Assembly (NCBI GenBank): GCA_018819225.1
Contig: JAHJQN010000007.1
Coordinates: 96,001-160,000 of the forward strand
Direction of reading: 5' to 3'
Source: Candidatus Micrarchaeota archaeon
GTDB lineage: Archaea > Micrarchaeota > Micrarchaeia > Norongarragalinales > SBBD01
DNA: 64,000 nt
The translations under genes were made by a program, and so were the position numbers. Each line of letters starts with the position of its first letter. The stretch's first letter is position 1. The notes under the pieces were generated by a model. It saw nothing but the letters and a program-made list of their open reading frames with translations. It was not told the DNA's origin and searched no databases. Shown here one piece after another: positions 1 to 64,000 of the stretch.

Positions 1-2
1 TC

Positions 3-2216
3 ACGAACATCTGGCTCCACCCCAAAACCCCGTACGTTCGCGCGAAGGTGGATGGAGAGCTTTGGCTGCTTTCCGAACCCGCTGTACGCAAACTTTCCGA
101 TCAAGGAAAAAAAGTGAAACGGATTGGCCCCCTTGATTTATCCACGCTCTTCGGAAAAACATGCATCAATCCCGTCACGAACGAGGACGTCTTGATCCTT
201 CCCGCTTCCTTTGTTTCCAGTGAGAATGCGACCGGGGTTGTGATGAGCGTGCCCGGCCACGCACCCTTCGACTACGTGGCGCTCCGTGATCTAAAACGAA
301 AAATTGAAAAATCAACCACGAACTCCTTGGCGCTCGAAGGAATCGAATTTCCTCGCACCATTCTGAAACAAATTCTCGAAATCCACCCGTTGGGTCTCAT
401 TTCCGTTAAAGGGTACGGAGAATTTCCCGCGAAAGACGCGGTTGAAAAACTCAAAATTTATTCGCAGGATGAACGGATTAAGCTGGACAAGGCCACTTCC
501 GAGGTCTACAAACACGAATTTCATCAAGGTCAACTGTCCAAGCGCTGCGGAAAATATGCGGGATTAACGGTTTCCTCTTGCAAAGAAGAACTCGTTGCGG
601 ATTTCAAGGGCAGACAACTCGCGTCCAACATCTGGGAGATTACCGACGAGGTCATATGTCGCTGCACCACGAAATGTCACGTTAAAATTCTGGAAAACCA
701 GTGGTTTCTCAAGTTTTCCGATGCGGATTGGAAGCAACAAGTGCACTCGCATTTGAAGCACATGCGTATTTTTCCCGAGGATGCCCGCATCCAGTTTACG
801 AATACGATTGACTGGCTTCAGAATAAAGCATGCGCGCGAAAAAGCGGATTAGGCACAAAACTTCCTTGGGATAACCAATGGATCGTGGAAACGCTAAGCG
901 ACTCCACGATTTACATGGCCTACTATACTCTTTCCCGCATCGTCAACGAACACCACTTAACCGCTGAACACTTTACCGATGAGGTATTCGATCACATATT
1001 CCTCGCCAAAAACACGCCGCAAGAGGCGCTCAAGAACTCAACACTTTCGCCCAAACTATTGGAAGAGCTCCGCAAGGAATTCGAGTACTTTTATCCCGTG
1101 GATGTACGCAGCAGCGGAAAAGATCTCTTACAAAACCACTTGACGTTCTTCCTCTTCCATCACGCGGCACTTTTCGATAGCCGACACTGGCCGCAAGGCA
1201 TTGCAGTTAATGGCTACGTCACCGTCGAAGGAGAAAAAATGAGTAAGAGCAAAGGCAATTTCATTCCCCTTCGAAATCTCTTGAACGAATACGGAACGGA
1301 TTTGACGCGTATCAATATGGTTGCTGCGGGCGAAGGATTGGATGACGCGGACTGGAAAACCGAAACCATAGCGCCCTTCCGCCGCCTCCTTGAATTCCTC
1401 TATTCCACCATTCAACATCCGCCGACCGGAGGCGATGGATACGGTCGCGAGGAAGAACTCCTTGAAAGCCGCTTGAATCGATGCAAGCGTGACTCCATGG
1501 AAGCGTACGATCGCTTTGAGTTCCGCACGGCATCTCAATGCGTCTTCTTCGAATCCTGCCATGCTCTACGGGCTTACTTGCGCCTTTCCTCTAAGGTAAA
1601 CGTCGGTCTGATGCGTCGCTCGTTAGAAGACATTGTGCGCATGATCGCTCCTCTCACTCCGCATATGGCTGAAGAGCTTTGGAGTATGCTCCAACACGAA
1701 GACTTCGCGGCATGCGCTTCCTATCCCTCGTTTAATAATGAAAAGATTCGCGAGGATCTCGAACAAGAAGAGAAAGTATTAACGGATGTCGCTTCCGATG
1801 TGGCTCGCATTCTCAAGCTCGCTAAAGTCAAGAAACCCCGGCTCGTTCGCTTGTTCACTGCTCCTCCGTGGAAACGTCGCTTGCTTCAAACGGCCATCAA
1901 TCGCGCGAAAGAAACGGGGTATTTTGATTACGCTTCTGTGTTGGCGGTCGCATTAAAAGACGAGGAACTCAAGCAACGCGTGCCGGAAGTGCAGGCTTAT
2001 ATCAAAACCCTTGCTAAGGCGGTCAACTATTACAAAACAAATCCCTTGCCAGAACTCGATGAAAGCCAATTGCTCGCGCAACAGAAAGACGTTCTGGAAC
2101 GCCTCCTTTCCTGCCCGGTTGAAGTCTGGGCAGCTGAAAACGTTCCCGCGGACAAGGATAAGGATGGTAAAGCCCGGCGCGCTTCTCCCTTCAAGCCCGC
2201 GATTTACGTGGAATGA
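3..2216 (+). CDS. leuS: Leucyl-tRNA synthetase, archaeal type (5' truncated by the window edge)
   Basis: KMSKS motif, GKDLLQNHLTF, editing-domain motif ATGVVMSVPGHAPFD, C-terminal PFKPAIYVE; the frame is open back to position 3. Confidence 0.95.
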   Translation, partial: TNIWLHPKTPYVRAKVDGELWLLSEPAVRKLSDQGKKVKRIGPLDLSTLFGKTCINPVTNEDVLILPASFVSSENATGVVMSVPGHAPFDYVALRDLKRKIEKSTTNSLALEGIEFPRTILKQILEIHPLGLISVKGYGEFPAKDAVEKLKIYSQDERIKLDKATSEVYKHEFHQGQLSKRCGKYAGLTVSSCKEELVADFKGRQLASNIWEITDEVICRCTTKCHVKILENQWFLKFSDADWKQQVHSHLKHMRIFPEDARIQFTNTIDWLQNKACARKSGLGTKLPWDNQWIVETLSDSTIYMAYYTLSRIVNEHHLTAEHFTDEVFDHIFLAKNTPQEALKNSTLSPKLLEELRKEFEYFYPVDVRSSGKDLLQNHLTFFLFHHAALFDSRHWPQGIAVNGYVTVEGEKMSKSKGNFIPLRNLLNEYGTDLTRINMVAAGEGLDDADWKTETIAPFRRLLEFLYSTIQHPPTGGDGYGREEELLESRLNRCKRDSMEAYDRFEFRTASQCVFFESCHALRAYLRLSSKVNVGLMRRSLEDIVRMIAPLTPHMAEELWSMLQHEDFAACASYPSFNNEKIREDLEQEEKVLTDVASDVARILKLAKVKKPRLVRLFTAPPWKRRLLQTAINRAKETGYFDYASVLAVALKDEELKQRVPEVQAYIKTLAKAVNYYKTNPLPELDESQLLAQQKDVLERLLSCPVEVWAAENVPADKDKDGKARRASPFKPAIYVE

Positions 2217-2385
2217 CGTTCTATCTCGTCAATAGGTGTCCGATAGATTTATCTATTCGACTCGCATTACCTTTACTATTTTTTTGAAATATTTTTACTC
2301 CATAAACAATCGGTGTTATAAGACGCGTCAATAGGGGATGTCCGGTTCTCATTTTATGCCAGCGCGTTAAGGAGGTAGATGCAGG

Positions 2386-3597
2386 TTGCGAGTTGCGATG
2401 CTAGGCTGGGAGTTTCCTCCGTTCATTAGTGGGGGCCTAGGCGTCCACTGTTTCGAACTGACGCGAGCACTCGCTGAATCGGGCGTTCACATCGATTTTT
2501 TCATGCCTCAAATGAGTCATCGAATCACCGCACTTTCCTCTGGAATTCGAATCATTCCCGTTCCCCGTTCGATCGTCTCTCAACGGGTTCCCGGGCCGTA
2601 CGGTATGGTGTACGTTCAAACAGCTGCCCGTGGAACGTTTACTGACGCGGTATACGGGTCCGATTTTTTTGGAGCAGTATACGCATATAATCAAGCATGC
2701 GTCCAGCGCGTTATGGAGGAACACGCGCGTTCTCCTTACGATCTCATTCACGCTCACGACTGGATCACGTCCACCGCTGCTTTACGGGTCAAGACCCAGT
2801 CCGGCGTCCCCCTCGTAGCCACGATTCACAGCACGGAGCAGGACCGCACGGCTGGTTTGGGGGCGAATACCTGGATTGAAGCGCAGGAATCCGCGCTGGT
2901 TCGTGGAGCAGACGCCGTTATCACCGTCAGCAAACGCTCGAAGGCGTTGCTCGTCCAAGCGTTCGGAGTTTCCCCTGATCGCGTATTCGCCATATACAAC
3001 GGAGTCGATGCTCGCCGGTTTTCACGTTCGTTGCCGATTTTCCGAAATCCAGACGAACACATCGTGTTGTTTCACGGTCGTCTGAGCGTTCAAAAAGGGC
3101 CGTTGTTTTTCATTCGCGCCGCCAAACGAGTGATTGAACACATGCCTAACGTCCGGTTCGTCATCTCCGGCACCGGCGACTTATTGCCGGAACTCGTTTC
3201 GGAAGCACTTCAATTGGGCATTACGGACCGCATCACATTTGCCGGTTACGTTCCCGACGAGTTTCTTCCCGCATTATACGCATCCGCCGACGTATTCGTT
3301 CTTCCTTCAGTCTCCGAACCGTTCGGTATTACGACGCTGGAAGCCATGTCTGCTGGCACGCCCGCTATCATTTCGCGTTCCACGGGTGTCGGCGAAGCCC
3401 TCCACTATTGTTTATCCGCGGATTTCTGGGACACGGAGGCATTCGCGAACAAGATTTTGGGCGTGCTCTCTTATGCGCCCCTTCACAATCTGCTTCGGGA
3501 AGGCTCCCGTCAGGAAGCATCGACATTTACTTGGAAACTGGCCGCAGAGCAAACGATTCACGTTTACGAACATGCGTTAAAGAGGCGTCTAACATGA
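2386..3597 (+). CDS. GT4 glycosyltransferase (glycogen synthase-like)
   Basis: MRVAMLGWEFPP..GGLG, HAHDW, EPFGITTLEAM; GGAGG at 2371. Confidence 0.9.
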   Translation: MRVAMLGWEFPPFISGGLGVHCFELTRALAESGVHIDFFMPQMSHRITALSSGIRIIPVPRSIVSQRVPGPYGMVYVQTAARGTFTDAVYGSDFFGAVYAYNQACVQRVMEEHARSPYDLIHAHDWITSTAALRVKTQSGVPLVATIHSTEQDRTAGLGANTWIEAQESALVRGADAVITVSKRSKALLVQAFGVSPDRVFAIYNGVDARRFSRSLPIFRNPDEHIVLFHGRLSVQKGPLFFIRAAKRVIEHMPNVRFVISGTGDLLPELVSEALQLGITDRITFAGYVPDEFLPALYASADVFVLPSVSEPFGITTLEAMSAGTPAIISRSTGVGEALHYCLSADFWDTEAFANKILGVLSYAPLHNLLREGSRQEASTFTWKLAAEQTIHVYEHALKRRLT

Positions 3598-4832
3598 CGT
3601 CGGTTTGCCTTTATTTCCACGTTCACCAGCCACGCCGCACGCGACCGTTCACTTTCTTCTCCATCGGACCCCAGTCCGAGCAGGACCTCGGGCAATATTT
3701 CGACGATACCTTGAATCGCCATTATTTTGAGAAAGCGACGCGACAATGTTATTTACCCGCGAACGCCATCCTCCTCAACCTGTTGGAAAGCCATCCTGAA
3801 TTCAAAATAAGCTTCAGCATTACGGGCACGTTTCTTGACCAATGCCGCCGTTTTTCCCCCGACGTATTCGAGTCGTTCCAGCAACTGGTTTCCACGGGAC
3901 GCGTCGACGTACTAGGCGAAACCCATTATCATTCCCTGGCCAGCCTATACGCTTCCCCCGAAGAATTCTTCCGCCAAGTCCGGCTTCACGAATACGCGCT
4001 CAAGGACGCATTCGGAAAAACGCCGCGCGTGTTCCGCAATACGGAAGTCATTTACAACAACCGCATATCCTTCCTAGCGGAAAGCCGCGGCTATCGCGCG
4101 ATTCTCGCCGAAGGCATCGAACGCGTTCTCGGAAACCGTTCGCCCAATTACGTCTATTCGCCTCCCCAACCCGCCCGAATCAAATTGTTCTTACGCAATT
4201 ACCGTCTCTCCGACGATATCGGCTACCGATTTGCATCTCGAAGTTGGAATGAATGGCCGTTGACCGCAGAAAAATACGCTTCGTGGCTCTCCCAATCCGT
4301 TGGAGACACGCTCAATCTATTTATGGACTATGAAACGTTCGGGGAACATCATTGGAAGGATTCCGGAATCCTCTCTTTCCTACAACACTTGCCTCCCGCT
4401 ATATTGCAACACCCTCACATGCAATTCGCGACGTGCAGCGACGTCGCACGTCTTCCTTCCAAGGGGGAAATCGATTGTCATGACGCGATCTCTTGGGCCG
4501 ACCTCGAGCGCGATACGTCGGCGTGGCTCGGGAACCCGCTTCAACAGGCCTGCTTCCACGAACTCGAATCGTTAGCCCCCCACGTTTCCCGCTTGCACAA
4601 TCCGGCCGTGGAAAACGCGTACGGTCTTCTGCAGACTTCCGACCATTTGTACTATCTTTGCACGAAGAGCTGGGCCGACGGAGACGTCCATAAGTATTTT
4701 TCTCCTTACAAAGACGCCACTCCCTTCGACAACTTTATTTCTTACATGAATACGATTCAACACTTTAAGCGGTTCGTGAACCGACTGAACTCCAACGGTC
4801 CCGTTCCCGAATCGAATCCGTTATCCGGGTGA
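3594..4832 (+). CDS. GH57 glycoside hydrolase (alpha-amylase-like)
   Basis: HVHQP, ETHYHSL, FRNTE, DYETFGEH, LQTSDH motifs; ATG at 3594 overlaps the upstream stop. Confidence 0.92.
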   Translation: MTSVCLYFHVHQPRRTRPFTFFSIGPQSEQDLGQYFDDTLNRHYFEKATRQCYLPANAILLNLLESHPEFKISFSITGTFLDQCRRFSPDVFESFQQLVSTGRVDVLGETHYHSLASLYASPEEFFRQVRLHEYALKDAFGKTPRVFRNTEVIYNNRISFLAESRGYRAILAEGIERVLGNRSPNYVYSPPQPARIKLFLRNYRLSDDIGYRFASRSWNEWPLTAEKYASWLSQSVGDTLNLFMDYETFGEHHWKDSGILSFLQHLPPAILQHPHMQFATCSDVARLPSKGEIDCHDAISWADLERDTSAWLGNPLQQACFHELESLAPHVSRLHNPAVENAYGLLQTSDHLYYLCTKSWADGDVHKYFSPYKDATPFDNFISYMNTIQHFKRFVNRLNSNGPVPESNPLSG

Positions 4833-4841
4833 AACCATACC

Positions 4842-6380
4842 ATGAACCGCGTATTATTTGCCGTTACCGAACTCCAGAAACCCGTCGGAGGACTCCATCG
4901 GTTTACGACGGAGTTGATTCCGGAATGGAGTGCTGCCTTGAAAGACGGAAAAACATTGTACGCTCCACTCCCGGTTTCCATGAAACTCCCAAGCGTTCCT
5001 AATGACGATCTCGTTCTTAGCAAGGAGTTTGCGGACTTCAATGCCCAGCAGCCGCACGTCAAAGTGTTTGAAGGCACGCGAGCTGGCACAACCGCCTATT
5101 TTCTCGAATCGAAATTTCCTCAAACGGATATGGATGCGTTTTACCGTATGCTTTGGGACGAATTCCGCATTCCCTCCCATCAGTCTTCTCACGACTCGTT
5201 TTATGCCGACCTAGCCCAATACTGGAAGGCGCTTCCGTTGTTCGCAGAGCATGCCATCCGCAGAAAAAAGTGGCGCATTGCCTTGTTTGACGCGCAAGAC
5301 TGGCTTGCCTTTCCCGCAGGCTTTTTATGCCGAAAACATTTGGGGATCCCTCTGCACTGCCGTTTTCATTCCGGCGAATTCGGGCGCTCGTTAGGCCAAC
5401 CGGACCTGCAAGCCGCCCCAGTATGGATCGAGGCCGTCGCGCTTCAAGAAGCGGACGCGATCTCCGGCGTATCTGCAAGGGAAGCGCAGTTCGAGATCTA
5501 CCGGTTGTTACCCTATAAACGAAAACTCCGTGCCATGCTTTCCGAATCCCGCGGACACGTTTGGACGCGCAAACAAGAAGATAAAGAAGAGGCCTACGAA
5601 TATTTCCTCTTATTCGAATCCGAGGATGGCATGACCATTCTTACCCAACACGTGCTCGGCATCCCAAACGGCATTCTCCTCGATGATTGGAAAAAAGTGC
5701 CTGCACGCGACATTCAGTCCGGGAAATCATTATACCGAAAACTTCTTCCGAATGCCGCTCACTATGTTTTCTTCATTGGCCGAGCGGACTGGCGCAAGGG
5801 AATCGATGCCTTGCTTCGCGCCATCTCATTCCTTAACCGGGAAGACATTCATGCCGGACTCATGGTTTCCAGCCGCATGGATCCCGAAACGCGCGCCAAT
5901 TATTCGCGCCTCGCGCATTCCCTCGGTATCACGGATCGCGTCTGCTTCTACAACGAATGGTTGTCGGAGCCCCAGAAGAAATCCTTGTTCTGTGCCGCCG
6001 ATGTGATTGCGCTCCCTTCCCTATACGAGCCGTTCGGACTCGTCACGCTGGAAGGCCTGGCCGCGGATTTGGCGTGTGAAAAAAATAAGGTTCGCGGTCC
6101 CGTGGTCGTCACCAGCGATACCGGCGGCATGTCCGGAATCATTCGGAACGGCGTGAACGGTTTCAAGGTTCCCGTAGAGGAAGACCGTTTCGACCTGCAA
6201 CCCGAGCTCCTATCCAAGATTCTCAAGCTTTCTTTGTCCGACAAACGCTTGAAAGCCCGCATGTCCAAAGGCGGCGCGGCCCGCGTGCAAAACCCTTGTT
6301 TCAGCTGGAAGCACATCGTTCCCCTCATTTTTTCGGCGTACGACCACGCTGTTGAAAACCACGCGCTTGAAAACCGGTGA
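4842..6380 (+). CDS. GT4 glycosyltransferase
   Basis: VGGLH N-terminal motif, GRADWRKGID, PSLYEPFGLVTLEG. Confidence 0.85.
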   Translation: MNRVLFAVTELQKPVGGLHRFTTELIPEWSAALKDGKTLYAPLPVSMKLPSVPNDDLVLSKEFADFNAQQPHVKVFEGTRAGTTAYFLESKFPQTDMDAFYRMLWDEFRIPSHQSSHDSFYADLAQYWKALPLFAEHAIRRKKWRIALFDAQDWLAFPAGFLCRKHLGIPLHCRFHSGEFGRSLGQPDLQAAPVWIEAVALQEADAISGVSAREAQFEIYRLLPYKRKLRAMLSESRGHVWTRKQEDKEEAYEYFLLFESEDGMTILTQHVLGIPNGILLDDWKKVPARDIQSGKSLYRKLLPNAAHYVFFIGRADWRKGIDALLRAISFLNREDIHAGLMVSSRMDPETRANYSRLAHSLGITDRVCFYNEWLSEPQKKSLFCAADVIALPSLYEPFGLVTLEGLAADLACEKNKVRGPVVVTSDTGGMSGIIRNGVNGFKVPVEEDRFDLQPELLSKILKLSLSDKRLKARMSKGGAARVQNPCFSWKHIVPLIFSAYDHAVENHALENR

Positions 6381-6447
6381 ACGATGCATGCCCGATTCAT
6401 TAATAATAACGCCTTCGAATTTTATTCGGGGCGAAAGGTGATAAACT

Positions 6448-6660
6448 ATGGTGAATACCGACGAGTATTTCGGTATGAGGGCCGGCACCGTCTGGCAAGC
6501 GTTGTGTGAGGAAGGCCCCATGACCGCGGCGCAACTGAAGCGCAAAACGAAGCTCAACGACAAGGAGCTTTTTTCAGGCGTAAGCTGGCTGGCATGCGAA
6601 CGAAAAGTCAACGTAGAGGGCGAAACGCCTTCCGAGTTCGTCATCAGCCTCAGGGAGTGA
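6448..6660 (+). CDS. Small winged-helix protein (DUF2582-like)
   Basis: G..AGTVWQAL...GVSWLACERKV pattern; GGTGA RBS upstream. Confidence 0.75.
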   Translation: MVNTDEYFGMRAGTVWQALCEEGPMTAAQLKRKTKLNDKELFSGVSWLACERKVNVEGETPSEFVISLRE

Positions 6661-6661
6661 A

Positions 6662-8677
6662 GTGCCGCTACATCAGTTAGCGAAAACGGTTTCGGGTTCC
6701 GAAAACCCGCACTGGGCCTTTATTTCCCGCGTCCTGTTGCGACGGGCTACGGCCGAGTTCAGCCAAAGCACTCATTCCGTTCAATGGAACGGATTCGTTT
6801 CTCCAAACCGAGATTACCCGTACGAAGGGTTTTCCGCTGTTTTCGGGAACGAAAACTGGAAGTTCTTGGATGCGCTCGGCCTAGCTTGTACTTGCCCGGA
6901 GACCCGTTTGACTCCCCTCCAAGTCACCGCTTTCCCGTGGAAAGTCACTTACCAATACGCCATCCATCCTTCTCGCAATACCACGCTGTCTGTAGAATAC
7001 TATTTGCTTAAGTCCAACCCATTCCCTTGCTTGCACGTTCGAATTCAACTATCCCCGGAATCGCTTCCAGAAAATCGCTTGCTTATTGCGCCTCTTCTCG
7101 ACATGCGTCCCTCCGACCAATCCGCTTTTCCATACCAATACGCCGTTTCGAACGGATCCGACCAAGTCATCATGAAAAACGTGTTTTCGCATTACTCGTT
7201 GTTAATGACGTCCCGCGGTTTGAAGAAAACAAACGAGGGGTTTTCAATGCCTTGGCAATACAAACTCGGCAGCGGCGAACGCGAGGGATCGTCGGGTTTT
7301 CCCAAGGCGTTGTCCGAGACCCGTTCGCTCTATTGTCCCGGCGTCTATTCCGTTCCTTTGAACCGCGAAACCGTTCTCCAATTCACGGCGTACCCGAGCA
7401 ATACGCCTCCTGCCCATTATTCGAGTGACGAAACCCGGGAACTCAAACAACTCGCATCTCTTATCCGTCGTCTCCGTCCCACACTGAAAAAAGCGGAGGT
7501 TCGGTGGGGTAAAGGTACTGCAGACGCCCTTGCCATCCGTTCCCTTGTTTTTCTTGACAAGTTTTCCTTCCGTTCCCCTTTCGGCGCCAAGGATGCCGGT
7601 GCGTATTGGTTCCGACAACCATGGACGCGCGACCTATTCGAAAGCACTTACATCAACTACGATGCCATTGCTTCCACAAAACCGGATTGGATGACTCGCT
7701 TGATTTCTTCGACGTGGTCCATGCAAAACAACGGGTTCCTTCCCCGTCTGCTCAATGATCCTGATTCCGGTCAAAGCGTTGACGGCACGTTGTATGCTCT
7801 GCTAACCTCCCACCGGTTCCAATCCGCGAATCAATCTCCAGCGTTCCGGGAACGCCTACTTCAAGCTGGCCATTCATTTATCGAAGCCGTCGCACGCCAA
7901 GGCATGCTCGACCCTCATTTTTCCCTCCTCAAAACGCCCGCGGATGCCTCATGGATCGACTCCCGCATTCCTTACCCCCATTCACCTGTTCCCATCATGG
8001 CTCCGTCCCGTCTTCCTGCCGAATGGGCGAACGCCCTCCTTACATCGTCAACTAATCCATCGGCCGCAATCCAAGAACCCCGTTATTACTTAGCGGAAGT
8101 CAACGCGTTATGGGTCGAATTTTTACGCGCACGCCATTCCTTGAAACCCAGCGAGGCGACGACGACATTGAAAAGTAACGCCGCCTTCCAATTCAAGCAC
8201 GTGTTTTTCGGCGAAGTTCCGTGCGGTATGGCCCGCGACGATCTCGTTCTATCCGATGAGGAAGTGGCGACGTGGATTCAGGCGGCGGCCCTTGCGCCCT
8301 CCTCTTTTACGGATCTTGAAGCCCGCGAGCTACTCGACCGCGCCGACCCGTATCTCGTCCGTCGGAACCATCAATTGTTCGGCGTCCTCGTAAAAAAAGG
8401 TCCGCGCACTCCCTTCTTCGACGACCGTCAATATCACGGCGCCGTTGCCTGGCCGAAAACGAATCCCTATCTCTATTCCCTGCTGATGCGAGCAGGAAAA
8501 ACGCGGGAAGCGGAATCTCTTTTGTTGTCCGTTCTCGATCACCAGCAGAATGAAGGCGCTTTGTTCTACACGCACGAACTCTTTTCCCCCGAAGCCCAAC
8601 CCGTTCCCGTCAAGAATCCCGCGCAACTCTTTTCCCAGTACGTTCAGCCCTACTATGATTTTCTTCAACGCGTCTAG
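6662..8677 (+). CDS. Amylo-alpha-1,6-glucosidase / glycogen debranching enzyme-like protein
   Basis: AGAYWF..WTRD, SVDGTL, SWID, EVNALW, YHGAVAWP motifs; context with GH57 and GT4 genes. Confidence 0.75.
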   Translation: MPLHQLAKTVSGSENPHWAFISRVLLRRATAEFSQSTHSVQWNGFVSPNRDYPYEGFSAVFGNENWKFLDALGLACTCPETRLTPLQVTAFPWKVTYQYAIHPSRNTTLSVEYYLLKSNPFPCLHVRIQLSPESLPENRLLIAPLLDMRPSDQSAFPYQYAVSNGSDQVIMKNVFSHYSLLMTSRGLKKTNEGFSMPWQYKLGSGEREGSSGFPKALSETRSLYCPGVYSVPLNRETVLQFTAYPSNTPPAHYSSDETRELKQLASLIRRLRPTLKKAEVRWGKGTADALAIRSLVFLDKFSFRSPFGAKDAGAYWFRQPWTRDLFESTYINYDAIASTKPDWMTRLISSTWSMQNNGFLPRLLNDPDSGQSVDGTLYALLTSHRFQSANQSPAFRERLLQAGHSFIEAVARQGMLDPHFSLLKTPADASWIDSRIPYPHSPVPIMAPSRLPAEWANALLTSSTNPSAAIQEPRYYLAEVNALWVEFLRARHSLKPSEATTTLKSNAAFQFKHVFFGEVPCGMARDDLVLSDEEVATWIQAAALAPSSFTDLEARELLDRADPYLVRRNHQLFGVLVKKGPRTPFFDDRQYHGAVAWPKTNPYLYSLLMRAGKTREAESLLLSVLDHQQNEGALFYTHELFSPEAQPVPVKNPAQLFSQYVQPYYDFLQRV

Positions 8678-9345
8678 AAGAATTCGCTCAGTTTCACTTC
8701 CGTTAACTTGAGGCGCTTCACCGTATCCCATTCCCAACGAATGTGCTTCTTCAAACGCTTGTCTCCCCCATGCTTTTTCAAGAACGAAATCGTGCGGCCA
8801 TCCGACGGATAACCGCTCCCCATTTCCTCTCCAAACATTTCCTGCAGCTCCAACACGCGCTTTTCTCTCTGGCTCTTCGCCAGAATGGACGCCGCGCCCG
8901 CCACCACGTACTTCACATCCGCCTTATTCTCGCTCACAATCTCTACGCCCTTCAACTTGAACGACAAATGTTTTCGAATACGGTGCTCGAACTTTTTAGG
9001 AACGGAATCCGGCGAGTCCACGAACACGCGTTCCACCTCCTGTTTTTTATACAGCTTCTCCAACGCCTCCGCCACTTTAATTGCTTCCACGTCGTTCAAG
9101 CTCGTCTTATTCCGCATGAACCGCGTGATCTCTTCCGCCGACACCTCCACCAGCACATGCGGATACCCCGCGAGTTTCTCCGCCAACGCTTCCCGCTTGC
9201 TATCCGAAAGCAATTTCGAGTCTTTGACGCCCCAACGCTTCAACTTCTTTTCCTCCGAAGCATGGCACGCGAACACTCCGATGATTAGCGGTCCGATAAC
9301 CGGCCCCCGGCCCGCCTCGTCGACTCCGGCAATCATTCGAATCAT
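8674..9345 (-). CDS. rnhB: Ribonuclease HII
   Basis: GVDEAGRGPVIGPL, VKDSK, GSGYPSD, PIP-box-like tail KLSEFF. Confidence 0.96.
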   Translation of the reverse strand: MIRMIAGVDEAGRGPVIGPLIIGVFACHASEEKKLKRWGVKDSKLLSDSKREALAEKLAGYPHVLVEVSAEEITRFMRNKTSLNDVEAIKVAEALEKLYKKQEVERVFVDSPDSVPKKFEHRIRKHLSFKLKGVEIVSENKADVKYVVAGAASILAKSQREKRVLELQEMFGEEMGSGYPSDGRTISFLKKHGGDKRLKKHIRWEWDTVKRLKLTEVKLSEFF

Positions 9346-9372
9346 ATCGGATTCCTTTAAACCCAGCGTCTT

Positions 9373-9891
9373 TTATCGCTTCCTTCTCGCTTCTAAACGA
9401 ATGTATGCTGCCACTTTCGAAAGATAGTCTCGCGGAGCGTACATGTGGTTGGTTCCAAGATCCATTTTCCTTAAATGATTTCTTCGAACTCCGGAAACAT
9501 TGTGTTGTTCTCGATCGTGTAGGTGCACGAATAGCCGGTTCGGATAATGCCGGTTCATCCACTGCGCCATCCGCAAGTGCACCTTCGCTGCAATGCCTAT
9601 TTTATCAAGGCCTTGAATGCGATCATTCGGAAAATCCGATCCCCCGTCATTGAACGGGTGAAAGTTGCCCCAAATGAGGCGGTCTTTCTTGATTTCGAAA
9701 TGCAGTCGCCCCCAACGCTCTCCTTCCATTTGAAAGTTTGTCAGCACCGTGTGAATTCTCGGCGGTGTAAAAAACATTTTCGCGTTATTGGGGGTTCGGG
9801 TCGTTCTTAACTTGAAATGAGCAAACCTCGAATTCTCCTTTGGTATCGTTAACGGAACGACTTCGGTTCCCAACGGTTTTTCTCTTGCCAT
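9373..9891 (-). CDS. Basic hypothetical protein, possibly a degenerate GNAT fold
   Basis: 172-aa ORF in tandem with its neighbours; KIGIAAKV weakly resembles GNAT motif A. Confidence 0.55.
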   Translation of the reverse strand: MAREKPLGTEVVPLTIPKENSRFAHFKLRTTRTPNNAKMFFTPPRIHTVLTNFQMEGERWGRLHFEIKKDRLIWGNFHPFNDGGSDFPNDRIQGLDKIGIAAKVHLRMAQWMNRHYPNRLFVHLHDREQHNVSGVRRNHLRKMDLGTNHMYAPRDYLSKVAAYIRLEARRKR

Positions 9892-9898
9892 GCCTCTC

Positions 9899-10474
9899 TT
9901 ACTCCGTATGCGAACCGATTACTTTTTTTTCTTTTCGTTGTACGAGGCGTTGGATTCCCCTGATGACCCATCGGTCCAGGCGTCTCTCCTTTTTTTGATG
10001 CGAGGATTCCAACCAATTTCGGATGTTGGTGTCATGCACTCGCGCGACATATGTGATGTCTGGCTTCATATTCATGGATTGTAACCAACGCCGGACTCCC
10101 TTCGAAGAATCGGCTTCGTGATGCAACCCTCTGACTCCAAAATGCGTTTGGCTGAATTCGGACAAGGCAAGAAGTACGCGCGCCTTGAATTCCTTGTTCC
10201 GCAATCGGAGAGGCGCCTGGTATTCCGGCGCAAACACGGCGATGCGGCCGGTTCCCTTATCGGTCACTACCGAAAGTATTCCAAACTCCTTTCCGTTCCC
10301 GCCTTTCAAACGTTTGCTGATTTCCGGAGTTGAAATCCAGTGTTTGCCCGGCGTGTCCGTGATCCGGAGTTTCAGCTCCCGGTACCCCTCGGTTCTTCGT
10401 TCCTTATTCTCATACACTTCAATGCCTAGTCCCCGCTGTTCCTTGGGCATGCGCTTACTATCCTCGTCTGCCAT
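9899..10474 (-). CDS. Basic hypothetical protein
   Basis: Long ORF; GGGAGGTGA RBS precedes the ATG at 10474; start uncertain. Confidence 0.55.
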   Translation of the reverse strand: MADEDSKRMPKEQRGLGIEVYENKERRTEGYRELKLRITDTPGKHWISTPEISKRLKGGNGKEFGILSVVTDKGTGRIAVFAPEYQAPLRLRNKEFKARVLLALSEFSQTHFGVRGLHHEADSSKGVRRWLQSMNMKPDITYVARVHDTNIRNWLESSHQKKERRLDRWVIRGIQRLVQRKEKKVIGSHTE

Positions 10475-10501
10475 TATAGCCTTTTCTGTCACCTCCCCCC
10501 G

Positions 10502-10514
10502 AACCATTTATATT
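10502..10514 (+). promoter_or_regulatory. BRE/TATA promoter of the tRNA-Trp gene
   Basis: AACCATTTATAT about 30 nt upstream of tRNA position 1; similar elements precede many genes in this window. Confidence 0.6.
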
Positions 10515-10540
10515 TCTTCATTGCGCCATTCTGTTGTTCT

Positions 10541-10804
10541 GGGGTCATAGTATAACTTGGCAGAACAGTAGCGACCTCTTTCTTTTCCAAAAAGAAAGAC
10601 CTCGACGAGAAAGAAAAGGGCATGCGGTCGCTGAAGCTCCAGTTCTTTCATGGCTTTTCATCAAGCCAAAAGAACGCCAAGTTAACGGCGTGAGGTAGTC
10701 TGAGCGTTAAGCGATGATTAGAGTGCCTGGAGCTCGGAATCATGAAGAGAAAACAGGCTCTACGGAGATACCTACGGATGGGGGTTCGAATCCCCCTGAC
10801 CCCA
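10541..10804 (+). tRNA. trnW: tRNA-Trp(CCA) with two introns; exons 10541-10571, 10636-10642, 10770-10804
   Basis: Acceptor stem GGGGTCA/TGACCCC+A; T arm GGGGG TTCGAAT CCCCC; spliced anticodon arm GTAGG-CTCCAGA-CCTAC; BHB-type central helices CAGT/GCTG (intron 30/31, 10572-10635) and CTCC/GGAG (intron 37/38, 10643-10769). Confidence 0.92.
10689..10748 (+). ncRNA. Intron-encoded box C/D guide RNA for tRNA-Trp Cm34 and Cm39
   Basis: CTGA 10700-10703 follows a guide pairing with TACCT (G at -5 pairs with C39); ATGATTA 10714-10720; guide CTGGAGCT plus degenerate D box CGGA 10735-10738 (G at -5 pairs with C34). Confidence 0.8.
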
Positions 10805-10805
10805 T

Positions 10806-10838
10806 GTCTGCGTCGGGGCTCTGCCCCCTTGTCCAGAC
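10806..10838. terminator. Hairpin between the convergent tRNA-Trp and GNAT genes
   Basis: GTCTG..GGGGC TCT GCCCC..CAGAC inverted repeat. Confidence 0.35.
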
Positions 10839-10855
10839 TGTTCGCTCCCCTTCCC

Positions 10856-11980
10856 TTATTTTGAGGGTTTCCGGAATCGACCAGTCGGATGCGATAAGAA
10901 AACTCGTCTTCTGGAAACCATGTAGTCAACGAGCGCTTTATTCATCCAAGGCGCGCCTGCTCCGACTCCGTAATTTTCATACAAGTGCGTAGATAGAATG
11001 CGTTTCCAATCGCGTGCCGAGGACGGAGCCTTCCGACTTAAATTCAAGTAGAATAGATCCACGGGAGAACTGCTTCGAACTAAATCCGCTTTCTTCTTGT
11101 ATATTGACGCGTTGGGTTCTCCTGCTCCTGAATATTCGAGGGCGGGCGATATTCCGCGGACGCCTTCCACTATCTGGAACCCGAGTTTGGCTCGGATAGC
11201 GGATGCCCTCAAGCGGTTCAGGATTTCAAGAAGCTCCGACTCCTGCTCTTCATTTCTTGTTTTCCTCTTTTTCAGAGATTCCATTCGGCCGATATCTTTC
11301 CGAGTCAGCGGTTCCCCTTCGATTAGAAAGTGTTCCGCCCCATTTTGAACGGCTTTACGAATTCGCGCATTCATCATTTCCGTTCCCAGTCCTTTCCCGA
11401 GGTATGCCGGGTTCACGGCAATATACTCTCCTACTGCCACTTTCGGTTTTCCGGGCTTCCGGCTCGTATGGGTCGTGGCGACTCCCACGATTTTCCTTTC
11501 CTCGTTGCGCGCGACCATGAAGTCATATTGGGGCCAGAATTCATGCATGCGGTTTTCTCGGAAGCTGTCGCGGAATCCGCTCAACGGCGAACGGTCTTCT
11601 CCGTGAAACGTCCTTCGAAGCAACCGGAACGCATCCGCTAATGAATTCCGTTGCGAGATTTCCTCTTTCGTCATCGTCGAATGTTTGAGCCTGCGAACGG
11701 ATGCTCCTAATCCTTTCACGGGGTTTTGCGCATTTCGAGTAAACGGAAGTCCGTATCTTCCCCTTTCGAAAGAAGCATCGTGTTGCCGCCATCCCATTCT
11801 ACGGATAAGTTCTCGCGAGTTCATGTTGCGGATCGCAGAAAAATCCGGCCGAGCGACATACGGGACGTGTTCTAACGTGATTGTTTCGCCCGTTTTCAAC
11901 CGCACGAGTTGAGGCCGCTCAAAAGAGCGTTTTCTAACGCTTGCGGGGTTGACCCGGCGAAGCGCTTCCGGCAAAGGCAT
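10856..11980 (-). CDS. GNAT-family N-acetyltransferase domain protein with long basic extensions
   Basis: EYIAVNPAYLGKGLGTEMM (motif A) and KLGF. Confidence 0.8.
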   Translation of the reverse strand: MPLPEALRRVNPASVRKRSFERPQLVRLKTGETITLEHVPYVARPDFSAIRNMNSRELIRRMGWRQHDASFERGRYGLPFTRNAQNPVKGLGASVRRLKHSTMTKEEISQRNSLADAFRLLRRTFHGEDRSPLSGFRDSFRENRMHEFWPQYDFMVARNEERKIVGVATTHTSRKPGKPKVAVGEYIAVNPAYLGKGLGTEMMNARIRKAVQNGAEHFLIEGEPLTRKDIGRMESLKKRKTRNEEQESELLEILNRLRASAIRAKLGFQIVEGVRGISPALEYSGAGEPNASIYKKKADLVRSSSPVDLFYLNLSRKAPSSARDWKRILSTHLYENYGVGAGAPWMNKALVDYMVSRRRVFLSHPTGRFRKPSK

Positions 11981-12015
11981 GCTAACAGAATGAGCGGTAC
12001 TCCATATAACTTTTT

Positions 12016-13542
12016 CTATATTTTCCTAACCCATCCGTTCGTCGCGTCCACGTCAACCCTTTCGCCGTCCTTCAACACTTTCGTCGCGATTTTTGTTCCG
12101 ATCAGGCATGGAATGCCGAGCTCCCTGCTCACGATGGCCGCGTGGCATGTTACGCCTCCTTGATCCGTAACAATTGCGGCTGCTTTCTTCATCGCAGGGA
12201 CCACGTCCGGGTTCGTCGCGTAAGCTACCAGAATATCGCCTTCATTCATTTTGGTCATGTCCGCAGCTTCTTGGATGATTTTAACCGTCCCTACCGCTTT
12301 ACCCAGCGAGGCGCACTGTCCTTTCAGCTCTTTCACGTCCATATCGATTTTTTCTTTCGCATCCTCCCCTTGTTTTCGGGCCGCATCCCCTATTAACACT
12401 TGACAAAATCCTTTCTCCGCATACAATGTGCAGAAGATCGTGCGTTCCCGAAGTAATGCGCGATCGATGCGCCCTTCCTTCAAAGCCATCTCGATTTCCT
12501 CAAACAACATGCAACGCATTTCGTGGTTGCTGATGTTCAACCGATCCGCGATTTCCTGAATCAACGCGTCCATGTGGTAAAGGGAAGTGATTTGCGCGTA
12601 TCTCCGGTACCATTTCGTCATCATGAATTCGGCGTATACGGCAAACAACTCGCGGTGGTACTCGTCGAATTCCAATTGTTTCTCGAGCTGTTCTTTTCTC
12701 TCGCGGTGTTCTTCAATGACTTCATCCATTTCCGCAAACGTTCTTTCCGCGTTTTTTCCGCTCTTGAAGAATTCGGCGAATTCCTTCAAGTAGTGTTCGA
12801 ATGCGTAGGGGATTCCGTAGTACATGAACCCTAACGGCTTGTACTTTTCCCAATGGGCTTCGATTTTTTTCCGTATGGCCGGAGGCAAACCCAAACGAAT
12901 GTGCTCGATGTCCTTTGAAAACAAGTTTTTCACGTATGCGTCCTTCCCGATTTCTTTCGCGATCCCCAAGAACTCTTTCGCCTGCCGGTTTTCTTCGCTT
13001 TCCGTGTCCGGAGTCGTTAAGGGCACGAGCCACGTGTTCACTTCCGTCTCATCCTTCGCTTTTTTTCGAATGTATTCCTTCAACGTATTCGTGTACTCCG
13101 GAAAAAACATGTCCGTTGAATTACTGAGCCAGCCCCATTCGTACAATCGCGTGTGCACTTCGAAGAATCCGTTCATCAACTCCCATAATTCGGCATTGCT
13201 TTTTTCTTTCAGGTTGTGTTGGTTGATCCGGGTTTTCGTGTAATCGGTCATTTCATCCGACAGTTCCACGATGTTTTTATTGATCGTGTGCCCGAATGGC
13301 GGGTCATCGGTTATTTTCTTGAGCACGTGCTTTGTAAACTCCAAGCAGTCGTTCTTCCCGTAGTAGAAACTCATGTCCACGCCATCGAATACGCCTAGTA
13401 CCTTCCGGTAGTTCCTTCCCACGGAGTTCTCCATGTTATTCGCAAAAGCACGGATCCAGATCTGGGAGAAGAAGAAGTCCATGTTCGGGATGTCTTCTGC
13501 TTTCATCCACGGGTCTTTGTTGTGTAATTCCTGAGCACCCAT
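12016..13542 (-). CDS. PEP-utilising enzyme mobile (phospho-His swivel) domain protein, no ATP-grasp domain
   Basis: C-terminal GDILVA..TNPDVVPAMKKAAAIVTDQGGVTCHAAIVSRELGIPC; about 400-aa helical N-terminal region. Confidence 0.85.
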   Translation of the reverse strand: MGAQELHNKDPWMKAEDIPNMDFFFSQIWIRAFANNMENSVGRNYRKVLGVFDGVDMSFYYGKNDCLEFTKHVLKKITDDPPFGHTINKNIVELSDEMTDYTKTRINQHNLKEKSNAELWELMNGFFEVHTRLYEWGWLSNSTDMFFPEYTNTLKEYIRKKAKDETEVNTWLVPLTTPDTESEENRQAKEFLGIAKEIGKDAYVKNLFSKDIEHIRLGLPPAIRKKIEAHWEKYKPLGFMYYGIPYAFEHYLKEFAEFFKSGKNAERTFAEMDEVIEEHRERKEQLEKQLEFDEYHRELFAVYAEFMMTKWYRRYAQITSLYHMDALIQEIADRLNISNHEMRCMLFEEIEMALKEGRIDRALLRERTIFCTLYAEKGFCQVLIGDAARKQGEDAKEKIDMDVKELKGQCASLGKAVGTVKIIQEAADMTKMNEGDILVAYATNPDVVPAMKKAAAIVTDQGGVTCHAAIVSRELGIPCLIGTKIATKVLKDGERVDVDATNGWVRKI

Positions 13543-13612
13543 CGCGGTCACCGATATGTTACTACTTATTGGTACTTCCAATCCTATTTAATTTTACCCG
13601 CGTATGCGCGGC

Positions 13613-14275
13613 TCATGCCCTTTGGAATTGCTGGAGTGCTACGGGCACCAACTTGGCTTCCGCCAGCCTCAAATGTTCCCTTAGCGCGGACTCCGATAAC
13701 CTTAATTTCTTGGAAAGTTGTTTGAGATTGATTTTTCTGGGGTACGTATAGTACCCGAATTCCGCGGCACGCTGCATGACGTTGAATTGTTGCTCGCTTA
13801 AACGCTGCATCACATCGGGAATAAAGAGATTCGTATTCTCTTGTTTCAAGCTCGTTAGTTCAATGGTGGCGCGTTCCGCCACCGCGTCAATTTTCTTATA
13901 GAGTCTCTGAATGCTTTCCTTATCCCAGCTTGCCACGGTCCAATACTCGAAACCGTTTTTCAGCATCTGGGGCTTAATGAAGAACACGCGCTCCTCCAGG
14001 ATCAGCGTGTGATACGAAATCGCGTCTTGCGGAATGCTGAAGAAGATGTAATTGCGTTCCGCATGGTGAATCCGATACCGCTCCATGGTTTTCAGTAATT
14101 GCTTAATGTACTTCTCCGTGTCCGGACCGTTTACCGCGAGCACTTTCGAGATGTGCGTTTCCTCCCCTTTCTTGTAGACATTCAAATAAATGCTAAGCAC
14201 CGTCACATCGTGCGTTTTCGTTAGGCGCAGCACCTCCGAGCTTTCGTGCCAGACCTTGAATTCCGCGATCCACAT
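13613..14275 (-). CDS. Transcriptional regulator with C-terminal HTH_10 (bacterio-opsin activator type) domain
   Basis: LSEQQ..A.EFGYYTYPRKINLKQLS..LSESALREHLRLAEAK; likely start MWIAEFKVWH. Confidence 0.88.
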   Translation of the reverse strand: MWIAEFKVWHESSEVLRLTKTHDVTVLSIYLNVYKKGEETHISKVLAVNGPDTEKYIKQLLKTMERYRIHHAERNYIFFSIPQDAISYHTLILEERVFFIKPQMLKNGFEYWTVASWDKESIQRLYKKIDAVAERATIELTSLKQENTNLFIPDVMQRLSEQQFNVMQRAAEFGYYTYPRKINLKQLSKKLRLSESALREHLRLAEAKLVPVALQQFQRA

Positions 14276-14378
14276 AACTAGCTGCACGTAAATCTTATTT
14301 TTAAACAAAGGGCAGATCTTTGAATACGCCAATCCTTGTTCCAAAACCCTATTAACCTATTTCGTGCGATCTAATAGT

Positions 14379-15299
14379 ATGCCCCGTCGAAAACCCGCGG
14401 AAGTTATCCCATACCATCCCCTTCGTGAGGTTCCACTTCTGGTAGCTATTGAAAATGAAGAGGGAGAACGAGCCGGATTTTCTATAGGCCATAATCACGC
14501 ATTGCTCATTTTTCCCAATTCCTTGATTCGAAGACGCCCACGCATTCTTCGCAGCTTAAGAACCGCAGTCCATCCTTCGCTTAGACCGCACATCTCGAGT
14601 TTTCCCCTAAAAAAAGCACACGAAAGACGCGTGTATTCCCTAAAATATTTAGATCCACCGCATCATACCTCCCGTGGAAGGAATAGGTATTTTCGAGAGG
14701 GTTTTTTTGCTGTTGGACTAGATCCCTTGACTAACTTTGAACTCGCTCGGCCTTCCCAAGCTCAACAATTAACAGATCACATGATTCAGACCGATGATAC
14801 GGATATCTCTCACATTCCTCCTAGAAAACTTCATTCCATACTGGGCGCGTCTTTCCGAGCCGAACAAGAACGATCGGTTCAGGTGGGAAAACATACGATG
14901 AGAATTTTGTTGGACCAATTGAAGCAGTGGCAAATTAAACGAGTCTTCATTAATCCGCCGGATTATTCTCTCCCGTATTCTACTACTCCTCCGACTATTG
15001 GCAAGGATGATGCACAAGCGACGTATGGCAATCCCGGGTTTACGCGACCCTATGTCTTATCGAAAGATATTCGAGATTCCTTTCTTCATTTTCAAAAAGA
15101 ACAAGTTTTACCTGGCGGAGTTAGAATGGATGTTCACGCGATTCATAGGAATCGGCGCCATAATTCTTTGGAACTGGAAGGTATTGCCGTAACACTCCAT
15201 CAATCGGTTTCCATTGGAAAGCTCGCTTCGGTTCTAAAGAATTTAGGCGTATATCGCAATTATAAGCCCGGAGAACGCGATTTGAAAGGCCTTCTATAA
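14379..15299 (+). CDS. Basic hypothetical protein
   Basis: 306-aa ORF with its own promoter-like element (AAAACCCTATTAA at about 14343); looks AT-richer than its flanks. Confidence 0.6.
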   Translation: MPRRKPAEVIPYHPLREVPLLVAIENEEGERAGFSIGHNHALLIFPNSLIRRRPRILRSLRTAVHPSLRPHISSFPLKKAHERRVYSLKYLDPPHHTSRGRNRYFREGFFAVGLDPLTNFELARPSQAQQLTDHMIQTDDTDISHIPPRKLHSILGASFRAEQERSVQVGKHTMRILLDQLKQWQIKRVFINPPDYSLPYSTTPPTIGKDDAQATYGNPGFTRPYVLSKDIRDSFLHFQKEQVLPGGVRMDVHAIHRNRRHNSLELEGIAVTLHQSVSIGKLASVLKNLGVYRNYKPGERDLKGLL

Positions 15300-15328
15300 C
15301 CTCCCTTCTTCAACTGACTACCGCAGAT

Positions 15329-16821
15329 TCATTCCTGATTATTTTTCAGTATGCGCACGATTCCATTTCCTGCATCCACTTCAACGCGATCCCCGTCCTT
15401 CAGCACTTTCGTAGCGATCTTCGTACCGATGACGCAAGGAATACCCAATTCCCTGCTCACAATGGCCGCCGCTTTCTTCATTGCAGGAACCACATCGGGA
15501 TTCGTCGCAATGGCCACGAGAATATCCCCTGGCTTCATTTTCATCATGTCGGATGGCGTGATGATGATTTTAACCGTCCCTACCGTTTTACCCAGCGAGG
15601 CGCACTGTCCTTTCAGCTCCCTCGCGTTCGCCTCGATTTTTTCATCAGCGCGTTCCGCCAACGTACGTGCCGCATCCCCTACGAGCACTTGACAGAATCC
15701 CTGGTATGCATACAACGTACAAAACTGTGTCCGCTCCCGCAAGAACCCTCGATCGATCGTTCCTTCCGTCAACGCCACTTCCATTTCCTCGAACAGCATA
15801 CACCGTGCTTCGTGGTTGCTGATGTTCAACCGATCCGCGATTTCCTGCAATAACGCATCCACATGGGATAATGCCGTTAGCTGTGAATACCTCCGATAAA
15901 GCTTCGTCAACATAAACTCGGCATATACGGCAAACATTTCCTTCTGATGGTCGCTCAGCTCCAACTGTTTTTCCAACTGCCTTTTTTTCGAGCGGTGTTC
16001 TTCAATGACCTTGCCGATTTCCGCAAACGTTCTTTCCGCGTCCTTCCCGCTCTTGAAGAATTCGGTGAATTCCTTCAAGTAGTGTTCGAAGGGGTAAGGC
16101 ATGCCAAAAAACATGCCTCCCAAGACGCGGTACTTTTCCCAGTATTGCTCCAACCTTCTCTTGTATTGCGGAGGCAAACCAATCCGGATATGCTCGATGT
16201 CTTTAGAAAACAAGTTTTTCACGTACGCTTCTTTCCCAATCTCCTTGGCTATTTCCAGAAAGGCCTTGCGTTGACGGTTTTCCACGCTTTCTTTTTCCGG
16301 CGTCGTCAGAGGAATGAACCACGCGTTCACTTGTTCTTCGTTATCCGTTTTCATTCGAAGATAGGACTTCAATCGCTCGGTGTATTCAGGATAGAACATG
16401 TCGGTCGCGTTGCTCAAACCCCCCCATTCATGCAGCGTCGTGTGCGCGGCCACGAATGGCTTGAGCAGCCCCAAAGCTCCTCATTCGTTTTTCGGTTCAA
16501 GTTCTTTCCATAAATGTGGTGTCGCGTGTAATCCGTCATCGCATCGGATAGCGTGACGATGTTGCGGTTGATCTCGTGGCCGAATGCCGGATCCTCGTCT
16601 ATCTTTTGAAGCACATGCCTCGCAAAATCCAGCGTATCCTGCCTTCCGTAATAGAATTTGAGGTCGGTTCCTTTGAATACGGCTAAGATCTTTTGGTAAT
16701 TCCGGCCGACGGCGTTCTCAATGCTATCCACGTACATGCGCAGCCAGATCTGCGCGGAAAAGAAGTCCATGTTTGGAATGTCTTCGGCCAGCATCCAAGG
16801 GTCTTCGTCACGTTGAACCAT
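15329..16821 (-). pseudogene. Frameshifted paralog of the PEP-utiliser-domain gene, lacking the phospho-His loop
   Basis: ORFs 16414..16821 and 15329..16474 align collinearly with 12016..13542; one G is missing at CTT TGG GGC (about 16470); 13 codons including TDQGGVTCH are deleted. Confidence 0.85.
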
Positions 16822-16846
16822 GCGATTCGCCGTTTACGCCGCCAAA

Positions 16847-18502
16847 CTAGGGAGCGGTTTCGCTTGAGGACCTTTTTTGCGCAATGTGTTCCACGATCAC
16901 TCCGAACGCCGGTCTCGTTAGCCCGACTCCCAGCACGATTCCCACGATGGTCGCGAGCGCGAAACCCATCACTTCCACGATGCCCGAAAGCAGCAACGGT
17001 AGCATGCTCACGATCGCCACTCCCGCAACCGTGAAGATGATGAAGAACGCTTTTCCGATGCGATCCTTCAAACCCCTTCCATGCGCCAGTTCATCCTCTT
17101 CATCATCGCGTTTCCTGAGCACTTCGTCCGTGATAATGATTTGGTCGTCGACTCCGGATCCAATGATCGCCACAATTCCCGCAACCGCCGCCAAATCCAG
17201 TGTTCCGAATATTCCGATGAACGAGGTCGTGAGCACGATTTCCACTAAATTAACGAGAATAATGGGCACCAACAAATCCATTCGTCTGTACCGCCAAACA
17301 ATCAATCCCATTACCGCGATAATCGCCGTAAAAATGGCGATCGCGCTGAACATCAAGAACTGTTCTCCTAAGGAGGGAGCGACCACGTACGCGCTTCCAA
17401 GCACGGTACTCACGGGCAGCTTTCCTCCCGAGATCACGCTCTTCAAGAGCTTGATTTCTCCCAACGCGTTTTTCTGCGCATCCTGTTCCGTTACGCCTGA
17501 AACCGATCCGGTCACGGAATAGAATTGCGATACGTATCCGTCGGCCAGCCCGGCGGATAGCACGGGTGCGGAAATCAAGCCAATCGCCTTCCATTCGTTC
17601 ACGATTCTTCCTCGGATCTGCGAATCGTACGAGTTGATGATCATGTCCTTGTCGTCTTTGACGACGATCCGGTTTTCTGCAGCGGTTGGATCGTCCGTGA
17701 AGCCCGCGTTCTTGAGCGTTTGAATCAAATCGCTTCGTTCTTCCGCAAGACTCTTTCCAATAATGACTTCCGTCTTGTTTTCATCCACGATGCGTTCCGC
17801 CAACGGTTCCGAGCTTTGATTTTCCACAAACAATACCAGTAATTTGTCGCCCTCGATTTCCGTCAGATCTTCTATCGCCTCCTCCAGATCTTGTCGCGCG
17901 GCAAAGTTGACGCCTTGCTGCAGGTTTTCCGCGTCCACCAGGATAGCCGTATTCCGCGGCCGGTCCAAATACATGTAGACGGGGTAATTCTCTTTTCCTT
18001 CCGCGGCTTGCGCGAATCGTTCTCCTCCGGCCCTCGAGGATGCAAAATTCAATTCCCATTGCGCGGTCGTTCCTTGAGGTATAATCAATTCGCCGGAAGG
18101 ACCTCCGACCGCATTCTGAACGATATCCGTTCCCTCCAAACCGACGTTTCCGTCCACCACGGCTTCAAAACGACCTTGCTGCCTCAAAATGCGCTCGACG
18201 CTCCGGATAACGGACGCATCCGCTTGCGGAATTTCAACGATGATTTCCTTTCCGCCTAATGGGCGAACGATGCTTTGCGACAACCCGAATTTGTTGATGC
18301 GCTGCTTCAAGGTTTCAATCGTATCCGTCATTTGATCCGACGTCAAATCCTGTTCGCTAATGATTGAAATGGGAATGCGTACGCCTCCCTTGAACTCAAT
18401 GCCTAAGTTCAATCCGTTGACCGCTACGAGAACGAGCGCCAATGCTACGGCGACGATGACGAGCTGAATCCGCCGATTTTTTAGTAATTGAGTAGCGCTC
18501 AT
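16847..18502 (-). CDS. secD: Protein translocase subunit SecD
   Basis: GLNLGIEFKGG, RINKFGL, VAPSLG, IGSGVDDQIIITDE. Confidence 0.93.
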   Translation of the reverse strand: MSATQLLKNRRIQLVIVAVALALVLVAVNGLNLGIEFKGGVRIPISIISEQDLTSDQMTDTIETLKQRINKFGLSQSIVRPLGGKEIIVEIPQADASVIRSVERILRQQGRFEAVVDGNVGLEGTDIVQNAVGGPSGELIIPQGTTAQWELNFASSRAGGERFAQAAEGKENYPVYMYLDRPRNTAILVDAENLQQGVNFAARQDLEEAIEDLTEIEGDKLLVLFVENQSSEPLAERIVDENKTEVIIGKSLAEERSDLIQTLKNAGFTDDPTAAENRIVVKDDKDMIINSYDSQIRGRIVNEWKAIGLISAPVLSAGLADGYVSQFYSVTGSVSGVTEQDAQKNALGEIKLLKSVISGGKLPVSTVLGSAYVVAPSLGEQFLMFSAIAIFTAIIAVMGLIVWRYRRMDLLVPIILVNLVEIVLTTSFIGIFGTLDLAAVAGIVAIIGSGVDDQIIITDEVLRKRDDEEDELAHGRGLKDRIGKAFFIIFTVAGVAIVSMLPLLLSGIVEVMGFALATIVGIVLGVGLTRPAFGVIVEHIAQKRSSSETAP

Positions 18503-19623
18503 TTGATTCCCCGATTGTCCGCATGCCACAATACGAGTGCGGCATTACCCGTCCACGTGGCAATAAAGTCCACGATCCCTCCGATGACTGCAACGGCTCC
18601 AATCTGCGAGTACGTTTGAATTTGTAGGATGCTCGCCACGCCGAGGAGCACGGCGAACGCGGCCACGGTCGTCGCGTTCATGAGGAACGCCGTTTTCATG
18701 GTATCGAAAATGCGTTGTCGCGCGTTTCCTTCCGATCTCTTGAGCACGCGAATGGTCAACAGCATGTCCGTATCCAACGAGAACCCCACGAGCATGAGTA
18801 ACGCCGCAACGGTAGCCAACGTCAACGGAATCTGGAACAGCCCCATCAGCCCTAACGTGATGATGAGGTCTGCGAACGCCCCGAAAATGACGGCGAGCGA
18901 CGGCAAGAAGCTTCGGAACACGAGCACAATCACGATTCCGGAAGCAACGAATGCGAACAACAGTATTTGCGTCACTTGCGAGAAGAAGAACTTACTCAAC
19001 GACGCCCCGATTTCCTTGCTGGTATACGAGTCGACTGGCACCACGGCTTCGATTTCCGACAGCACGTCTTCCCGAAAACTCGATTTTTGTTCCTGAAGCT
19101 CGGCATCCACGGCCGCGAACGCATCCATTCCATTGGTTGCGCGCGTTCCGGTCCCCAGTTTTTCCATGAGGTAGTTCGCTTCGCTCAATAGCGCTTGTTC
19201 CGATGCCTGCGCTTTGGCGCGCTGTTCCCGAATTTCATTTTCCTCGCCTTGATCGATCAATGCATCTAAGCGTAATTGTTCCGCGGAATAGTCTTCATCC
19301 AGGCGTTTGAGTGACGCCAACTGTTCCTCGACCTCGTCGAGATTCGGATTCGACTGCATTTCAATTTCGAGTCCTCGTCCCGACGGGTTCTCGAACACGC
19401 GCACGCTAATCTCCGGGGAAAGCGGGCTCAAGCGCTCTTCCAACTCCGTCACTTTCGCGTTCAAGTCGCCTTCTCCCGTATACACCGTAAACAACGCGCC
19501 TCCTTTCAGGTCGATGCCTTGCGGAATCATGGGGATAAAGAACAATGAGAGAAACATGAGCGCGAGTGGAATGATCAGTAGCTTGTGATAATCCGGCCGC
19601 TCGTATACGTTGGGGATGTTCAT
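18499..19623 (-). CDS. secF: Protein translocase subunit SecF
   Basis: GIDLKGG, AALLMLVGFSLDTDMLLT; ATGA overlap with secD. Confidence 0.93.
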   Translation of the reverse strand: MNIPNVYERPDYHKLLIIPLALMFLSLFFIPMIPQGIDLKGGALFTVYTGEGDLNAKVTELEERLSPLSPEISVRVFENPSGRGLEIEMQSNPNLDEVEEQLASLKRLDEDYSAEQLRLDALIDQGEENEIREQRAKAQASEQALLSEANYLMEKLGTGTRATNGMDAFAAVDAELQEQKSSFREDVLSEIEAVVPVDSYTSKEIGASLSKFFFSQVTQILLFAFVASGIVIVLVFRSFLPSLAVIFGAFADLIITLGLMGLFQIPLTLATVAALLMLVGFSLDTDMLLTIRVLKRSEGNARQRIFDTMKTAFLMNATTVAAFAVLLGVASILQIQTYSQIGAVAVIGGIVDFIATWTGNAALVLWHADNRGIK

Positions 19624-19800
19624 GAGACGTCTACCGCTAATGCTGTTAGACACGATAAGCAGCGGAAACGTTTCAGCCCCTTAATGTTAATAAGCTTATT
19701 CTTATCGAGAAGCGAGAAAATTGAAAGAAACCGAGCAGTTTGCCCGGCGGATCTCCATTGCCGGTCATTATTTTAATAAACTGTTCGAGACCCGTTTTAT

Positions 19801-20376
19801 TTAGAACAAGGGGACTTTTTGCATGATGCCCAGCAGGATCAACACGAACAATATCACGGCCGACGGAATGAACAATGACGCGAATGCCTTCGGTGTGCTT
19901 AAGCGGTGCACTTCCTCCAGCATGCGAATGTTCACGTACGCATAATACAACAGTATTCCGATTCCGATCAACCAACCGATTCCCGGAAAGAGCTTGACCA
20001 GATAGTATAATATCAGGACGGGGGCCAGGATGATCGCATTCAAATAATATTGTTCCGCGAATTTTCCTTTTCCTCCGAACGCTTTCGCGAACAAGTAGTT
20101 CAATGAAACGAGCAGCACCACGGCAAGAAACGCGGAAGCCGCGTTGATCACGATGAACAGGAAGATCGTAGATAGGTCCATGGGCTTTACTTTCGGAGAC
20201 ACGCCCGGAAGAATTTTGAACGTGAACGCAAACAATGCGCTGAAGATGAGCGCGCCCATCATCAAATGCTTGTGTCCTTCCTCGTAGGTCGCGTGCTTTT
20301 TCTGACGGGAAAACAAGTGTTTTGGGTCCGAGAGCACTTCCGCCCACAAGTCCAAGCGCTCCGCCATTTTTGACAT
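19801..20376 (-). CDS. Yip1-domain membrane protein
   Basis: VLSDP N-terminal motif, FGGKGKF, five hydrophobic segments, VHRLSTPKA. Confidence 0.75.
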   Translation of the reverse strand: MSKMAERLDLWAEVLSDPKHLFSRQKKHATYEEGHKHLMMGALIFSALFAFTFKILPGVSPKVKPMDLSTIFLFIVINAASAFLAVVLLVSLNYLFAKAFGGKGKFAEQYYLNAIILAPVLILYYLVKLFPGIGWLIGIGILLYYAYVNIRMLEEVHRLSTPKAFASLFIPSAVILFVLILLGIMQKVPLF

Positions 20377-20465
20377 GGAGAGCTGTATTCATTCACCCAA
20401 TAAAAACCTTGTCGTTGCGTTCAAGAGAAAGCCTTTAAATAACGGACGCGCTCTTTGAATGCGGG

Positions 20466-21032
20466 GTGTTTCAAGTGCCGGAGTTACTGCTTTACGTTCC
20501 CGTTGCGCTCATCGTACTCGTTGCTATCGTATTCATCTGGATTTACAACGGCTTGGTGACGTTGCGCAACCGCATCGAGAACGCGTGGAGCCAAATCGAC
20601 GTGCAGCTGAAGAAGCGGACGGACTTGATTCCTAATCTCGTGGAAACCGTGAAAGGGTATGCGAAACACGAACGCGAGACGTTCGAACGCATTACGGATG
20701 CCCGAGCCGCAACGGTGAACGCGAAATCGGTTCGCGAGAAAGCAGTCGCCGATAACCTGCTGTCTGGAGCGCTCAAGAGCTTGTTTGCCGTTTCTGAAAA
20801 CTATCCGGATTTGAAGGCGAACCAAAACTTTCTCCAATTGCAGGAAGAGCTTTCGGGCGTGGAGAGCAAAATTGCCTATGCCCGACAATTCTATAACGAT
20901 TCCGTTCTCGCTTTCAACACGAAGATTCAGGTGTTTCCCTCCAATCTCGTGGCCGGCATGCTGGGCTTCCTGAAGAACGATTACTTCCGAGTGGAAGGCA
21001 AGGAGCGCGAGAACGTCCAAGTCAGGTTTTAA
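20466..21032 (+). CDS. lemA: LemA family protein
   Basis: YNGLV..RNRIENAWSQIDVQLKKR.DLIPNLVETVKGY, ENYPDLKANQNF. Confidence 0.95.
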   Translation: MFQVPELLLYVPVALIVLVAIVFIWIYNGLVTLRNRIENAWSQIDVQLKKRTDLIPNLVETVKGYAKHERETFERITDARAATVNAKSVREKAVADNLLSGALKSLFAVSENYPDLKANQNFLQLQEELSGVESKIAYARQFYNDSVLAFNTKIQVFPSNLVAGMLGFLKNDYFRVEGKERENVQVRF

Positions 21033-21131
21033 TGACGCGTTCTTCGTGCGGTATTGGGACGCTCATTCGGTAGGCGTTCAATCGAAAGCCATATATAGCT
21101 GAATTTCGAGGTATACTTGCGTGCTCATTTT

Positions 21132-21515
21132 ATGAACGCCGACCACTTGGACTTATTATTAGCCTTCATCCTTCGTGAGAAGCGCTTCCTGAAAAAACGG
21201 GAAACGAGTTTCACGGACCAGGAGCTCCGCGACGGAGAACAGTTGCTTAAGCGTGCGCTCAAGGTCATGACGGCCAAAAAGCTCACGGATGAGGAACTCA
21301 GGGCACTCGCTGTCAATGAGAATAAGGCCAAGCGAATGGTTTTAGATCTTCGCAAGCGCGTCAAGAGCCTGTCTCCCAAACAGCTCCTTATTATTGTTCA
21401 AAACTATGAGCTCGTCTATTCGGTCATTGAGAAGAAACACAAGGAGCACAAAATCGTGATCGAGTCATTAAAGGGAGACCGATTCTACAATCCGCGTCGC
21501 CGGGTTTACGCGTAA
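21132..21515 (+). CDS. Hypothetical helical protein
   Basis: ORF follows TATA-like AAAGCCATATATA; start uncertain (21117 or 21132). Confidence 0.6.
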   Translation: MNADHLDLLLAFILREKRFLKKRETSFTDQELRDGEQLLKRALKVMTAKKLTDEELRALAVNENKAKRMVLDLRKRVKSLSPKQLLIIVQNYELVYSVIEKKHKEHKIVIESLKGDRFYNPRRRVYA

Positions 21516-21525
21516 CGTGCATTGC

Positions 21526-21855
21526 ATGACGGAAACGGTTTCTTTTTCAGATTTTGCGAAGCTCGAGCTCCGCATCGGCAAGATCATGGCCGTGGAGCCC
21601 GTAGAGGGAACGGACAAGCTCTACAAGCTGTCGGTGCGTCTCGGTGAGGAAACGCGGACTCTCGTAGCCGGTCTCGCCGAATCGTATGCCGCGGACGAGC
21701 TCATGGGCATGAAAATCGTAGTGGTCGCCAATCTCGAGCCCAAATCGTTGAAAGGCATTGAGTCCCAAGGCATGTTGCTGGCAGCCGATGAAAACGGAAC
21801 GCCGGTTCTCCTGACCCCCGAAAAAGACGTCTCCGACGGAACCCCGATCCGTTAA
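21526..21855 (+). CDS. tRNA-binding OB-fold protein (MetRS C-terminal / Trbp111 / CsaA family)
   Basis: DFAKLELRIGKI, VVANLEPK..GIESQGMLLA. Confidence 0.9.
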   Translation: MTETVSFSDFAKLELRIGKIMAVEPVEGTDKLYKLSVRLGEETRTLVAGLAESYAADELMGMKIVVVANLEPKSLKGIESQGMLLAADENGTPVLLTPEKDVSDGTPIR

Positions 21856-21856
21856 T

Positions 21857-21872
21857 TACTCTTTTTCGAGTA
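21857..21872. promoter_or_regulatory. Putative TrmB-type operator upstream of the ECF operon
   Basis: TACT-CTTTTTC-GAGTA inverted repeat matches the haloarchaeal TrmB motif TACT-N7-8-GAGTA. Confidence 0.4.
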
Positions 21873-21916
21873 TTTACTCTTTTTTAAGAACTTTTATAAA
21901 TTCAGGGCGCGTACGT

Positions 21917-22720
21917 TTGGGTATGCGCACTTATGCACTCGTGGCCGCTGCATTGCTTGCGGCCATCGGCATGCTGTTTCAATTCGCCAATTCCATTATC
22001 GGTATTCCAACGGGTTTTGGCATGACGATCGATCTCGTTGCCGTTCCCGTGCTCCTCGCGTTTTTTGTGCTGGGTTACGAAGTCGCCTTATACGTTCTCG
22101 TTCTTTTGGCGCTCCTCATCACGTTCGCTTCGCCGACCTCTTTCGTGGGCGCGATCATGAAGTTTTCTGCCACGCTTCCCATGTTCTTTATCCCTACTTT
22201 GTATCTCATGGCCCGCAAGCGGGGATTCGATGCCGTCAAGCTATTCGGTATTCTCGTGCTCGCCGTCATCCTGTTAGGCGTCCTATTTGCCTTAGGCGGC
22301 TATTCGTACGCGTTTTCGGAGACGCTATTTGAGAATGCGTTGCTGATCGGCGTTCTGCCGTTCCTCGTACTCGTCGCGTTCTCGTATTTCCTGCTGCATA
22401 TCTGGAAGCGCTATGGCGCCGATTTAACCCTTTCTTCTCTAGCGTCCTGGAAGAGCGCGCTATTCGTTCTCGCCCTCGCCCTATTGTTGCGCGGCATCTT
22501 GATGATTTTCACGAACTTCTATTTCGCCGGACCCCTTTTCTTCAAGATTTCTCCTCAAGAATTCACGTCGTTTGTCGAATCCGTTCCCCTCCCGTTTTTA
22601 GGGTCCAACTCGTGGTATTTCGTCGTGTTCTTCTGGAATGCCTTGCAGGGCGCGATGGAGTTTACTATCGCATGGCTCATTGCATTCCGCTTCGGTTTCG
22701 CCCGAAAATACGGTGCGTGA
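21917..22720 (+). CDS. ECF transporter substrate-binding (S) component
   Basis: Polytopic membrane protein with IDLVAVPVLLAFF motif; operon with ECF ATPase and T component. Confidence 0.75.
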   Translation: MGMRTYALVAAALLAAIGMLFQFANSIIGIPTGFGMTIDLVAVPVLLAFFVLGYEVALYVLVLLALLITFASPTSFVGAIMKFSATLPMFFIPTLYLMARKRGFDAVKLFGILVLAVILLGVLFALGGYSYAFSETLFENALLIGVLPFLVLVAFSYFLLHIWKRYGADLTLSSLASWKSALFVLALALLLRGILMIFTNFYFAGPLFFKISPQEFTSFVESVPLPFLGSNSWYFVVFFWNALQGAMEFTIAWLIAFRFGFARKYGA

Positions 22721-22721
22721 C

Positions 22722-23465
22722 ATGCCGCTTCTTTCCTTCGAGCAATTCAGCCTACGCTTCGGTTCCCAACTCGTTTTGAACGAGATCTCCCTCTCCATAG
22801 AAAAAGGGGAATTCATTGGGTTAATGGGAGGCATCGGCTCCGGCAAAACCTCGTTCTTGTTAAGCATTAACGGGGTCATTCCCAAACTGGTTCCAGCTCA
22901 AACGCAGGGGCGCGTGATGCTTTCCGGAAAAGAGGTTTCCAAGCACTCGGTTCAGTCATTAAGCCGCGACGTGGCCATGGTATTCCAGAATCCGTCTGAT
23001 CAACTCTTTTCCCTCACGGTCGAAGATGAAGTCGCATTCGGGCTACGCAACCAGCACCTCCCCCAAAACGTGATTACCGAGCGCGTTACTCATGCATTGA
23101 ATGACGTCGGCCTCTCCGCGTTTACCGCTCGCGATCCCTCTTCGCTTTCCCACGGTCAAAAACAAAAAGTCGCCATTGCCAGCGCGCTGGCGCTTCAAAC
23201 CCCTCTAATCGTTCTCGATGAACCCACCTCCAATCTCGATTTTTCCAGCAGCGTCGCCCTATATACCCTGCTGGAAAAACTCCATGCGGATGGGAATTCC
23301 ATTCTCGTCGTAGACCACGACACCGACCTTCTTTCACGATACGCGAAACGCTTCATCGTATTATACGGGCAGCGCGTTATTGCGGATGGCGATCCATCTG
23401 TTTTTATTAACGGAGCAGCGGAACGCGCGGGATTAAAGGTTCCGTGCCGTATGCGAGGCGAATAA
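22722..23465 (+). CDS. ECF transporter ATPase (EcfA/CbiO family)
   Basis: GGIGSGKT, VFQNPSDQ, LSHGQKQKV, LDEPT. Confidence 0.92.
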   Translation: MPLLSFEQFSLRFGSQLVLNEISLSIEKGEFIGLMGGIGSGKTSFLLSINGVIPKLVPAQTQGRVMLSGKEVSKHSVQSLSRDVAMVFQNPSDQLFSLTVEDEVAFGLRNQHLPQNVITERVTHALNDVGLSAFTARDPSSLSHGQKQKVAIASALALQTPLIVLDEPTSNLDFSSSVALYTLLEKLHADGNSILVVDHDTDLLSRYAKRFIVLYGQRVIADGDPSVFINGAAERAGLKVPCRMRGE

Positions 23466-23466
23466 C

Positions 23467-24024
23467 ATGGCCGACTCGCCTCTTCACAAACTTTCTGCGG
23501 TTTACGCGCTCCCTGCATTCGTTCTCCTCACCATCTCATTAGTGCTCTTCCCCCTAGAATACGCGCTCGCATTTCTCGCTTTACTTATCCCGCTCTATTG
23601 GATTTCCCACCTTTCCCTCTTTCAAACGCTTTCCCATCATCGCTTCCTCCTTGTTTTCGCTATCGTCGCTTTTCTTTTCCGTTTAATTCTTACGGGGCAA
23701 TGGCCGGAATCCGTGCTAAGCGCACTCTATTTGACGGATCTCTTCCTCTTATCCCTCCTCTTCTGGTTCACCACGACGCCGGCTCAGTTGCGCGATGCCC
23801 TGCACTTCTATCGAGTCCCCCGTTCTCTCACGTTTATGTTCCTCCTCGCTTTTTCCGCTCTCCCATTACTTCAACAGCAATTGCAACGCGTGCGAATCGC
23901 GCAAGCCTCTCGCGGAAACACGCGCGCCGTTTTCCCCTTACTTCTTCCATTACTTCACTCCGTATTCGATCGCTCGCGGAAACTCGCCATATCGTTGGAA
24001 AGCCGGGGTTTCCAGCCCGAATAG
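23467..24024 (+). CDS. ECF transporter transmembrane (T) component
   Basis: TTTPAQL, AQASRG and LESRGF motifs. Confidence 0.88.
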   Translation: MADSPLHKLSAVYALPAFVLLTISLVLFPLEYALAFLALLIPLYWISHLSLFQTLSHHRFLLVFAIVAFLFRLILTGQWPESVLSALYLTDLFLLSLLFWFTTTPAQLRDALHFYRVPRSLTFMFLLAFSALPLLQQQLQRVRIAQASRGNTRAVFPLLLPLLHSVFDRSRKLAISLESRGFQPE

Positions 24025-24403
24025 TTAGCTTTTAATTCCGCTAACGAGAAACGCATCCATGCGCCCATTCCTCATCCTATTATGGTCCGCGGCTCTAATG
24101 GGCTGGTCTCTCCCAACCCGCTCCAGCTCCCGCATCGCGTCCGGCAGGGATCGATTATACCGCCATTCTTCCGGGTACAACGTGCGATGCCAATACTCCT
24201 TGTCCCGAATCCCGCGAATGCATTTCCATTTCCTCGTTGGATCCCGTATACCGGCATCCCGTATGCATTCAATCCCCTACGCCGATTACGTTCAATGCCC
24301 CGTGGGTAAAACAATGGTCGCCGAAAAGTCCCTTCCCATCCAATTGAGCTGCATCTAGCGCTCGCGCAAAAGCCTCTTATTGCTTTACCTTCCCATACTT
24401 ATC

Positions 24404-25057
24404 ATGCATTCCCCGCATCCCGGAGTTTATCGTGTCAACGGCCGGTTAGCTACTTGCAATCTGGCTCCCGGTCACAAAGTATACGGAGAGGACCTCGTCA
24501 AGCAAAACGGTAAGGAATTGCGGTCGTGGGACGCAAAACGCAGCAAGCTGGCCGCGGCTCTCGTAAACGGACTGCGTCTTTTTCCGTTCCAGGACGGGGC
24601 GCGCATCCTCTACTTAGGCGCCGCTTCCGGCACCACTCCTTCTCATGTCAGCGATCTCGTGGGGAAAAAAGGGGTCGTGTATTGCGTCGAGTTTTCGGCT
24701 ACGGTCGCGCGGGACTTGATTGCGGTCTGCGAAACGCGCGAGAACATGCTGCCTATCGTGGATGACGCTCGTTTTCCCGAACGCTATTCCGACGTCGGAG
24801 AAGTGGACGTGATTTATGAGGATGTGGCGGATCGCGAACAAGTATTGATTCTGGAAGAGAACGCCAAACGATTCCTGAAGGACGGCGGGCTGGCATTTTT
24901 TGCCGTAAAATCGCGCTCCATTGATTCCACGCGTCCTCCCAAACAAGTCTATTCCGAAGTCATTACGCGTTTGCTGCGCTCTTTCGATGTTCTGGAGAAA
25001 ATCCGCATCGATCCGTTCCATCGCGACCACTTGTTCTTAGTGCTTCGCAAGCGGTAG
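24404..25057 (+). CDS. flpA: Fibrillarin-like rRNA/tRNA 2'-O-methyltransferase
   Basis: VYGE, RSKLAAA, LYLGAASGTTPSHVSD, PFHRDH. Confidence 0.95.
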   Translation: MHSPHPGVYRVNGRLATCNLAPGHKVYGEDLVKQNGKELRSWDAKRSKLAAALVNGLRLFPFQDGARILYLGAASGTTPSHVSDLVGKKGVVYCVEFSATVARDLIAVCETRENMLPIVDDARFPERYSDVGEVDVIYEDVADREQVLILEENAKRFLKDGGLAFFAVKSRSIDSTRPPKQVYSEVITRLLRSFDVLEKIRIDPFHRDHLFLVLRKR

Positions 25058-25111
25058 TCTGCGATGTAATGGCGCAACGCTTTTATTCCGGTTTCGCTTA
25101 GAGCAAACGAA

Positions 25112-25198
25112 ATGGCTTCTAAAAGCAAGATGTCTGCCAACGATTGGGCGTTCATCGTCATTCTCATATCAACGCTTTACGTGCTATTCGCTCATTAG
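25112..25198 (+). CDS. 28-aa single-TM micro-protein (absent from the ORF track)
   Basis: MASKSKMSANDWAFIVILISTLYVLFAH; TATA-like AACGCTTTTATT about 30 nt upstream. Confidence 0.5.
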   Translation: MASKSKMSANDWAFIVILISTLYVLFAH

Positions 25199-25224
25199 GC
25201 AGCCCGTTCCAGTTTCATGCACGC

Positions 25225-26004
25225 CTATTTTTTCGCCAGCGTGAGTTCTTTCAGCGTGCTCGAGATGTGCGGGTTCTTGATCCACAAGCCCACTTCATCT
25301 TCCGGGAGCGTGTGATCGTTCGTCAAGAACAGCATCGCTTCGTCGTCCGTCAATATCATGCGCGTTGGCACGTGCCGATCCATTAAGGTCGTCACAATCT
25401 TACTGACATGGGAATTCGGTGAATGTAGTGCGTGTCGTTTATCTAGGAGTTTCGAGATCGGGGACAACACGTGCACTTTCACGCCTCGGTTCTTCGCTTT
25501 CTCGAAGTGCGGTAAGTTGTCATTGATTTTTCGGGCAATATTGTCGGGAGGCGAGCTCAAGATCACGTGGTGCTTGCTGCGGTCCACCATTTGCGCGAGC
25601 CTTGAATAAATCGCGTTTCGGCCGCGCAACGTCCACACGTTTTCCTCGATATTATAGCGTTTACTGGTTCCAGACGTGCTCAACTGTTTCGCAAGTCTCC
25701 CACTCATCTCATCGATTTTGCTAATTTCATCCATCAAGCGATCTTCTTTATGCTTTTTGAGCGTCGTGATGGCCTCTTCCAACGGCATGGCCGCGTATTT
25801 CACGGGCCTTCCGCTTTTAAGCGATGCAAATCCCTTCTGCTGGAGCTTGTCTAGCACATCATATACGCGCGGTCTTGCGATGTTGCCTATATCGGCAACC
25901 TCGCCTGCGGATTTTGGGCCGCCTTGAGTCAAGGCCAAGTAGGCCTGTGCTTCGTATTGGTTAAGCCCCAACGTGCGAAGTTGTCCAACTAGTTCCGTAT
26001 TCAT
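25225..26004 (-). CDS. TrmB-family transcriptional regulator
   Basis: LGLNQYEAQAYLAL..IARPRVYDVLDKLQQKGF..GRPVKY plus effector-binding domain. Confidence 0.92.
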   Translation of the reverse strand: MNTELVGQLRTLGLNQYEAQAYLALTQGGPKSAGEVADIGNIARPRVYDVLDKLQQKGFASLKSGRPVKYAAMPLEEAITTLKKHKEDRLMDEISKIDEMSGRLAKQLSTSGTSKRYNIEENVWTLRGRNAIYSRLAQMVDRSKHHVILSSPPDNIARKINDNLPHFEKAKNRGVKVHVLSPISKLLDKRHALHSPNSHVSKIVTTLMDRHVPTRMILTDDEAMLFLTNDHTLPEDEVGLWIKNPHISSTLKELTLAKK

Positions 26005-26123
26005 AGCTTCACTAGTCGTCACTGCGGAGTGGTTTTTAAAGCTTTCTTTAATGGGGGCCTGATCCATTGTGATCCCGTTTTAACTCGCTTTTGACTATGC
26101 CTTTCCACCTATATAAATGTATC

Positions 26124-26138
26124 TACTATGTGATAGTA
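26124..26138. promoter_or_regulatory. Palindromic operator between trmB and the divergent surface-protein gene
   Basis: TACTAT-GTG-ATAGTA perfect inverted repeat between two TATA-like elements. Confidence 0.45.
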
Positions 26139-26214
26139 ACATCTACAAAAAGCTTATATATTAGCTATTCCATATTGTTACTACTCTGTAATTGCGATAT
26201 TGGTGGTCGATTTC

Positions 26215-27897
26215 ATGGACAAACATCTGCGTCATGCGGCTCTGGGTCTATTGGTATTGCTGATTGCCGCCTATTCCGCAACCGCTTTAGAGATCAAGGC
26301 CTCCAGCGATTTGATCTACCTTTCTTCAACGGAAGGTCAAGCCTATGTTTACGCCACGAATCCGTTCGATGAACCGGCTACGATCAGTTTCTCCGCCACG
26401 AGCTCGTATCTAAACGCTTACTTTGACGCGCATACCACGCGCGTTCTCTCCGGCGCTTCTTCAGGTGCGCTATTGAATGTCCGCTCTCCGGATTGTTTCC
26501 GTGGAAACGATGTCGTGCGCGTATACGCACAAGTCTGCACCGACCGCGAATGCCGAAGCGATTCCACGACCATTCGCGTCACCGTAACGCCCGCACGCGC
26601 CTGCGATGCCTACGTTGAAGGCCTGGCGCCACAAGAGAGCTACGTTCCCCACACGCTTTGCGATGAAGACGGCTGCCGTTACTTGGTGCCGAAACCCCGC
26701 AGCAAGATCATTGAATCGACCTCGTTCGAACCCACGGAATACTCGGTCAGCATCCGCGACGCCGACGAATGTTTTTCCGTAAAACGCGGAACCGTCGAAT
26801 CCGTTCAACTCCAATTACGCAATCGCGGGGCTGCCGGAAGTTTTGATGTCCGCGCGCTCGGAGTCGACACGCAAATTTATGCCTCCCCGAATCGCGACTA
26901 CATTTCGCTATCGCGTTCTGGCGTTGATTCACTTCGCCTGGATCTGAAAGCCCTTCCCGATGCGGAAGAAGGCCGTCACTTCATTACCTTGCAATTGTTA
27001 CATCGCGCGGACCTCGTTGCCGAGACCGATCTCTGCATTAATCTGGTGGATGATCACGCGAGTCGCTTGTCGGCTCCTGAATCCGCGCTTGTCGATCCCA
27101 ATACGGAAACCCTTGTTGACGTAGAACTCGAGAATCTGGGAACCTACCGCGAGGGCTACCATATCATGCTCTTAGGCGTTCCGGGCGGCATTAACGTGGC
27201 CCCTCAAGGATTCTTCCTCGAACCCGGCGAAGTCCAAGAGCTATCCATCACGTTTACTCCGCGTGCCTTGAAAGCCAAGGAATCGGTTCTCGAGGTTATC
27301 GCGCTCGGCGACCATTCGGAAGCGCGCGCCAGCATTCATTTGACGCGCAAAGAAGCCGAGGTTCCCGCAACGATTTCCGAACCGTTGGAAAAGGAATCGG
27401 GGAACCAACTCTTCACGTACGCGATCATTGTCACGAACGAACTCGATGAATCATTACACGCTACTTTCGAGATCGAGGGATTGCCGGAAAACTGGAAAGC
27501 CACGCTTCCGGACGCATTTGACCTTCCTGCTAGAGGCGAAGTCGAAGTTCCCGTAGAAATCCGTTCGGGTTCCTCGGAAACCGCTCACCCCGTCTTGCTC
27601 GTCAAACGCGATGGTGAAGTCATTGGACGTCAACCCCTGCCAACTATTACGGGTTCTTCAAGCGGGCTCACGGGCTTCTTGACGATCGCGTTTTCGGAAG
27701 GCGGCCAGTTCATCGTGATCTTGCTGCTGATCGCGTTTCTCGTCATCCTCATGTTTTCGCGTCAAACCATGAATCAAGGCAGCGCGGAAAATCTGGCCAA
27801 CATCAAGAGCGAAGTCGACGGTGCTTCAACGGATCATAATTACCGTGCGGAGTTTTCTCAATCATTGCAGCGCATGAAAGACGGCATGAATCAATAA
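26215..27897 (+). CDS. Membrane-anchored surface protein with Ig-like (NEW3/CARDB-like) repeats
   Basis: Signal peptide, repeated beta-sandwich patterns (LRNRG, LENLG, VTNE..GLPENW), C-terminal TM after GLTGF. Confidence 0.65.
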   Translation: MDKHLRHAALGLLVLLIAAYSATALEIKASSDLIYLSSTEGQAYVYATNPFDEPATISFSATSSYLNAYFDAHTTRVLSGASSGALLNVRSPDCFRGNDVVRVYAQVCTDRECRSDSTTIRVTVTPARACDAYVEGLAPQESYVPHTLCDEDGCRYLVPKPRSKIIESTSFEPTEYSVSIRDADECFSVKRGTVESVQLQLRNRGAAGSFDVRALGVDTQIYASPNRDYISLSRSGVDSLRLDLKALPDAEEGRHFITLQLLHRADLVAETDLCINLVDDHASRLSAPESALVDPNTETLVDVELENLGTYREGYHIMLLGVPGGINVAPQGFFLEPGEVQELSITFTPRALKAKESVLEVIALGDHSEARASIHLTRKEAEVPATISEPLEKESGNQLFTYAIIVTNELDESLHATFEIEGLPENWKATLPDAFDLPARGEVEVPVEIRSGSSETAHPVLLVKRDGEVIGRQPLPTITGSSSGLTGFLTIAFSEGGQFIVILLLIAFLVILMFSRQTMNQGSAENLANIKSEVDGASTDHNYRAEFSQSLQRMKDGMNQ

Positions 27898-27908
27898 GGT
27901 GGTAGCCG

Positions 27909-29069
27909 ATGGTCAAAACCCACACCAAAAACGTGGTCCACAACAGCTTGTCGGACATCGAGGCCACTCTCTCCAAGAACGTAGGCGCCCATCAATTGCG
28001 CGTCCATGAACACATGTCGGACGAAGAATTCAGAACCGTTTCCCGAAAATTGACGGAAGACATCCAAACCGGATTCGACGAAGCCAAAAAGCGTGCGTTC
28101 GAGGAAGGCTTTGCCGCTGGGGTCAAGAGTCATCAATCCACGATACGCGACGGCTTGTTAACGGCCATGGCTTCAGGCGAACTCCCCCGATCCAACGTTT
28201 CCGCTCGGAGTCCTCCAGTAGCCCCTCACAACGCGGAATCGTGCGAATCCGTTCGTGACGACCTGAAACGCGTCTTTAAAACCCTCTCTGAACAAATTGA
28301 AACGCTTTCAAACGATCTACAGAAACCTGCTTCTCCTTCCGATGCGCTCGAGTCCGTGTCTTTCGAGTTGGATCAAATCAAAAAGCGAACGCTCATTCAG
28401 CAAGAGGCGTTCGAAAATCTGTTATCCGAACAACGCGATCTGACCGTCCAACAAAATGCCAAGCTGGAAACCGTTTCGCGCATGCAGGAATCGTTGGATG
28501 CCAAGCTGTACGCGCTGACGTCCACGGAACAACAACTTCAAACGCTTTCTTCGCAACTCCAGTCCCAAAGCGATTCCCTTTCCCAGCTGCAACTTCATCG
28601 CGAAGAAGTGGAACGGGCACTGGAAGGAGCGGCCAACCGTCTCGACGAACTCCAGCAACGTTCACCCTCCGCGGGCGGAGAGGATTTGGGCGGCTTGCTC
28701 GACATGGTTTCCGACAATACGACGCGCGTGAATACGTTGAAACGCCAGTTGACCCGTTTCAGCAAGAAGATTTCGCGTCACGGTGCTCACATCACACGCG
28801 TCTATAAGCTGTCTGCTCGCCGGAAACAAACGCGGAATGCCATCCGGTCCGTGCGTCGACTGGCCGAAAAGAAAGCGACCAAAAAAAAGGCCGGCCGCAA
28901 GACCCAACCGAAAACGGTATCCAAAACCATCCGAACCGTTCGCACGATCAAGCGATCCGCTCGGAAAAAAACCGTGAAACCGCTAGCGCCCGCAAAAGCC
29001 ATTCCATCCAAGAATAAGATGGTCGTTGAAAAAACGACGGTCACCAAAACAACGGCGGGTACCCCCTAG
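27909..29069 (+). CDS. Coiled-coil protein with Lys/Arg/Thr-rich tail
   Basis: Long heptad-rich Q/E/L region and a highly basic C-terminus; GGTGG RBS. Confidence 0.65.
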   Translation: MVKTHTKNVVHNSLSDIEATLSKNVGAHQLRVHEHMSDEEFRTVSRKLTEDIQTGFDEAKKRAFEEGFAAGVKSHQSTIRDGLLTAMASGELPRSNVSARSPPVAPHNAESCESVRDDLKRVFKTLSEQIETLSNDLQKPASPSDALESVSFELDQIKKRTLIQQEAFENLLSEQRDLTVQQNAKLETVSRMQESLDAKLYALTSTEQQLQTLSSQLQSQSDSLSQLQLHREEVERALEGAANRLDELQQRSPSAGGEDLGGLLDMVSDNTTRVNTLKRQLTRFSKKISRHGAHITRVYKLSARRKQTRNAIRSVRRLAEKKATKKKAGRKTQPKTVSKTIRTVRTIKRSARKKTVKPLAPAKAIPSKNKMVVEKTTVTKTTAGTP

Positions 29070-30040
29070 CGGTATTGAAGCGTTAAGCGTTCTTTCTGCA
29101 ATTCGCTCACAAACGTTTTCGCGAATCCCGTTCCGAATCCTGCAGACGTTCCGGATAGCCACTCCAACAACCCGCCTTGCGCCTTGAATTCGCAGAACGA
29201 AATCCCGTTCTCGCTATCCATTTCCGCCAGCTCCGCGGCTTTCTTTTCGGCTCGTGCCCTTCCCCCGATTTCATCCACCATACCGATACGCAACGCCTGC
29301 TTTGCCGTTAATATGCGCGCATCCAACACGTCCTCGTATCCCTCCGGATTCAGACGCTCACCGCGCGCGTTTCGCACGTCCTCCGCAAAATTATTGGCGG
29401 TTTCCCCGATGAGTTCTTCCATTAACGCTCTCTCCTCTTCCGTCATCTCACGATAACCCGCGCCAATGTCCTTCTTTTCACCGCTTTGAATGCTTTCCTG
29501 TTTCAACCCGATTTTCTCGAATAATTGCTCGTAGTTCAATAAGGTTGCGCGCGCTCCAATGGAGCCCGTAATCGTGTTCGGGTTCGCAATAATCGTGTGC
29601 GCCGGACTCGCCACATAATAGCCTCCGCTCGCGGCCACTTCCTTCAAGTACGCGACCACGGGCTTCTCGCTCTCCATCAACTCGTCATAAATTTCCTTGC
29701 TCGCGACCGCGCTGCCTCCTGGCGAGTTGATTTCAAACAGTATGGCGCCGACACGCGGATCCGCATTAGCGGTTTTGAATTGCTGCATAATCTCTTCCGC
29801 GGTATCCCCGCTTTCAAATAATCCGTTGCCGGGCCCGTACGTGATTTCTCCGTTCAATTGAATGCGCGCCACGCACGAGTTATCAAAACCGCCTACGCTC
29901 CCAACGATTAATCCGACGATGAAAATAGTGGCGAAGGCCACGACCGCAATAACGAGTAGCGTGCGCAAAAAGCTTTGCGGTTTAGGATTTTCCGACTTAT
30001 TCGCGTACTGTTTCAAACGAGGCGCGGACATGGAGCGCAT
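29066..30040 (-). CDS. sppA: Signal peptide peptidase SppA (S49)
   Basis: INSPGGS, AASGGYY, ITGSIG motifs. Confidence 0.94.
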   Translation of the reverse strand: MRSMSAPRLKQYANKSENPKPQSFLRTLLVIAVVAFATIFIVGLIVGSVGGFDNSCVARIQLNGEITYGPGNGLFESGDTAEEIMQQFKTANADPRVGAILFEINSPGGSAVASKEIYDELMESEKPVVAYLKEVAASGGYYVASPAHTIIANPNTITGSIGARATLLNYEQLFEKIGLKQESIQSGEKKDIGAGYREMTEEERALMEELIGETANNFAEDVRNARGERLNPEGYEDVLDARILTAKQALRIGMVDEIGGRARAEKKAAELAEMDSENGISFCEFKAQGGLLEWLSGTSAGFGTGFAKTFVSELQKERLTLQYR

Positions 30041-30082
30041 TAGTGACTACCCATTATTATGTCTGTTGGTCTCCGCTTGAAC

Positions 30083-30487
30083 TTATCGGCGCTTCTTTAG
30101 TCGCGTGACGCGTTCGAGGAGTTTGCGGTGATGCTTGGTCACGCGTTCGTCGTATTCCTCGACAGGGAAAACAATTTTTCCGCTTTGGTATATGATGAGT
30201 GCGACGGTCGCGAGTCCCAACCAGAACACGAAGCCCGCCAGCGGGCCCATCATGACCCCGATGACATCCTCGTTACCAAATTCAAACGGAGCGGAAATCG
30301 CCCATCCGAACAACTGCGGGATCAAATTGGGATTCAATTGAGCGTAAACGATTTTGTTTGCGACGACGAAAATGCTGTACGAGGCTTCGGCGACCTTGAG
30401 CAAGGAGGCTGCAATGAGGAACGCGCCCGCGAGTTTCAGCAAGTGAACGCGCTGGCCGCCAATCTTGAACCACAGGATTCGGTACAT
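30083..30487 (-). CDS. Hypothetical membrane protein
   Basis: ORF with hydrophobic segments; GGTGAG RBS. Confidence 0.65.
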   Translation of the reverse strand: MYRILWFKIGGQRVHLLKLAGAFLIAASLLKVAEASYSIFVVANKIVYAQLNPNLIPQLFGWAISAPFEFGNEDVIGVMMGPLAGFVFWLGLATVALIIYQSGKIVFPVEEYDERVTKHHRKLLERVTRLKKRR

Positions 30488-30594
30488 AGGGGGATCTCAC
30501 CGATTGCATTACTCGAGGTCCGTATATAAAGATTACGATTTTCCCCATCTCTCTTGTTTGAAACCTTTTAATATCCCGTATCCGAAACGTTAAC

Positions 30595-33500
30595 ATGCGC
30601 TGGATCATTCGAAAGTCCGTGTGGCGTCCCATCCTCTTGCTTCTCCTATTTTTATTCAGCGCAGTCGTTATTGTTCAAGCGGAGTGGACGCATCGGTTGT
30701 CGGATGAGACCCGCGATCTTTCCATACCCGTTAGCAGCGCTATTGACATCAACAGCGAGCGCTGGCTGCGCGACGTCTACAGACCGTACACGCTCGTGGA
30801 ACGCGGCGACTACTTTTACGGAAGTGGACGTCCATGCCCCGGGGGAGGGGTTTGCCACACTTATTTCACGAAACACGATAAAGCGTGCGGAAACATTGTC
30901 TGGGGTTCGAATCCGGGCAATGCGCTCTACAACGTCGTTTCTCACAGCTACGACGTCGTCGCTCTTGGAAACCGCGTCTACAGTGTTTTGGGCGGTCAAT
31001 ATCCGAGCATCTATTACCTTGTCGAAATGGATGAAAGCAACGGCAACTTGATAGCGAATTACGAATTGGATAACATCGTGAATTACGCGGGAGTCTATCG
31101 GCTCGTGACCGACGGAACGCGCGTCTACGCCTTTACGAGTTCGGGTTCCGGGCGTGTCCGCGTGAAAGCCTTCAACCATAACACGAAAACGTTTGATTGG
31201 ACCATTGACTTTAACATTGATGATGTGAACAAGGGCGAGGTCAATTCCCAACCCGCCATCTTCCAAAACCAGCTCGTTTTCGTCGTGGATCACCATGAAG
31301 GCGGCGTAAACACTCATCACGGTCCCGCCACGTTATATTCCTTCAATAAAGATACGGGCGCTCCGCTCTGGAGCCAAGTCCTTCACAATTCGGCGGAAAA
31401 CGCGGCAACCGTTCAAATCGTTGTTCACAATAACAAAATCTTTTTGGATCGAAGACGTTCAGGTTATTGGGACAAGCTTTCCTCTTACAATCCCTTGAAC
31501 AACGGCGCATTGCTTTGGGGACCGTTCGACGATCTCGGAACGAATCTTGCCGCTTACAATAACCTATTGTATGCTCGGATTCCCGGAGCCCAAGGCGTTC
31601 GGGCATTGAACGCGAACACGGGTAGCGTCATTTGGACGAATTCAGGTACCGACTGCGACTGGGGCCTGGTCTATTTGGCTGGTCCCAACGAACTGATTTG
31701 CATGCACCGGCATACCGCTACCTCGGTGTACTTGATTCGCGTGGACGCCAGCGACGGCGACGCCATCGACACGACGGGTTTGATTCAATATAGCTCCAGC
31801 ACTTTTGTTAGCAATGAATTGTTTGTGTTTTCCCCTGCAGACCCCTTCTTGCTTTTCCATTATCAGAACGGATTGGGTTCCGTTGGCGGTTCAACGCCTG
31901 ACATCACCAGCATCTCGGTCAGCCCGCCATCCGCAACGGTTCCCGTATTCGGCACGCGCCAGTTTACGGCGACGTGCGTGACCGAATGCGGTGATACTAT
32001 TGAATGTCCTGCTCTCACATGGACCTCCACGATCGGATCCGTTGACAATACGGGGTTGTTTACAGCTGGTGCGACCACTGGAGTCGGCGTAGTACGCGCG
32101 TCTTACGGCGGCGTATTCGACGAAGCGGATATTACGGTTGTCGGATTACCGGTTTGCAGCGTTTGCACCGTAAACGGTAATTGCGCGTCCGGTTACTGCC
32201 GGGAGACGTTTGAAGGCGGAGTGAAACGATGTGCTCCGGATGCCACGAGTTGCGTCATAGACCAAAACAACAACTGCGATTATCCCGATGGATACGAGAT
32301 GTGCTTCGGAAACGATTATTATCGGGAATGCGGCGCAAGCGGTTCCGGATTATGGGGGGCACCTAACAACTGTGATGACAGCGTGGATTACGAGGGATGC
32401 GATCCCGGTTCCGAAAACGAGGATTCTCACCCTGGCGCATCCTGCGGGTGGCGCGCACGCCCCGGAGAAACATGTACTTCTGGAATGGCGGGCGGTTGCT
32501 TCCCGGGTTCGTGGGGCTCTTGTCAAAACTGCGGCTCATTCATTTCCCAACCCTCGCACGACGCGTGCTATACCACGGGTCTTCCGTTCTGCGATGAAGG
32601 CTGCGGTGCGGAATGCGATGAAGACAGTGATTGCACCAACACCGAGCGATGTTATGCAGCCAATGATATTTACCAAACTCGCGATGCATCGTGCTCAAAT
32701 TCCTGCGCCTGTTCTTACGCGCCTTGGGAAAACGGAGCGTGTTCCGAATCCGTTGCACAATGCGGTGCGGAATGCGATGGCGATGAAGACTGCGATATTT
32801 ACGATGACCGGTGCGTTGGCCGGTACTGGCGCGATTACGAAACCTCGCAAGGCACATGCAATACCGATCCGTCCGAGTGCGCGTGTACGCCGCCCGACTA
32901 CGATCAATACTGTTGGGTCGGGCATTGCGGAGCGAACTGTGATGAAAACAGCGATTGCACGGCGTATCCCGACGGAACGTGTTCCGCTTGCGGGTGCCGC
33001 TATCCTCCTGACGCATTAGCTGTCGTGAATTCACCGGGATTCCAGGGCCTGCCGGTTCCCATTCAAGGTGATGGTTGGGCGTATGGTGCAACCGTATCTC
33101 AACTGACGTGGTCCAAGCAAAGCGGTCCAGGTGGAAGTGATTGCGTGTTCGATGCGCCGGCTCTAAATCTCGGTTCTTCCCATGCTACGGCTCACGGAAC
33201 CGTTACGTGCGATCAAGTCGGCGACTACGTGTTACGCCTGCTTGTTCGCGACAGCAATTCCCAAACGGATACCGATTCCGCCGCCCTTTCTCTTACCGAT
33301 CCCGTCGGCGTGTGGGGAACCGTGCAAATCGTTCCACCTGCCAATACCGTCTATGCAGACAACTTGATTCGCTCGCAAACCTTTGAAGCATTATGCTTCG
33401 ACAACGACGGCAACGGCATGGCGTGTCCTGCAGACCCTGTTTGGAGCTTAAGCGGGTTTGGAGCCGGAACCACGGCGTCTATTTCACCTCAAGCCAATCC

Positions 33501-34215
33501 CGTATTCGCTGATTTCTCCCATCAGAGCATTGATGTCTCAACGGCATCCGGAACCATTCGCGCCGATGTTCTCGGAGTCGTCGGATCCATGTTCGTTCCC
33601 GCGAGCAATTACTTAATATCCGTTCAACCCTCTTCCGTAGCCCTTTCTTACGGTGGAACGCAGCTCTTCACCGCTTCTTGCATTGACGGCGGCGTGCCGT
33701 TCATGTGTCCTGGCTCCATTTCCTGGAGTCTGGAGAACGGTTTGGAAGGGAGCCTGACTCCATCTGGTTTTTACACGGCCCCCTTTACCGACTCCGTAGG
33801 AAACGTGCGCGCAACTATTGGCATTCTTTATGGGGAGGCATTAGTTTCCGTGCAAGAAAATGCGCCTGCGCCACAAGAGTTTGATCTCCTGACCTTGAAT
33901 TGTCCCCGCTTGAGTTATACGGATTCATCGGAGGTGACGGTGCAATGCCTGCGGGGAGGCAAGGCATGCCAAGAAAGTGACGTGCAATTATCCGGCGCCC
34001 CCATTGTTTCGACTCAAGTGATCGGAAACGCGTTCATTTACCAGATCGAATCCGTTCAATCCGGTTCCATCCATTTACGGGTTTCAACGGACTTCCGCAC
34101 GACTTCATGCACGATTACCCGCGCCGGTATTGAGCGGGGCTCGATACCCGAAATGCATGTCCTGTTCGTGGTGCTCGTGCTCTTCTCGGCATTCTCACTC
34201 ATGCGTCGCCGCTAA
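30595..34215 (+). CDS. Large surface protein: PQQ-like beta-propeller, Ig-like domains, Cys-rich repeats, PEF-CTERM-like anchor
   Basis: Signal peptide; propeller repeats (TGAPLW, NGALLW, TGSVIW); Big_2-like segments; CGAECD.D.DC repeats; IPEM+TM+RRR tail. Confidence 0.8.
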   Translation: MRWIIRKSVWRPILLLLLFLFSAVVIVQAEWTHRLSDETRDLSIPVSSAIDINSERWLRDVYRPYTLVERGDYFYGSGRPCPGGGVCHTYFTKHDKACGNIVWGSNPGNALYNVVSHSYDVVALGNRVYSVLGGQYPSIYYLVEMDESNGNLIANYELDNIVNYAGVYRLVTDGTRVYAFTSSGSGRVRVKAFNHNTKTFDWTIDFNIDDVNKGEVNSQPAIFQNQLVFVVDHHEGGVNTHHGPATLYSFNKDTGAPLWSQVLHNSAENAATVQIVVHNNKIFLDRRRSGYWDKLSSYNPLNNGALLWGPFDDLGTNLAAYNNLLYARIPGAQGVRALNANTGSVIWTNSGTDCDWGLVYLAGPNELICMHRHTATSVYLIRVDASDGDAIDTTGLIQYSSSTFVSNELFVFSPADPFLLFHYQNGLGSVGGSTPDITSISVSPPSATVPVFGTRQFTATCVTECGDTIECPALTWTSTIGSVDNTGLFTAGATTGVGVVRASYGGVFDEADITVVGLPVCSVCTVNGNCASGYCRETFEGGVKRCAPDATSCVIDQNNNCDYPDGYEMCFGNDYYRECGASGSGLWGAPNNCDDSVDYEGCDPGSENEDSHPGASCGWRARPGETCTSGMAGGCFPGSWGSCQNCGSFISQPSHDACYTTGLPFCDEGCGAECDEDSDCTNTERCYAANDIYQTRDASCSNSCACSYAPWENGACSESVAQCGAECDGDEDCDIYDDRCVGRYWRDYETSQGTCNTDPSECACTPPDYDQYCWVGHCGANCDENSDCTAYPDGTCSACGCRYPPDALAVVNSPGFQGLPVPIQGDGWAYGATVSQLTWSKQSGPGGSDCVFDAPALNLGSSHATAHGTVTCDQVGDYVLRLLVRDSNSQTDTDSAALSLTDPVGVWGTVQIVPPANTVYADNLIRSQTFEALCFDNDGNGMACPADPVWSLSGFGAGTTASISPQANPVFADFSHQSIDVSTASGTIRADVLGVVGSMFVPASNYLISVQPSSVALSYGGTQLFTASCIDGGVPFMCPGSISWSLENGLEGSLTPSGFYTAPFTDSVGNVRATIGILYGEALVSVQENAPAPQEFDLLTLNCPRLSYTDSSEVTVQCLRGGKACQESDVQLSGAPIVSTQVIGNAFIYQIESVQSGSIHLRVSTDFRTTSCTITRAGIERGSIPEMHVLFVVLVLFSAFSLMRRR

Positions 34216-34256
34216 CCCCTCTTCTTTATAACGTGTTTTCCCTTTATTCTTCCCTT

Positions 34257-35300
34257 ATGCGCGTCTTACGTTTCGAGGAAACGGAACTCAAGGGCGATAT
34301 AGAGACCCTGGAGGATTTGTGGCTGCTTTCCCGCATCATTGAACGGGGCGATAAGCTGATCGGCACCTCGTTTCGACGCGTCAAAGCCCTGGATCTCCAG
34401 CGGGCAGACAGCGGGGAAAAGAAGCGCGTAAAACTGTTGCTTGAGATTGATCAAGTCGAGTATGCCGAGGCCTCCAATAAGTTACGCGTTACCGGAAAAA
34501 TATTGGAAGCGTCGCCTCCCGAGTTCGCGCAGCAGGGCCAGTTCCATACCCTTGATTTGGAGATTCATACTCGGTTCACGCTCATCAAGGCCTTCCAAAT
34601 CTACCATAAAAAATTACTGGAGGAAGCGAGAAAAAAAGCGCGCGCGGCAAAGGCACTCATCATTGCCATGGACGAGCATCATGCCCTATTCGCGACGCTT
34701 CAGCAGAATGGGCTTCGGTTCTTGTTCGAAATCGAGAATCAGGCGAGCAAGCGCGATGCGAAAACGTTTTCAACAATGCAACAGCAATTTTTCGAAGAGG
34801 TTCTAGAGGCCGCCAAAAAACGGAAAGCGGAGCGCATGATTATCGCGGGCCCGGGGTTCACGAAAGACGAGTTCAAACGCTTCGCGCAGAACAAGGACCC
34901 GGTCATATCCAAGACCTTTTGGTTCGAGCACGCGAGCTCTGCTGAAAAAACCGCGGTATTCGAGCTACTCAAGAAAGGTTTGCTGCAGAAAGTCGTCTCC
35001 GGCCAGAAGATTCAAGACGAATTTCTTGCCCTCGAGCGCTTGAAGAAAAGTTTGGGAACCCTTGACGGATTCGCGGTCTACGGTATCGAGCCCGTGCGCG
35101 AAGCATTATCCGCCGGCGCCGTGGATACCCTCTTGATTGCGGATTCTCTCCTGCGGTCGGACAAATCATTCAATTCGCTTCTCGAGCAGTCCGAGAAATT
35201 AGGCGCCCGCATCTTAATCTTCAATTCAGAGGACGATGCGGGAAAAGAATTTGCGGCGTTTCAGTTGGCGGCATTGCTACGCTTCAAGCTGACCTACTAG
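34257..35300 (+). CDS. pelA: Pelota (Dom34) ribosome rescue factor
   Basis: EDLWLLSRII..GD, LRVTGKI, GQFHTL, AGPGFTK, AALLRF. Confidence 0.93.
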   Translation: MRVLRFEETELKGDIETLEDLWLLSRIIERGDKLIGTSFRRVKALDLQRADSGEKKRVKLLLEIDQVEYAEASNKLRVTGKILEASPPEFAQQGQFHTLDLEIHTRFTLIKAFQIYHKKLLEEARKKARAAKALIIAMDEHHALFATLQQNGLRFLFEIENQASKRDAKTFSTMQQQFFEEVLEAAKKRKAERMIIAGPGFTKDEFKRFAQNKDPVISKTFWFEHASSAEKTAVFELLKKGLLQKVVSGQKIQDEFLALERLKKSLGTLDGFAVYGIEPVREALSAGAVDTLLIADSLLRSDKSFNSLLEQSEKLGARILIFNSEDDAGKEFAAFQLAALLRFKLTY

Positions 35301-35312
35301 CCCTCCCCCTAC

Positions 35313-35504
35313 TCACGTGTAGCTGCTCGTGGTATCTGGTTTAAGCGCGTTATACAATAACAACGCCACCACCACGAAAAACAGTCCGCCTGCCAGTTCT
35401 CCGGCGGATAACATGTACGTTCCTACTATGGCGAGGAGCACTGCAGGTGCATAATCCGCACGAAATCCCGTGTGGACGTTTTCGTACTCGTATGTTCCTA
35501 CCAT
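35313..35504 (-). CDS. Small two-TM membrane protein (63 aa)
   Basis: AAGGAGG RBS; hydrophobic hairpin. Confidence 0.6.
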   Translation of the reverse strand: MVGTYEYENVHTGFRADYAPAVLLAIVGTYMLSAGELAGGLFFVVVALLLYNALKPDTTSSYT

Positions 35505-35537
35505 TCCAACCTGCCTCCTTTGGTGCACTCGTTAAAT

Positions 35538-35690
35538 GAAACCAGGGGAGGAAGGAAATCAAAATTTTGGATATGCCTCCAATAAAGCTATTATTTCCTT
35601 GTGCCTCCCCTATTGGTTTCAACCCTTTCGGGCTTATTTGCCTTCCCATGAATAAGTACCTAAAAGAATAAAAGACTTTCGGTTTTTCCA
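35538..35690 (-). ncRNA. Structured leader candidate upstream of the small membrane protein
   Basis: 22-bp hairpin (7+7+8 bp with two 3-nt bulges) at 35538-35620 plus two GAAA-loop hairpins on the minus strand. Confidence 0.45.
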
Positions 35691-35750
35691 ACCAATACCC
35701 TAAAAAAAGAACAAATTGTTTATTAAGTAGTGGTTTAAGTGCTTATACTG

Positions 35751-36467
35751 CTAGAGTCGCTTCAAGTATTCCTGCGCTTCCTGATACAACGCAAACCGCT
35801 TTTCATCGCTCTTGAATGCCTGATGATGCACGCGTTTCCGGTTCCCGTATTCCACGTCATGCTTCGCGTGCAAGAGTTCATGAAACAACAAGTATTCAAT
35901 GAAATAGTGAGGGGTTCGTTCGTGATCAAAACGCTTGCTGACCACAATCGCATTGAACGCCGAATCATAAAACGCGAGTCTCCGCCTGCTTCGTGATCGA
36001 CTCCAGTGCACCGTCGGTTTCAATGTCCCCTGAAACGTATACGGATACATAGTCCATACGCGCTCGAGAAGCGTTTTGAGGTCCACATGCTTCCCCTTTT
36101 CATTCGCTTTCCGTTTTCTTCCCCGCGTTTTACGCAGCGAATCATGCAATCGCATCGCCTCTTTACCGTCAAACATCTCCTGATACGCATCCGCAAATGG
36201 TTGAACCGCATCCGGAAGTTTCCTTCGCGTCACTTTCGAAGTCAATTCGAGCGCTAGCCCCAAGAGGGCTTCCGGCGATGCGGCCTTGAACCCATCACTG
36301 ACTCTTGCGCTCAATATCCGGTTCCCGCGATCAATCCGAATAGTGCTCTTGAGTCCAGCGAACGGCACGAAATCCGCTTTTATGAGGTAGTTTTCCGATA
36401 GCTCAAGCAAGTGAGCCGCCGAATGGAACGCGACTAAAAGGTCTTGCGCATCCCGTTCATCCTCCAT
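35751..36467 (-). CDS. Zinc metalloprotease-like protein (SprT/YgjP-like)
   Basis: EYLLFHELLH (HExxH) and downstream HH..F motif. Confidence 0.8.
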   Translation of the reverse strand: MEDERDAQDLLVAFHSAAHLLELSENYLIKADFVPFAGLKSTIRIDRGNRILSARVSDGFKAASPEALLGLALELTSKVTRRKLPDAVQPFADAYQEMFDGKEAMRLHDSLRKTRGRKRKANEKGKHVDLKTLLERVWTMYPYTFQGTLKPTVHWSRSRSRRRLAFYDSAFNAIVVSKRFDHERTPHYFIEYLLFHELLHAKHDVEYGNRKRVHHQAFKSDEKRFALYQEAQEYLKRL

Positions 36468-36471
36468 GGGT

Positions 36472-37071
36472 TTACACCCGGTTTTCCGCCACGTACTTTT
36501 TTATGGAATCCGCCTGCTCCTGGTTCATTTTCTTCTCTTCAACCAACCCGTCTAACAAGCGAGTGAACGTCATGCACGCGTGCAGTTTCATGCCCTTTTC
36601 TCTTAATTGCGCGTCTCCCCCCTGCTCCCGGTCCAGAAACACGAGCACGTCCTCTACCACGAGCCCCGATTTCCGCAATACACCCGCGGCCTCTATTTTG
36701 CTTTTAGCCGTTGTAATCAAATCATCGATTAACACGACGCGCTCTCCTTTCAGATACGGGCCCTCGAAAGGCTTTTTCGTTCCATACTCCTTCATTTCCT
36801 TTCGCGTGTACACCATGGGTTTCGAGGACTTCAAGGATAGCGCCGTGGCGAGCGGAATACCCGCGTACGCGATTCCTGCCACGCGATCGCAACGAATGTT
36901 CTTCATTTTTTCTGCCATTCGTTCCGCGACCCCGTTCATTAAAGCGGGGTGTCCGACGACGAGCCGCAAGTCGATGTAAACAGGGGAATGCATACCGCTC
37001 TTCAACACGAAATCGCCGAACTGAATGACTCCGGCTTCAAACAATTTCACGACTAACTGGCTATCGTTCAT
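36472..37071 (-). CDS. pyrE: Orotate phosphoribosyltransferase
   Basis: [34 protein letters not shown]. Confidence 0.95.
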
Positions 37072-37595
37072 TGGGCATCCGCCAACACGCCATTAAACAT
37101 GGCTCGAATCGTCAACCGCAAGTCCGTACTGCGCATTTGATCCTCGTCGAATAAGAGGAAAACTCTATCCCGCTCCACTTTCACGCAGTTACACGGATCC
37201 AATTTGACCACGATGCGCTCGTTCTTGCAAAACGAGGTTTCTTCCACGCAGTTGATCCACGCGTCCTCATCCGGTACCCCTTCAATGTGTCCATAACTTG
37301 CAATCCGACGCTCGTTGAGCGCGAACACGCCGGCTATTTCCGAGGCCAGCACGGTCACCACGCCGTTCTGCGGATTCGTGCCCGGCGTCATCTCCATTCG
37401 CATGACGATGGGGTCGCCCGCGAATAACTCCGGCAGGACGCTTCCCGGCGGTCTCCCGCTGACGATCGTCAATCCGTTAACGTGATACTCTTTCGGGTGA
37501 AGGAACTGCACGTAAAGAAAGCTGACCACGAATGCCAAAACGATAATAATCGCTAAATACGCGTTCTCCCACTTGTTTTCTTTATCCTTGACCAT
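37068..37595 (-). CDS. Membrane-anchored hypothetical protein
   Basis: N-terminal TM, four Cys; ATGA overlap with pyrE. Confidence 0.65.
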
Positions 37596-37654
37596 CTTCA
37601 CTCGAGCAAGATAAGATAAATAAAACTTATAAACCCGGAGTCAATCACCTATTC

Positions 37655-38305
37655 GTGGATTTAAAAGAGCAGGCCGCAGCAGAAGCATTGAAGCACGTCC
37701 GAAACGGCATGATCCTCGGACTAGGGTCCGGATCCACTTCCGCAGCGTTCATACGATTACTGGGTCAACGCGTTCGCGCACGAAAACTGCATATCCAAGG
37801 CGTTCCGACTTCGAAAGCGTCGGAGAAACTCGCTAAAAAAAATGGGATTCCGTTATTGACGCTCGAGCAAGCGCGCCGTATCGATCTCGCTATTGACGGA
37901 GCCGACGCCGTTGACTCGAAACTCCGCCTCATCAAAGGCGGCGGAGGAGCGCATGCGCGCGAAAAAGTGATTGATTATGCTGCGAAACGCTTCATGGTCA
38001 TCGTGGACGAAACCAAAATGCGTTCCTCGCTGGCCGGGTGGGTTCCGTTAGAGATTCTTCCGTTTGCCCTTCCCGAAATTTCGCGCCTTTTTTCAAAGCA
38101 AGGCGTCCGATTGATAACGCGCGCAAGAAAATCGGATAACGGTAACGTGCTCGCGGACGCGTTCATTCGAAAGATCCCTAATCCGTCCGCACTTGAAATT
38201 TCGTTAAACCAGATTCCGGGCATGGTTGAAAATGGCATTTTCTCGAGAAACGTTTCTCAAGTTATTGTAGCGACCTCGACTGGAATTCGAATCCTGCGCC
38301 GGTGA
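37655..38305 (+). CDS. rpiA: Ribose-5-phosphate isomerase A
   Basis: GLGSGST, DGAD, IKGGGGAH.REK, IPGMVENGIF. Confidence 0.96.
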   Translation: MDLKEQAAAEALKHVRNGMILGLGSGSTSAAFIRLLGQRVRARKLHIQGVPTSKASEKLAKKNGIPLLTLEQARRIDLAIDGADAVDSKLRLIKGGGGAHAREKVIDYAAKRFMVIVDETKMRSSLAGWVPLEILPFALPEISRLFSKQGVRLITRARKSDNGNVLADAFIRKIPNPSALEISLNQIPGMVENGIFSRNVSQVIVATSTGIRILRR

Positions 38306-38310
38306 TACCC

Positions 38311-38481
38311 ATGGAACACTCCCAAAGCACGTTTGACACATTCATTTTGACGATTCTCGCGGTCTTTTTTCTTTTTGCCGTCTTGTTTTTAATTACGGAT
38401 GGTCGCGTTATCGAAGTCCTTGGCGAATACGCGGGCGATTTAGGCGATTTCGTTTCCGCGATCGCGGACTTCTTCACTTAA
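38311..38481 (+). CDS. 56-aa membrane protein, possibly pilin-like (absent from the ORF track)
   Basis: MEHSQSTFDTFILTILAVFFLFAVLFLITDG...; GGTGA RBS; fills the gap after rpiA. Confidence 0.55.
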   Translation: MEHSQSTFDTFILTILAVFFLFAVLFLITDGRVIEVLGEYAGDLGDFVSAIADFFT

Positions 38482-39656
38482 CCAATGATTTCGGATACCG
38501 TGCATTCGAACGGCGTGTTGTTGGCGAACGTATTGTTGGAACACGTCCCTTGATTCGTTTTGCACGTGGCTTCACAGGTTCCCGCCAGACCATTAAAGAT
38601 GGCACACGTACCTGAAGAAGATAACGAATTATTGATGAACCGACTATCGTCGACGTCCGACAAGTACATGCCATACCCCGTAATGGCCTTAGAGGCATTA
38701 TTAAAGTAGAAATGGCCTCGCGCAATGTCTTGCAGATAGATGGCCCGCGTCCCAAAAATGGAGACGTTGTTATAGGATACGTTCGCGTCGTCCGCGTCAT
38801 TCCCCCAAATTCCGTACGTTCCTTGTCCCGTAATGGAATTGAACGTGATGCTGGCGTTCGATGAATCATCTTCAAAGTATATTCCCGCTGTTGTCGCGAA
38901 TCCGTTCGTCACGTTATTTAGGGAAACGTTGATTTCTTCCGATTGCGTTATGAATATCCCGTAGGTATTCGCCAAAATCGCATTTTGGTGGATGTTCATG
39001 CGGGGTTCGTCTTCAATCCGCATGGCATACGCGTTGTCATCAAACCAGCTGTTCTCTACCGTATTGTTTTGCCCGTTCTTGAAGTACACGCCGTTTGCGA
39101 AGTTGATGATGAAACAGTTTCGTACGATGACGTTGTCGTTATTGAACGCTTCGATGCCAGTCCCTTTACCTTCTCCGACAACCCAAAATCCATTGCAATC
39201 AATCGTCGTGTTGTCCTTCACATCCTTGAGACACGAGTTCTTTTCGGTCACATTAGCCGAGAGCAGGTAGTACCCTTCATGCGATAACGTCCCGCAACCC
39301 GTGACTTCTTTTGAGCATACGGCATTGCACGAAAGGCATCCGCTCACGTCGCATCCGTTTTCACAAATATCGACTAATTCTTCTCCGCTGGGGCATGACG
39401 CATTAAATCCGCACGCGCACGGCGTAGGCACGAGGGTGGGTGTGGTTAAGTTGTATTCCAGTGACCGATCCGTGATGTTTTCAATATTCTGTATGCTTTC
39501 GTTCCCGTACGTCGCGACATTGCTCAATCCTTCCTGTAACAATTGAGAACGGGAATACGAAAACACGATGATGAGGACGAGTATCGCTCCTCCCAATAGC
39601 AGCATGAATTCCGTAGCCGTTTGCGCCTTCCGACGTTTAAAAAAAATCTTGTTCAT
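38478..39656 (-). CDS. Class III signal peptide protein with right-handed beta-helix (NosD/PbH1) domain; minor pilin/adhesin
   Basis: RRKAQTATEFMLLLGG; Asn-rich parallel beta-helix repeats. Confidence 0.8.
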   Translation of the reverse strand: MNKIFFKRRKAQTATEFMLLLGGAILVLIIVFSYSRSQLLQEGLSNVATYGNESIQNIENITDRSLEYNLTTPTLVPTPCACGFNASCPSGEELVDICENGCDVSGCLSCNAVCSKEVTGCGTLSHEGYYLLSANVTEKNSCLKDVKDNTTIDCNGFWVVGEGKGTGIEAFNNDNVIVRNCFIINFANGVYFKNGQNNTVENSWFDDNAYAMRIEDEPRMNIHQNAILANTYGIFITQSEEINVSLNNVTNGFATTAGIYFEDDSSNASITFNSITGQGTYGIWGNDADDANVSYNNVSIFGTRAIYLQDIARGHFYFNNASKAITGYGMYLSDVDDSRFINNSLSSSGTCAIFNGLAGTCEATCKTNQGTCSNNTFANNTPFECTVSEIIG

Positions 39657-39671
39657 GCGTTCCGCCGGTTG

Positions 39672-39845
39672 CTAGTCGAGCACGCCTTGCGTCACATTCC
39701 GAATTTCTTCCGAAGTGTTCGCGATGGAGTGTTGGGCGGGATTAAAGATGCGGTCTCGTGCCACGAGGTATACGAGCGTCACCAGAAAGATGACGGCTCC
39801 CACCAGCAACACGTATTCTACCGCGGTTTGCGCTTTCTGGTCCAT
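39672..39845 (-). CDS. 57-aa class III signal peptide protein (archaeal pilin-like; absent from the ORF track)
   Basis: MDQKAQTAVEYVLLVGAVIFLVTLVYLVARDRIFNPAQHSIANTSEEIRNVTQGVLD. Confidence 0.8.
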   Translation of the reverse strand: MDQKAQTAVEYVLLVGAVIFLVTLVYLVARDRIFNPAQHSIANTSEEIRNVTQGVLD

Positions 39846-40000
39846 GCTTTCAGTAAGAAGGAATGCAATAATAAACTACCGACTTGCTTCGCACGCGTAG
39901 AAGACTGTAGAACATTCGTTTCGAACCCTCCAGCCATCTGAAAATGTCAATTTTGACTCATTTGAACCGCGCGGAACCCTTTAACATCCTGAATCGTCGC

Positions 40001-40108
40001 ATGGTTTTCGTCATGATCATCAATCTGCAGAACGACTTCGTTAGCCCGTTATTTCCTGTTATTGTTCGTTATTTATTCTACGCCAAATTTACGTCGTTTG
40101 ACGAATGA
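40001..40108 (+). pseudogene. Possible remnant of a cysteine hydrolase/isochorismatase gene
   Basis: 35-aa ORF starting MVFVMIINLQNDFVSP resembles the family N-terminal hhhIDhQNDF motif. Confidence 0.3.
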
Positions 40109-40143
40109 AAAGCCTTTTATTCGCCTTCCGTGTAGAAAAACAT

Positions 40144-40238
40144 GCGGATTCTGTGAAGGTGGGTTGAACTGGTCGCCCGTTTGGCTCTGAAAGGGGCCTC
40201 CTAATGTTCGTGAGGCGGCCTGTTCGTTGATAGCTCCA
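40144..40238 (+). ncRNA. Candidate structured small RNA of unknown class
   Basis: Own TATA-like element (AAAGCCTTTTATT, about 40109-40121); stem GAAC-T-GGTCGCC / GGCGGCC-T-GTTC enclosing GGCTCT-GAAA-GGGGCC; no convincing ORF. Confidence 0.45.
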
Positions 40239-40277
40239 GTGTAACGCTTATATGGCGCGCGCGCCTCTCAATTAACC

Positions 40278-40817
40278 ATGATCACGATTCTTCGTTTAGG
40301 TCATCGCATTGAACGCGATAAGCGCATTACGACGCATTGCGGTTTGGTGGCCCGCGCATTATTAGCCGACCGTTTTATTCTCTGCGGGGAAAAAGACGAA
40401 TCCATTCTGGAGAGCCTGCGCTCGGTCACGAAGAAGTGGGGAGGAAAATTCAAGGTTTCTTACGAACCCAAGCCCCAATCGTTTCTAAAAAGGCAGAAAC
40501 GCGCTCTGAAGATCCATTTAACGTTCTACGGCGAGGACTTCGAAAAGAAAATTCCTAAAATCAAGCCTCAATCGAAAGGCAAATCCGTTATCGTCATCAT
40601 CGGTTCCGAGAAAGTCCCGACGGACGTCTATTACTTAGTGGATTACAACCTTTCGGTGACGCGGCAACCGCATTCCGAAGTCGCTGCGCTGGCGCTCTTT
40701 CTCGACCGCTGGAATCATGGACAGGAATTGTCGGAAGCGAAGCAAAAAAGGGCGTTCAAGAACGCGAAAGTGCAGATCGTACCGCAAGCCAAAGGCAAGC
40801 ACGTGATTAAACGTTGA
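40278..40817 (+). CDS. trm56: tRNA (cytidine-56-2'-O)-methyltransferase
   Basis: LRLGHR.ERDKRITTH, HLTFYG, GSEKVP, QPHSEVAALA. Confidence 0.95.
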   Translation: MITILRLGHRIERDKRITTHCGLVARALLADRFILCGEKDESILESLRSVTKKWGGKFKVSYEPKPQSFLKRQKRALKIHLTFYGEDFEKKIPKIKPQSKGKSVIVIIGSEKVPTDVYYLVDYNLSVTRQPHSEVAALALFLDRWNHGQELSEAKQKRAFKNAKVQIVPQAKGKHVIKR

Positions 40818-40953
40818 CGGATTTGCTTCCTGTCTTGTAATACGCGTCGAACACGCGTTTTCCACTCCGACGCTCCCCTATTTTTCTGAAAAGCTGTTTT
40901 TCTAAAATGCGGCGCACTCTGGGGTTCAGTGTTTCGCCTGCCTTAATACGCTC

Positions 40954-41259
40954 TTAGCGCGCGTCCTTGTGCTTCTTGTTCGACTTTTTACCGCCGAGCA
41001 GTTCCACGAGTCCATCGACGCGGCGCTCGAACTCTTCCTTATCGAGTTTATGGTGCATGTTCTTATGCAGGTCCACGACTTCCCTGCGCATCAAGACGGC
41101 TTTTCCTTCTAATAACGATACTTTACTGTCAATCAGTTTTCCACGCTTCACAATCAACTTTTTCAAATCGTAAGCGACTTTGATCATCCAAACCAGTGAC
41201 GCAATAACGACCACGAATACCAGCAGCGATACATCACTTAATCCCGCAATGATTGACAT
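40954..41259 (-). CDS. Small membrane-anchored coiled-coil protein
   Basis: N-terminal TM followed by a heptad region; fourth gene of the minus-strand operon. Confidence 0.65.
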   Translation of the reverse strand: MSIIAGLSDVSLLVFVVVIASLVWMIKVAYDLKKLIVKRGKLIDSKVSLLEGKAVLMRREVVDLHKNMHHKLDKEEFERRVDGLVELLGGKKSNKKHKDAR

Positions 41260-41275
41260 AGGCTATCATCCCCTC

Positions 41276-41572
41276 TCATTTATTCATGGCTATTGCGAAC
41301 TCTTTTTCGTCCACGCCTAATTGCGACGCGGTTTCCAGCATGCGTCGATGTGCGTGTTCCGCGTGCACTTTCTGGGTATGACGCCGTCGTGCATGCGTCA
41401 AGTCTTGCGACACGTGCGAGAGAAATACGCCGACGTCGTCCATGCGCTTTTCAGCTCGTCGCATCTTCTTATCGGAATGCGAAGACATTTTCTTCAAGAC
41501 ATAGCTAAACAACAGAACGGATGCCACCAGGACGCCGCTTCCCGTCCAGATCACGAGGTTCGCTTCAACCAT
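41276..41572 (-). CDS. Small membrane-anchored helical protein
   Basis: N-terminal TM followed by a charged helix; architecture like the neighbouring gene. Confidence 0.6.
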   Translation of the reverse strand: MVEANLVIWTGSGVLVASVLLFSYVLKKMSSHSDKKMRRAEKRMDDVGVFLSHVSQDLTHARRRHTQKVHAEHAHRRMLETASQLGVDEKEFAIAMNK

Positions 41573-41585
41573 GCCTTCATCCCTC

Positions 41586-41837
41586 TCACTCGAACACTTT
41601 TTCCTGTACGACATCCACATCAAAATCGCTGTTTTCAAGTTCGCCAGTCAGTTCGCCCAGTTCAGCGAGTTCTTGATTGATATTTTCCAAGTCCGCTTCT
41701 CCACCCGTTAAATCGACGTTCGGAGTCGCCGTAATTTGCTCCGTGGGAGCCGGCGTTGCCGTGGGCGTAGTCGTTGGCTGCTCCGTGCACCCCATGGCGA
41801 GTACGGCGATAAACATTATTGCAATGAGTTGCTTCAT
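41586..41837 (-). CDS. Small lipoprotein-like protein
   Basis: MKQLIAIMFIAVLAMGC lipobox-like; PT-rich linker; acidic helix. Confidence 0.7.
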   Translation of the reverse strand: MKQLIAIMFIAVLAMGCTEQPTTTPTATPAPTEQITATPNVDLTGGEADLENINQELAELGELTGELENSDFDVDVVQEKVFE

Positions 41838-41847
41838 TTCCAATCAC

Positions 41848-43401
41848 CTATACTCCATTTCCTCCCAGCAAATCCGCCGGTTGAGGTGTCGGCGAGGGCT
41901 TATCATCATCTGCATCCAGTGTTGGCGTGGGCGCGGCAATCGTGGGCGTCGCACTCGGCGTAACATCCGGCTCCAATTCCGGTTCGCCGGGCATCGTGGA
42001 CTTGTTCTTTACCGCGATGAGTACCTTCTTTACGTAATGCATCCACGTCAACGCATTTTTAATCGATACGCGTAGTTGAGGCAGCGTTTCCGCTTCCTCG
42101 ATTTTCGTTAACAGGTTTTCCCCACGCGTAATCGCGGCATCCAAACGTTCCACGGCATACCCCGCTTCCTCCAACCGTACTTTGATGGCTTTCAGCCTCC
42201 GAATCGTTTGCTTTATGGCTTGAACCCGTTCCTTAACCGCATTCTTCCAATGAGTGGCCAACCGGTTTTTAGCGTCCGACCATTTCTCCCGCACGTCTGA
42301 AACCACGTCCTTCTTCTTTTTCAGGGTCCCTGCCGCCGCAAACGCTTCCTTTTGACTTTCCACGTATTCTTGCGCTTCCTTTATTTGTTCTTCCGTCAAA
42401 TACCCGCTTTCATAAAGTCGGTTGATACCCTCCGACATCTTGCTCATTCGGAACTTGACGTATTGACTCACGCGATTCCGATTTTCTTTCTGACATGCGA
42501 CGAGGTCAACGGCATCCAGGCAGTCGACTTGTCCGACCTGAAACTGTTCATGATAGCACGTTTTCAAGTCTACGGCGTTCACGCATGCGCTTTCGCGGGC
42601 ATGATTCTCATCGAGTTCCCGAGCGCATTGTTTGACTGCCGCCGTATCCGCGGCCTGACCTGAACTCGTCGCCAAGCACGCATTCAATTCCTTCAAGCAC
42701 GAACTCTTCTTTCCAACGGAATCCAGGTCCTTGCAGGTCTCGCAACGCGATTTCGCCGTATCGTCTTCAAAAACACTGCAGTCAATTTCCACGTCTTTTA
42801 TGGCTAACCCGAACCGCTTCACGCAGTTGCGCACGTCTTCCGCGTTGTCGCTGGTCCGTTGGCATTCCGCGACCCCCGGCGCGACGTCATACGCGTGCGT
42901 GGTCGCCACTTTGAGCGCGAGCAAACATTTTTTCTTGTCGGCGCTATCCAGGTCGTTGCACTTCGTGATCACTCCGGAAACCGCCGAAGCGATTTTAGGC
43001 GCAGCGCCTTCGGTTCCCGCAAACTCGTCGAGGCACTTCTTTCTGGACTTTTCGTTCGTGATGACGAGACATTCTCTCTTCTTGACGAATGGCAAGTCGG
43101 AGGTCACTTGATCCTGAAGTTGCTTCTGGCAATCATCCCTGTTGGAAATCGCGACGGCATTGCATCGCTTGTAATCCGTATTTCCTTCGCTATTGATTTT
43201 TTTGAGGCACGCCACTTTTTCGTCATCATCCGTAATGGCGTTGCATCGGGAATACGCATTCGTGTAATCCGCGGTTTTTCTCGCGAGGGTGGGGGCGTCA
43301 TCATCTTCTCCGTATTGCCCGGTTCCCGTAACCGCACCGACTATCGGCGTCAAAAACAGGCCTACGGCAGCCATCAACAGCATCATCATCGAAAATTTCA
43401 T
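41848..43401 (-). CDS. Secreted protein with C-x(7-11)-C helical hairpin repeats and coiled coil
   Basis: Signal peptide; GGAGGTGA RBS; repeated paired Cys units; PT-rich tail. Confidence 0.75.
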   Translation of the reverse strand: MKFSMMMLLMAAVGLFLTPIVGAVTGTGQYGEDDDAPTLARKTADYTNAYSRCNAITDDDEKVACLKKINSEGNTDYKRCNAVAISNRDDCQKQLQDQVTSDLPFVKKRECLVITNEKSRKKCLDEFAGTEGAAPKIASAVSGVITKCNDLDSADKKKCLLALKVATTHAYDVAPGVAECQRTSDNAEDVRNCVKRFGLAIKDVEIDCSVFEDDTAKSRCETCKDLDSVGKKSSCLKELNACLATSSGQAADTAAVKQCARELDENHARESACVNAVDLKTCYHEQFQVGQVDCLDAVDLVACQKENRNRVSQYVKFRMSKMSEGINRLYESGYLTEEQIKEAQEYVESQKEAFAAAGTLKKKKDVVSDVREKWSDAKNRLATHWKNAVKERVQAIKQTIRRLKAIKVRLEEAGYAVERLDAAITRGENLLTKIEEAETLPQLRVSIKNALTWMHYVKKVLIAVKNKSTMPGEPELEPDVTPSATPTIAAPTPTLDADDDKPSPTPQPADLLGGNGV

Positions 43402-43561
43402 GTGGGTGTCACCTCCGAACAGAAACACTCTAATCGACGGTTCCGTCGTATATAAGCCTTTTGGATTTCTCGAACAAAAACGGGCTTTTTTTTATTCCCG
43501 TCGCGTTCGTTTTTTCGTTCTTTATCGAAACCTTTTTGAATGACGGAGCGGTTATGCTGGC

Positions 43562-45145
43562 ATGGATCTTGACGAGGCCCTCCGCAGCGCTAAAGCCGAG
43601 CGTAAGCCGTCCCGAAAGAAATCGGATGCCGTCCCAGCGGACGTTTCTCACGATTCTAAAACGTTGCCGGTGTCTTCCCCGTTTCCGGTGCCATCGGAGA
43701 CCGGGGAAAAAGTATTGGTCGAGAGCTACGGGGACGTTCATATCTACAAGGAAGAGGGCGAGCCGTTATACTGGTACGAGATTCCGGCACCGCACTTACG
43801 TGGCGAAGAAAAGGCATTGATTAGCACGCTGTTGGAAATTGCTTCGGGAGTCATCGGGGAAGCGGAAGGACTTACCGAATCCCAGAAGCGCACGAAATAC
43901 CTTGAAAAAATTCTGCAGATCATCGAGGCGACTCCCGAGCTGAAAGTCCCGATTCACGCCAAACAGTTTTATGCCGAAGCCGTGGTCAAGGAAATGGTGG
44001 GGTACGGGCTCATTGACCCCTTGTTACAGGATGAGAGTCTGGAAGAAATCATGATTATCGGTCCCAAGCGCCCGGTATTCGTTTTCCACCGCAAGTACGA
44101 GATGATGAAATCCAACATTATCTTTTACGAAGATCGGGACATCCGAAACTTAATTGACAAAATGGCCCGTTCCATTGGTCGCCGCATCGACATTCAGGCG
44201 CCTCTCTTGGACGCGCGCCTTCCCGACGGTTCGCGTGTCAACGCGACCATTGCGCCGGCGAGTATTGACGGCTCTACGCTCACTTTGCGAAAATTCCGAA
44301 AGGATCCGTTGACGGTCATTGACTTGATGAACAGCGGTACCGTGAGTTTGGAGCTTGCGGGTTTCTTGTGGCTCATATCCGATGGGCTCGGCGCGAAACC
44401 CGCCAACATTCTCGTGGCCGGAGGAACCGCCTGTGGGAAAACCACGACGTTAAACGTGTTAGCTTCGTTCGTTCCATTGGATGAACGCATCATCAGCATC
44501 GAGGATACGGCCGAATTGAACTTGCCGTTGGAGCATTGGATTCGTTTTGAAGTCCGGCCCTCCAGTGCGGAAGGCACGGGAGAAATCAACATGGACACGC
44601 TCGTTAAAAACTCGTTGAGAATGCGGCCTGACCGCGTGATCGTGGGAGAAATCCGCGGGGCGGAGGGCTTCACGATGTTTACTGCCATGAATACCGGTCA
44701 CCACGGTTGCATGGGCACGGTGCACTCGAATTCCGCTGACGAAACCATTGTTCGTTTGGGCGCGCCGCCCATCAGCGTTTCGCCGGTCATGCTTAATGCG
44801 CTTAATTTCGTCGTCATGCAGCACCGCATTCACGACCGGCGAAAAGGCGTTATTCGTAGAATGACGGAGGTCGCCGAAGTCATTCCGGGAGGAAAAAGCG
44901 GGCCGACCGTTCAAGACATTTTCCGTTGGGACCCCGCGAAAGACGAGATTCTTCCCACGGGATCCACGAGCCATTTCCTGCAAGAAATCGCGAGTTTTTC
45001 AGGTCTCACGCTCAAGGACATCGAGGAAGATATTGAGGAACGTAAACGGATATTGGCGGAATTGCAGCAAAAAGGATTCCGTTCGCATCGCGAGGTGTGC
45101 GACGTAACGCAAAGTTATATCCTGAAGAAACGAGGTCGGATTTGA
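43562..45145 (+). CDS. Type IV pilus/Tad secretion ATPase (CpaF/VirB11 family)
   Basis: DARLPDGSRVNAT, GGTACGKTT, SIEDTAEL, LRMRPDRVIVGEIRG, GTVH. Confidence 0.95.
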   Translation: MDLDEALRSAKAERKPSRKKSDAVPADVSHDSKTLPVSSPFPVPSETGEKVLVESYGDVHIYKEEGEPLYWYEIPAPHLRGEEKALISTLLEIASGVIGEAEGLTESQKRTKYLEKILQIIEATPELKVPIHAKQFYAEAVVKEMVGYGLIDPLLQDESLEEIMIIGPKRPVFVFHRKYEMMKSNIIFYEDRDIRNLIDKMARSIGRRIDIQAPLLDARLPDGSRVNATIAPASIDGSTLTLRKFRKDPLTVIDLMNSGTVSLELAGFLWLISDGLGAKPANILVAGGTACGKTTTLNVLASFVPLDERIISIEDTAELNLPLEHWIRFEVRPSSAEGTGEINMDTLVKNSLRMRPDRVIVGEIRGAEGFTMFTAMNTGHHGCMGTVHSNSADETIVRLGAPPISVSPVMLNALNFVVMQHRIHDRRKGVIRRMTEVAEVIPGGKSGPTVQDIFRWDPAKDEILPTGSTSHFLQEIASFSGLTLKDIEEDIEERKRILAELQQKGFRSHREVCDVTQSYILKKRGRI

Positions 45146-46294
45146 TTGGCGGACGATTCATCGGGCAAGCTGGACAAAATCAAACAGGCCATTGAACGCC
45201 GTGACCTAGAAGATGCCCCGTCCCGATCCGATTCGCCTCTCGACGAGCGCGTTTCGGAGATCGTCAAGCGTTTGAAGGAGAAGGACGACCGCAAGACCGG
45301 TATGCAAGGCCCGGAACAACGGTATGAACGCATCAAGGCGCGCATTCAAGGAACATCGACTCCCCTTTCAGTCAAAACGCGTAATCTCTCGAAAATTTCG
45401 GGGGACAAACCGATTCATGAAAGCGCGTACCTTTCCATCATCGGAAGCTTTTACGCGAGCATGAAAGGGCCTATTGACCGGGTCACCAACTTTGTTTCCG
45501 ACATTCCCATGAGTCAAAACTTGAAAGAGAATCTGGATTCCGCTGGTATCAACATCAACCCCGAGGAATACCTGATCATTGTATCCGCTCTGGCCACCGG
45601 ATCCTTCATTCTGATGCTCTTTCTATTCGGGGCGATCAGCCTGGCGGTAGCGGACGTGTCCCTATCCATTCTCTCCCCCATCATTGCGGTAACGTCTTCC
45701 GTTCTGGTCATCGTGCTGGGCTTGATTTATCCTTCCGTGGTCGCGAACGAACGCGCCTCTAAAATCAACCGCGAGCTTCCATTCGCTTTAAGACAATTGG
45801 CCACGCAAATCAAGGCCGGGGTCAGTTTTCATAAGGCTCTGAGCTCGCTGGTCACGTCTCGCTACGGGGTATTAAGCGAAGAACTCGAACGCGTGTTGAA
45901 GGACATCGAGCGCGGTTACAGCACGGAACAAGCGCTGGTGCGTCTCATCGGACGAACGAAAAGCCGCGGTTTGAAAAAAGCGGCGGTTCAAATCTTGAGG
46001 GCACTTAAAAGCGGTGGAAATCTTTCCAACACGATTTCGGCAATTGCGGACGACGTGTCGTTCGAGCTGCGCATGAAAGTCCGCGATTTTACCGAGAAAC
46101 TCAACTTCATTTCCGTGGTCTATATCATGGTAGGCGTTGTGGGTCCTGTCGTGGTCACCATCCTGTCCAGCATCGCCCAACTGCCTTTGATCGGCGGCAA
46201 TTTTCCGTTCGAATACATTGTCGTTATTTTCACGTCCATTATTGTGATGATGCTCATCATTCTCTTCATTATCAGTCGCATGGAGCCCGGTTAA
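45146..46294 (+). CDS. T2SS-F / TadB-TadC family platform protein
   Basis: INRELPFALRQLA, YGVLSEEL, SGGNLS; follows the ATPase directly. Confidence 0.9.
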   Translation: MADDSSGKLDKIKQAIERRDLEDAPSRSDSPLDERVSEIVKRLKEKDDRKTGMQGPEQRYERIKARIQGTSTPLSVKTRNLSKISGDKPIHESAYLSIIGSFYASMKGPIDRVTNFVSDIPMSQNLKENLDSAGININPEEYLIIVSALATGSFILMLFLFGAISLAVADVSLSILSPIIAVTSSVLVIVLGLIYPSVVANERASKINRELPFALRQLATQIKAGVSFHKALSSLVTSRYGVLSEELERVLKDIERGYSTEQALVRLIGRTKSRGLKKAAVQILRALKSGGNLSNTISAIADDVSFELRMKVRDFTEKLNFISVVYIMVGVVGPVVVTILSSIAQLPLIGGNFPFEYIVVIFTSIIVMMLIILFIISRMEPG

Positions 46295-46295
46295 T

Positions 46296-47207
46296 ATGGC
46301 CAATACCGACATTATTCAGTTAAAAATCGATGAAATGCAGCGCTACTACGCCGCGACGGGTTTCAAGGTCTCTTTCCTGCTTTTCGTTGCCATGATCTTT
46401 TTCTTCGCGACGCTCGTGGCGACGGTTATGCTTCTTTTTTTCAACGACGTGCTCACGGCGTTCGTGGCGTTCATTGCGGTACTGACTCTCGCCGTGGTCA
46501 TTCCGGTCAGTATTCGCGGCAACCGAATCGAAGCGATTGAAGGGAATCTGCCGGATGCCCTCAAACACATGTCTTCCATCTTGCGTGCGGGAGGGACTAC
46601 GGAAGACGCCCTCGAGGAAGTGGCCAACTCGGATTACGGCCCTCTCAGCACGGAGTTGAAAGTCGCCCTCATTCAACTCAAGGAAGGCAAGCCGTTCGAC
46701 GACGTCTTATACGATGCCGCCATGGATTCCGGTTCCGAGCTCTTCCGACGAACGGTCACGATTATTATTGACGCGAAGCGTGCGGGAGCGGGATTAGCGG
46801 ACGTCATGGATGCGATTGCGGAAGACGCGCGCGATTTAATCCGCATCCAAAGAGAACGCATGTCCCGTACGACCATGCCCGTTCTCTTCCTCTACATTTC
46901 GTCGTTATTCCTGGCCCCCTTCATTTTCGGGTTCACGCTCACCATCGTCATCTTCATTGGTTGCGGGCTTCAAGAAGCGCTCGGTGGGCAAACCATGGCC
47001 GTCGGCGCACTCAAGACGCTGATCGTGGCATTTATTGCCCTGCAAACCACCATCGCGGCGCTGGCGATCGGCATTATTCGTGAAGGAAAAGCGTTGAAGT
47101 ACGTCATGCGCGCGCCCTTCATGATTCTCATCTCCCTCGTATCCTACAACGTGGGTTTCATTATCGGCGGCATGTTAATCGGGACCACGGGCGGTTCGTG
47201 CGTCTAA
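46296..47207 (+). CDS. T2SS-F / TadC family platform protein
   Basis: IEGNLPDALKHMS..LRAG, DYGPLSTEL, AGAGLADVM. Confidence 0.9.
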   Translation: MANTDIIQLKIDEMQRYYAATGFKVSFLLFVAMIFFFATLVATVMLLFFNDVLTAFVAFIAVLTLAVVIPVSIRGNRIEAIEGNLPDALKHMSSILRAGGTTEDALEEVANSDYGPLSTELKVALIQLKEGKPFDDVLYDAAMDSGSELFRRTVTIIIDAKRAGAGLADVMDAIAEDARDLIRIQRERMSRTTMPVLFLYISSLFLAPFIFGFTLTIVIFIGCGLQEALGGQTMAVGALKTLIVAFIALQTTIAALAIGIIREGKALKYVMRAPFMILISLVSYNVGFIIGGMLIGTTGGSCV

Positions 47208-47276
47208 ACCCGTTCCGACGCCTTTATATCCCTGCGCGGCCTAAACTATTTGTTGTGCTGATTCTACGGGATTACG

Positions 47277-48404
47277 ATGTCTACGAAACGTGATTATTAC
47301 GAGATTCTGGGGGTTTCCCGCGATGCGCCCAAATCCCGCATCAAAGAAGCCTACCGGAGGCTGGCCCTCCAATACCATCCCGATCGCAACAAAGCCCCGG
47401 ATGCGGAAGAAAAATTCAAGGAGATTTCGGAAGCCTATGCCGTGCTGAGCGATGAAGAGAAACGGGGCAACTACGATCGTTTCGGTCACGCCGGATTCGA
47501 GCGCATGTATTCTTCGGAAGACGTATTTCGAAACGTCAATTTTGAAGACCTGTTCCGCGAAATGGGTTTGGGATTCGGTGCGTTCGGAGAAGAACCGGGC
47601 TTTCACAGCATTTTTGAGAATGTGTTCGGCGGCGGTTCCCGGCGAACGCAAGGAGAAAGCCTGCGGATCCCTCTGGACATTACGCTGATTGATGTCTCAC
47701 AAGGCGTTGAAAAAACGTTGAACATTGCTCGCTTTAAATCCTGTACGGCCTGCAACGGATCCGGTTCACAAGACGGACAAAAAGCCGTGTGTTCCCGCTG
47801 TCATGGCGCCGGTCAAGAACAGCGGATTCGAAGCATGGGTATTTCGCAATTCATTACGCTGAGTACGTGTTCCGTTTGCCATGGAACCGGCGGGATTATC
47901 CGAAACCCGTGCAAGACGTGTCACGGTTCCTCTCGCATAAAAACCAGTGAACGCATTCGTGTGAAAATTCCTCCGGGAGTGGAGGATGGATTCGTACTCC
48001 GTGTCAAAGGGAAAGGAAATGCGGCCGAGGACTCACGCGTGCCGTCCGGGGATCTTTACGTGGTGGTTACCGTGATCGAACACGACCTTTTCACGCGCGA
48101 CGGCTCTTATTTATTGATCGATGCCGAAATCTCGTTTTCGGTCGCGGCACTCGGCGGAATAATCGACGTGCCTACGTTGAAAGGACACGCGTCCCTCAAG
48201 ATTCCGGCGGGCACGCAAACGCATACCGTGTTTCGATTGCGCGGAAACGGCTTACCCGATCTGTCTTCGCATCATGTCGGCGACGAACTCGTGCGCGTGA
48301 TCGTTAAAACGCCGGAACGACTTTCCAAAAAACAACGCAACCTCTTGGAGACGTTTGCCGGTGAACAGCCTACCAAGGGATTCTTCAAGCGCTTCTTCCG
48401 TTAG
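47277..48404 (+). CDS. dnaJ: Chaperone DnaJ
   Basis: J domain with HPD, G/F region, four CxxCxGx(G/S) repeats. Confidence 0.96.
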
Positions 48405-48841
48405 ATGCACCGCGTTCGAATCATTCCGTCCCGACCTTTCTGTAGCCCGCACCCCGACCGATCCTCATATTGAGAACAAACGCCTCCTTTCGAACCCGTT
48501 GTTTGGTTAACACTATGCGGCTCGCAAAGTCCCTGACACTGACTATTGTCGTCGCAATCCATTCCGTCATCCGTAGTCTTAAACACGCAATACCCGGTTC
48601 CCGAATAAAATGAATACTGATAGAGGCCTCCGGCCAATGCGCATGCTTCTTCCGTGTAACTGCTGGACGTTCGAATCAGGGCAGTCGCGGAAGGCACGCT
48701 CAGCGGCGGAGTTGAAATCGTTTCTTTTCCTGCTTCGTCCAGTACGGGTGGCGACGTCGTACTAATCGGTTGTTGTTCTTCCGTGGTCTGAAGACAGCCT
48801 AGCGTCAGGAGAACCATCCACATCCATCCGGCTCCATTCAT
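48401..48841 (-). CDS. Cys-rich lipoprotein-like protein
   Basis: LLTLGC lipobox-like; C...[18 protein letters not shown]. Confidence 0.65.
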
Positions 48842-48855
48842 TTGATTCCATTCCC

Positions 48856-51800
48856 TTGGGCTTTCACGTCCGCAACCATTTTATACTTATACGCTACTTG
48901 TTCCTATGGGCAAAGAGTTTTCAGGCGTTGATCTTGAAGACCTCCTTTGCCATTCTGGTTCTGCTGCTCTATCCTTCGTTTTCCCACCCGATTTCCGAAT
49001 ACACCTATCTGTTTGAACCGCCGGATCCGTCGATTCTTAAAACCTATTTCGCGGCACCCGACTGTCGTCCGGCACTCTCTTTGAATATAGACGGCCTCGC
49101 CATAAACAAAGCGGCCCGTTTTCAAGAAAGCCTTTCGCGGTATGAATCGGCGAAATGGCACCTCCAGAAAGCACAATTTTACGCGCGCATGGAATATCCT
49201 GCATTGTTCGCTTCTTATCCGGTTTACAAACTCTCTGTCGCTCTTTGTTACCGTCACTTGTTCGAATCCATCCGGTACGCTTCTCAAAGCGCGCAAGAGG
49301 GTTTACGGTCGTTGGAACTACCAATTGTCGAGTTTAATCGAATGCAAGACGAAGCCCATGATTTCACGCGGGGCGTTCGGAATGAATTGGACGCGTTCCA
49401 TATTCAAATGCAGCAAGGCCAGCGAAACGGTATCGCTATCGCGCCTCGCATTTTGCGCGCTGCAGATGCCCTTTCCGAGCTGCGCAGTTTTCCGGATACC
49501 TCGAATGATTTTCGAGCGTTAACGCTCCTAGTCTCCAAAGACTCGGTGTTATCCGAATCCTTCGAGCTCGGAACGCGTTTGGATGATGCCATGCGCGAGA
49601 TGGTATTTCGAGACCGTCATTTAGCCGAACAAGTCGCTCTTCGAGTACTTCAAATAAACCGGCGCGAAGACGATGCGCGTGCCAATGGTTTATACTCGAT
49701 TCAAGAAGACAAATTAACGTTGCGCTTTACTTCTTTTATGGATTCTCGCGAACTCGTTCCTTCCTTCTCATTACGAATTTCTCAAATGAGGAGAATGGTG
49801 GAGGAAGCGAACTTGTTATCGGATCAAGCCCGATCCATTTACGAAAAAAACAACGAAGGGTATTTGAGTCGCGCCATTATCAAGCGACAAGACGCGTTAC
49901 GGCTACTGGATTCCGTTTTACTGGATTTTGACGTTTTGGAAACTGACGCCCGATATCTTCAGCATGAGCTCGAACAAGAAGTGCGCCTTCAATATTCGGA
50001 TGTCGCCGATCGCATTGAATCTCGCCGTCATCAACCGCTCGTTTACTCGTTATTGCTATCGCTTCAAGACGAGTATCTATCCGTTGAAGACGCGTACTAT
50101 TCCCTTTCCAACGTCGGAACAAAAATAAATCATTTATTTATTCAACTTGAAAAACTGGCGTTCATTAAGGAAATGTCGGGGGCCACCGATGCATACGTCT
50201 ATCTCTATTCGGACACGCGAGCTCAATGGACTGCTTTAGAATCGATTCGAAATGCCGCCGTGGAGGATCGCGTACCCCTATCGGAAGAAACCGAACGCCT
50301 ACGCGCGATCTCCTCCTCTTTGAACGCCTTAGCCGAGCCGAATCAACCAAACGCTCAAGCGCTCCAGCATCTTCGCGAGGAAATGAGTGTTTTGAAACAA
50401 ACCCTGTTTGAGAAAGTGCGCAACGCCTATCCATTCATCGAACGCGATTATTCTTTCCTATCCCGTTATCGCAACGAATTGCCTCCCGCTCTTCAAGAAC
50501 GCCTTCTGGAATTGGATGTGCACTTTTCAAACGGACTGCTGGATTGGGAACAACAAGTCGGTTCGCTGCATTCCGTTCAACTCCTTCTACGGGAATCCCG
50601 CGCCTATCTAACCCTTCAAGCGCCTCGCATTCTTCAAGCTCATTTGCAAGAGGGCCTCGTGATTCAAAGTGAAACGTTGCCCGCCCGAATCGGAGACCCG
50701 TCTCACTTTATTTTACACGTTTCAATGACCAACCGTTTATCGCTTGAAACCGATCAGTCGCTTACCATAGCGCTACCCGATTGGATTTCATCCCCCCATC
50801 TTCAAGCGCATTCTCCTGAGATCTCATTATCCTATCGAGACCCGTCCCCTGTTCTGCTCATTCAACCCGTGGAAACCGATTCCTTTGCCGCTCAACTCTC
50901 CTTTTCTCGCGTCGTGACGCATTTCGTCGAGGATCGCACCACAACGGTTTATGCGACCGAGACCGAGGCCATGAACCAGCGGTTCATCCGATTCGATGCG
51001 GATAAAGCCGTTCCCGTTTTACTGGAAGTGTCGCTTGATTTTCCCGTTGATTTTTCCATCGAGACGTCCCTTCCCTATCGCGTTGAAGACCGATCGCCAT
51101 ACTCCCTTCGATTTATTGTGAACGCTTCCGAAGGCCGTCATGAGGTCCGCGTCGCCTATCGGTGGGCGGAACCGTTTCGCATTGAATGGAGTATCCCTGA
51201 GCTGGACGCGGAGTCCACCCTATTACGGGTTTCCATCACGAATCGCTTTGCCCCTATTTCAGACGCCTCCATTTCCCTCACACCGCCTTTTCCTTGCGAA
51301 TCAGAACACCTTTCTATTCTTCCGTTTTCCCCGGATTTGATTTCCTCGATTCAATCGTTAGGCTCATCTCACTGGATTTCCTTGCACTCGTCGCACTGGA
51401 ACCAGAAAGAGACGAAACAAGCGCAGATTTCTTTACGGTGTCCAAGTGCCTTGCACGAATGGACCGATTCACAGCTTTCTGAAATTGAACGCATGATGCA
51501 ATCCTATCCCTCCGTCAATCCGGAATGGGAGCGTGAGCTGATTCGGGCGCGCGAATCCATGCAGAACGGCGATTTAATCGCCGCATATTCTCAGATGGAG
51601 ACGGTCCGTGCTCATTTATATTCCGCCCCGTCTCCAGCGATTATTCCGGTATGGTCTCCTACCCCCTCCCCCGATCCCCTTCCGTCTCCCTCTCCGTCCG
51701 TTCTCCGAGCAGAACCATCCTCAATCCACACGTTGAGGGAACGCATTTCGTTGAAGTTGAGTCAATTCGAAGACGTGTTTTTTACGCCGCCTGAATGGCG

Positions 51801-52284
51801 CTCTCAAGTGACCCGACTGCCTTCCTACCGGAATGCCTCTTTCTCCGCAAATGAACTCGAATCCATTCTCCATACGCTCGATTCCCGGATTTTTTCCGAG
51901 TCTGATGAAATCGCGCCGATATCACGAGAGTGGCTATCCGCCCAAGAGTCTCAAGCGAATCCGCATATCCTTTCATTGGAAGAATCGATTCGTGCGATTC
52001 AGGCGCAAGCCGAACAAGCGTTATCGATGGCTCGCCAAAGACTTTATTCAACGAGCGATGAAGAGGCTCTCACGCTATTGAACCAAGCGGGAACATGGTC
52101 CGCTCGCGGAGCATATGCCTCCGCGTATGTGATGGCGACTGAAATCAATGGACGAACCATTCCCGCTTCGGATGACCCCAAATCCCTTCTCTATATTATT
52201 CCGTTGATTCTGGCGGCCAGTGGTTTATTCTTCTATCTTTGGAAACGAAACGCCTCCTCGTTTTCTGAAGACGTGATAGAATGA
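48856..52284 (+). CDS. Large membrane-anchored hypothetical protein (helical bundles plus beta domains)
   Basis: 1142-aa ORF; likely signal peptide from TTG at about 48934; C-terminal TM; ATGA overlap with the T2SS-F gene. Confidence 0.7.
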   Translation: MGFHVRNHFILIRYLFLWAKSFQALILKTSFAILVLLLYPSFSHPISEYTYLFEPPDPSILKTYFAAPDCRPALSLNIDGLAINKAARFQESLSRYESAKWHLQKAQFYARMEYPALFASYPVYKLSVALCYRHLFESIRYASQSAQEGLRSLELPIVEFNRMQDEAHDFTRGVRNELDAFHIQMQQGQRNGIAIAPRILRAADALSELRSFPDTSNDFRALTLLVSKDSVLSESFELGTRLDDAMREMVFRDRHLAEQVALRVLQINRREDDARANGLYSIQEDKLTLRFTSFMDSRELVPSFSLRISQMRRMVEEANLLSDQARSIYEKNNEGYLSRAIIKRQDALRLLDSVLLDFDVLETDARYLQHELEQEVRLQYSDVADRIESRRHQPLVYSLLLSLQDEYLSVEDAYYSLSNVGTKINHLFIQLEKLAFIKEMSGATDAYVYLYSDTRAQWTALESIRNAAVEDRVPLSEETERLRAISSSLNALAEPNQPNAQALQHLREEMSVLKQTLFEKVRNAYPFIERDYSFLSRYRNELPPALQERLLELDVHFSNGLLDWEQQVGSLHSVQLLLRESRAYLTLQAPRILQAHLQEGLVIQSETLPARIGDPSHFILHVSMTNRLSLETDQSLTIALPDWISSPHLQAHSPEISLSYRDPSPVLLIQPVETDSFAAQLSFSRVVTHFVEDRTTTVYATETEAMNQRFIRFDADKAVPVLLEVSLDFPVDFSIETSLPYRVEDRSPYSLRFIVNASEGRHEVRVAYRWAEPFRIEWSIPELDAESTLLRVSITNRFAPISDASISLTPPFPCESEHLSILPFSPDLISSIQSLGSSHWISLHSSHWNQKETKQAQISLRCPSALHEWTDSQLSEIERMMQSYPSVNPEWERELIRARESMQNGDLIAAYSQMETVRAHLYSAPSPAIIPVWSPTPSPDPLPSPSPSVLRAEPSSIHTLRERISLKLSQFEDVFFTPPEWRSQVTRLPSYRNASFSANELESILHTLDSRIFSESDEIAPISREWLSAQESQANPHILSLEESIRAIQAQAEQALSMARQRLYSTSDEEALTLLNQAGTWSARGAYASAYVMATEINGRTIPASDDPKSLLYIIPLILAASGLFFYLWKRNASSFSEDVIE

Positions 52285-53072
52285 ATCGAAACGAGCTATT
52301 TCGAGCGGCTTCTCTATCCGTCTTTGCCATCGTATTTATCTGGTTTCGTTCCTTTTCGATCGCCCAAAAAATCATGTTAACTCCCGTAACCGCGGTGGTT
52401 CCCTTTTTGCTCTTCCGTGCGTGGCGCGATTATTCCGAAGAACAGCGTCAACGGACCCTCGAAAAAGAGATTCCTTACGCCTTATTTCATGTAGCGGTTT
52501 TTCCTGCTTCCACCTCGTTTGAACAACGCGTGGCCTCCTTATCGGAATCCGGAGTCGGACAGATCGCTTCTGAGTTCGAACGAGTTGGCCAACGATTGCA
52601 TCGGGGTTTCTCATTATCCGAAGCCTTTGAACCCTTTCTTCATCGAAATCAATCTCGCCTCCTCCATCGAACCGTCCGTTTTATTCAAACCATTTATGAA
52701 ACCGGTTCCGATGCGAGTGATGCATTTAAGCGATTAGGGGAGCACGTGTTGCAATTGCATCAGTTGGCGCAAGAACAATTCGCCATGCATTCCCTCCAAA
52801 AATATACGGTTTTGCTTTCGGCCGGGCTCTTGATTCCCTTTATTCTCGGCACGTTGTTTTCCACCAGTCAAACGATCGATTCCAGTTCGGCCTCCCTTTA
52901 TTCCACCATGCAGTTCGTCATGCCCCTCTACCTCGCCCTCTTTTCGGGGGTCGCCTCCCTTTTTCTTGCGCTGCAAGAAGGTAACATTAAAAAGGCCGTA
53001 TTCTATCTTTCTTTGGTAGGGCCGTGTTCGCTTCTCGTGTTTTCCGTAACGAGTCGCTTCGCCCTATTATAA
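52281..53072 (+). CDS. T2SS-F family platform protein (third copy)
   Basis: LEKEIPYAL, GQIASEFERV..GFSLSEA, ETGSD, multiple TMs. Confidence 0.8.
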   Translation: MNRNELFRAASLSVFAIVFIWFRSFSIAQKIMLTPVTAVVPFLLFRAWRDYSEEQRQRTLEKEIPYALFHVAVFPASTSFEQRVASLSESGVGQIASEFERVGQRLHRGFSLSEAFEPFLHRNQSRLLHRTVRFIQTIYETGSDASDAFKRLGEHVLQLHQLAQEQFAMHSLQKYTVLLSAGLLIPFILGTLFSTSQTIDSSSASLYSTMQFVMPLYLALFSGVASLFLALQEGNIKKAVFYLSLVGPCSLLVFSVTSRFALL

Positions 53073-53089
53073 AAAAAGGTGTTACCCCC

Positions 53090-53206
53090 ATGAAGCTTTG
53101 GAATCGCCGAAAGGCCCAACCCGCCATCGAATACTTGTTGGCTCTTGGCATGGGCGTCGTCTTCGTGACCATTATCGCCTATTTCGTTAAAAACGCGGTT
53201 CAATAA
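53090..53206 (+). CDS. 38-aa minimal class III signal peptide protein (pilin-like)
   Basis: MKLWNRRKAQPAIEYLLALGMGVVFVTIIAYFVKNAVQ; AGGTG RBS. Confidence 0.75.
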   Translation: MKLWNRRKAQPAIEYLLALGMGVVFVTIIAYFVKNAVQ

Positions 53207-53219
53207 ATCGCTCTGGAAG

Positions 53220-53954
53220 GTGTCCGCCGTGATCGTCGAGTTTAAGCAGTTAGTCAAACCCAAACTGAAGCGCCCCGTACTGGTCGAGGGATTTCCGGGG
53301 GTCGGCATGGTAGGTACTATTTCCTCGGCGTATCTCGCGGAAAAAATGCAAATGACTCTCGTGGGGTACATTCAGAGCTCTCACTTTCCTCCCATTGCGG
53401 CCATTCATAATTTTATTCCGGTTTCCCCCGCACGCATTTACGCGTCCGAAAAGTACGATTTGATCGTTTTATTCAGCGAGTTCATCATACCCGCGGAAGT
53501 GGTGTACGAATTATCCCAACGCATTCTCCAATTTGCTAAGGAAAATAACGCTTCCGCCATTTATTCTCTGGCCGGCATTGCAACCCCGAAGCCGGACCAA
53601 CGCATTTACGGAATCGCCAGTACGAAGAAGATGGGTGAACAACTCAAGAAACAAGGCATTCAACTCATTAAGGAAGGCGCGACGCAAGGCGTTTCCGGCG
53701 TCCTCATTTCCGAGTGTGCGGCCCGCAATTTTCCAGCAGCGAACCTGCTCGTCCAGACCTCAAGCCCCATGGAACCCGCTGGTTCCGCTAAACTCCTGGA
53801 CAAGCTCTCCGAACTCGTCCGCATTCCCGTGGACACGAAACCGTTGCTCGCGGAAGGCAAAGTCATTGAGCAACGCATCAAGGACAGCATGGAAAAAATC
53901 AAGTCCCTGCATAGCAAGTACTCGCAGATGGACAGCAATCCGGCATACGGATGA
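53220..53954 (+). CDS. Proteasome assembly chaperone PAC2 family protein
   Basis: VEGFPGVGMVGTI, SSHFPP, P.RIY, GVSGVL. Confidence 0.9.
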   Translation: MSAVIVEFKQLVKPKLKRPVLVEGFPGVGMVGTISSAYLAEKMQMTLVGYIQSSHFPPIAAIHNFIPVSPARIYASEKYDLIVLFSEFIIPAEVVYELSQRILQFAKENNASAIYSLAGIATPKPDQRIYGIASTKKMGEQLKKQGIQLIKEGATQGVSGVLISECAARNFPAANLLVQTSSPMEPAGSAKLLDKLSELVRIPVDTKPLLAEGKVIEQRIKDSMEKIKSLHSKYSQMDSNPAYG

Positions 53955-53963
53955 CGCGCTCTT

Positions 53964-54809
53964 TCACTGGTTTTTCAGTCGCTCCCGCATTTTCCACAAC
54001 GGCCAGCGTAAGTCTAGCCGCCAACCCGCTCGTCCGATTTCGATGACGCCCTTTCCTCTCGCCATTCGATCGAGTTTATCTAATGCGTCTTGCATGGGTT
54101 TCCGGAGCCCGCTATTCTGTTCGTGGGGTTCCAATGATCCGGCTATCCCCTGGTACTCGCGCATGGTCACTCTCAAATAAGCGAGTTGTTTCGGATCATT
54201 GGGCGGGTCCTGCCCGTTTTTCAACTTATCGATCAATTTCAGGGCTTGAATGTACGGCGCCGCGTCCGCTATCCGCAACGCATACCGGTGATCGCGAACC
54301 AACTTTTGTCGATAATCCGCTTTGCGGTTCGTTCGTCTCGGCCGAATCTGTTTCGTTAACTGCAGGACAATGTCTGCCGCGTCTTCTCCGATTTTTTCTC
54401 GGAGTTCGCTCGTCATTTGTTGCCGCGCTTTCCCGTTTTCAAATTTTTCAAGGGTGTCGTGGGTCAGCATAGCGGCCACGACCACGTTCAGCGGGACAAA
54501 CCCGTTTTTTTTCCGAAACCAATTCCGATTCTTTATACGGATTCTCATTGCCTGCAACGCCGCCGGGTAGACATGCCGCTCTAAATACCCTCGCTTGCTT
54601 TTTCTTCCTCCGGCCTCGCGTTGTTCCGGTCCATGCTCCCTCTTCGCAATCTCCATCGCGTTTAATACTATATCGTCTTCGTGCAAATGGTGCTTCTCCA
54701 ATACTCGAAGAAAATAGTCTCGGGTGACGTACGGACGCTTAACCACGACCCACGGCATTCGTTTTAGAAACCGTTCTCGAGTGCGTATTCCTTTAAGACG
54801 TTCTTCCAT
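53964..54809 (-). CDS. HD-domain protein (RelA/SpoT hydrolase-like, HD_4)
   Basis: A..EH..EQR...YLERH, AAMLTHDTLE, LTK, LKLIDKLKN. Confidence 0.7.
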   Translation of the reverse strand: MEERLKGIRTRERFLKRMPWVVVKRPYVTRDYFLRVLEKHHLHEDDIVLNAMEIAKREHGPEQREAGGRKSKRGYLERHVYPAALQAMRIRIKNRNWFRKKNGFVPLNVVVAAMLTHDTLEKFENGKARQQMTSELREKIGEDAADIVLQLTKQIRPRRTNRKADYRQKLVRDHRYALRIADAAPYIQALKLIDKLKNGQDPPNDPKQLAYLRVTMREYQGIAGSLEPHEQNSGLRKPMQDALDKLDRMARGKGVIEIGRAGWRLDLRWPLWKMRERLKNQ

Positions 54810-54819
54810 GAAAAATGCC

Positions 54820-55827
54820 TTACGTGCGGACGTTTGCTTCCCTCAACTGCGCTAATGTTTTCGATCGCGTGAGAAACATCGTCATCTTCAATTCATCCAC
54901 AAACTGCCGAATGCGCTTTTCCACTCCCTTTTTGCCTCCTTGTTCCTGTGCCTGAATGAATGGCATGGCTGCGGAAGCCAAGTGCGCTCCCGTCCGAATC
55001 GCTTTAGCCGCATCCAACCCCGACCGAATTCCGCCGCTCGCAATAATGGGAATGGAAACCGTTCGCTTACATTCCTTTACGCAATCCGCTGTCCGGTTCC
55101 CCCAATCCCAGAACACGTTTCCGGCATCCGCGCCATTCCGGTACAATTCGATGGCACTCCACGATGTGCCGCCAACCCCCGAAACGTCAATGGCTTTAAC
55201 CCCCACTTTCTCCAACTCGCTTGCCACTACGCCTTCAATGCCTGCCCCGGTTTCCTTGACGATGACCGGCACGGATAAAGTGGAGCACGTTTTTTCGATG
55301 GCTTTCAACGCCCCCCTCCAATTCCGATCCCCTTCCGTTTGAACCACTTCCTGCAACGGATTCAAGTGAACGAACAATGCGTCGGCCTCCAGCCCGCTGA
55401 CGAGTTTTTCAGCCGCTTTTACGCCGTATTCCCGCAATTGAACCGCACCAATATTCGCTCCCAAGAACACATCGGGGGCCGCATCCCGTACTTGAAACGT
55501 TTTCCGCATTTTCGCGTCTTCGAGCATGGCCCTCTGGGATCCTACCCCCAGCCCGATATGGAAGGTCTGGCAGGCCTGCGCGAGGTCGCGATTAATCTGT
55601 TCCGCGTGGGCGTATCCTCCCGTCATCGAAGAAATGAATAACGGCGCAGACAACCGCTTTCCGAGGAACGAGATGGACGTATTGATTTCCTCGAAATCCA
55701 TTTCCGGAAGCGCATAGTGCACGAACTCCATCCCATCGAAACCCGTGCCTCGCGTACGCGCTTGAACGTCTTTCGTCAAAGCAATACGCACGTGATCGGC
55801 TTTACGACTCTCCGTTTTCCGGTTCAT
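54820..55827 (-). CDS. fni: Type 2 isopentenyl-diphosphate isomerase (FMN-dependent)
   Basis: RKADH, SMTGG, GVGSQR, HLNPLQE, VKETGAG, GGTSW. Confidence 0.96.
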   Translation of the reverse strand: MNRKTESRKADHVRIALTKDVQARTRGTGFDGMEFVHYALPEMDFEEINTSISFLGKRLSAPLFISSMTGGYAHAEQINRDLAQACQTFHIGLGVGSQRAMLEDAKMRKTFQVRDAAPDVFLGANIGAVQLREYGVKAAEKLVSGLEADALFVHLNPLQEVVQTEGDRNWRGALKAIEKTCSTLSVPVIVKETGAGIEGVVASELEKVGVKAIDVSGVGGTSWSAIELYRNGADAGNVFWDWGNRTADCVKECKRTVSIPIIASGGIRSGLDAAKAIRTGAHLASAAMPFIQAQEQGGKKGVEKRIRQFVDELKMTMFLTRSKTLAQLREANVRT

Positions 55828-55876
55828 AATTTCTTTCCACGAACCGCTTTTAATAACGCTTTGCTTTTTCGCTCTT

Positions 55877-57109
55877 CTATTCGCCGGTTTCCCCCACGCG
55901 TTTTTCCCAGGTGTCCATGGTTTCTTCCTGCATGCCCTTTCCTGAAAACGTGATGTCCAACAAGTGTAGTCCGTTCTGGCTCCAGAACGCCATTAACTTC
56001 TTTTTCGATTCCTCGGATAAACACAATGCGGCGAGTGAATCGCCGCCGCCGGCTCCCGGCATCGTGCATACGAATGCTCCGCGCTCTTCACTTTCCTCGA
56101 TCAGCGCCGACGCCTCATCGCTTTCAATGCCCGCTTTACTCTCGACTCCGAGTTGTTTCGTCAATTGCCTTCCTTTCGCGAATGCGTGCTTGAACTCCCG
56201 GAACGCGGTCATTTCCTCTTCGTACATCGCCACTTCCGGTGCCGAGCCCCGCCCGTCAAAAAACGCAGCCACTTCTCCATATTTTTGCGCGGATTTCCTC
56301 GACAAATCCCCCATCTTTTTTAACCATAACATGGCTTTATCGTTCTCCGCATTCAATGCCTCCATGAGCAACAGAAACGCCTGTTCTTTCTTCTTCTCGA
56401 ATGCATCCACTTTTTTTACTAAATCTCGCGTGTTCGCACTCTTTCCGGTATAGGCCATCGCGAGCCGCATTCCTTTAGGCATTTGAAGCGGTTCGCTTCG
56501 CTGATCCCATTCATTTCCCATCATCTCTTGAAATGAATGCCCCATGATTTCGTCCGAATACCGCGAATACGCGATGCTGCCATAACACGCACCCGCCACA
56601 TCGATTCCGCTCCCGATTTTCTCTTGCGCAATAAAGTTTGCGTACTGCGCCAGTTTGTGAATCGCGTCCTTGTTTTCCTCCATGTCCAGTCCGTGTTCAA
56701 GGAACACGGCTGCAATGGTTGCCACGACCGCTGCGGCCGAACTCCCCATGCCCGTTTTCCGGTCTCCGGCGCCAAACGCGGGATCGTTCCACGTTTCCAC
56801 GCGAATGCCACGAAATTCAATCTGTTTCCATTCGAAATACTTCAAGCACGCCTCGACAGCTGCCCTCAGGAAACGCAGCTTTTTCTTCTCATCTTCATCG
56901 GCATCCAATTCCAGCGTCCCGTCGTTCCACACGCCCCATTCTTTTACATCGAGGGGAGGCGCCTCCAGAACGAATCGTTTTTCCAAGATTTTTTCCGCGA
57001 GCGCGAACACGCGCTTGTCGACGGCGGCCACATAGCTGATATTCGGCTTTTTGAGCACGGCGTACGCGCCGATCAACACGATTTTTCCGGGTGCGGACGC
57101 AATCGCCAT
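55877..57109 (-). CDS. Phosphomevalonate kinase, ERG8 type
   Basis: SAPGK, KTGMGSSAA, HKLAQ...AQEKIGSGIDVA, PGAGGGD; mevalonate operon context. Confidence 0.88.
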   Translation of the reverse strand: MAIASAPGKIVLIGAYAVLKKPNISYVAAVDKRVFALAEKILEKRFVLEAPPLDVKEWGVWNDGTLELDADEDEKKKLRFLRAAVEACLKYFEWKQIEFRGIRVETWNDPAFGAGDRKTGMGSSAAAVVATIAAVFLEHGLDMEENKDAIHKLAQYANFIAQEKIGSGIDVAGACYGSIAYSRYSDEIMGHSFQEMMGNEWDQRSEPLQMPKGMRLAMAYTGKSANTRDLVKKVDAFEKKKEQAFLLLMEALNAENDKAMLWLKKMGDLSRKSAQKYGEVAAFFDGRGSAPEVAMYEEEMTAFREFKHAFAKGRQLTKQLGVESKAGIESDEASALIEESEERGAFVCTMPGAGGGDSLAALCLSEESKKKLMAFWSQNGLHLLDITFSGKGMQEETMDTWEKRVGETGE

Positions 57110-57119
57110 TCGGTTCCCC

Positions 57120-58121
57120 TCAAAACAAGTGCTGTTTCAGTTCCACGGGTCCGTTTCCCACTTTACACACCATCACGTTTTCCACTCCCGAGATCTCCGA
57201 CAGCATTTTTCGTATCGTGGAAACCCGCTTGTCTTCCGTGAAAACGTGCGCGTTCGGGCCCGCATCGAACGTGTATCCGGCAACGGCTTCCCCGTACGCA
57301 TCGTTCAACGCATGCACGGTTTCGATGACTTTATGTGAGTGCTCATTCATGTAAAACAAGGGAGGATACGAATCGAGCATGCACGCGTGCATACTATTAC
57401 TATCCCGCATGACGAGCTCGAACAATTCGGCCCGATTCTTTTCCTCCAATGCTTTACGCACCCGCTGTAAAATAATGCTGATGCTTTGCAACCGGCGCTG
57501 GTACAACGTGCTCGTGAGTACGGTGCGGTTCATGCCCGGTCGCGTGAGGATTCGTTTCGGATCTTTTTTCACGATCGCGATCACGTTCCGCAAGCTCTTC
57601 CAATGCGCGGCCGGCGACAGGGGTTCGGCTAGCGAGTCGCTCCCGTCATCGCGTTCCCCGCGATGCCATTCGACGAATCCTCCAAACAATGATCGGCACG
57701 CGGATCCCGATCCCCTTCGAGAGATAACGGAGAGCTCTCGAACGCCCATCTTCAATCCCAAGGCGTGCGATGCCGCTAGCGTGAGCGCTGCGTATCCGGA
57801 TGCGGAAGAGGCCATCCCCGCTGCCGATGGAAACGCGTTTTCCGTCACGATTCGTGCATACTCCTTGTTTCCCGCCTTGTGCCTCAGGATATCGAGCTGT
57901 TCCACGACGCGGTGCCGTTCGCTCCCCTCTAGTTTTCGTTCTCCGAGCGTGACCTCATCCTGTTTGTACTTCGACGAGAATTCGACCGTGGTTTCCGTTT
58001 TGAGCTGTTCGTCCATGGTGACGGAAATGCTTCCATTCGCCGGAAGGTTGAGTTGGGCATCCCGTTTCCCCCAATACTTCACGAGTGCAATGTTAGATGT
58101 TGCTCGAAACGTGCTCTTCAA
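57120..58121 (-). CDS. mvaD: Diphosphomevalonate decarboxylase
   Basis: NIALVKYWGK, AGMASSASG, GSGSACRS, YTFDAGPN. Confidence 0.92.
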   Translation of the reverse strand: MKSTFRATSNIALVKYWGKRDAQLNLPANGSISVTMDEQLKTETTVEFSSKYKQDEVTLGERKLEGSERHRVVEQLDILRHKAGNKEYARIVTENAFPSAAGMASSASGYAALTLAASHALGLKMGVRELSVISRRGSGSACRSLFGGFVEWHRGERDDGSDSLAEPLSPAAHWKSLRNVIAIVKKDPKRILTRPGMNRTVLTSTLYQRRLQSISIILQRVRKALEEKNRAELFELVMRDSNSMHACMLDSYPPLFYMNEHSHKVIETVHALNDAYGEAVAGYTFDAGPNAHVFTEDKRVSTIRKMLSEISGVENVMVCKVGNGPVELKQHLF

Positions 58122-58165
58122 GGCTTCCCACCCCCTTTCCTGTTGTGGTTACGCCCCCTCTTCCT

Positions 58166-58933
58166 TTATAGGGTTTTCTTTACGGGGTTTCTGATCCACC
58201 CCATCACTTCGTTCGGATGATCCATTCGAATCATCCCTTTTTGTTCCGCATAAACTCCGTACCCCCAATCCGCAAAGAAGAGTTGAATGTCCGGATCCAC
58301 GTCGTACACGACTTCCAGGTTATGCATTAAATCGTCCACGAATGCGTACGCGCCCTTCCCCAACGTTTTCTTCAGCAAGCGAACCTGTTTCTGCTTCACC
58401 ATGCGATCCGCCCGACTCACCTCGGTTCCGGCCACCGCTTCCATGCACTCCTCGATACGGAAATGCGTTAACCAACCTTGAATACTGGCTTCATCGCGCG
58501 CGCTCATCACCGCTTGTTTCGCTCCCGATGCGTGAATCGCGCGCACCGCTTCCAGTACTCCGCTGTACGGCGCCATGGATTCCGCGTATTGTTTTCCCCA
58601 TTCATCCGCCACACGCTGCCGCGTCCGATAATATGTTTCGTCCAAGTGCACGAGCAGCTCGCCGTATTGCGCATCCACTTCATTCAATCGAATCGCTTTC
58701 CCGAATTTTCTTCTCGCCACATAATTCACGAAGAAGTCCCGCGCGTTCACGCACACCGGCCGATCGTTCTTGAACTCATCAAAGGAATATGGCGCCAACG
58801 GTTTTCCAACGGCTTCCTGCAACGTCGCTTCTTCCTGTTCCACGACGCGCCGCGTGATCTCGTAACACTCGTTCAAGCTGTCCGCCAATACCCCGTCAAA
58901 ATCCCACAGAACATGCATTCGCTTCGTTTCCAT
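58166..58933 (-). CDS. HAD-superfamily hydrolase
   Basis: WDFDGVLADS (motif I), FVDD, ADWGYG. Confidence 0.85.
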   Translation of the reverse strand: METKRMHVLWDFDGVLADSLNECYEITRRVVEQEEATLQEAVGKPLAPYSFDEFKNDRPVCVNARDFFVNYVARRKFGKAIRLNEVDAQYGELLVHLDETYYRTRQRVADEWGKQYAESMAPYSGVLEAVRAIHASGAKQAVMSARDEASIQGWLTHFRIEECMEAVAGTEVSRADRMVKQKQVRLLKKTLGKGAYAFVDDLMHNLEVVYDVDPDIQLFFADWGYGVYAEQKGMIRMDHPNEVMGWIRNPVKKTL

Positions 58934-58988
58934 CCGCTCTTACTTCAACCCTACCGCTTTTTATTTCCTTTTTATGCTTCTTATTTTC

Positions 58989-60038
58989 ATGAAGAAAGTC
59001 GTGAGCAGTGCGCCCTCCAAACTCATACTCGTCGGCGAACATGCCGTCGTGTACGGAGCCCGAGCACTCGCGTGCCCGTTGAACAACCGAAAGGAGTGTA
59101 CCGCGACGATCGAGACCGTGGAACCCGGCGAGGGTCAACTGATTGTGGAAGACGTGATCGGGTGCGGCCGCGTCACCGTTGACGGCGTCGTATTCGAGGA
59201 AGACCCGTATTTCATGCCGAAAGCCAAACTCATACTTCATTTCCTCAAAAAGAACAAGAATCGGCTGAACGACAAGGAAGCGTTCTTCAAGTTTTCCAGC
59301 AAACGCATTCTGAAAGGTACGGGAGGGTCTGCCGCATCCGCCGCCGCACTCTCTCTCGCTCTTCACGCCTTGTTGGATATCCAACCCTCTTTGGAAGAAC
59401 TCTTTCGTTCGGTTCAGGTTGCGGAAGAAATCGCGCACGGCGGCAAGGCAAGCGGTATTGATGCGCATACGGTTCTGTCCGATCGGCCTCAAGCCTTCTT
59501 CAAGCAGTTCAAAGGTTCGACGAGTTCGATTCGTTTCGAGGACGCGGACCTTCATCTTCCGGAAGGCACGCAACTCGTCATCATTAATACGCTTGAAGAA
59601 GGCGAGGAACCGGAGTCCACGGGTGAACTAGTGAAACGTTTCGCCGCTCACTTTCACGTGGACGGTTCTCCGAACGATCTTTCCGATGACACCCGCCAAA
59701 CCATCATTGCGCCGTTCGATCGCGTCACCGAAGCGATTCAAAAAGAGCTTCGACGTGACGGAGAGGCAAAAGCCCTTGGAAGACTCTTGGATGAAAATCA
59801 CGAGTTATTGAGGTCTACCGGCGTATCCGGCGACCGCATCGAGGAAGCCATTGCGCTTTGTAAGAAAAACAAGGCGCTGGGAGCTAAGTTAACGGGAGCG
59901 GGTGGTCGAGGGGGAGCGTGTTTTGCATTGGTGCGAAACCAGGATACCGAAACGCTCGTTCACGCCCTCGAGGAGAAACGGTTCGAGGTCAGCCCTGCGG
60001 AATTTTCGTCCAAAGGGCCTACGGTGGAACGCCGTTAA
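58989..60038 (+). CDS. mvk: Mevalonate kinase
   Basis: APSKLILVGEHAVVYG, GTGGSAA, HGGKASGID, AKLTGAGGRGG. Confidence 0.92.
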   Translation: MKKVVSSAPSKLILVGEHAVVYGARALACPLNNRKECTATIETVEPGEGQLIVEDVIGCGRVTVDGVVFEEDPYFMPKAKLILHFLKKNKNRLNDKEAFFKFSSKRILKGTGGSAASAAALSLALHALLDIQPSLEELFRSVQVAEEIAHGGKASGIDAHTVLSDRPQAFFKQFKGSTSSIRFEDADLHLPEGTQLVIINTLEEGEEPESTGELVKRFAAHFHVDGSPNDLSDDTRQTIIAPFDRVTEAIQKELRRDGEAKALGRLLDENHELLRSTGVSGDRIEEAIALCKKNKALGAKLTGAGGRGGACFALVRNQDTETLVHALEEKRFEVSPAEFSSKGPTVERR

Positions 60039-60043
60039 TGCCC

Positions 60044-61084
60044 TCATTTCGGGTACAACACGATTTTACCGCAATTCCCGCTCGTCATGAGCGCGAACGC
60101 TTTCCCGTATTCCTCGAGCTTGAATTCATGCGTCACGAGTTGGTTGAGATCGACTTTCCCGCTCCGCAGGAACGCTTTGACTTTATGCCACGTTTCGAAA
60201 AGCCTCCTTCCGGTGATTCCTCTCACGGTGGCCTGCTTAAACACGACGGCATTTGTGACGTCTAATGAAACGGATTTCCCGAATACGCCAAGAATGGCCG
60301 CATTCCCTCCGGGACGCATGCTCTTGAATCCTTGCTGGAGCGCCTTTTCATTCCCTGACATTTCGAGGAAAACGTCTACTCCGCGCTTGGTCTCCTTGAG
60401 AATCCGTTTAGCCGCATTCTCTGTTGTCGCGTTGATTACATAGTCTGCTCCAAACGATTTCGCCATCTTCAAGCGGTACTCGTTTTGATCCACGGCGAAA
60501 ATATTCGTGGCTCCAGCAACCTTGCAAAGTTGGATGGCGCATAATCCGATGGGTCCGCACCCGAAGATGCTGACCTGGTTTCCTGCAATGGGCTGCGCGA
60601 ACACCGCATGCACGGCGTTACCCAATGGTTCCTGTACGGTTGCCAGCTTGGGCGGAAGCCTTCGATCATTCTGGATGCAGCTGTTTTCCGGTAGTGAAAT
60701 GTATTCTGCATAGCTTCCGTTCCTGTCGATTCCTAGAATCTTCAAGTGTTCGCAGATGTGGGCGTTCGCGATGCGGCATTGGAAACAATTATAGTCCGCG
60801 AGATGCGTTTCGCCGCTCACGTAATCCCCTACGTTCACTTTCGATACGAGTTCGCCGACTTCCACGATGTCCCCGCAGAACTCGTGACCGAATATCCGCG
60901 GCGTTTTCACGCGGCTTTTCGCCCAATCATCCCAATGGTAGATGTGCAGGTCGGTTCCACAAATGCTCGTCGCCTTGATTTTTACGAGGACGTCCCTCGC
61001 GCCGAGTTTCGGAATGTCCGTTTGCGTCCACTCCGCTCCCGGCGCCGGTTTTTTCTTCATGAGCGCTTTCATTTTCCCTTCCAT
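60044..61084 (-). CDS. tdh: L-threonine 3-dehydrogenase
   Basis: SICGTDLHIY.WD.WA, GHEF, EPLGNAVH, GITGR.LFETW; paired with kbl. Confidence 0.92.
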   Translation of the reverse strand: MEGKMKALMKKKPAPGAEWTQTDIPKLGARDVLVKIKATSICGTDLHIYHWDDWAKSRVKTPRIFGHEFCGDIVEVGELVSKVNVGDYVSGETHLADYNCFQCRIANAHICEHLKILGIDRNGSYAEYISLPENSCIQNDRRLPPKLATVQEPLGNAVHAVFAQPIAGNQVSIFGCGPIGLCAIQLCKVAGATNIFAVDQNEYRLKMAKSFGADYVINATTENAAKRILKETKRGVDVFLEMSGNEKALQQGFKSMRPGGNAAILGVFGKSVSLDVTNAVVFKQATVRGITGRRLFETWHKVKAFLRSGKVDLNQLVTHEFKLEEYGKAFALMTSGNCGKIVLYPK

Positions 61085-61233
61085 TTTACATCCCTGCAAT
61101 CCGCGTTTTCGGATGAGGGACTCGGAGTCTACGACTTAAAATATCTTTACCTCTTCGACACGCGTCAAACTTTTTATTGAGGCGATTGTTTTTTAAAACG
61201 CGAATGGCTTCTTGCCATGCATAGTGTTTTTTT

Positions 61234-62415
61234 ATGGCTGATCTGTCGTTTCTCGCGCAAGAAGTCAAGGCCCTTCGAGAAAAGAAGTTGGACTGGCGCC
61301 ATTACACGTTGGAAAGCCCGTCGGTTCCGCACGCGCAAGTCAATGGAAAGAACGTCCTCATGCTCTGCTCGAACAATTATTTGGGGTTCGCGAACCATCC
61401 GAAGCTGAAAGCGGCAGCGAAGCAAGCCATTGACCAATACGGGGCCGGAAACGGAAGCGTTCCCGCTATTGCCGGCACCATGGACCTCATGCTAACCCTC
61501 GAAGAAAAACTGGCGAAATTCAAACGGTCGGAAGCCGCGTTAGTCACTCAAACCGGTTTTGCAGCGAACGCCGGTTTGATTCCGCAACTCGTCGGAAAAG
61601 GCGACCTCATTATTTCAGACGAACTCAACCACGGAAGCATTATTGACGGCGTGAGGTTGAGCCAGGCCGACCGAGCGGTCTTCAAGCACGCCGACGCAAC
61701 GGATTTGGATCGCGTTCTTAAAGAGAAAGCGAAAACCGCTCGCCGCGTTCTGGTTTGCACGGACGGCGTTTTTTCCATGGACGGCGACGTCGCCCCTTTG
61801 AAAGAGATTTATTCCGTTGCCAGCGCCTACGACGCCATCGTTTACGTGGATGACGCGCACGGCGACGGGGTCATGGGCCCCGAAGGCCGCGGCACCATTC
61901 ACCACTACCATCTCGAGAACCAAATCGATGTGGATGTCGGCACGTTCAGTAAAGCGTTTGGCGCTTTTGGCGGCTATGTATCCGGCATTCATGCGCTGAA
62001 AGAATTTACGTTCAATAAAAGTCGAACGTGGCTGTTATCCGCAGGCCATCCGCCTTCGGTATGGGCGTCCGTAATGGCCTCCATTGAATTATTGGAGTCG
62101 GAGCCCCAACACCTCAAAACATTGTGGGATAACACTCATTATTTCAAGAAACGCCTGCGAGAAATGGGTTTCAATACCGGTCGTTCCACGACTCCGATCA
62201 CGCCCGTCATTGTCGGAGAGAGTGCGGTCGCGCATCATTTGAGCCAACGCTTATTTCAGGAAGGCGTGTTTGCTTTACCGATCGTGTTCCCAATGGTGGC
62301 GCGCGATCAAGCGCGTGTCCGCGTCATGATGAATGCCGCGCTTTCAAGATCCGATCTCGATTTTGCATTGAATGCGTTCGAGAATATCGGAAAAGAGCTT
62401 CAAATCGTTTCGTGA
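61234..62415 (+). CDS. kbl: Glycine C-acetyltransferase (2-amino-3-ketobutyrate CoA ligase)
   Basis: CSNNYLG, SDELNHGSIIDG, DGVFSMDGD, DDAHG, GTFSKA; divergent from tdh. Confidence 0.88.
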   Translation: MADLSFLAQEVKALREKKLDWRHYTLESPSVPHAQVNGKNVLMLCSNNYLGFANHPKLKAAAKQAIDQYGAGNGSVPAIAGTMDLMLTLEEKLAKFKRSEAALVTQTGFAANAGLIPQLVGKGDLIISDELNHGSIIDGVRLSQADRAVFKHADATDLDRVLKEKAKTARRVLVCTDGVFSMDGDVAPLKEIYSVASAYDAIVYVDDAHGDGVMGPEGRGTIHHYHLENQIDVDVGTFSKAFGAFGGYVSGIHALKEFTFNKSRTWLLSAGHPPSVWASVMASIELLESEPQHLKTLWDNTHYFKKRLREMGFNTGRSTTPITPVIVGESAVAHHLSQRLFQEGVFALPIVFPMVARDQARVRVMMNAALSRSDLDFALNAFENIGKELQIVS

Positions 62416-62780
62416 ACCGCATGTTAAAAACAAACGTACACGCGCAAATCGTTACAGTGCTATTCGATATCGAGAAGCTACCGATTCCCGGGAAAGCGCG
62501 TGAGCGCCTCCGGCAGTTCCGTTCGGCTTTTCCTGTCCGAGACGCCTTCCGGGCTTCTCGAGGCAATATTGTTCTCGTTAATTGGTTCAAACCCTTGCAT
62601 GAGGACGCGGTCGTCGCTTACCTGGAAGCTGTACGGGGTTGGCCGTTGACCCGCATTCAAGAACAGTTCGCTCGCATGGACGTAGATACCCAAGTCAATC
62701 AGGCGTTGATTCGAAATCAGGAGAAGGTGCTTGGATTTTACGAGCGTTTTTCCGCGCGTCTCCAGCAAACGCTTTCTTAA
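62412..62780 (+). CDS. Hypothetical protein
   Basis: GTGA overlap with kbl; 122 aa. Confidence 0.55.
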   Translation: MNRMLKTNVHAQIVTVLFDIEKLPIPGKARERLRQFRSAFPVRDAFRASRGNIVLVNWFKPLHEDAVVAYLEAVRGWPLTRIQEQFARMDVDTQVNQALIRNQEKVLGFYERFSARLQQTLS

Positions 62781-63999
62781 TTCCCTGTTTCCAAAGAAGT
62801 TCTTTGGCTCGTTCGCCACGAATATTTCCTTCCTTAACCATTTGCTGCGCCACGCGCTCCACATCCTTACCGGTGGCGCCGGCGGCCATGGCCACGTTTC
62901 GTGCGTGCAACGCCATGTGTCCTTTTTGAATGCCTTCCGTACTCAGCGCTCTCATGGCCGCAAAGTTCTGCGCCAATCCGACACACGCCGCAATTTCTCC
63001 GAGTGCTCCCGCTGTTTTCACTTGTAAAATTTTCAAAGAGAGTTGTGCGAGGGGATGCGTTCGCGTGACGCCTCCCACTATTCCGACCGCGATCGGAATT
63101 TCAATCGAGCCTTTCAAATCCCCGGTCCCCGTTTTCTCCCAATGCGTCAACGGGCCATACGGTTTTTGAAACGCCGCATAACTATGCGCTCCGGATTCGA
63201 CGGCTCGAAAATCGTTCCCCGTTGCCATCAGCACCGAATCCACGCCGTTCATGATCCCTTTATTGTGAGTGGTCGCGCGAAACGCGTCATGCACCGCCAA
63301 GTCGTACGCATCCAATACCCCTTCAATGACGGGGCTTCCCACGATTTCCTTTTTCCATGTGGCATGGGCCTTCACCACGCGTTCGGGACACAAGTTGCTG
63401 AGAATGCGCACGCGTTTTTTTCCTCCTGAAATATCTTCAAGCTTCGGCGCCATGGTTTCGCACATCGTGTTGACCGCGTTCGCGCCCATGGCGTCCTTTA
63501 CATCCACTGCAACTTCAACCAGCACCATTTGGCCTCGATTTCCTTGAAGGATGCGCACCGTGATCTCTTTCGCACCCCCGCCAAGTTTCAGGAGCGTGGA
63601 ATCGCGTTGGTTCACCAAATCCAATAACGTCGCCTTTTCCTCCAAAATTTTTTCACGCGTTGTTTCCGGATTCTTTACGCCGACTAACTGGATTTGTCCC
63701 CGCATGAGTGATGGTCCTGCGCGTGCCGTAAATCCTTCTTCGAAACACAGTTTGGCCCCATGCGATGCCGCCGCTATGACGGACGGTTCCTCGGTGACCA
63801 TGGGAACGAGTACTTCCCGTCCATTGATTTTGAAGTTCGCGGCTATTCCGTACGGGAGCGAAAACAGTCCCACGCAGTTTTCAATCATCTTATCTGCCGT
63901 CTCCAGCGTCAGACTCCCTTCTTTTTTCAACAAGGCTATATCGGGTTCGCTGAGCTTCGCTTCCTTTTCAAGTATCTTCCATCGCTCCCCCAGGCTCTT
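62695..63999 (-). CDS. mvaA: HMG-CoA reductase, class II (5' truncated by the window edge)
   Basis: ENCVG, VPMVTEEPSV, DAMGAN, THNKGIMNG, GNDFRA, EGIQKGHM; the frame is open to the window end. Confidence 0.95.
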   Translation of the reverse strand, partial: KSLGERWKILEKEAKLSEPDIALLKKEGSLTLETADKMIENCVGLFSLPYGIAANFKINGREVLVPMVTEEPSVIAAASHGAKLCFEEGFTARAGPSLMRGQIQLVGVKNPETTREKILEEKATLLDLVNQRDSTLLKLGGGAKEITVRILQGNRGQMVLVEVAVDVKDAMGANAVNTMCETMAPKLEDISGGKKRVRILSNLCPERVVKAHATWKKEIVGSPVIEGVLDAYDLAVHDAFRATTHNKGIMNGVDSVLMATGNDFRAVESGAHSYAAFQKPYGPLTHWEKTGTGDLKGSIEIPIAVGIVGGVTRTHPLAQLSLKILQVKTAGALGEIAACVGLAQNFAAMRALSTEGIQKGHMALHARNVAMAAGATGKDVERVAQQMVKEGNIRGERAKELLWKQGIKKAFAGDARKNARKIQAPSPDFESTPD

Positions 64000-64000
64000 C

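What the first reader, a model, noticed from the sequence alone, without database searches (positions are those of the whole stretch)
10541..10804. tRNA-Trp split by two introns around a 7-nt anticodon micro-exon, implying ordered splicing
Seen: exons 10541-10571, 10636-10642 (GCTCCAG) and 10770-10804 rebuild a cloverleaf (one D-stem mismatch). Intron 1 (64 nt, non-canonical site 30/31) has central helix CAGT/GCTG with AG|C and AA|G bulges. Intron 2 (127 nt, site 37/38) has CTCC/GGAG with AG|T and AT|A bulges. Known: multi-intron tRNAs occur in Thermoproteales and ARMAN archaea. Inference: the exon-side helix of intron 2 (GTAGG/CCTAC) exists only after intron 1 is removed, so splicing should be ordered. 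Standard tRNA finders may miss this gene.
Basis: partly seen in the sequence, partly recalled or inferred. Interest (0 to 1): 0.75.

Follow-up and report, generated by a model that had tools for sequence, protein, structure and literature searches.

The report
Two-intron tryptophan tRNA gene, Micrarchaeota
This is a real and apparently the only tryptophan tRNA gene of a tiny DPANN (Micrarchaeota) archaeon, cut into three pieces by two introns so that the anticodon lies on a 7-base piece; such heavily interrupted tRNA genes and the enzyme that splices them are already known for this group, so it is a good but not surprising find.

Summary
Joining 10541-10571, 10636-10642 and 10770-10804 gives a 73-nt tRNA-Trp(CCA). 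ARAGORN accepts the joined sequence, but ARAGORN and Rfam both miss the raw locus.

The genome is a Micrarchaeota MAG. It encodes a full-length ortholog of the broad-specificity ARMAN-2 epsilon2 splicing endonuclease, plus RtcB, fibrillarin, Nop5 and L7Ae.

Thirty orthologous genes show conserved exons with compensatory stem changes and very variable introns. Intron 1 (30/31) occurs in 7 of 68 genomes of the order, in four genera. Its relaxed bulge-helix-bulge motif shows covariation.

Its guides point at C34 and C39.

The core of intron 1 is a copy of a hairpin repeat found almost only at tRNA loci.

Ordered splicing (intron 1 first) is supported only in silico. The anticodon-stem helix that intron 2 needs has 1 contiguous pair before intron 1 is removed and 5 after.

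The same 30/31 + 37/38 layout occurs in this genome's tRNA-Ile(UAU), which earlier notes of this scan had already recorded.

Verdict: new member of a known kind.

The parts
10507..10515 (+). A/T-rich TATA-like box (TTTATATTT), 26-34 nt upstream of the tRNA 5' end
   Evidence: Read. The other tRNA genes of this genome carry similar TTTAWAW boxes at about -26 to -37. Promoter function is inferred.
10541..10571 (+). Exon 1: tRNA positions 1-30 (acceptor 5' strand, D arm, 5' strand of the anticodon stem up to G30)
   Evidence: The 5' half is conserved in 28 Micrarchaeota species.
10572..10635 (+). Intron 1, 64 nt, at non-canonical position 30/31. It has a relaxed HBh' motif: central helix 10566-10569 x 10630-10633, 5' bulge AG|C, inner helix 10573-10576 x 10626-10629, 3' site AA|G with no outer helix
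   Evidence: the motif is present in all 7 orthologs with this intron. The central pair covaries (T.G / T-A / C-G) and so does the inner helix (GACC/GGTC, GGGG/CTCC, GAC/GTC, GGC/GCC).
10577..10599 (+). Pyrimidine-tract / loop / purine-tract hairpin. It is the core of a roughly 50-nt repeat element (about 10572-10621) that fills intron 1
   Evidence: The same element lies in the introns of tRNA-Asp (C7:4516-4649) and tRNA-Leu(UAA) (C2:3313xx). 8 of 10 such hairpins in the genome lie within 150 nt of a tRNA-like hit. Many copies occur in relatives.
10636..10642 (+). Micro-exon GCTCCAG: tRNA positions 31-37, including the anticodon C34 C35 A36
   Evidence: The sequence is invariant in 30 orthologs, whether or not it is split off by intron 1.
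10643..10769 (+). Intron 2, 127 nt, at canonical position 37/38. It is of hBH (bulge-helix-loop) type: central helix C32-C35 x GGAG 10764-10767, bulges AG|T and AT|A, and the anticodon stem as outer helix. It carries a box C/D guide RNA
   Evidence: ARAGORN finds it as a canonical intron once intron 1 is removed.
10676..10684 (+). GCCAAGTTA, a 9-nt perfect complement of D-loop nt 13-21 (window 10553-10561)
   Evidence: an 8-10 bp complement sits at the same place in 7 of 7 genes with intron 1, with compensatory changes, and is mostly absent in the 23 genes without it. Its function is unknown.
10693..10703 (+). D' guide (AGGTAGT) plus box D' (CTGA, 10700-10703). [quoted passage not shown]
   Evidence: 7-11 bp duplexes in most orthologs, with compensatory changes (ACCCG / CGGGT). 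In our gene only 5 contiguous pairs remain.
10711..10717 (+). Box C' (GCGATGA), joined to D' by a short stem-loop
   Evidence: Read. There is a weak similarity to a C/D snoRNA model, 18.1 bits and below threshold.
10726..10738 (+). D guide CCTGGAGCT (10726-10734) plus box D variant CGGA (10735-10738). [quoted passage not shown]
   Evidence: TGGAGC-N-NNGA at fixed spacing in 30 of 30 orthologs.
10742..10748 (+). Box C-like motif ATGAAGA, 3 nt after box D. This is a non-standard order
   Evidence: RTGANGA follows box D by 3-4 nt in the close relatives. The meaning of this order was not resolved.
10770..10804 (+). Exon 3: tRNA positions 38-73 (3' strand of the anticodon stem, 4-nt variable region, T arm, acceptor 3' strand, discriminator A73). 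No CCA is encoded

Best explanation
The locus is the functional, and apparently only, tRNA-Trp(CCA) gene of a Micrarchaeota (DPANN) archaeon.

Shown by sequence and comparison:
- The gene is transcribed as a 264-nt precursor in which two protein-spliced introns interrupt the anticodon arm. Intron 1 (64 nt) lies at 30/31 and intron 2 (127 nt) at 37/38. Nucleotides 31-37, with the anticodon, are left on a 7-nt micro-exon.
- Intron 1 has a relaxed bulge-helix-bulge motif: a central helix and an inner helix, but no outer helix.
- Intron 2 has a central helix and relies on the anticodon stem as its outer helix.
- The genome encodes the epsilon2 three-unit endonuclease, which is known to cut such relaxed motifs, and the RtcB ligase.
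- Intron 2 carries a box C/D guide RNA. Its two antisense elements obey the fifth-nucleotide rule for 2'-O-methylation of C34 (in the micro-exon) and C39.
- Intron 1's core is a copy of a hairpin repeat that colonises tRNA introns in this lineage.

Inferred:
- EndA cuts and RtcB joins in two rounds.
- Intron 1 most likely goes first. Its motif does not depend on the rest of the precursor, and its removal rebuilds the helix that intron 2 needs.
- Two separate rounds also avoid releasing a free 7-nt piece.
- The excised or still embedded intron 2, with L7Ae, Nop5 and fibrillarin, methylates C34 and C39.
For: - In-silico splicing gives a tRNA-Trp.
- Orthologs without intron 1 score 43-57 bits on the Rfam tRNA model against a cut-off of 29.
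- 19 distinct spliced orthologs show compensatory changes in the acceptor, anticodon and T stems.
- The locus is 76% identical over its whole length to a relative of another genus, with the exons best conserved.
- Intron 1 is present in 7 of 68 genomes of the order, and the reversed control pattern gave 0 hits.
- The intron 1 motif covaries.
- EndA matches PDB 4FZ2 (ARMAN-2 epsilon2) at E 6e-125 over its full length. That enzyme cuts strict and relaxed motifs in vitro (PMC3239211).
- RtcB, fibrillarin, Nop5 and L7Ae are present.
- The guide rules hold in 30 of 30 genes for C34 and in most for C39.
- For the splicing order: intron 2's outer helix has 1 contiguous bp before and 5 after intron 1 removal in 7 of 7 genes, and its inner helix has 0-2 bp. 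The pair probability of intron 2's helix and the anticodon stem is about 0 in full precursors. It rises to 0.10-0.56 in 4 of 7 genes after intron 1 removal, while intron 1's helix is unaffected by intron 2.
- No second tRNA-Trp was found.
- A TATA-like box like those of other tRNA genes lies upstream.
Against: - There are no RNA data of any kind. Expression, cleavage sites, order and methylation are all inferred.
- In our gene a helix slipped by 3 nt (UAGCGACC/GGUCGCUG) is 5.3 kcal/mol more stable than the productive register of intron 1. The predicted probability of the productive helix is therefore about 0.
- After intron 1 removal the predicted probability of intron 2's motif is still only 0.11 in our gene, and below 0.01 in three orthologs.
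- All 7 genes with intron 1 have a perfect GGAG helix, against 6 of 23 genes without it. This would be unnecessary if intron 1 always left first.
- The D' guide of our gene has only 5 contiguous pairs. Box D is CGGA, and the box C-like motif lies after box D.
- The genome is about 90% complete, so a second tRNA-Trp on unassembled DNA cannot be excluded.
Confidence: 0.85

Rival explanations
1. The gene model is the same, but splicing is not ordered. The epsilon2 endonuclease cuts both motifs independently, in either order or at the same time. The pieces are held in place by the tRNA body and by pairing of the micro-exon with intron 2.
For: - The epsilon2 enzyme accepts relaxed motifs (PMC3239211; PMC12397907).
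- Intron 2's central helix is perfect (GGAG) in all 7 genes with intron 1, against 6 of 23 without. The D guide also pairs with the whole micro-exon in these 7. Both would help intron 2's sites to be presented while intron 1 is still there.
- Predicted probabilities of either motif are low in our gene, so protein binding, not RNA thermodynamics, probably decides.
Against: - Intron 2 has no inner helix, and only 1 contiguous outer pair before intron 1 is removed.
- Its motif has a probability of about 0 in all 7 full precursors.
- Simultaneous cutting would free a 7-nt piece held by a single G31-C39 pair once intron 2 is gone (inference).
- Ordered removal has a precedent in the three-intron tRNA-Ile(UAU) of Cyanidioschyzon merolae (PMC9602550).
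Confidence: 0.35
2. The locus is a decaying or silent copy, and the working tRNA-Trp lies in the unassembled tenth of the genome.
For: - The genome is 90% complete in 8 contigs.
- In our gene a slipped helix competes with intron 1's motif.
- The D' guide is weakened.
Against: - The exons are intact, with all conserved tRNA nucleotides.
- The same architecture is kept in 7 species of 4 genera with compensatory changes.
- No relative showed a second copy of the 5' half.
- A TATA-like box is present.
- No other locus in the genome resembles the exons.
Confidence: 0.04
3. The locus is a single-intron tRNA of another identity. This is ARAGORN's reading of the raw locus as tRNA-Lys(CTT) with a 173-nt intron.
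For: ARAGORN with the intron option reports it.
Against: - That fold has mismatches in the D and anticodon stems, an odd long variable arm and no bulge-helix-bulge motif.
- Its anticodon lies in intron 1 sequence, which is replaced by unrelated sequence in orthologs.
- The Trp reading is conserved in 30 genes.
Confidence: 0.01

Closest known systems
Multi-intron pre-tRNAs of Candidatus Micrarchaeum acidiphilum ARMAN-2 and its epsilon2 three-unit splicing endonuclease (Fujishima et al. 2011, PMC3239211; structures 4FZ2 and 9W2K)
   Same: - Same phylum.
- Same enzyme type: full-length match at E 6e-125.
- A high share of interrupted tRNA genes, non-canonical positions and relaxed motifs.
- That paper already shows two introns a few bases apart, leaving a micro-exon: tRNA-Pro(GGG) with introns at 53/54 and 59/60.
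   Different: - Here the micro-exon is the anticodon piece (31-37) of tRNA-Trp, and the introns are at 30/31 and 37/38.
- One of the two introns is a box C/D guide.
- tRNA-Trp is not mentioned in the text of that paper, and its supplementary tables were not available.
Box C/D guide intron of euryarchaeal pre-tRNA-Trp (Haloferax volcanii and others: Clouet d'Orval et al. 2001; Singh et al. 2004; as summarised in PMC11408192 and PMC7714728)
   Same: - Same tRNA and same canonical position.
- Similar length: 103 nt in H. volcanii, 127 nt here.
- Two antisense elements aimed at positions 34 and 39.
- Competition between guide pairing and the splicing motif for the same nucleotides.
- The intron is circularised after excision in H. 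volcanii.
   Different: - The host is a DPANN archaeon, not a euryarchaeon.
- Position 39 is C, not U.
- The box C-like motif follows box D instead of preceding the first guide.
- An extra D-loop complement is present.
- The target of the C34 guide is isolated on a micro-exon by a second intron.
- The original papers were not held, so the box order in Haloferax could not be compared directly.
Multiple-intron tRNAs and intron transposition in Thermoproteales (Sugahara et al. 2007, 2008; Fujishima et al. 2010; reviewed in PMC4033280 and PMC4090602)
   Same: - Up to three introns per tRNA.
- Relaxed hBH and HBh' motifs.
- Near-identical intron sequences in different tRNA genes of one genome. Here the intron 1 core is also found in the tRNA-Asp and tRNA-Leu introns.
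   Different: - A different phylum and a different endonuclease architecture: (alpha-beta)2 there, epsilon2 here.
- The shared unit here is a short pyrimidine/purine hairpin repeat that also lies beside tRNA genes, not only inside introns.
Ordered removal of the three introns of tRNA-Ile(UAU) in the red alga Cyanidioschyzon merolae (Soma et al. 2013; PMC9602550)
   Same: A multi-intron tRNA in which the non-canonical introns are removed before the anticodon-loop intron, judged from the intermediates detected.
   Different: [quoted passage not shown]
- The order there was shown experimentally. Here it is only predicted.
Permuted box C/D sRNA24 of Nanoarchaeum equitans, which is functional only as a circle (Randau 2012, PMC3491384)
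   Same: The box order is not the standard C-guide-D'-C'-guide-D in the linear molecule. Circularisation would restore it. tRNA introns are circularised by RtcB.
   Different: That RNA is a free-standing gene, not a tRNA intron. In our intron the linker that circularisation would create between box C and the first guide is much longer than the usual 10-12 nt.

Membership tests
Archaeal tRNA-Trp(CCA) | A cloverleaf with 7-bp acceptor stem, 5-bp anticodon and T stems, a 7-nt anticodon loop with CCA, and the conserved nucleotides (U8, A14, G18G19, U33, GTTCGAAT T-loop) | tested here: met
   ARAGORN on the joined exons gives tRNA-Trp(cca), 73 nt. The conserved nucleotides were read.
Archaeal tRNA-Trp(CCA) | Archaeal/eukaryal Trp identity set: discriminator A73 and G1-C72 (from my own knowledge of TrpRS identity elements) | tested here: met
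   A73 and G1-C72 are present in our gene. G1-C72 is present in all 19 distinct orthologs.
Archaeal tRNA-Trp(CCA) | Stems kept by compensatory changes across orthologs | tested here: met
   Double changes at pairs 5-68, 6-67, 7-66, 27-43, 28-42, 29-41, 49-65 and 50-64. 18-19 of 19 sequences are paired at each stem position except the conserved A12.A23.
Archaeal tRNA-Trp(CCA) | Covariance-model score of the spliced product above threshold | not testable with these tools
Orthologs without intron 1 score 43.3-57.4 bits against a cut-off of 29. Our raw locus gives only a 19.3-bit partial hit.
Archaeal tRNA-Trp(CCA) | Expression, CCA addition and aminoacylation with tryptophan | not testable with these tools
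   No RNA data. Only a TATA-like box shared with other tRNA genes supports expression.
Bulge-helix-bulge introns cut by archaeal EndA | A 4-bp central helix flanked by two 3-nt bulges, each cut after its second nucleotide | tested here: met
   Intron 1: CAGT/GCTG with AG|C and AA|G. Intron 2: CTCC/GGAG with AG|T and AT|A.
Bulge-helix-bulge introns cut by archaeal EndA | Both flanking helices present (strict hBHBh') | tested here: not met
   Intron 1 has only the inner helix (HBh'). Intron 2 has only the outer helix (hBH), and that helix is contiguous only after intron 1 is removed. Both are therefore relaxed motifs, which need a broad-specificity enzyme.
Bulge-helix-bulge introns cut by archaeal EndA | The genome encodes an endonuclease able to cut relaxed motifs, and the RtcB ligase | tested here: met
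   A 387-aa EndA matches ARMAN-2 epsilon2 (4FZ2) over residues 11-387 at E 6e-125. RtcB scores 578 bits.
Bulge-helix-bulge introns cut by archaeal EndA | The motif is the preferred fold of the precursor | tested here: inconclusive
   Intron 1's productive register is 0.6 kcal/mol above the local optimum in three orthologs, but 5.3 kcal/mol above it in our gene. Pair probabilities are 0-0.31.
Bulge-helix-bulge introns cut by archaeal EndA | Cleavage at the predicted sites | not testable with these tools
   This needs an enzyme assay or RNA reads.
Box C/D methylation guide RNA (tRNA-Trp intron type) | An antisense element ending one nucleotide before a D-type box, so that the fifth nucleotide upstream pairs with the target | tested here: met
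   C34 guide: TGGAGC-N-NNGA in 30 of 30 genes. C39 guide: 7-11 bp in most genes, with compensatory changes, but only 5 contiguous pairs in our gene.
Box C/D methylation guide RNA (tRNA-Trp intron type) | Consensus boxes in the order C, D', C', D | tested here: inconclusive
   D' (CTGA) and C' (GCGATGA) are good. D is CGGA. The only box C-like motif (ATGAAGA) lies 3 nt after D, and none precedes the first guide.
Box C/D methylation guide RNA (tRNA-Trp intron type) | A match to a curated C/D family | tested here: not met
   Only sub-threshold matches: ceN106 at 18.1 bits against 60, and sR1 and sR43 at about 11 bits against 45. Such short, divergent guides rarely reach these thresholds.
Box C/D methylation guide RNA (tRNA-Trp intron type) | The partner proteins L7Ae, Nop5 and fibrillarin are encoded | tested here: met
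   The fibrillarin gene lies in this window at 24407-25048.
Box C/D methylation guide RNA (tRNA-Trp intron type) | Cm34 and Cm39 are present in the mature tRNA | not testable with these tools
   This needs RiboMethSeq or mass spectrometry.
Transposing tRNA-intron elements (Thermoproteales type) | Near-identical intron sequence in tRNA genes of different identity within one genome | tested here: met
   The intron 1 core matches 87% over 47 nt in the tRNA-Asp intron, and is also present in the tRNA-Leu(UAA) intron. 8 of 10 such hairpins lie at tRNA loci, which cover 1.1% of the genome.

The most novel reading that the evidence does not exclude
Intron 2 is more than a guide RNA. In the genes that also carry intron 1, it acts in cis as a scaffold that pairs with three separate exon segments: the D-loop (nt 13-22), the whole micro-exon (31-37) and the 3' strand of the anticodon stem (38-43).

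This would open the D arm so that nt 25-28 can form intron 1's motif. It would tether the 7-nt micro-exon during cutting and joining. It would also couple methylation of C34 and C39 to an obligatory order, intron 1 then intron 2. That is cooperation between two introns of one tRNA.

The D-loop complement co-occurs with intron 1 in 7 of 7 genes with compensatory changes and is mostly missing in the 23 genes without it. However, only two clades are involved.
Probability: 0.15. Interest if true: 0.7.

Novelty: new member of a known kind. Interest (0 to 1): 0.4.

Why it matters
This gene is needed to read UGG, and the two finders tried here (ARAGORN and the Rfam tRNA model) miss it. Annotations of this and six related genomes may therefore lack tRNA-Trp, which could be misread as gene loss in a reduced symbiont.

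The locus also joins three known things in one small gene: a multi-intron tRNA, a self-targeting box C/D intron and a tRNA-associated mini-repeat. Natural variants exist among relatives: no intron, one intron, 30/31 plus 37/38, and 37/38 plus a T-loop intron.

That makes it a compact system for two questions. One is whether archaeal multi-intron tRNAs are spliced in a fixed order. The other is how new tRNA introns arise. The structurally characterised ARMAN-2 enzyme is available as a close stand-in for in vitro work.

Tried and rejected
1. ARAGORN's tRNA-Lys(CTT) reading of the raw locus was rejected. The fold is poor, it has no splicing motif and it is not conserved.

2. ARAGORN's 'tRNA-Trp' at G000:C2:102805-102898 is tRNA-Arg(CCG). 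It has a strict bulge-helix-bulge motif at 37/38 and a 108-nt intron.

3. I wrote a SPLITS-like screen. It takes every pair of sites with a 4-bp central helix plus one 3-bp flanking helix, removes one or two candidates, and then runs ARAGORN. I ran it over all 38 Rfam tRNA-like loci. It gave many false solutions. The only two further CCA solutions were chimeras with mismatched acceptor stems, and both were rejected.
   - The screen did not recover our own gene when both introns were defined on the unspliced sequence. Intron 2 passes the criteria only after intron 1 is removed. This illustrates the order argument, but it also shows the limits of the screen.

None has a tRNA-Trp 5' exon upstream, so it added no orthologs.

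5. Clouet d'Orval 2001, Bortolin 2003 and Sugahara 2007 are not held. The box order of the Haloferax intron, and any earlier statement on ordered splicing in Thermoproteales, could not be checked. I recall that Sugahara 2007 discussed motifs that appear only after another intron is removed, but that is memory, not a test.

6. The D-loop complement as a third methylation guide: no D-type box lies at the right distance (read), so this is not supported.

7. The library search for Micrarchaeota together with tRNA introns and sRNA found no paper on this gene.
Full report
**1. What is there**

- Exon 1 is 10541-10571, intron 1 is 10572-10635 (64 nt) and the micro-exon GCTCCAG is 10636-10642.
- Intron 2 is 10643-10769 (127 nt) and exon 3 is 10770-10804.

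Neither ARAGORN nor Rfam at gathering score sees a gene in the raw window. The tRNA model gives only a 19.3-bit partial hit over the 3' part.

Joined in silico, the three exons give a 73-nt sequence that ARAGORN calls tRNA-Trp(CCA).
- The acceptor, anticodon and T stems are perfect.
- The conserved tRNA nucleotides and discriminator A73 are present, and no CCA is encoded.
- The D stem has one A.A mismatch and one G.U pair.

With intron 1 alone removed, ARAGORN finds tRNA-Trp with a 127-nt canonical intron. ARAGORN's own reading of the raw locus, tRNA-Lys(CTT) with a 173-nt intron, is a poor fold.

**2. Whose gene it is**

The window is contig C6:96001-160000 of a 1.37-Mb, 50.5% G+C genome, about 90% complete.
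- A pattern for the tRNA's 5' half hits 28 species in the genome collection. 26 are labelled Candidatus Micrarchaeota, Micrarchaeia, Norongarragalinales or Fermentimicrarchaeum, and two only 'archaeon'.
- The genome's single EndA gene (387 aa) matches the epsilon2 three-unit endonuclease of ARMAN-2 (PDB 4FZ2) over its whole length at E 6e-125.
- That enzyme cuts both strict and relaxed bulge-helix-bulge motifs in vitro, and ARMAN-2 has 56% interrupted tRNA genes (PMC3239211).
- RtcB, fibrillarin (inside this window at 24407-25048), Nop5 and L7Ae are present.
- Only 12 tRNA genes of the genome are intron-free. The remaining Rfam tRNA-like hits are long or partial.

**3. Comparative support**

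I extracted tRNA-Trp genes from 30 genomes.
- Spliced sequences are 84-96% identical to ours, while intron 2 ranges from 43 to 289 nt.
- Stem pairs show compensatory changes, including pairs that join exon 1 to exon 3: 5-68 C-G/U-A, 7-66 A-U/G-C, 27-43 G-C/A-U/C-G and 49-65 G-C/C-G.
- The A12.A23 mismatch is conserved in 18 of 19 distinct sequences.
- Orthologs that lack intron 1 pass the Rfam tRNA model at 43-57 bits, so intron 1 is what hides our gene.

Intron content is very fluid.
- One MAG has an intron-free gene (L050).
- Most genes have only the canonical intron.
- Genus g4 of our family has the canonical intron plus a long T-loop intron.
- Intron 1 at 30/31 occurs in 7 of 68 genomes of the order: genera g1 (ours), g2 and g3 of family f1, and g16 of family f7. 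The reversed control pattern gave no hit.

**4. The two splicing motifs**

Intron 1:
- In all 7 genes the exon sequence CAGY pairs with RCTG just before the last two intron bases.
- The 5' site lies in a 3-nt bulge (AG|N) closed by an inner helix.
- The 3' site (AA|G or AC|G) follows the central helix with no outer helix. This is the relaxed HBh' form.
- One central pair covaries (T.G, T-A, C-G). The inner helix changes by compensation: GACC/GGTC, GGGG/CTCC, GAC/GTC, GGC/GCC.

Intron 2:
- CTCC (nt 32-35) pairs with GGAG.
- The bulges are AG|T and AT|A.
- There is no adjacent inner helix (0-2 bp in 29 of 30 genes), so the anticodon stem is the only flanking helix. This is the hBH form.

A caveat applies to our gene. 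Because the exon reads CAG-TAG and the intron starts with C, a continuous helix slipped by 3 nt is 5.3 kcal/mol better than the productive register. In three orthologs the gap is only 0.6 kcal/mol.

**5. Order of splicing**

- In the 7 genes with intron 1, the outer helix of intron 2 has 1 contiguous pair in the primary transcript and 5 after intron 1 is removed.
- Partition-function folding gives about 0 probability for intron 2's central helix and for the anticodon stem in all 7 full precursors.
- After intron 1 removal these rise to 0.10-0.56 in four genes (0.11 in ours) and stay low in three.
- Intron 1's helix has the same probability with or without intron 2.
- My motif screen likewise accepted intron 2 only after intron 1 was removed.
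- Cutting both introns at once would free a 7-nt piece. This is inference.

Intron 1 first is therefore the better-supported order, and it has a precedent in a red alga (PMC9602550). It is not shown.

Three points weigh against a strict order. The numbers are for naked RNA. The enzyme is permissive. The perfect GGAG in 7 of 7 genes with intron 1, against 6 of 23 without, suggests that intron 2's motif may have to form while intron 1 is still present.

**6. Intron 2 is a box C/D guide**

All 30 genes carry TGGAGC, one base, then a D-type box (CTGA; CGGA in ours). The fifth base upstream of the box therefore pairs with C34. In our gene the guide (10726-10734) pairs with the entire micro-exon.

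A second element upstream of box D' (CTGA, 10700-10703) pairs across the 3' splice junction, with its fifth base opposite C39. Relatives show 7-11 bp with compensatory changes (ACCCG with CGGGT). Ours has only 5 contiguous pairs.

This matches the box C/D intron of euryarchaeal tRNA-Trp, which guides Cm34 and Um39, acts in trans and is found as a circle (PMC11408192; PMC7714728).

The box order here is unusual: guide, D', stem, C', guide, D, then a C-like box 3-4 nt later. It may need the intron's closing helix or circularisation, as for a permuted sRNA of Nanoarchaeum (PMC3491384). An earlier first-reader note of this scan on 10643-10769 raised the same point. I had reached the C/D reading independently.

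**7. Intron 1's core is a repeat**

Bases 10572-10621 resemble the introns of tRNA-Asp (87% over 47 nt) and tRNA-Leu(UAA) in this genome, and many sites in relatives. Of 10 pyrimidine-tract/loop/purine-tract hairpins in the genome, 8 lie within 150 nt of a tRNA-like hit, a zone that covers 1.1% of the genome.

Orthologs in g2 and g16 have unrelated GC-rich cores between the same intron ends. The intron at 30/31 therefore looks older than its present filling.

**8. Is it the only tRNA-Trp?**

- No other locus resembles the exons.
- ARAGORN's other 'Trp' is tRNA-Arg(CCG) with a strict motif.
- Two further CCA solutions from my screen are chimeras.
- The genome is incomplete, so this is 'none found', not proof.

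**9. An unexplained extra**

All 7 genes with intron 1 have an 8-10 bp complement of D-loop nt 13-22 in intron 2 (ours 10676-10684 with 10553-10561). They show compensatory changes: CUUGGCAG/CUGCCAAG against CCUGGCAG/CUGUCAGG. Most of the other 23 genes lack it. It has no box at guide distance. Only two clades are involved, so the link may be historical.

**10. Verdict**

This is a real, well-supported gene. Its kind is already described for this lineage: a multi-intron tRNA with a micro-exon, spliced by epsilon2 EndA. The C/D intron is the known tRNA-Trp type. The same 30/31 + 37/38 layout, with a 7-nt micro-exon TCTTATA, occurs in this genome's tRNA-Ile(UAU) (noted earlier in this scan).

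It is a new member of a known kind. It has some features worth an experiment: the splicing order, the D-loop complement and the box order.

Noticed in passing
G000:C4, about 17300-17500 (outside the window): tRNA-Ile(UAU) has the same architecture as this tRNA-Trp. Its introns are at 30/31 and 37/38, and a 7-nt micro-exon TCTTATA carries the anticodon.
   Followed up: partly
G000:C2:102770-102960, minus strand (outside the window): This is tRNA-Arg(CCG) with a 108-nt canonical intron and a strict bulge-helix-bulge motif. ARAGORN miscalls it Trp. A second copy of about 20 nt of its 3' end lies about 50 nt downstream, like an integration scar.
   Followed up: partly
L026, L029, L031, L032, L040, L041 (genus g4); L036, L051, L055: These tRNA-Trp genes lack intron 1. 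Instead they have a long T-loop intron (about 60-185 nt) packed with the same pyrimidine/purine hairpin repeats. Some also carry the repeats in the 3' part of the C/D intron.
   Followed up: partly
L050:2013-2085: An intron-free tRNA-Trp (57.4 bits on the Rfam tRNA model) in one MAG labelled only 'archaeon'. It is the only ortholog found without the C/D intron.
   Followed up: no
L037, L045, L052, L055 (intron 2 of 43-55 nt): These are minimal C/D introns. The C34 guide comes first, directly after a GTGA-like motif, and no clear position-39 guide is left. They may be a one-guide version of the intron.
   Followed up: no
window 10566-10576 with 10626-10633: A continuous 8-bp helix, slipped by 3 nt (TAGCGACC with GGTCGCTG), competes with the productive register of intron 1. 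It is predicted to be 5.3 kcal/mol more stable. The closest relative avoids it through two base differences.
   Followed up: yes
window 24407-25048 (+): The fibrillarin gene, which encodes the methyltransferase that would use the intron 2 guide, lies 14 kb downstream in the same window.
   Followed up: no
G000:C3:111057-111166 and C5:31-140: The same 110-nt intron-containing tRNA hit, with identical scores, lies at the end of contig C3 and at the start of contig C5. These two contigs probably overlap and could be joined.
   Followed up: no
window 8674-9345 (-), 10856-11980 (-), 12016-13581 (-): The neighbouring genes are RNase HII, a GNAT acetyltransferase and a protein with a PEP-utilising mobile domain. 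The tRNA lies on the opposite strand between a 202-aa ORF of no known family and the acetyltransferase. The short ORFs overlapping the tRNA (10648-10929, 10714-10992) are most likely spurious.
   Followed up: partly
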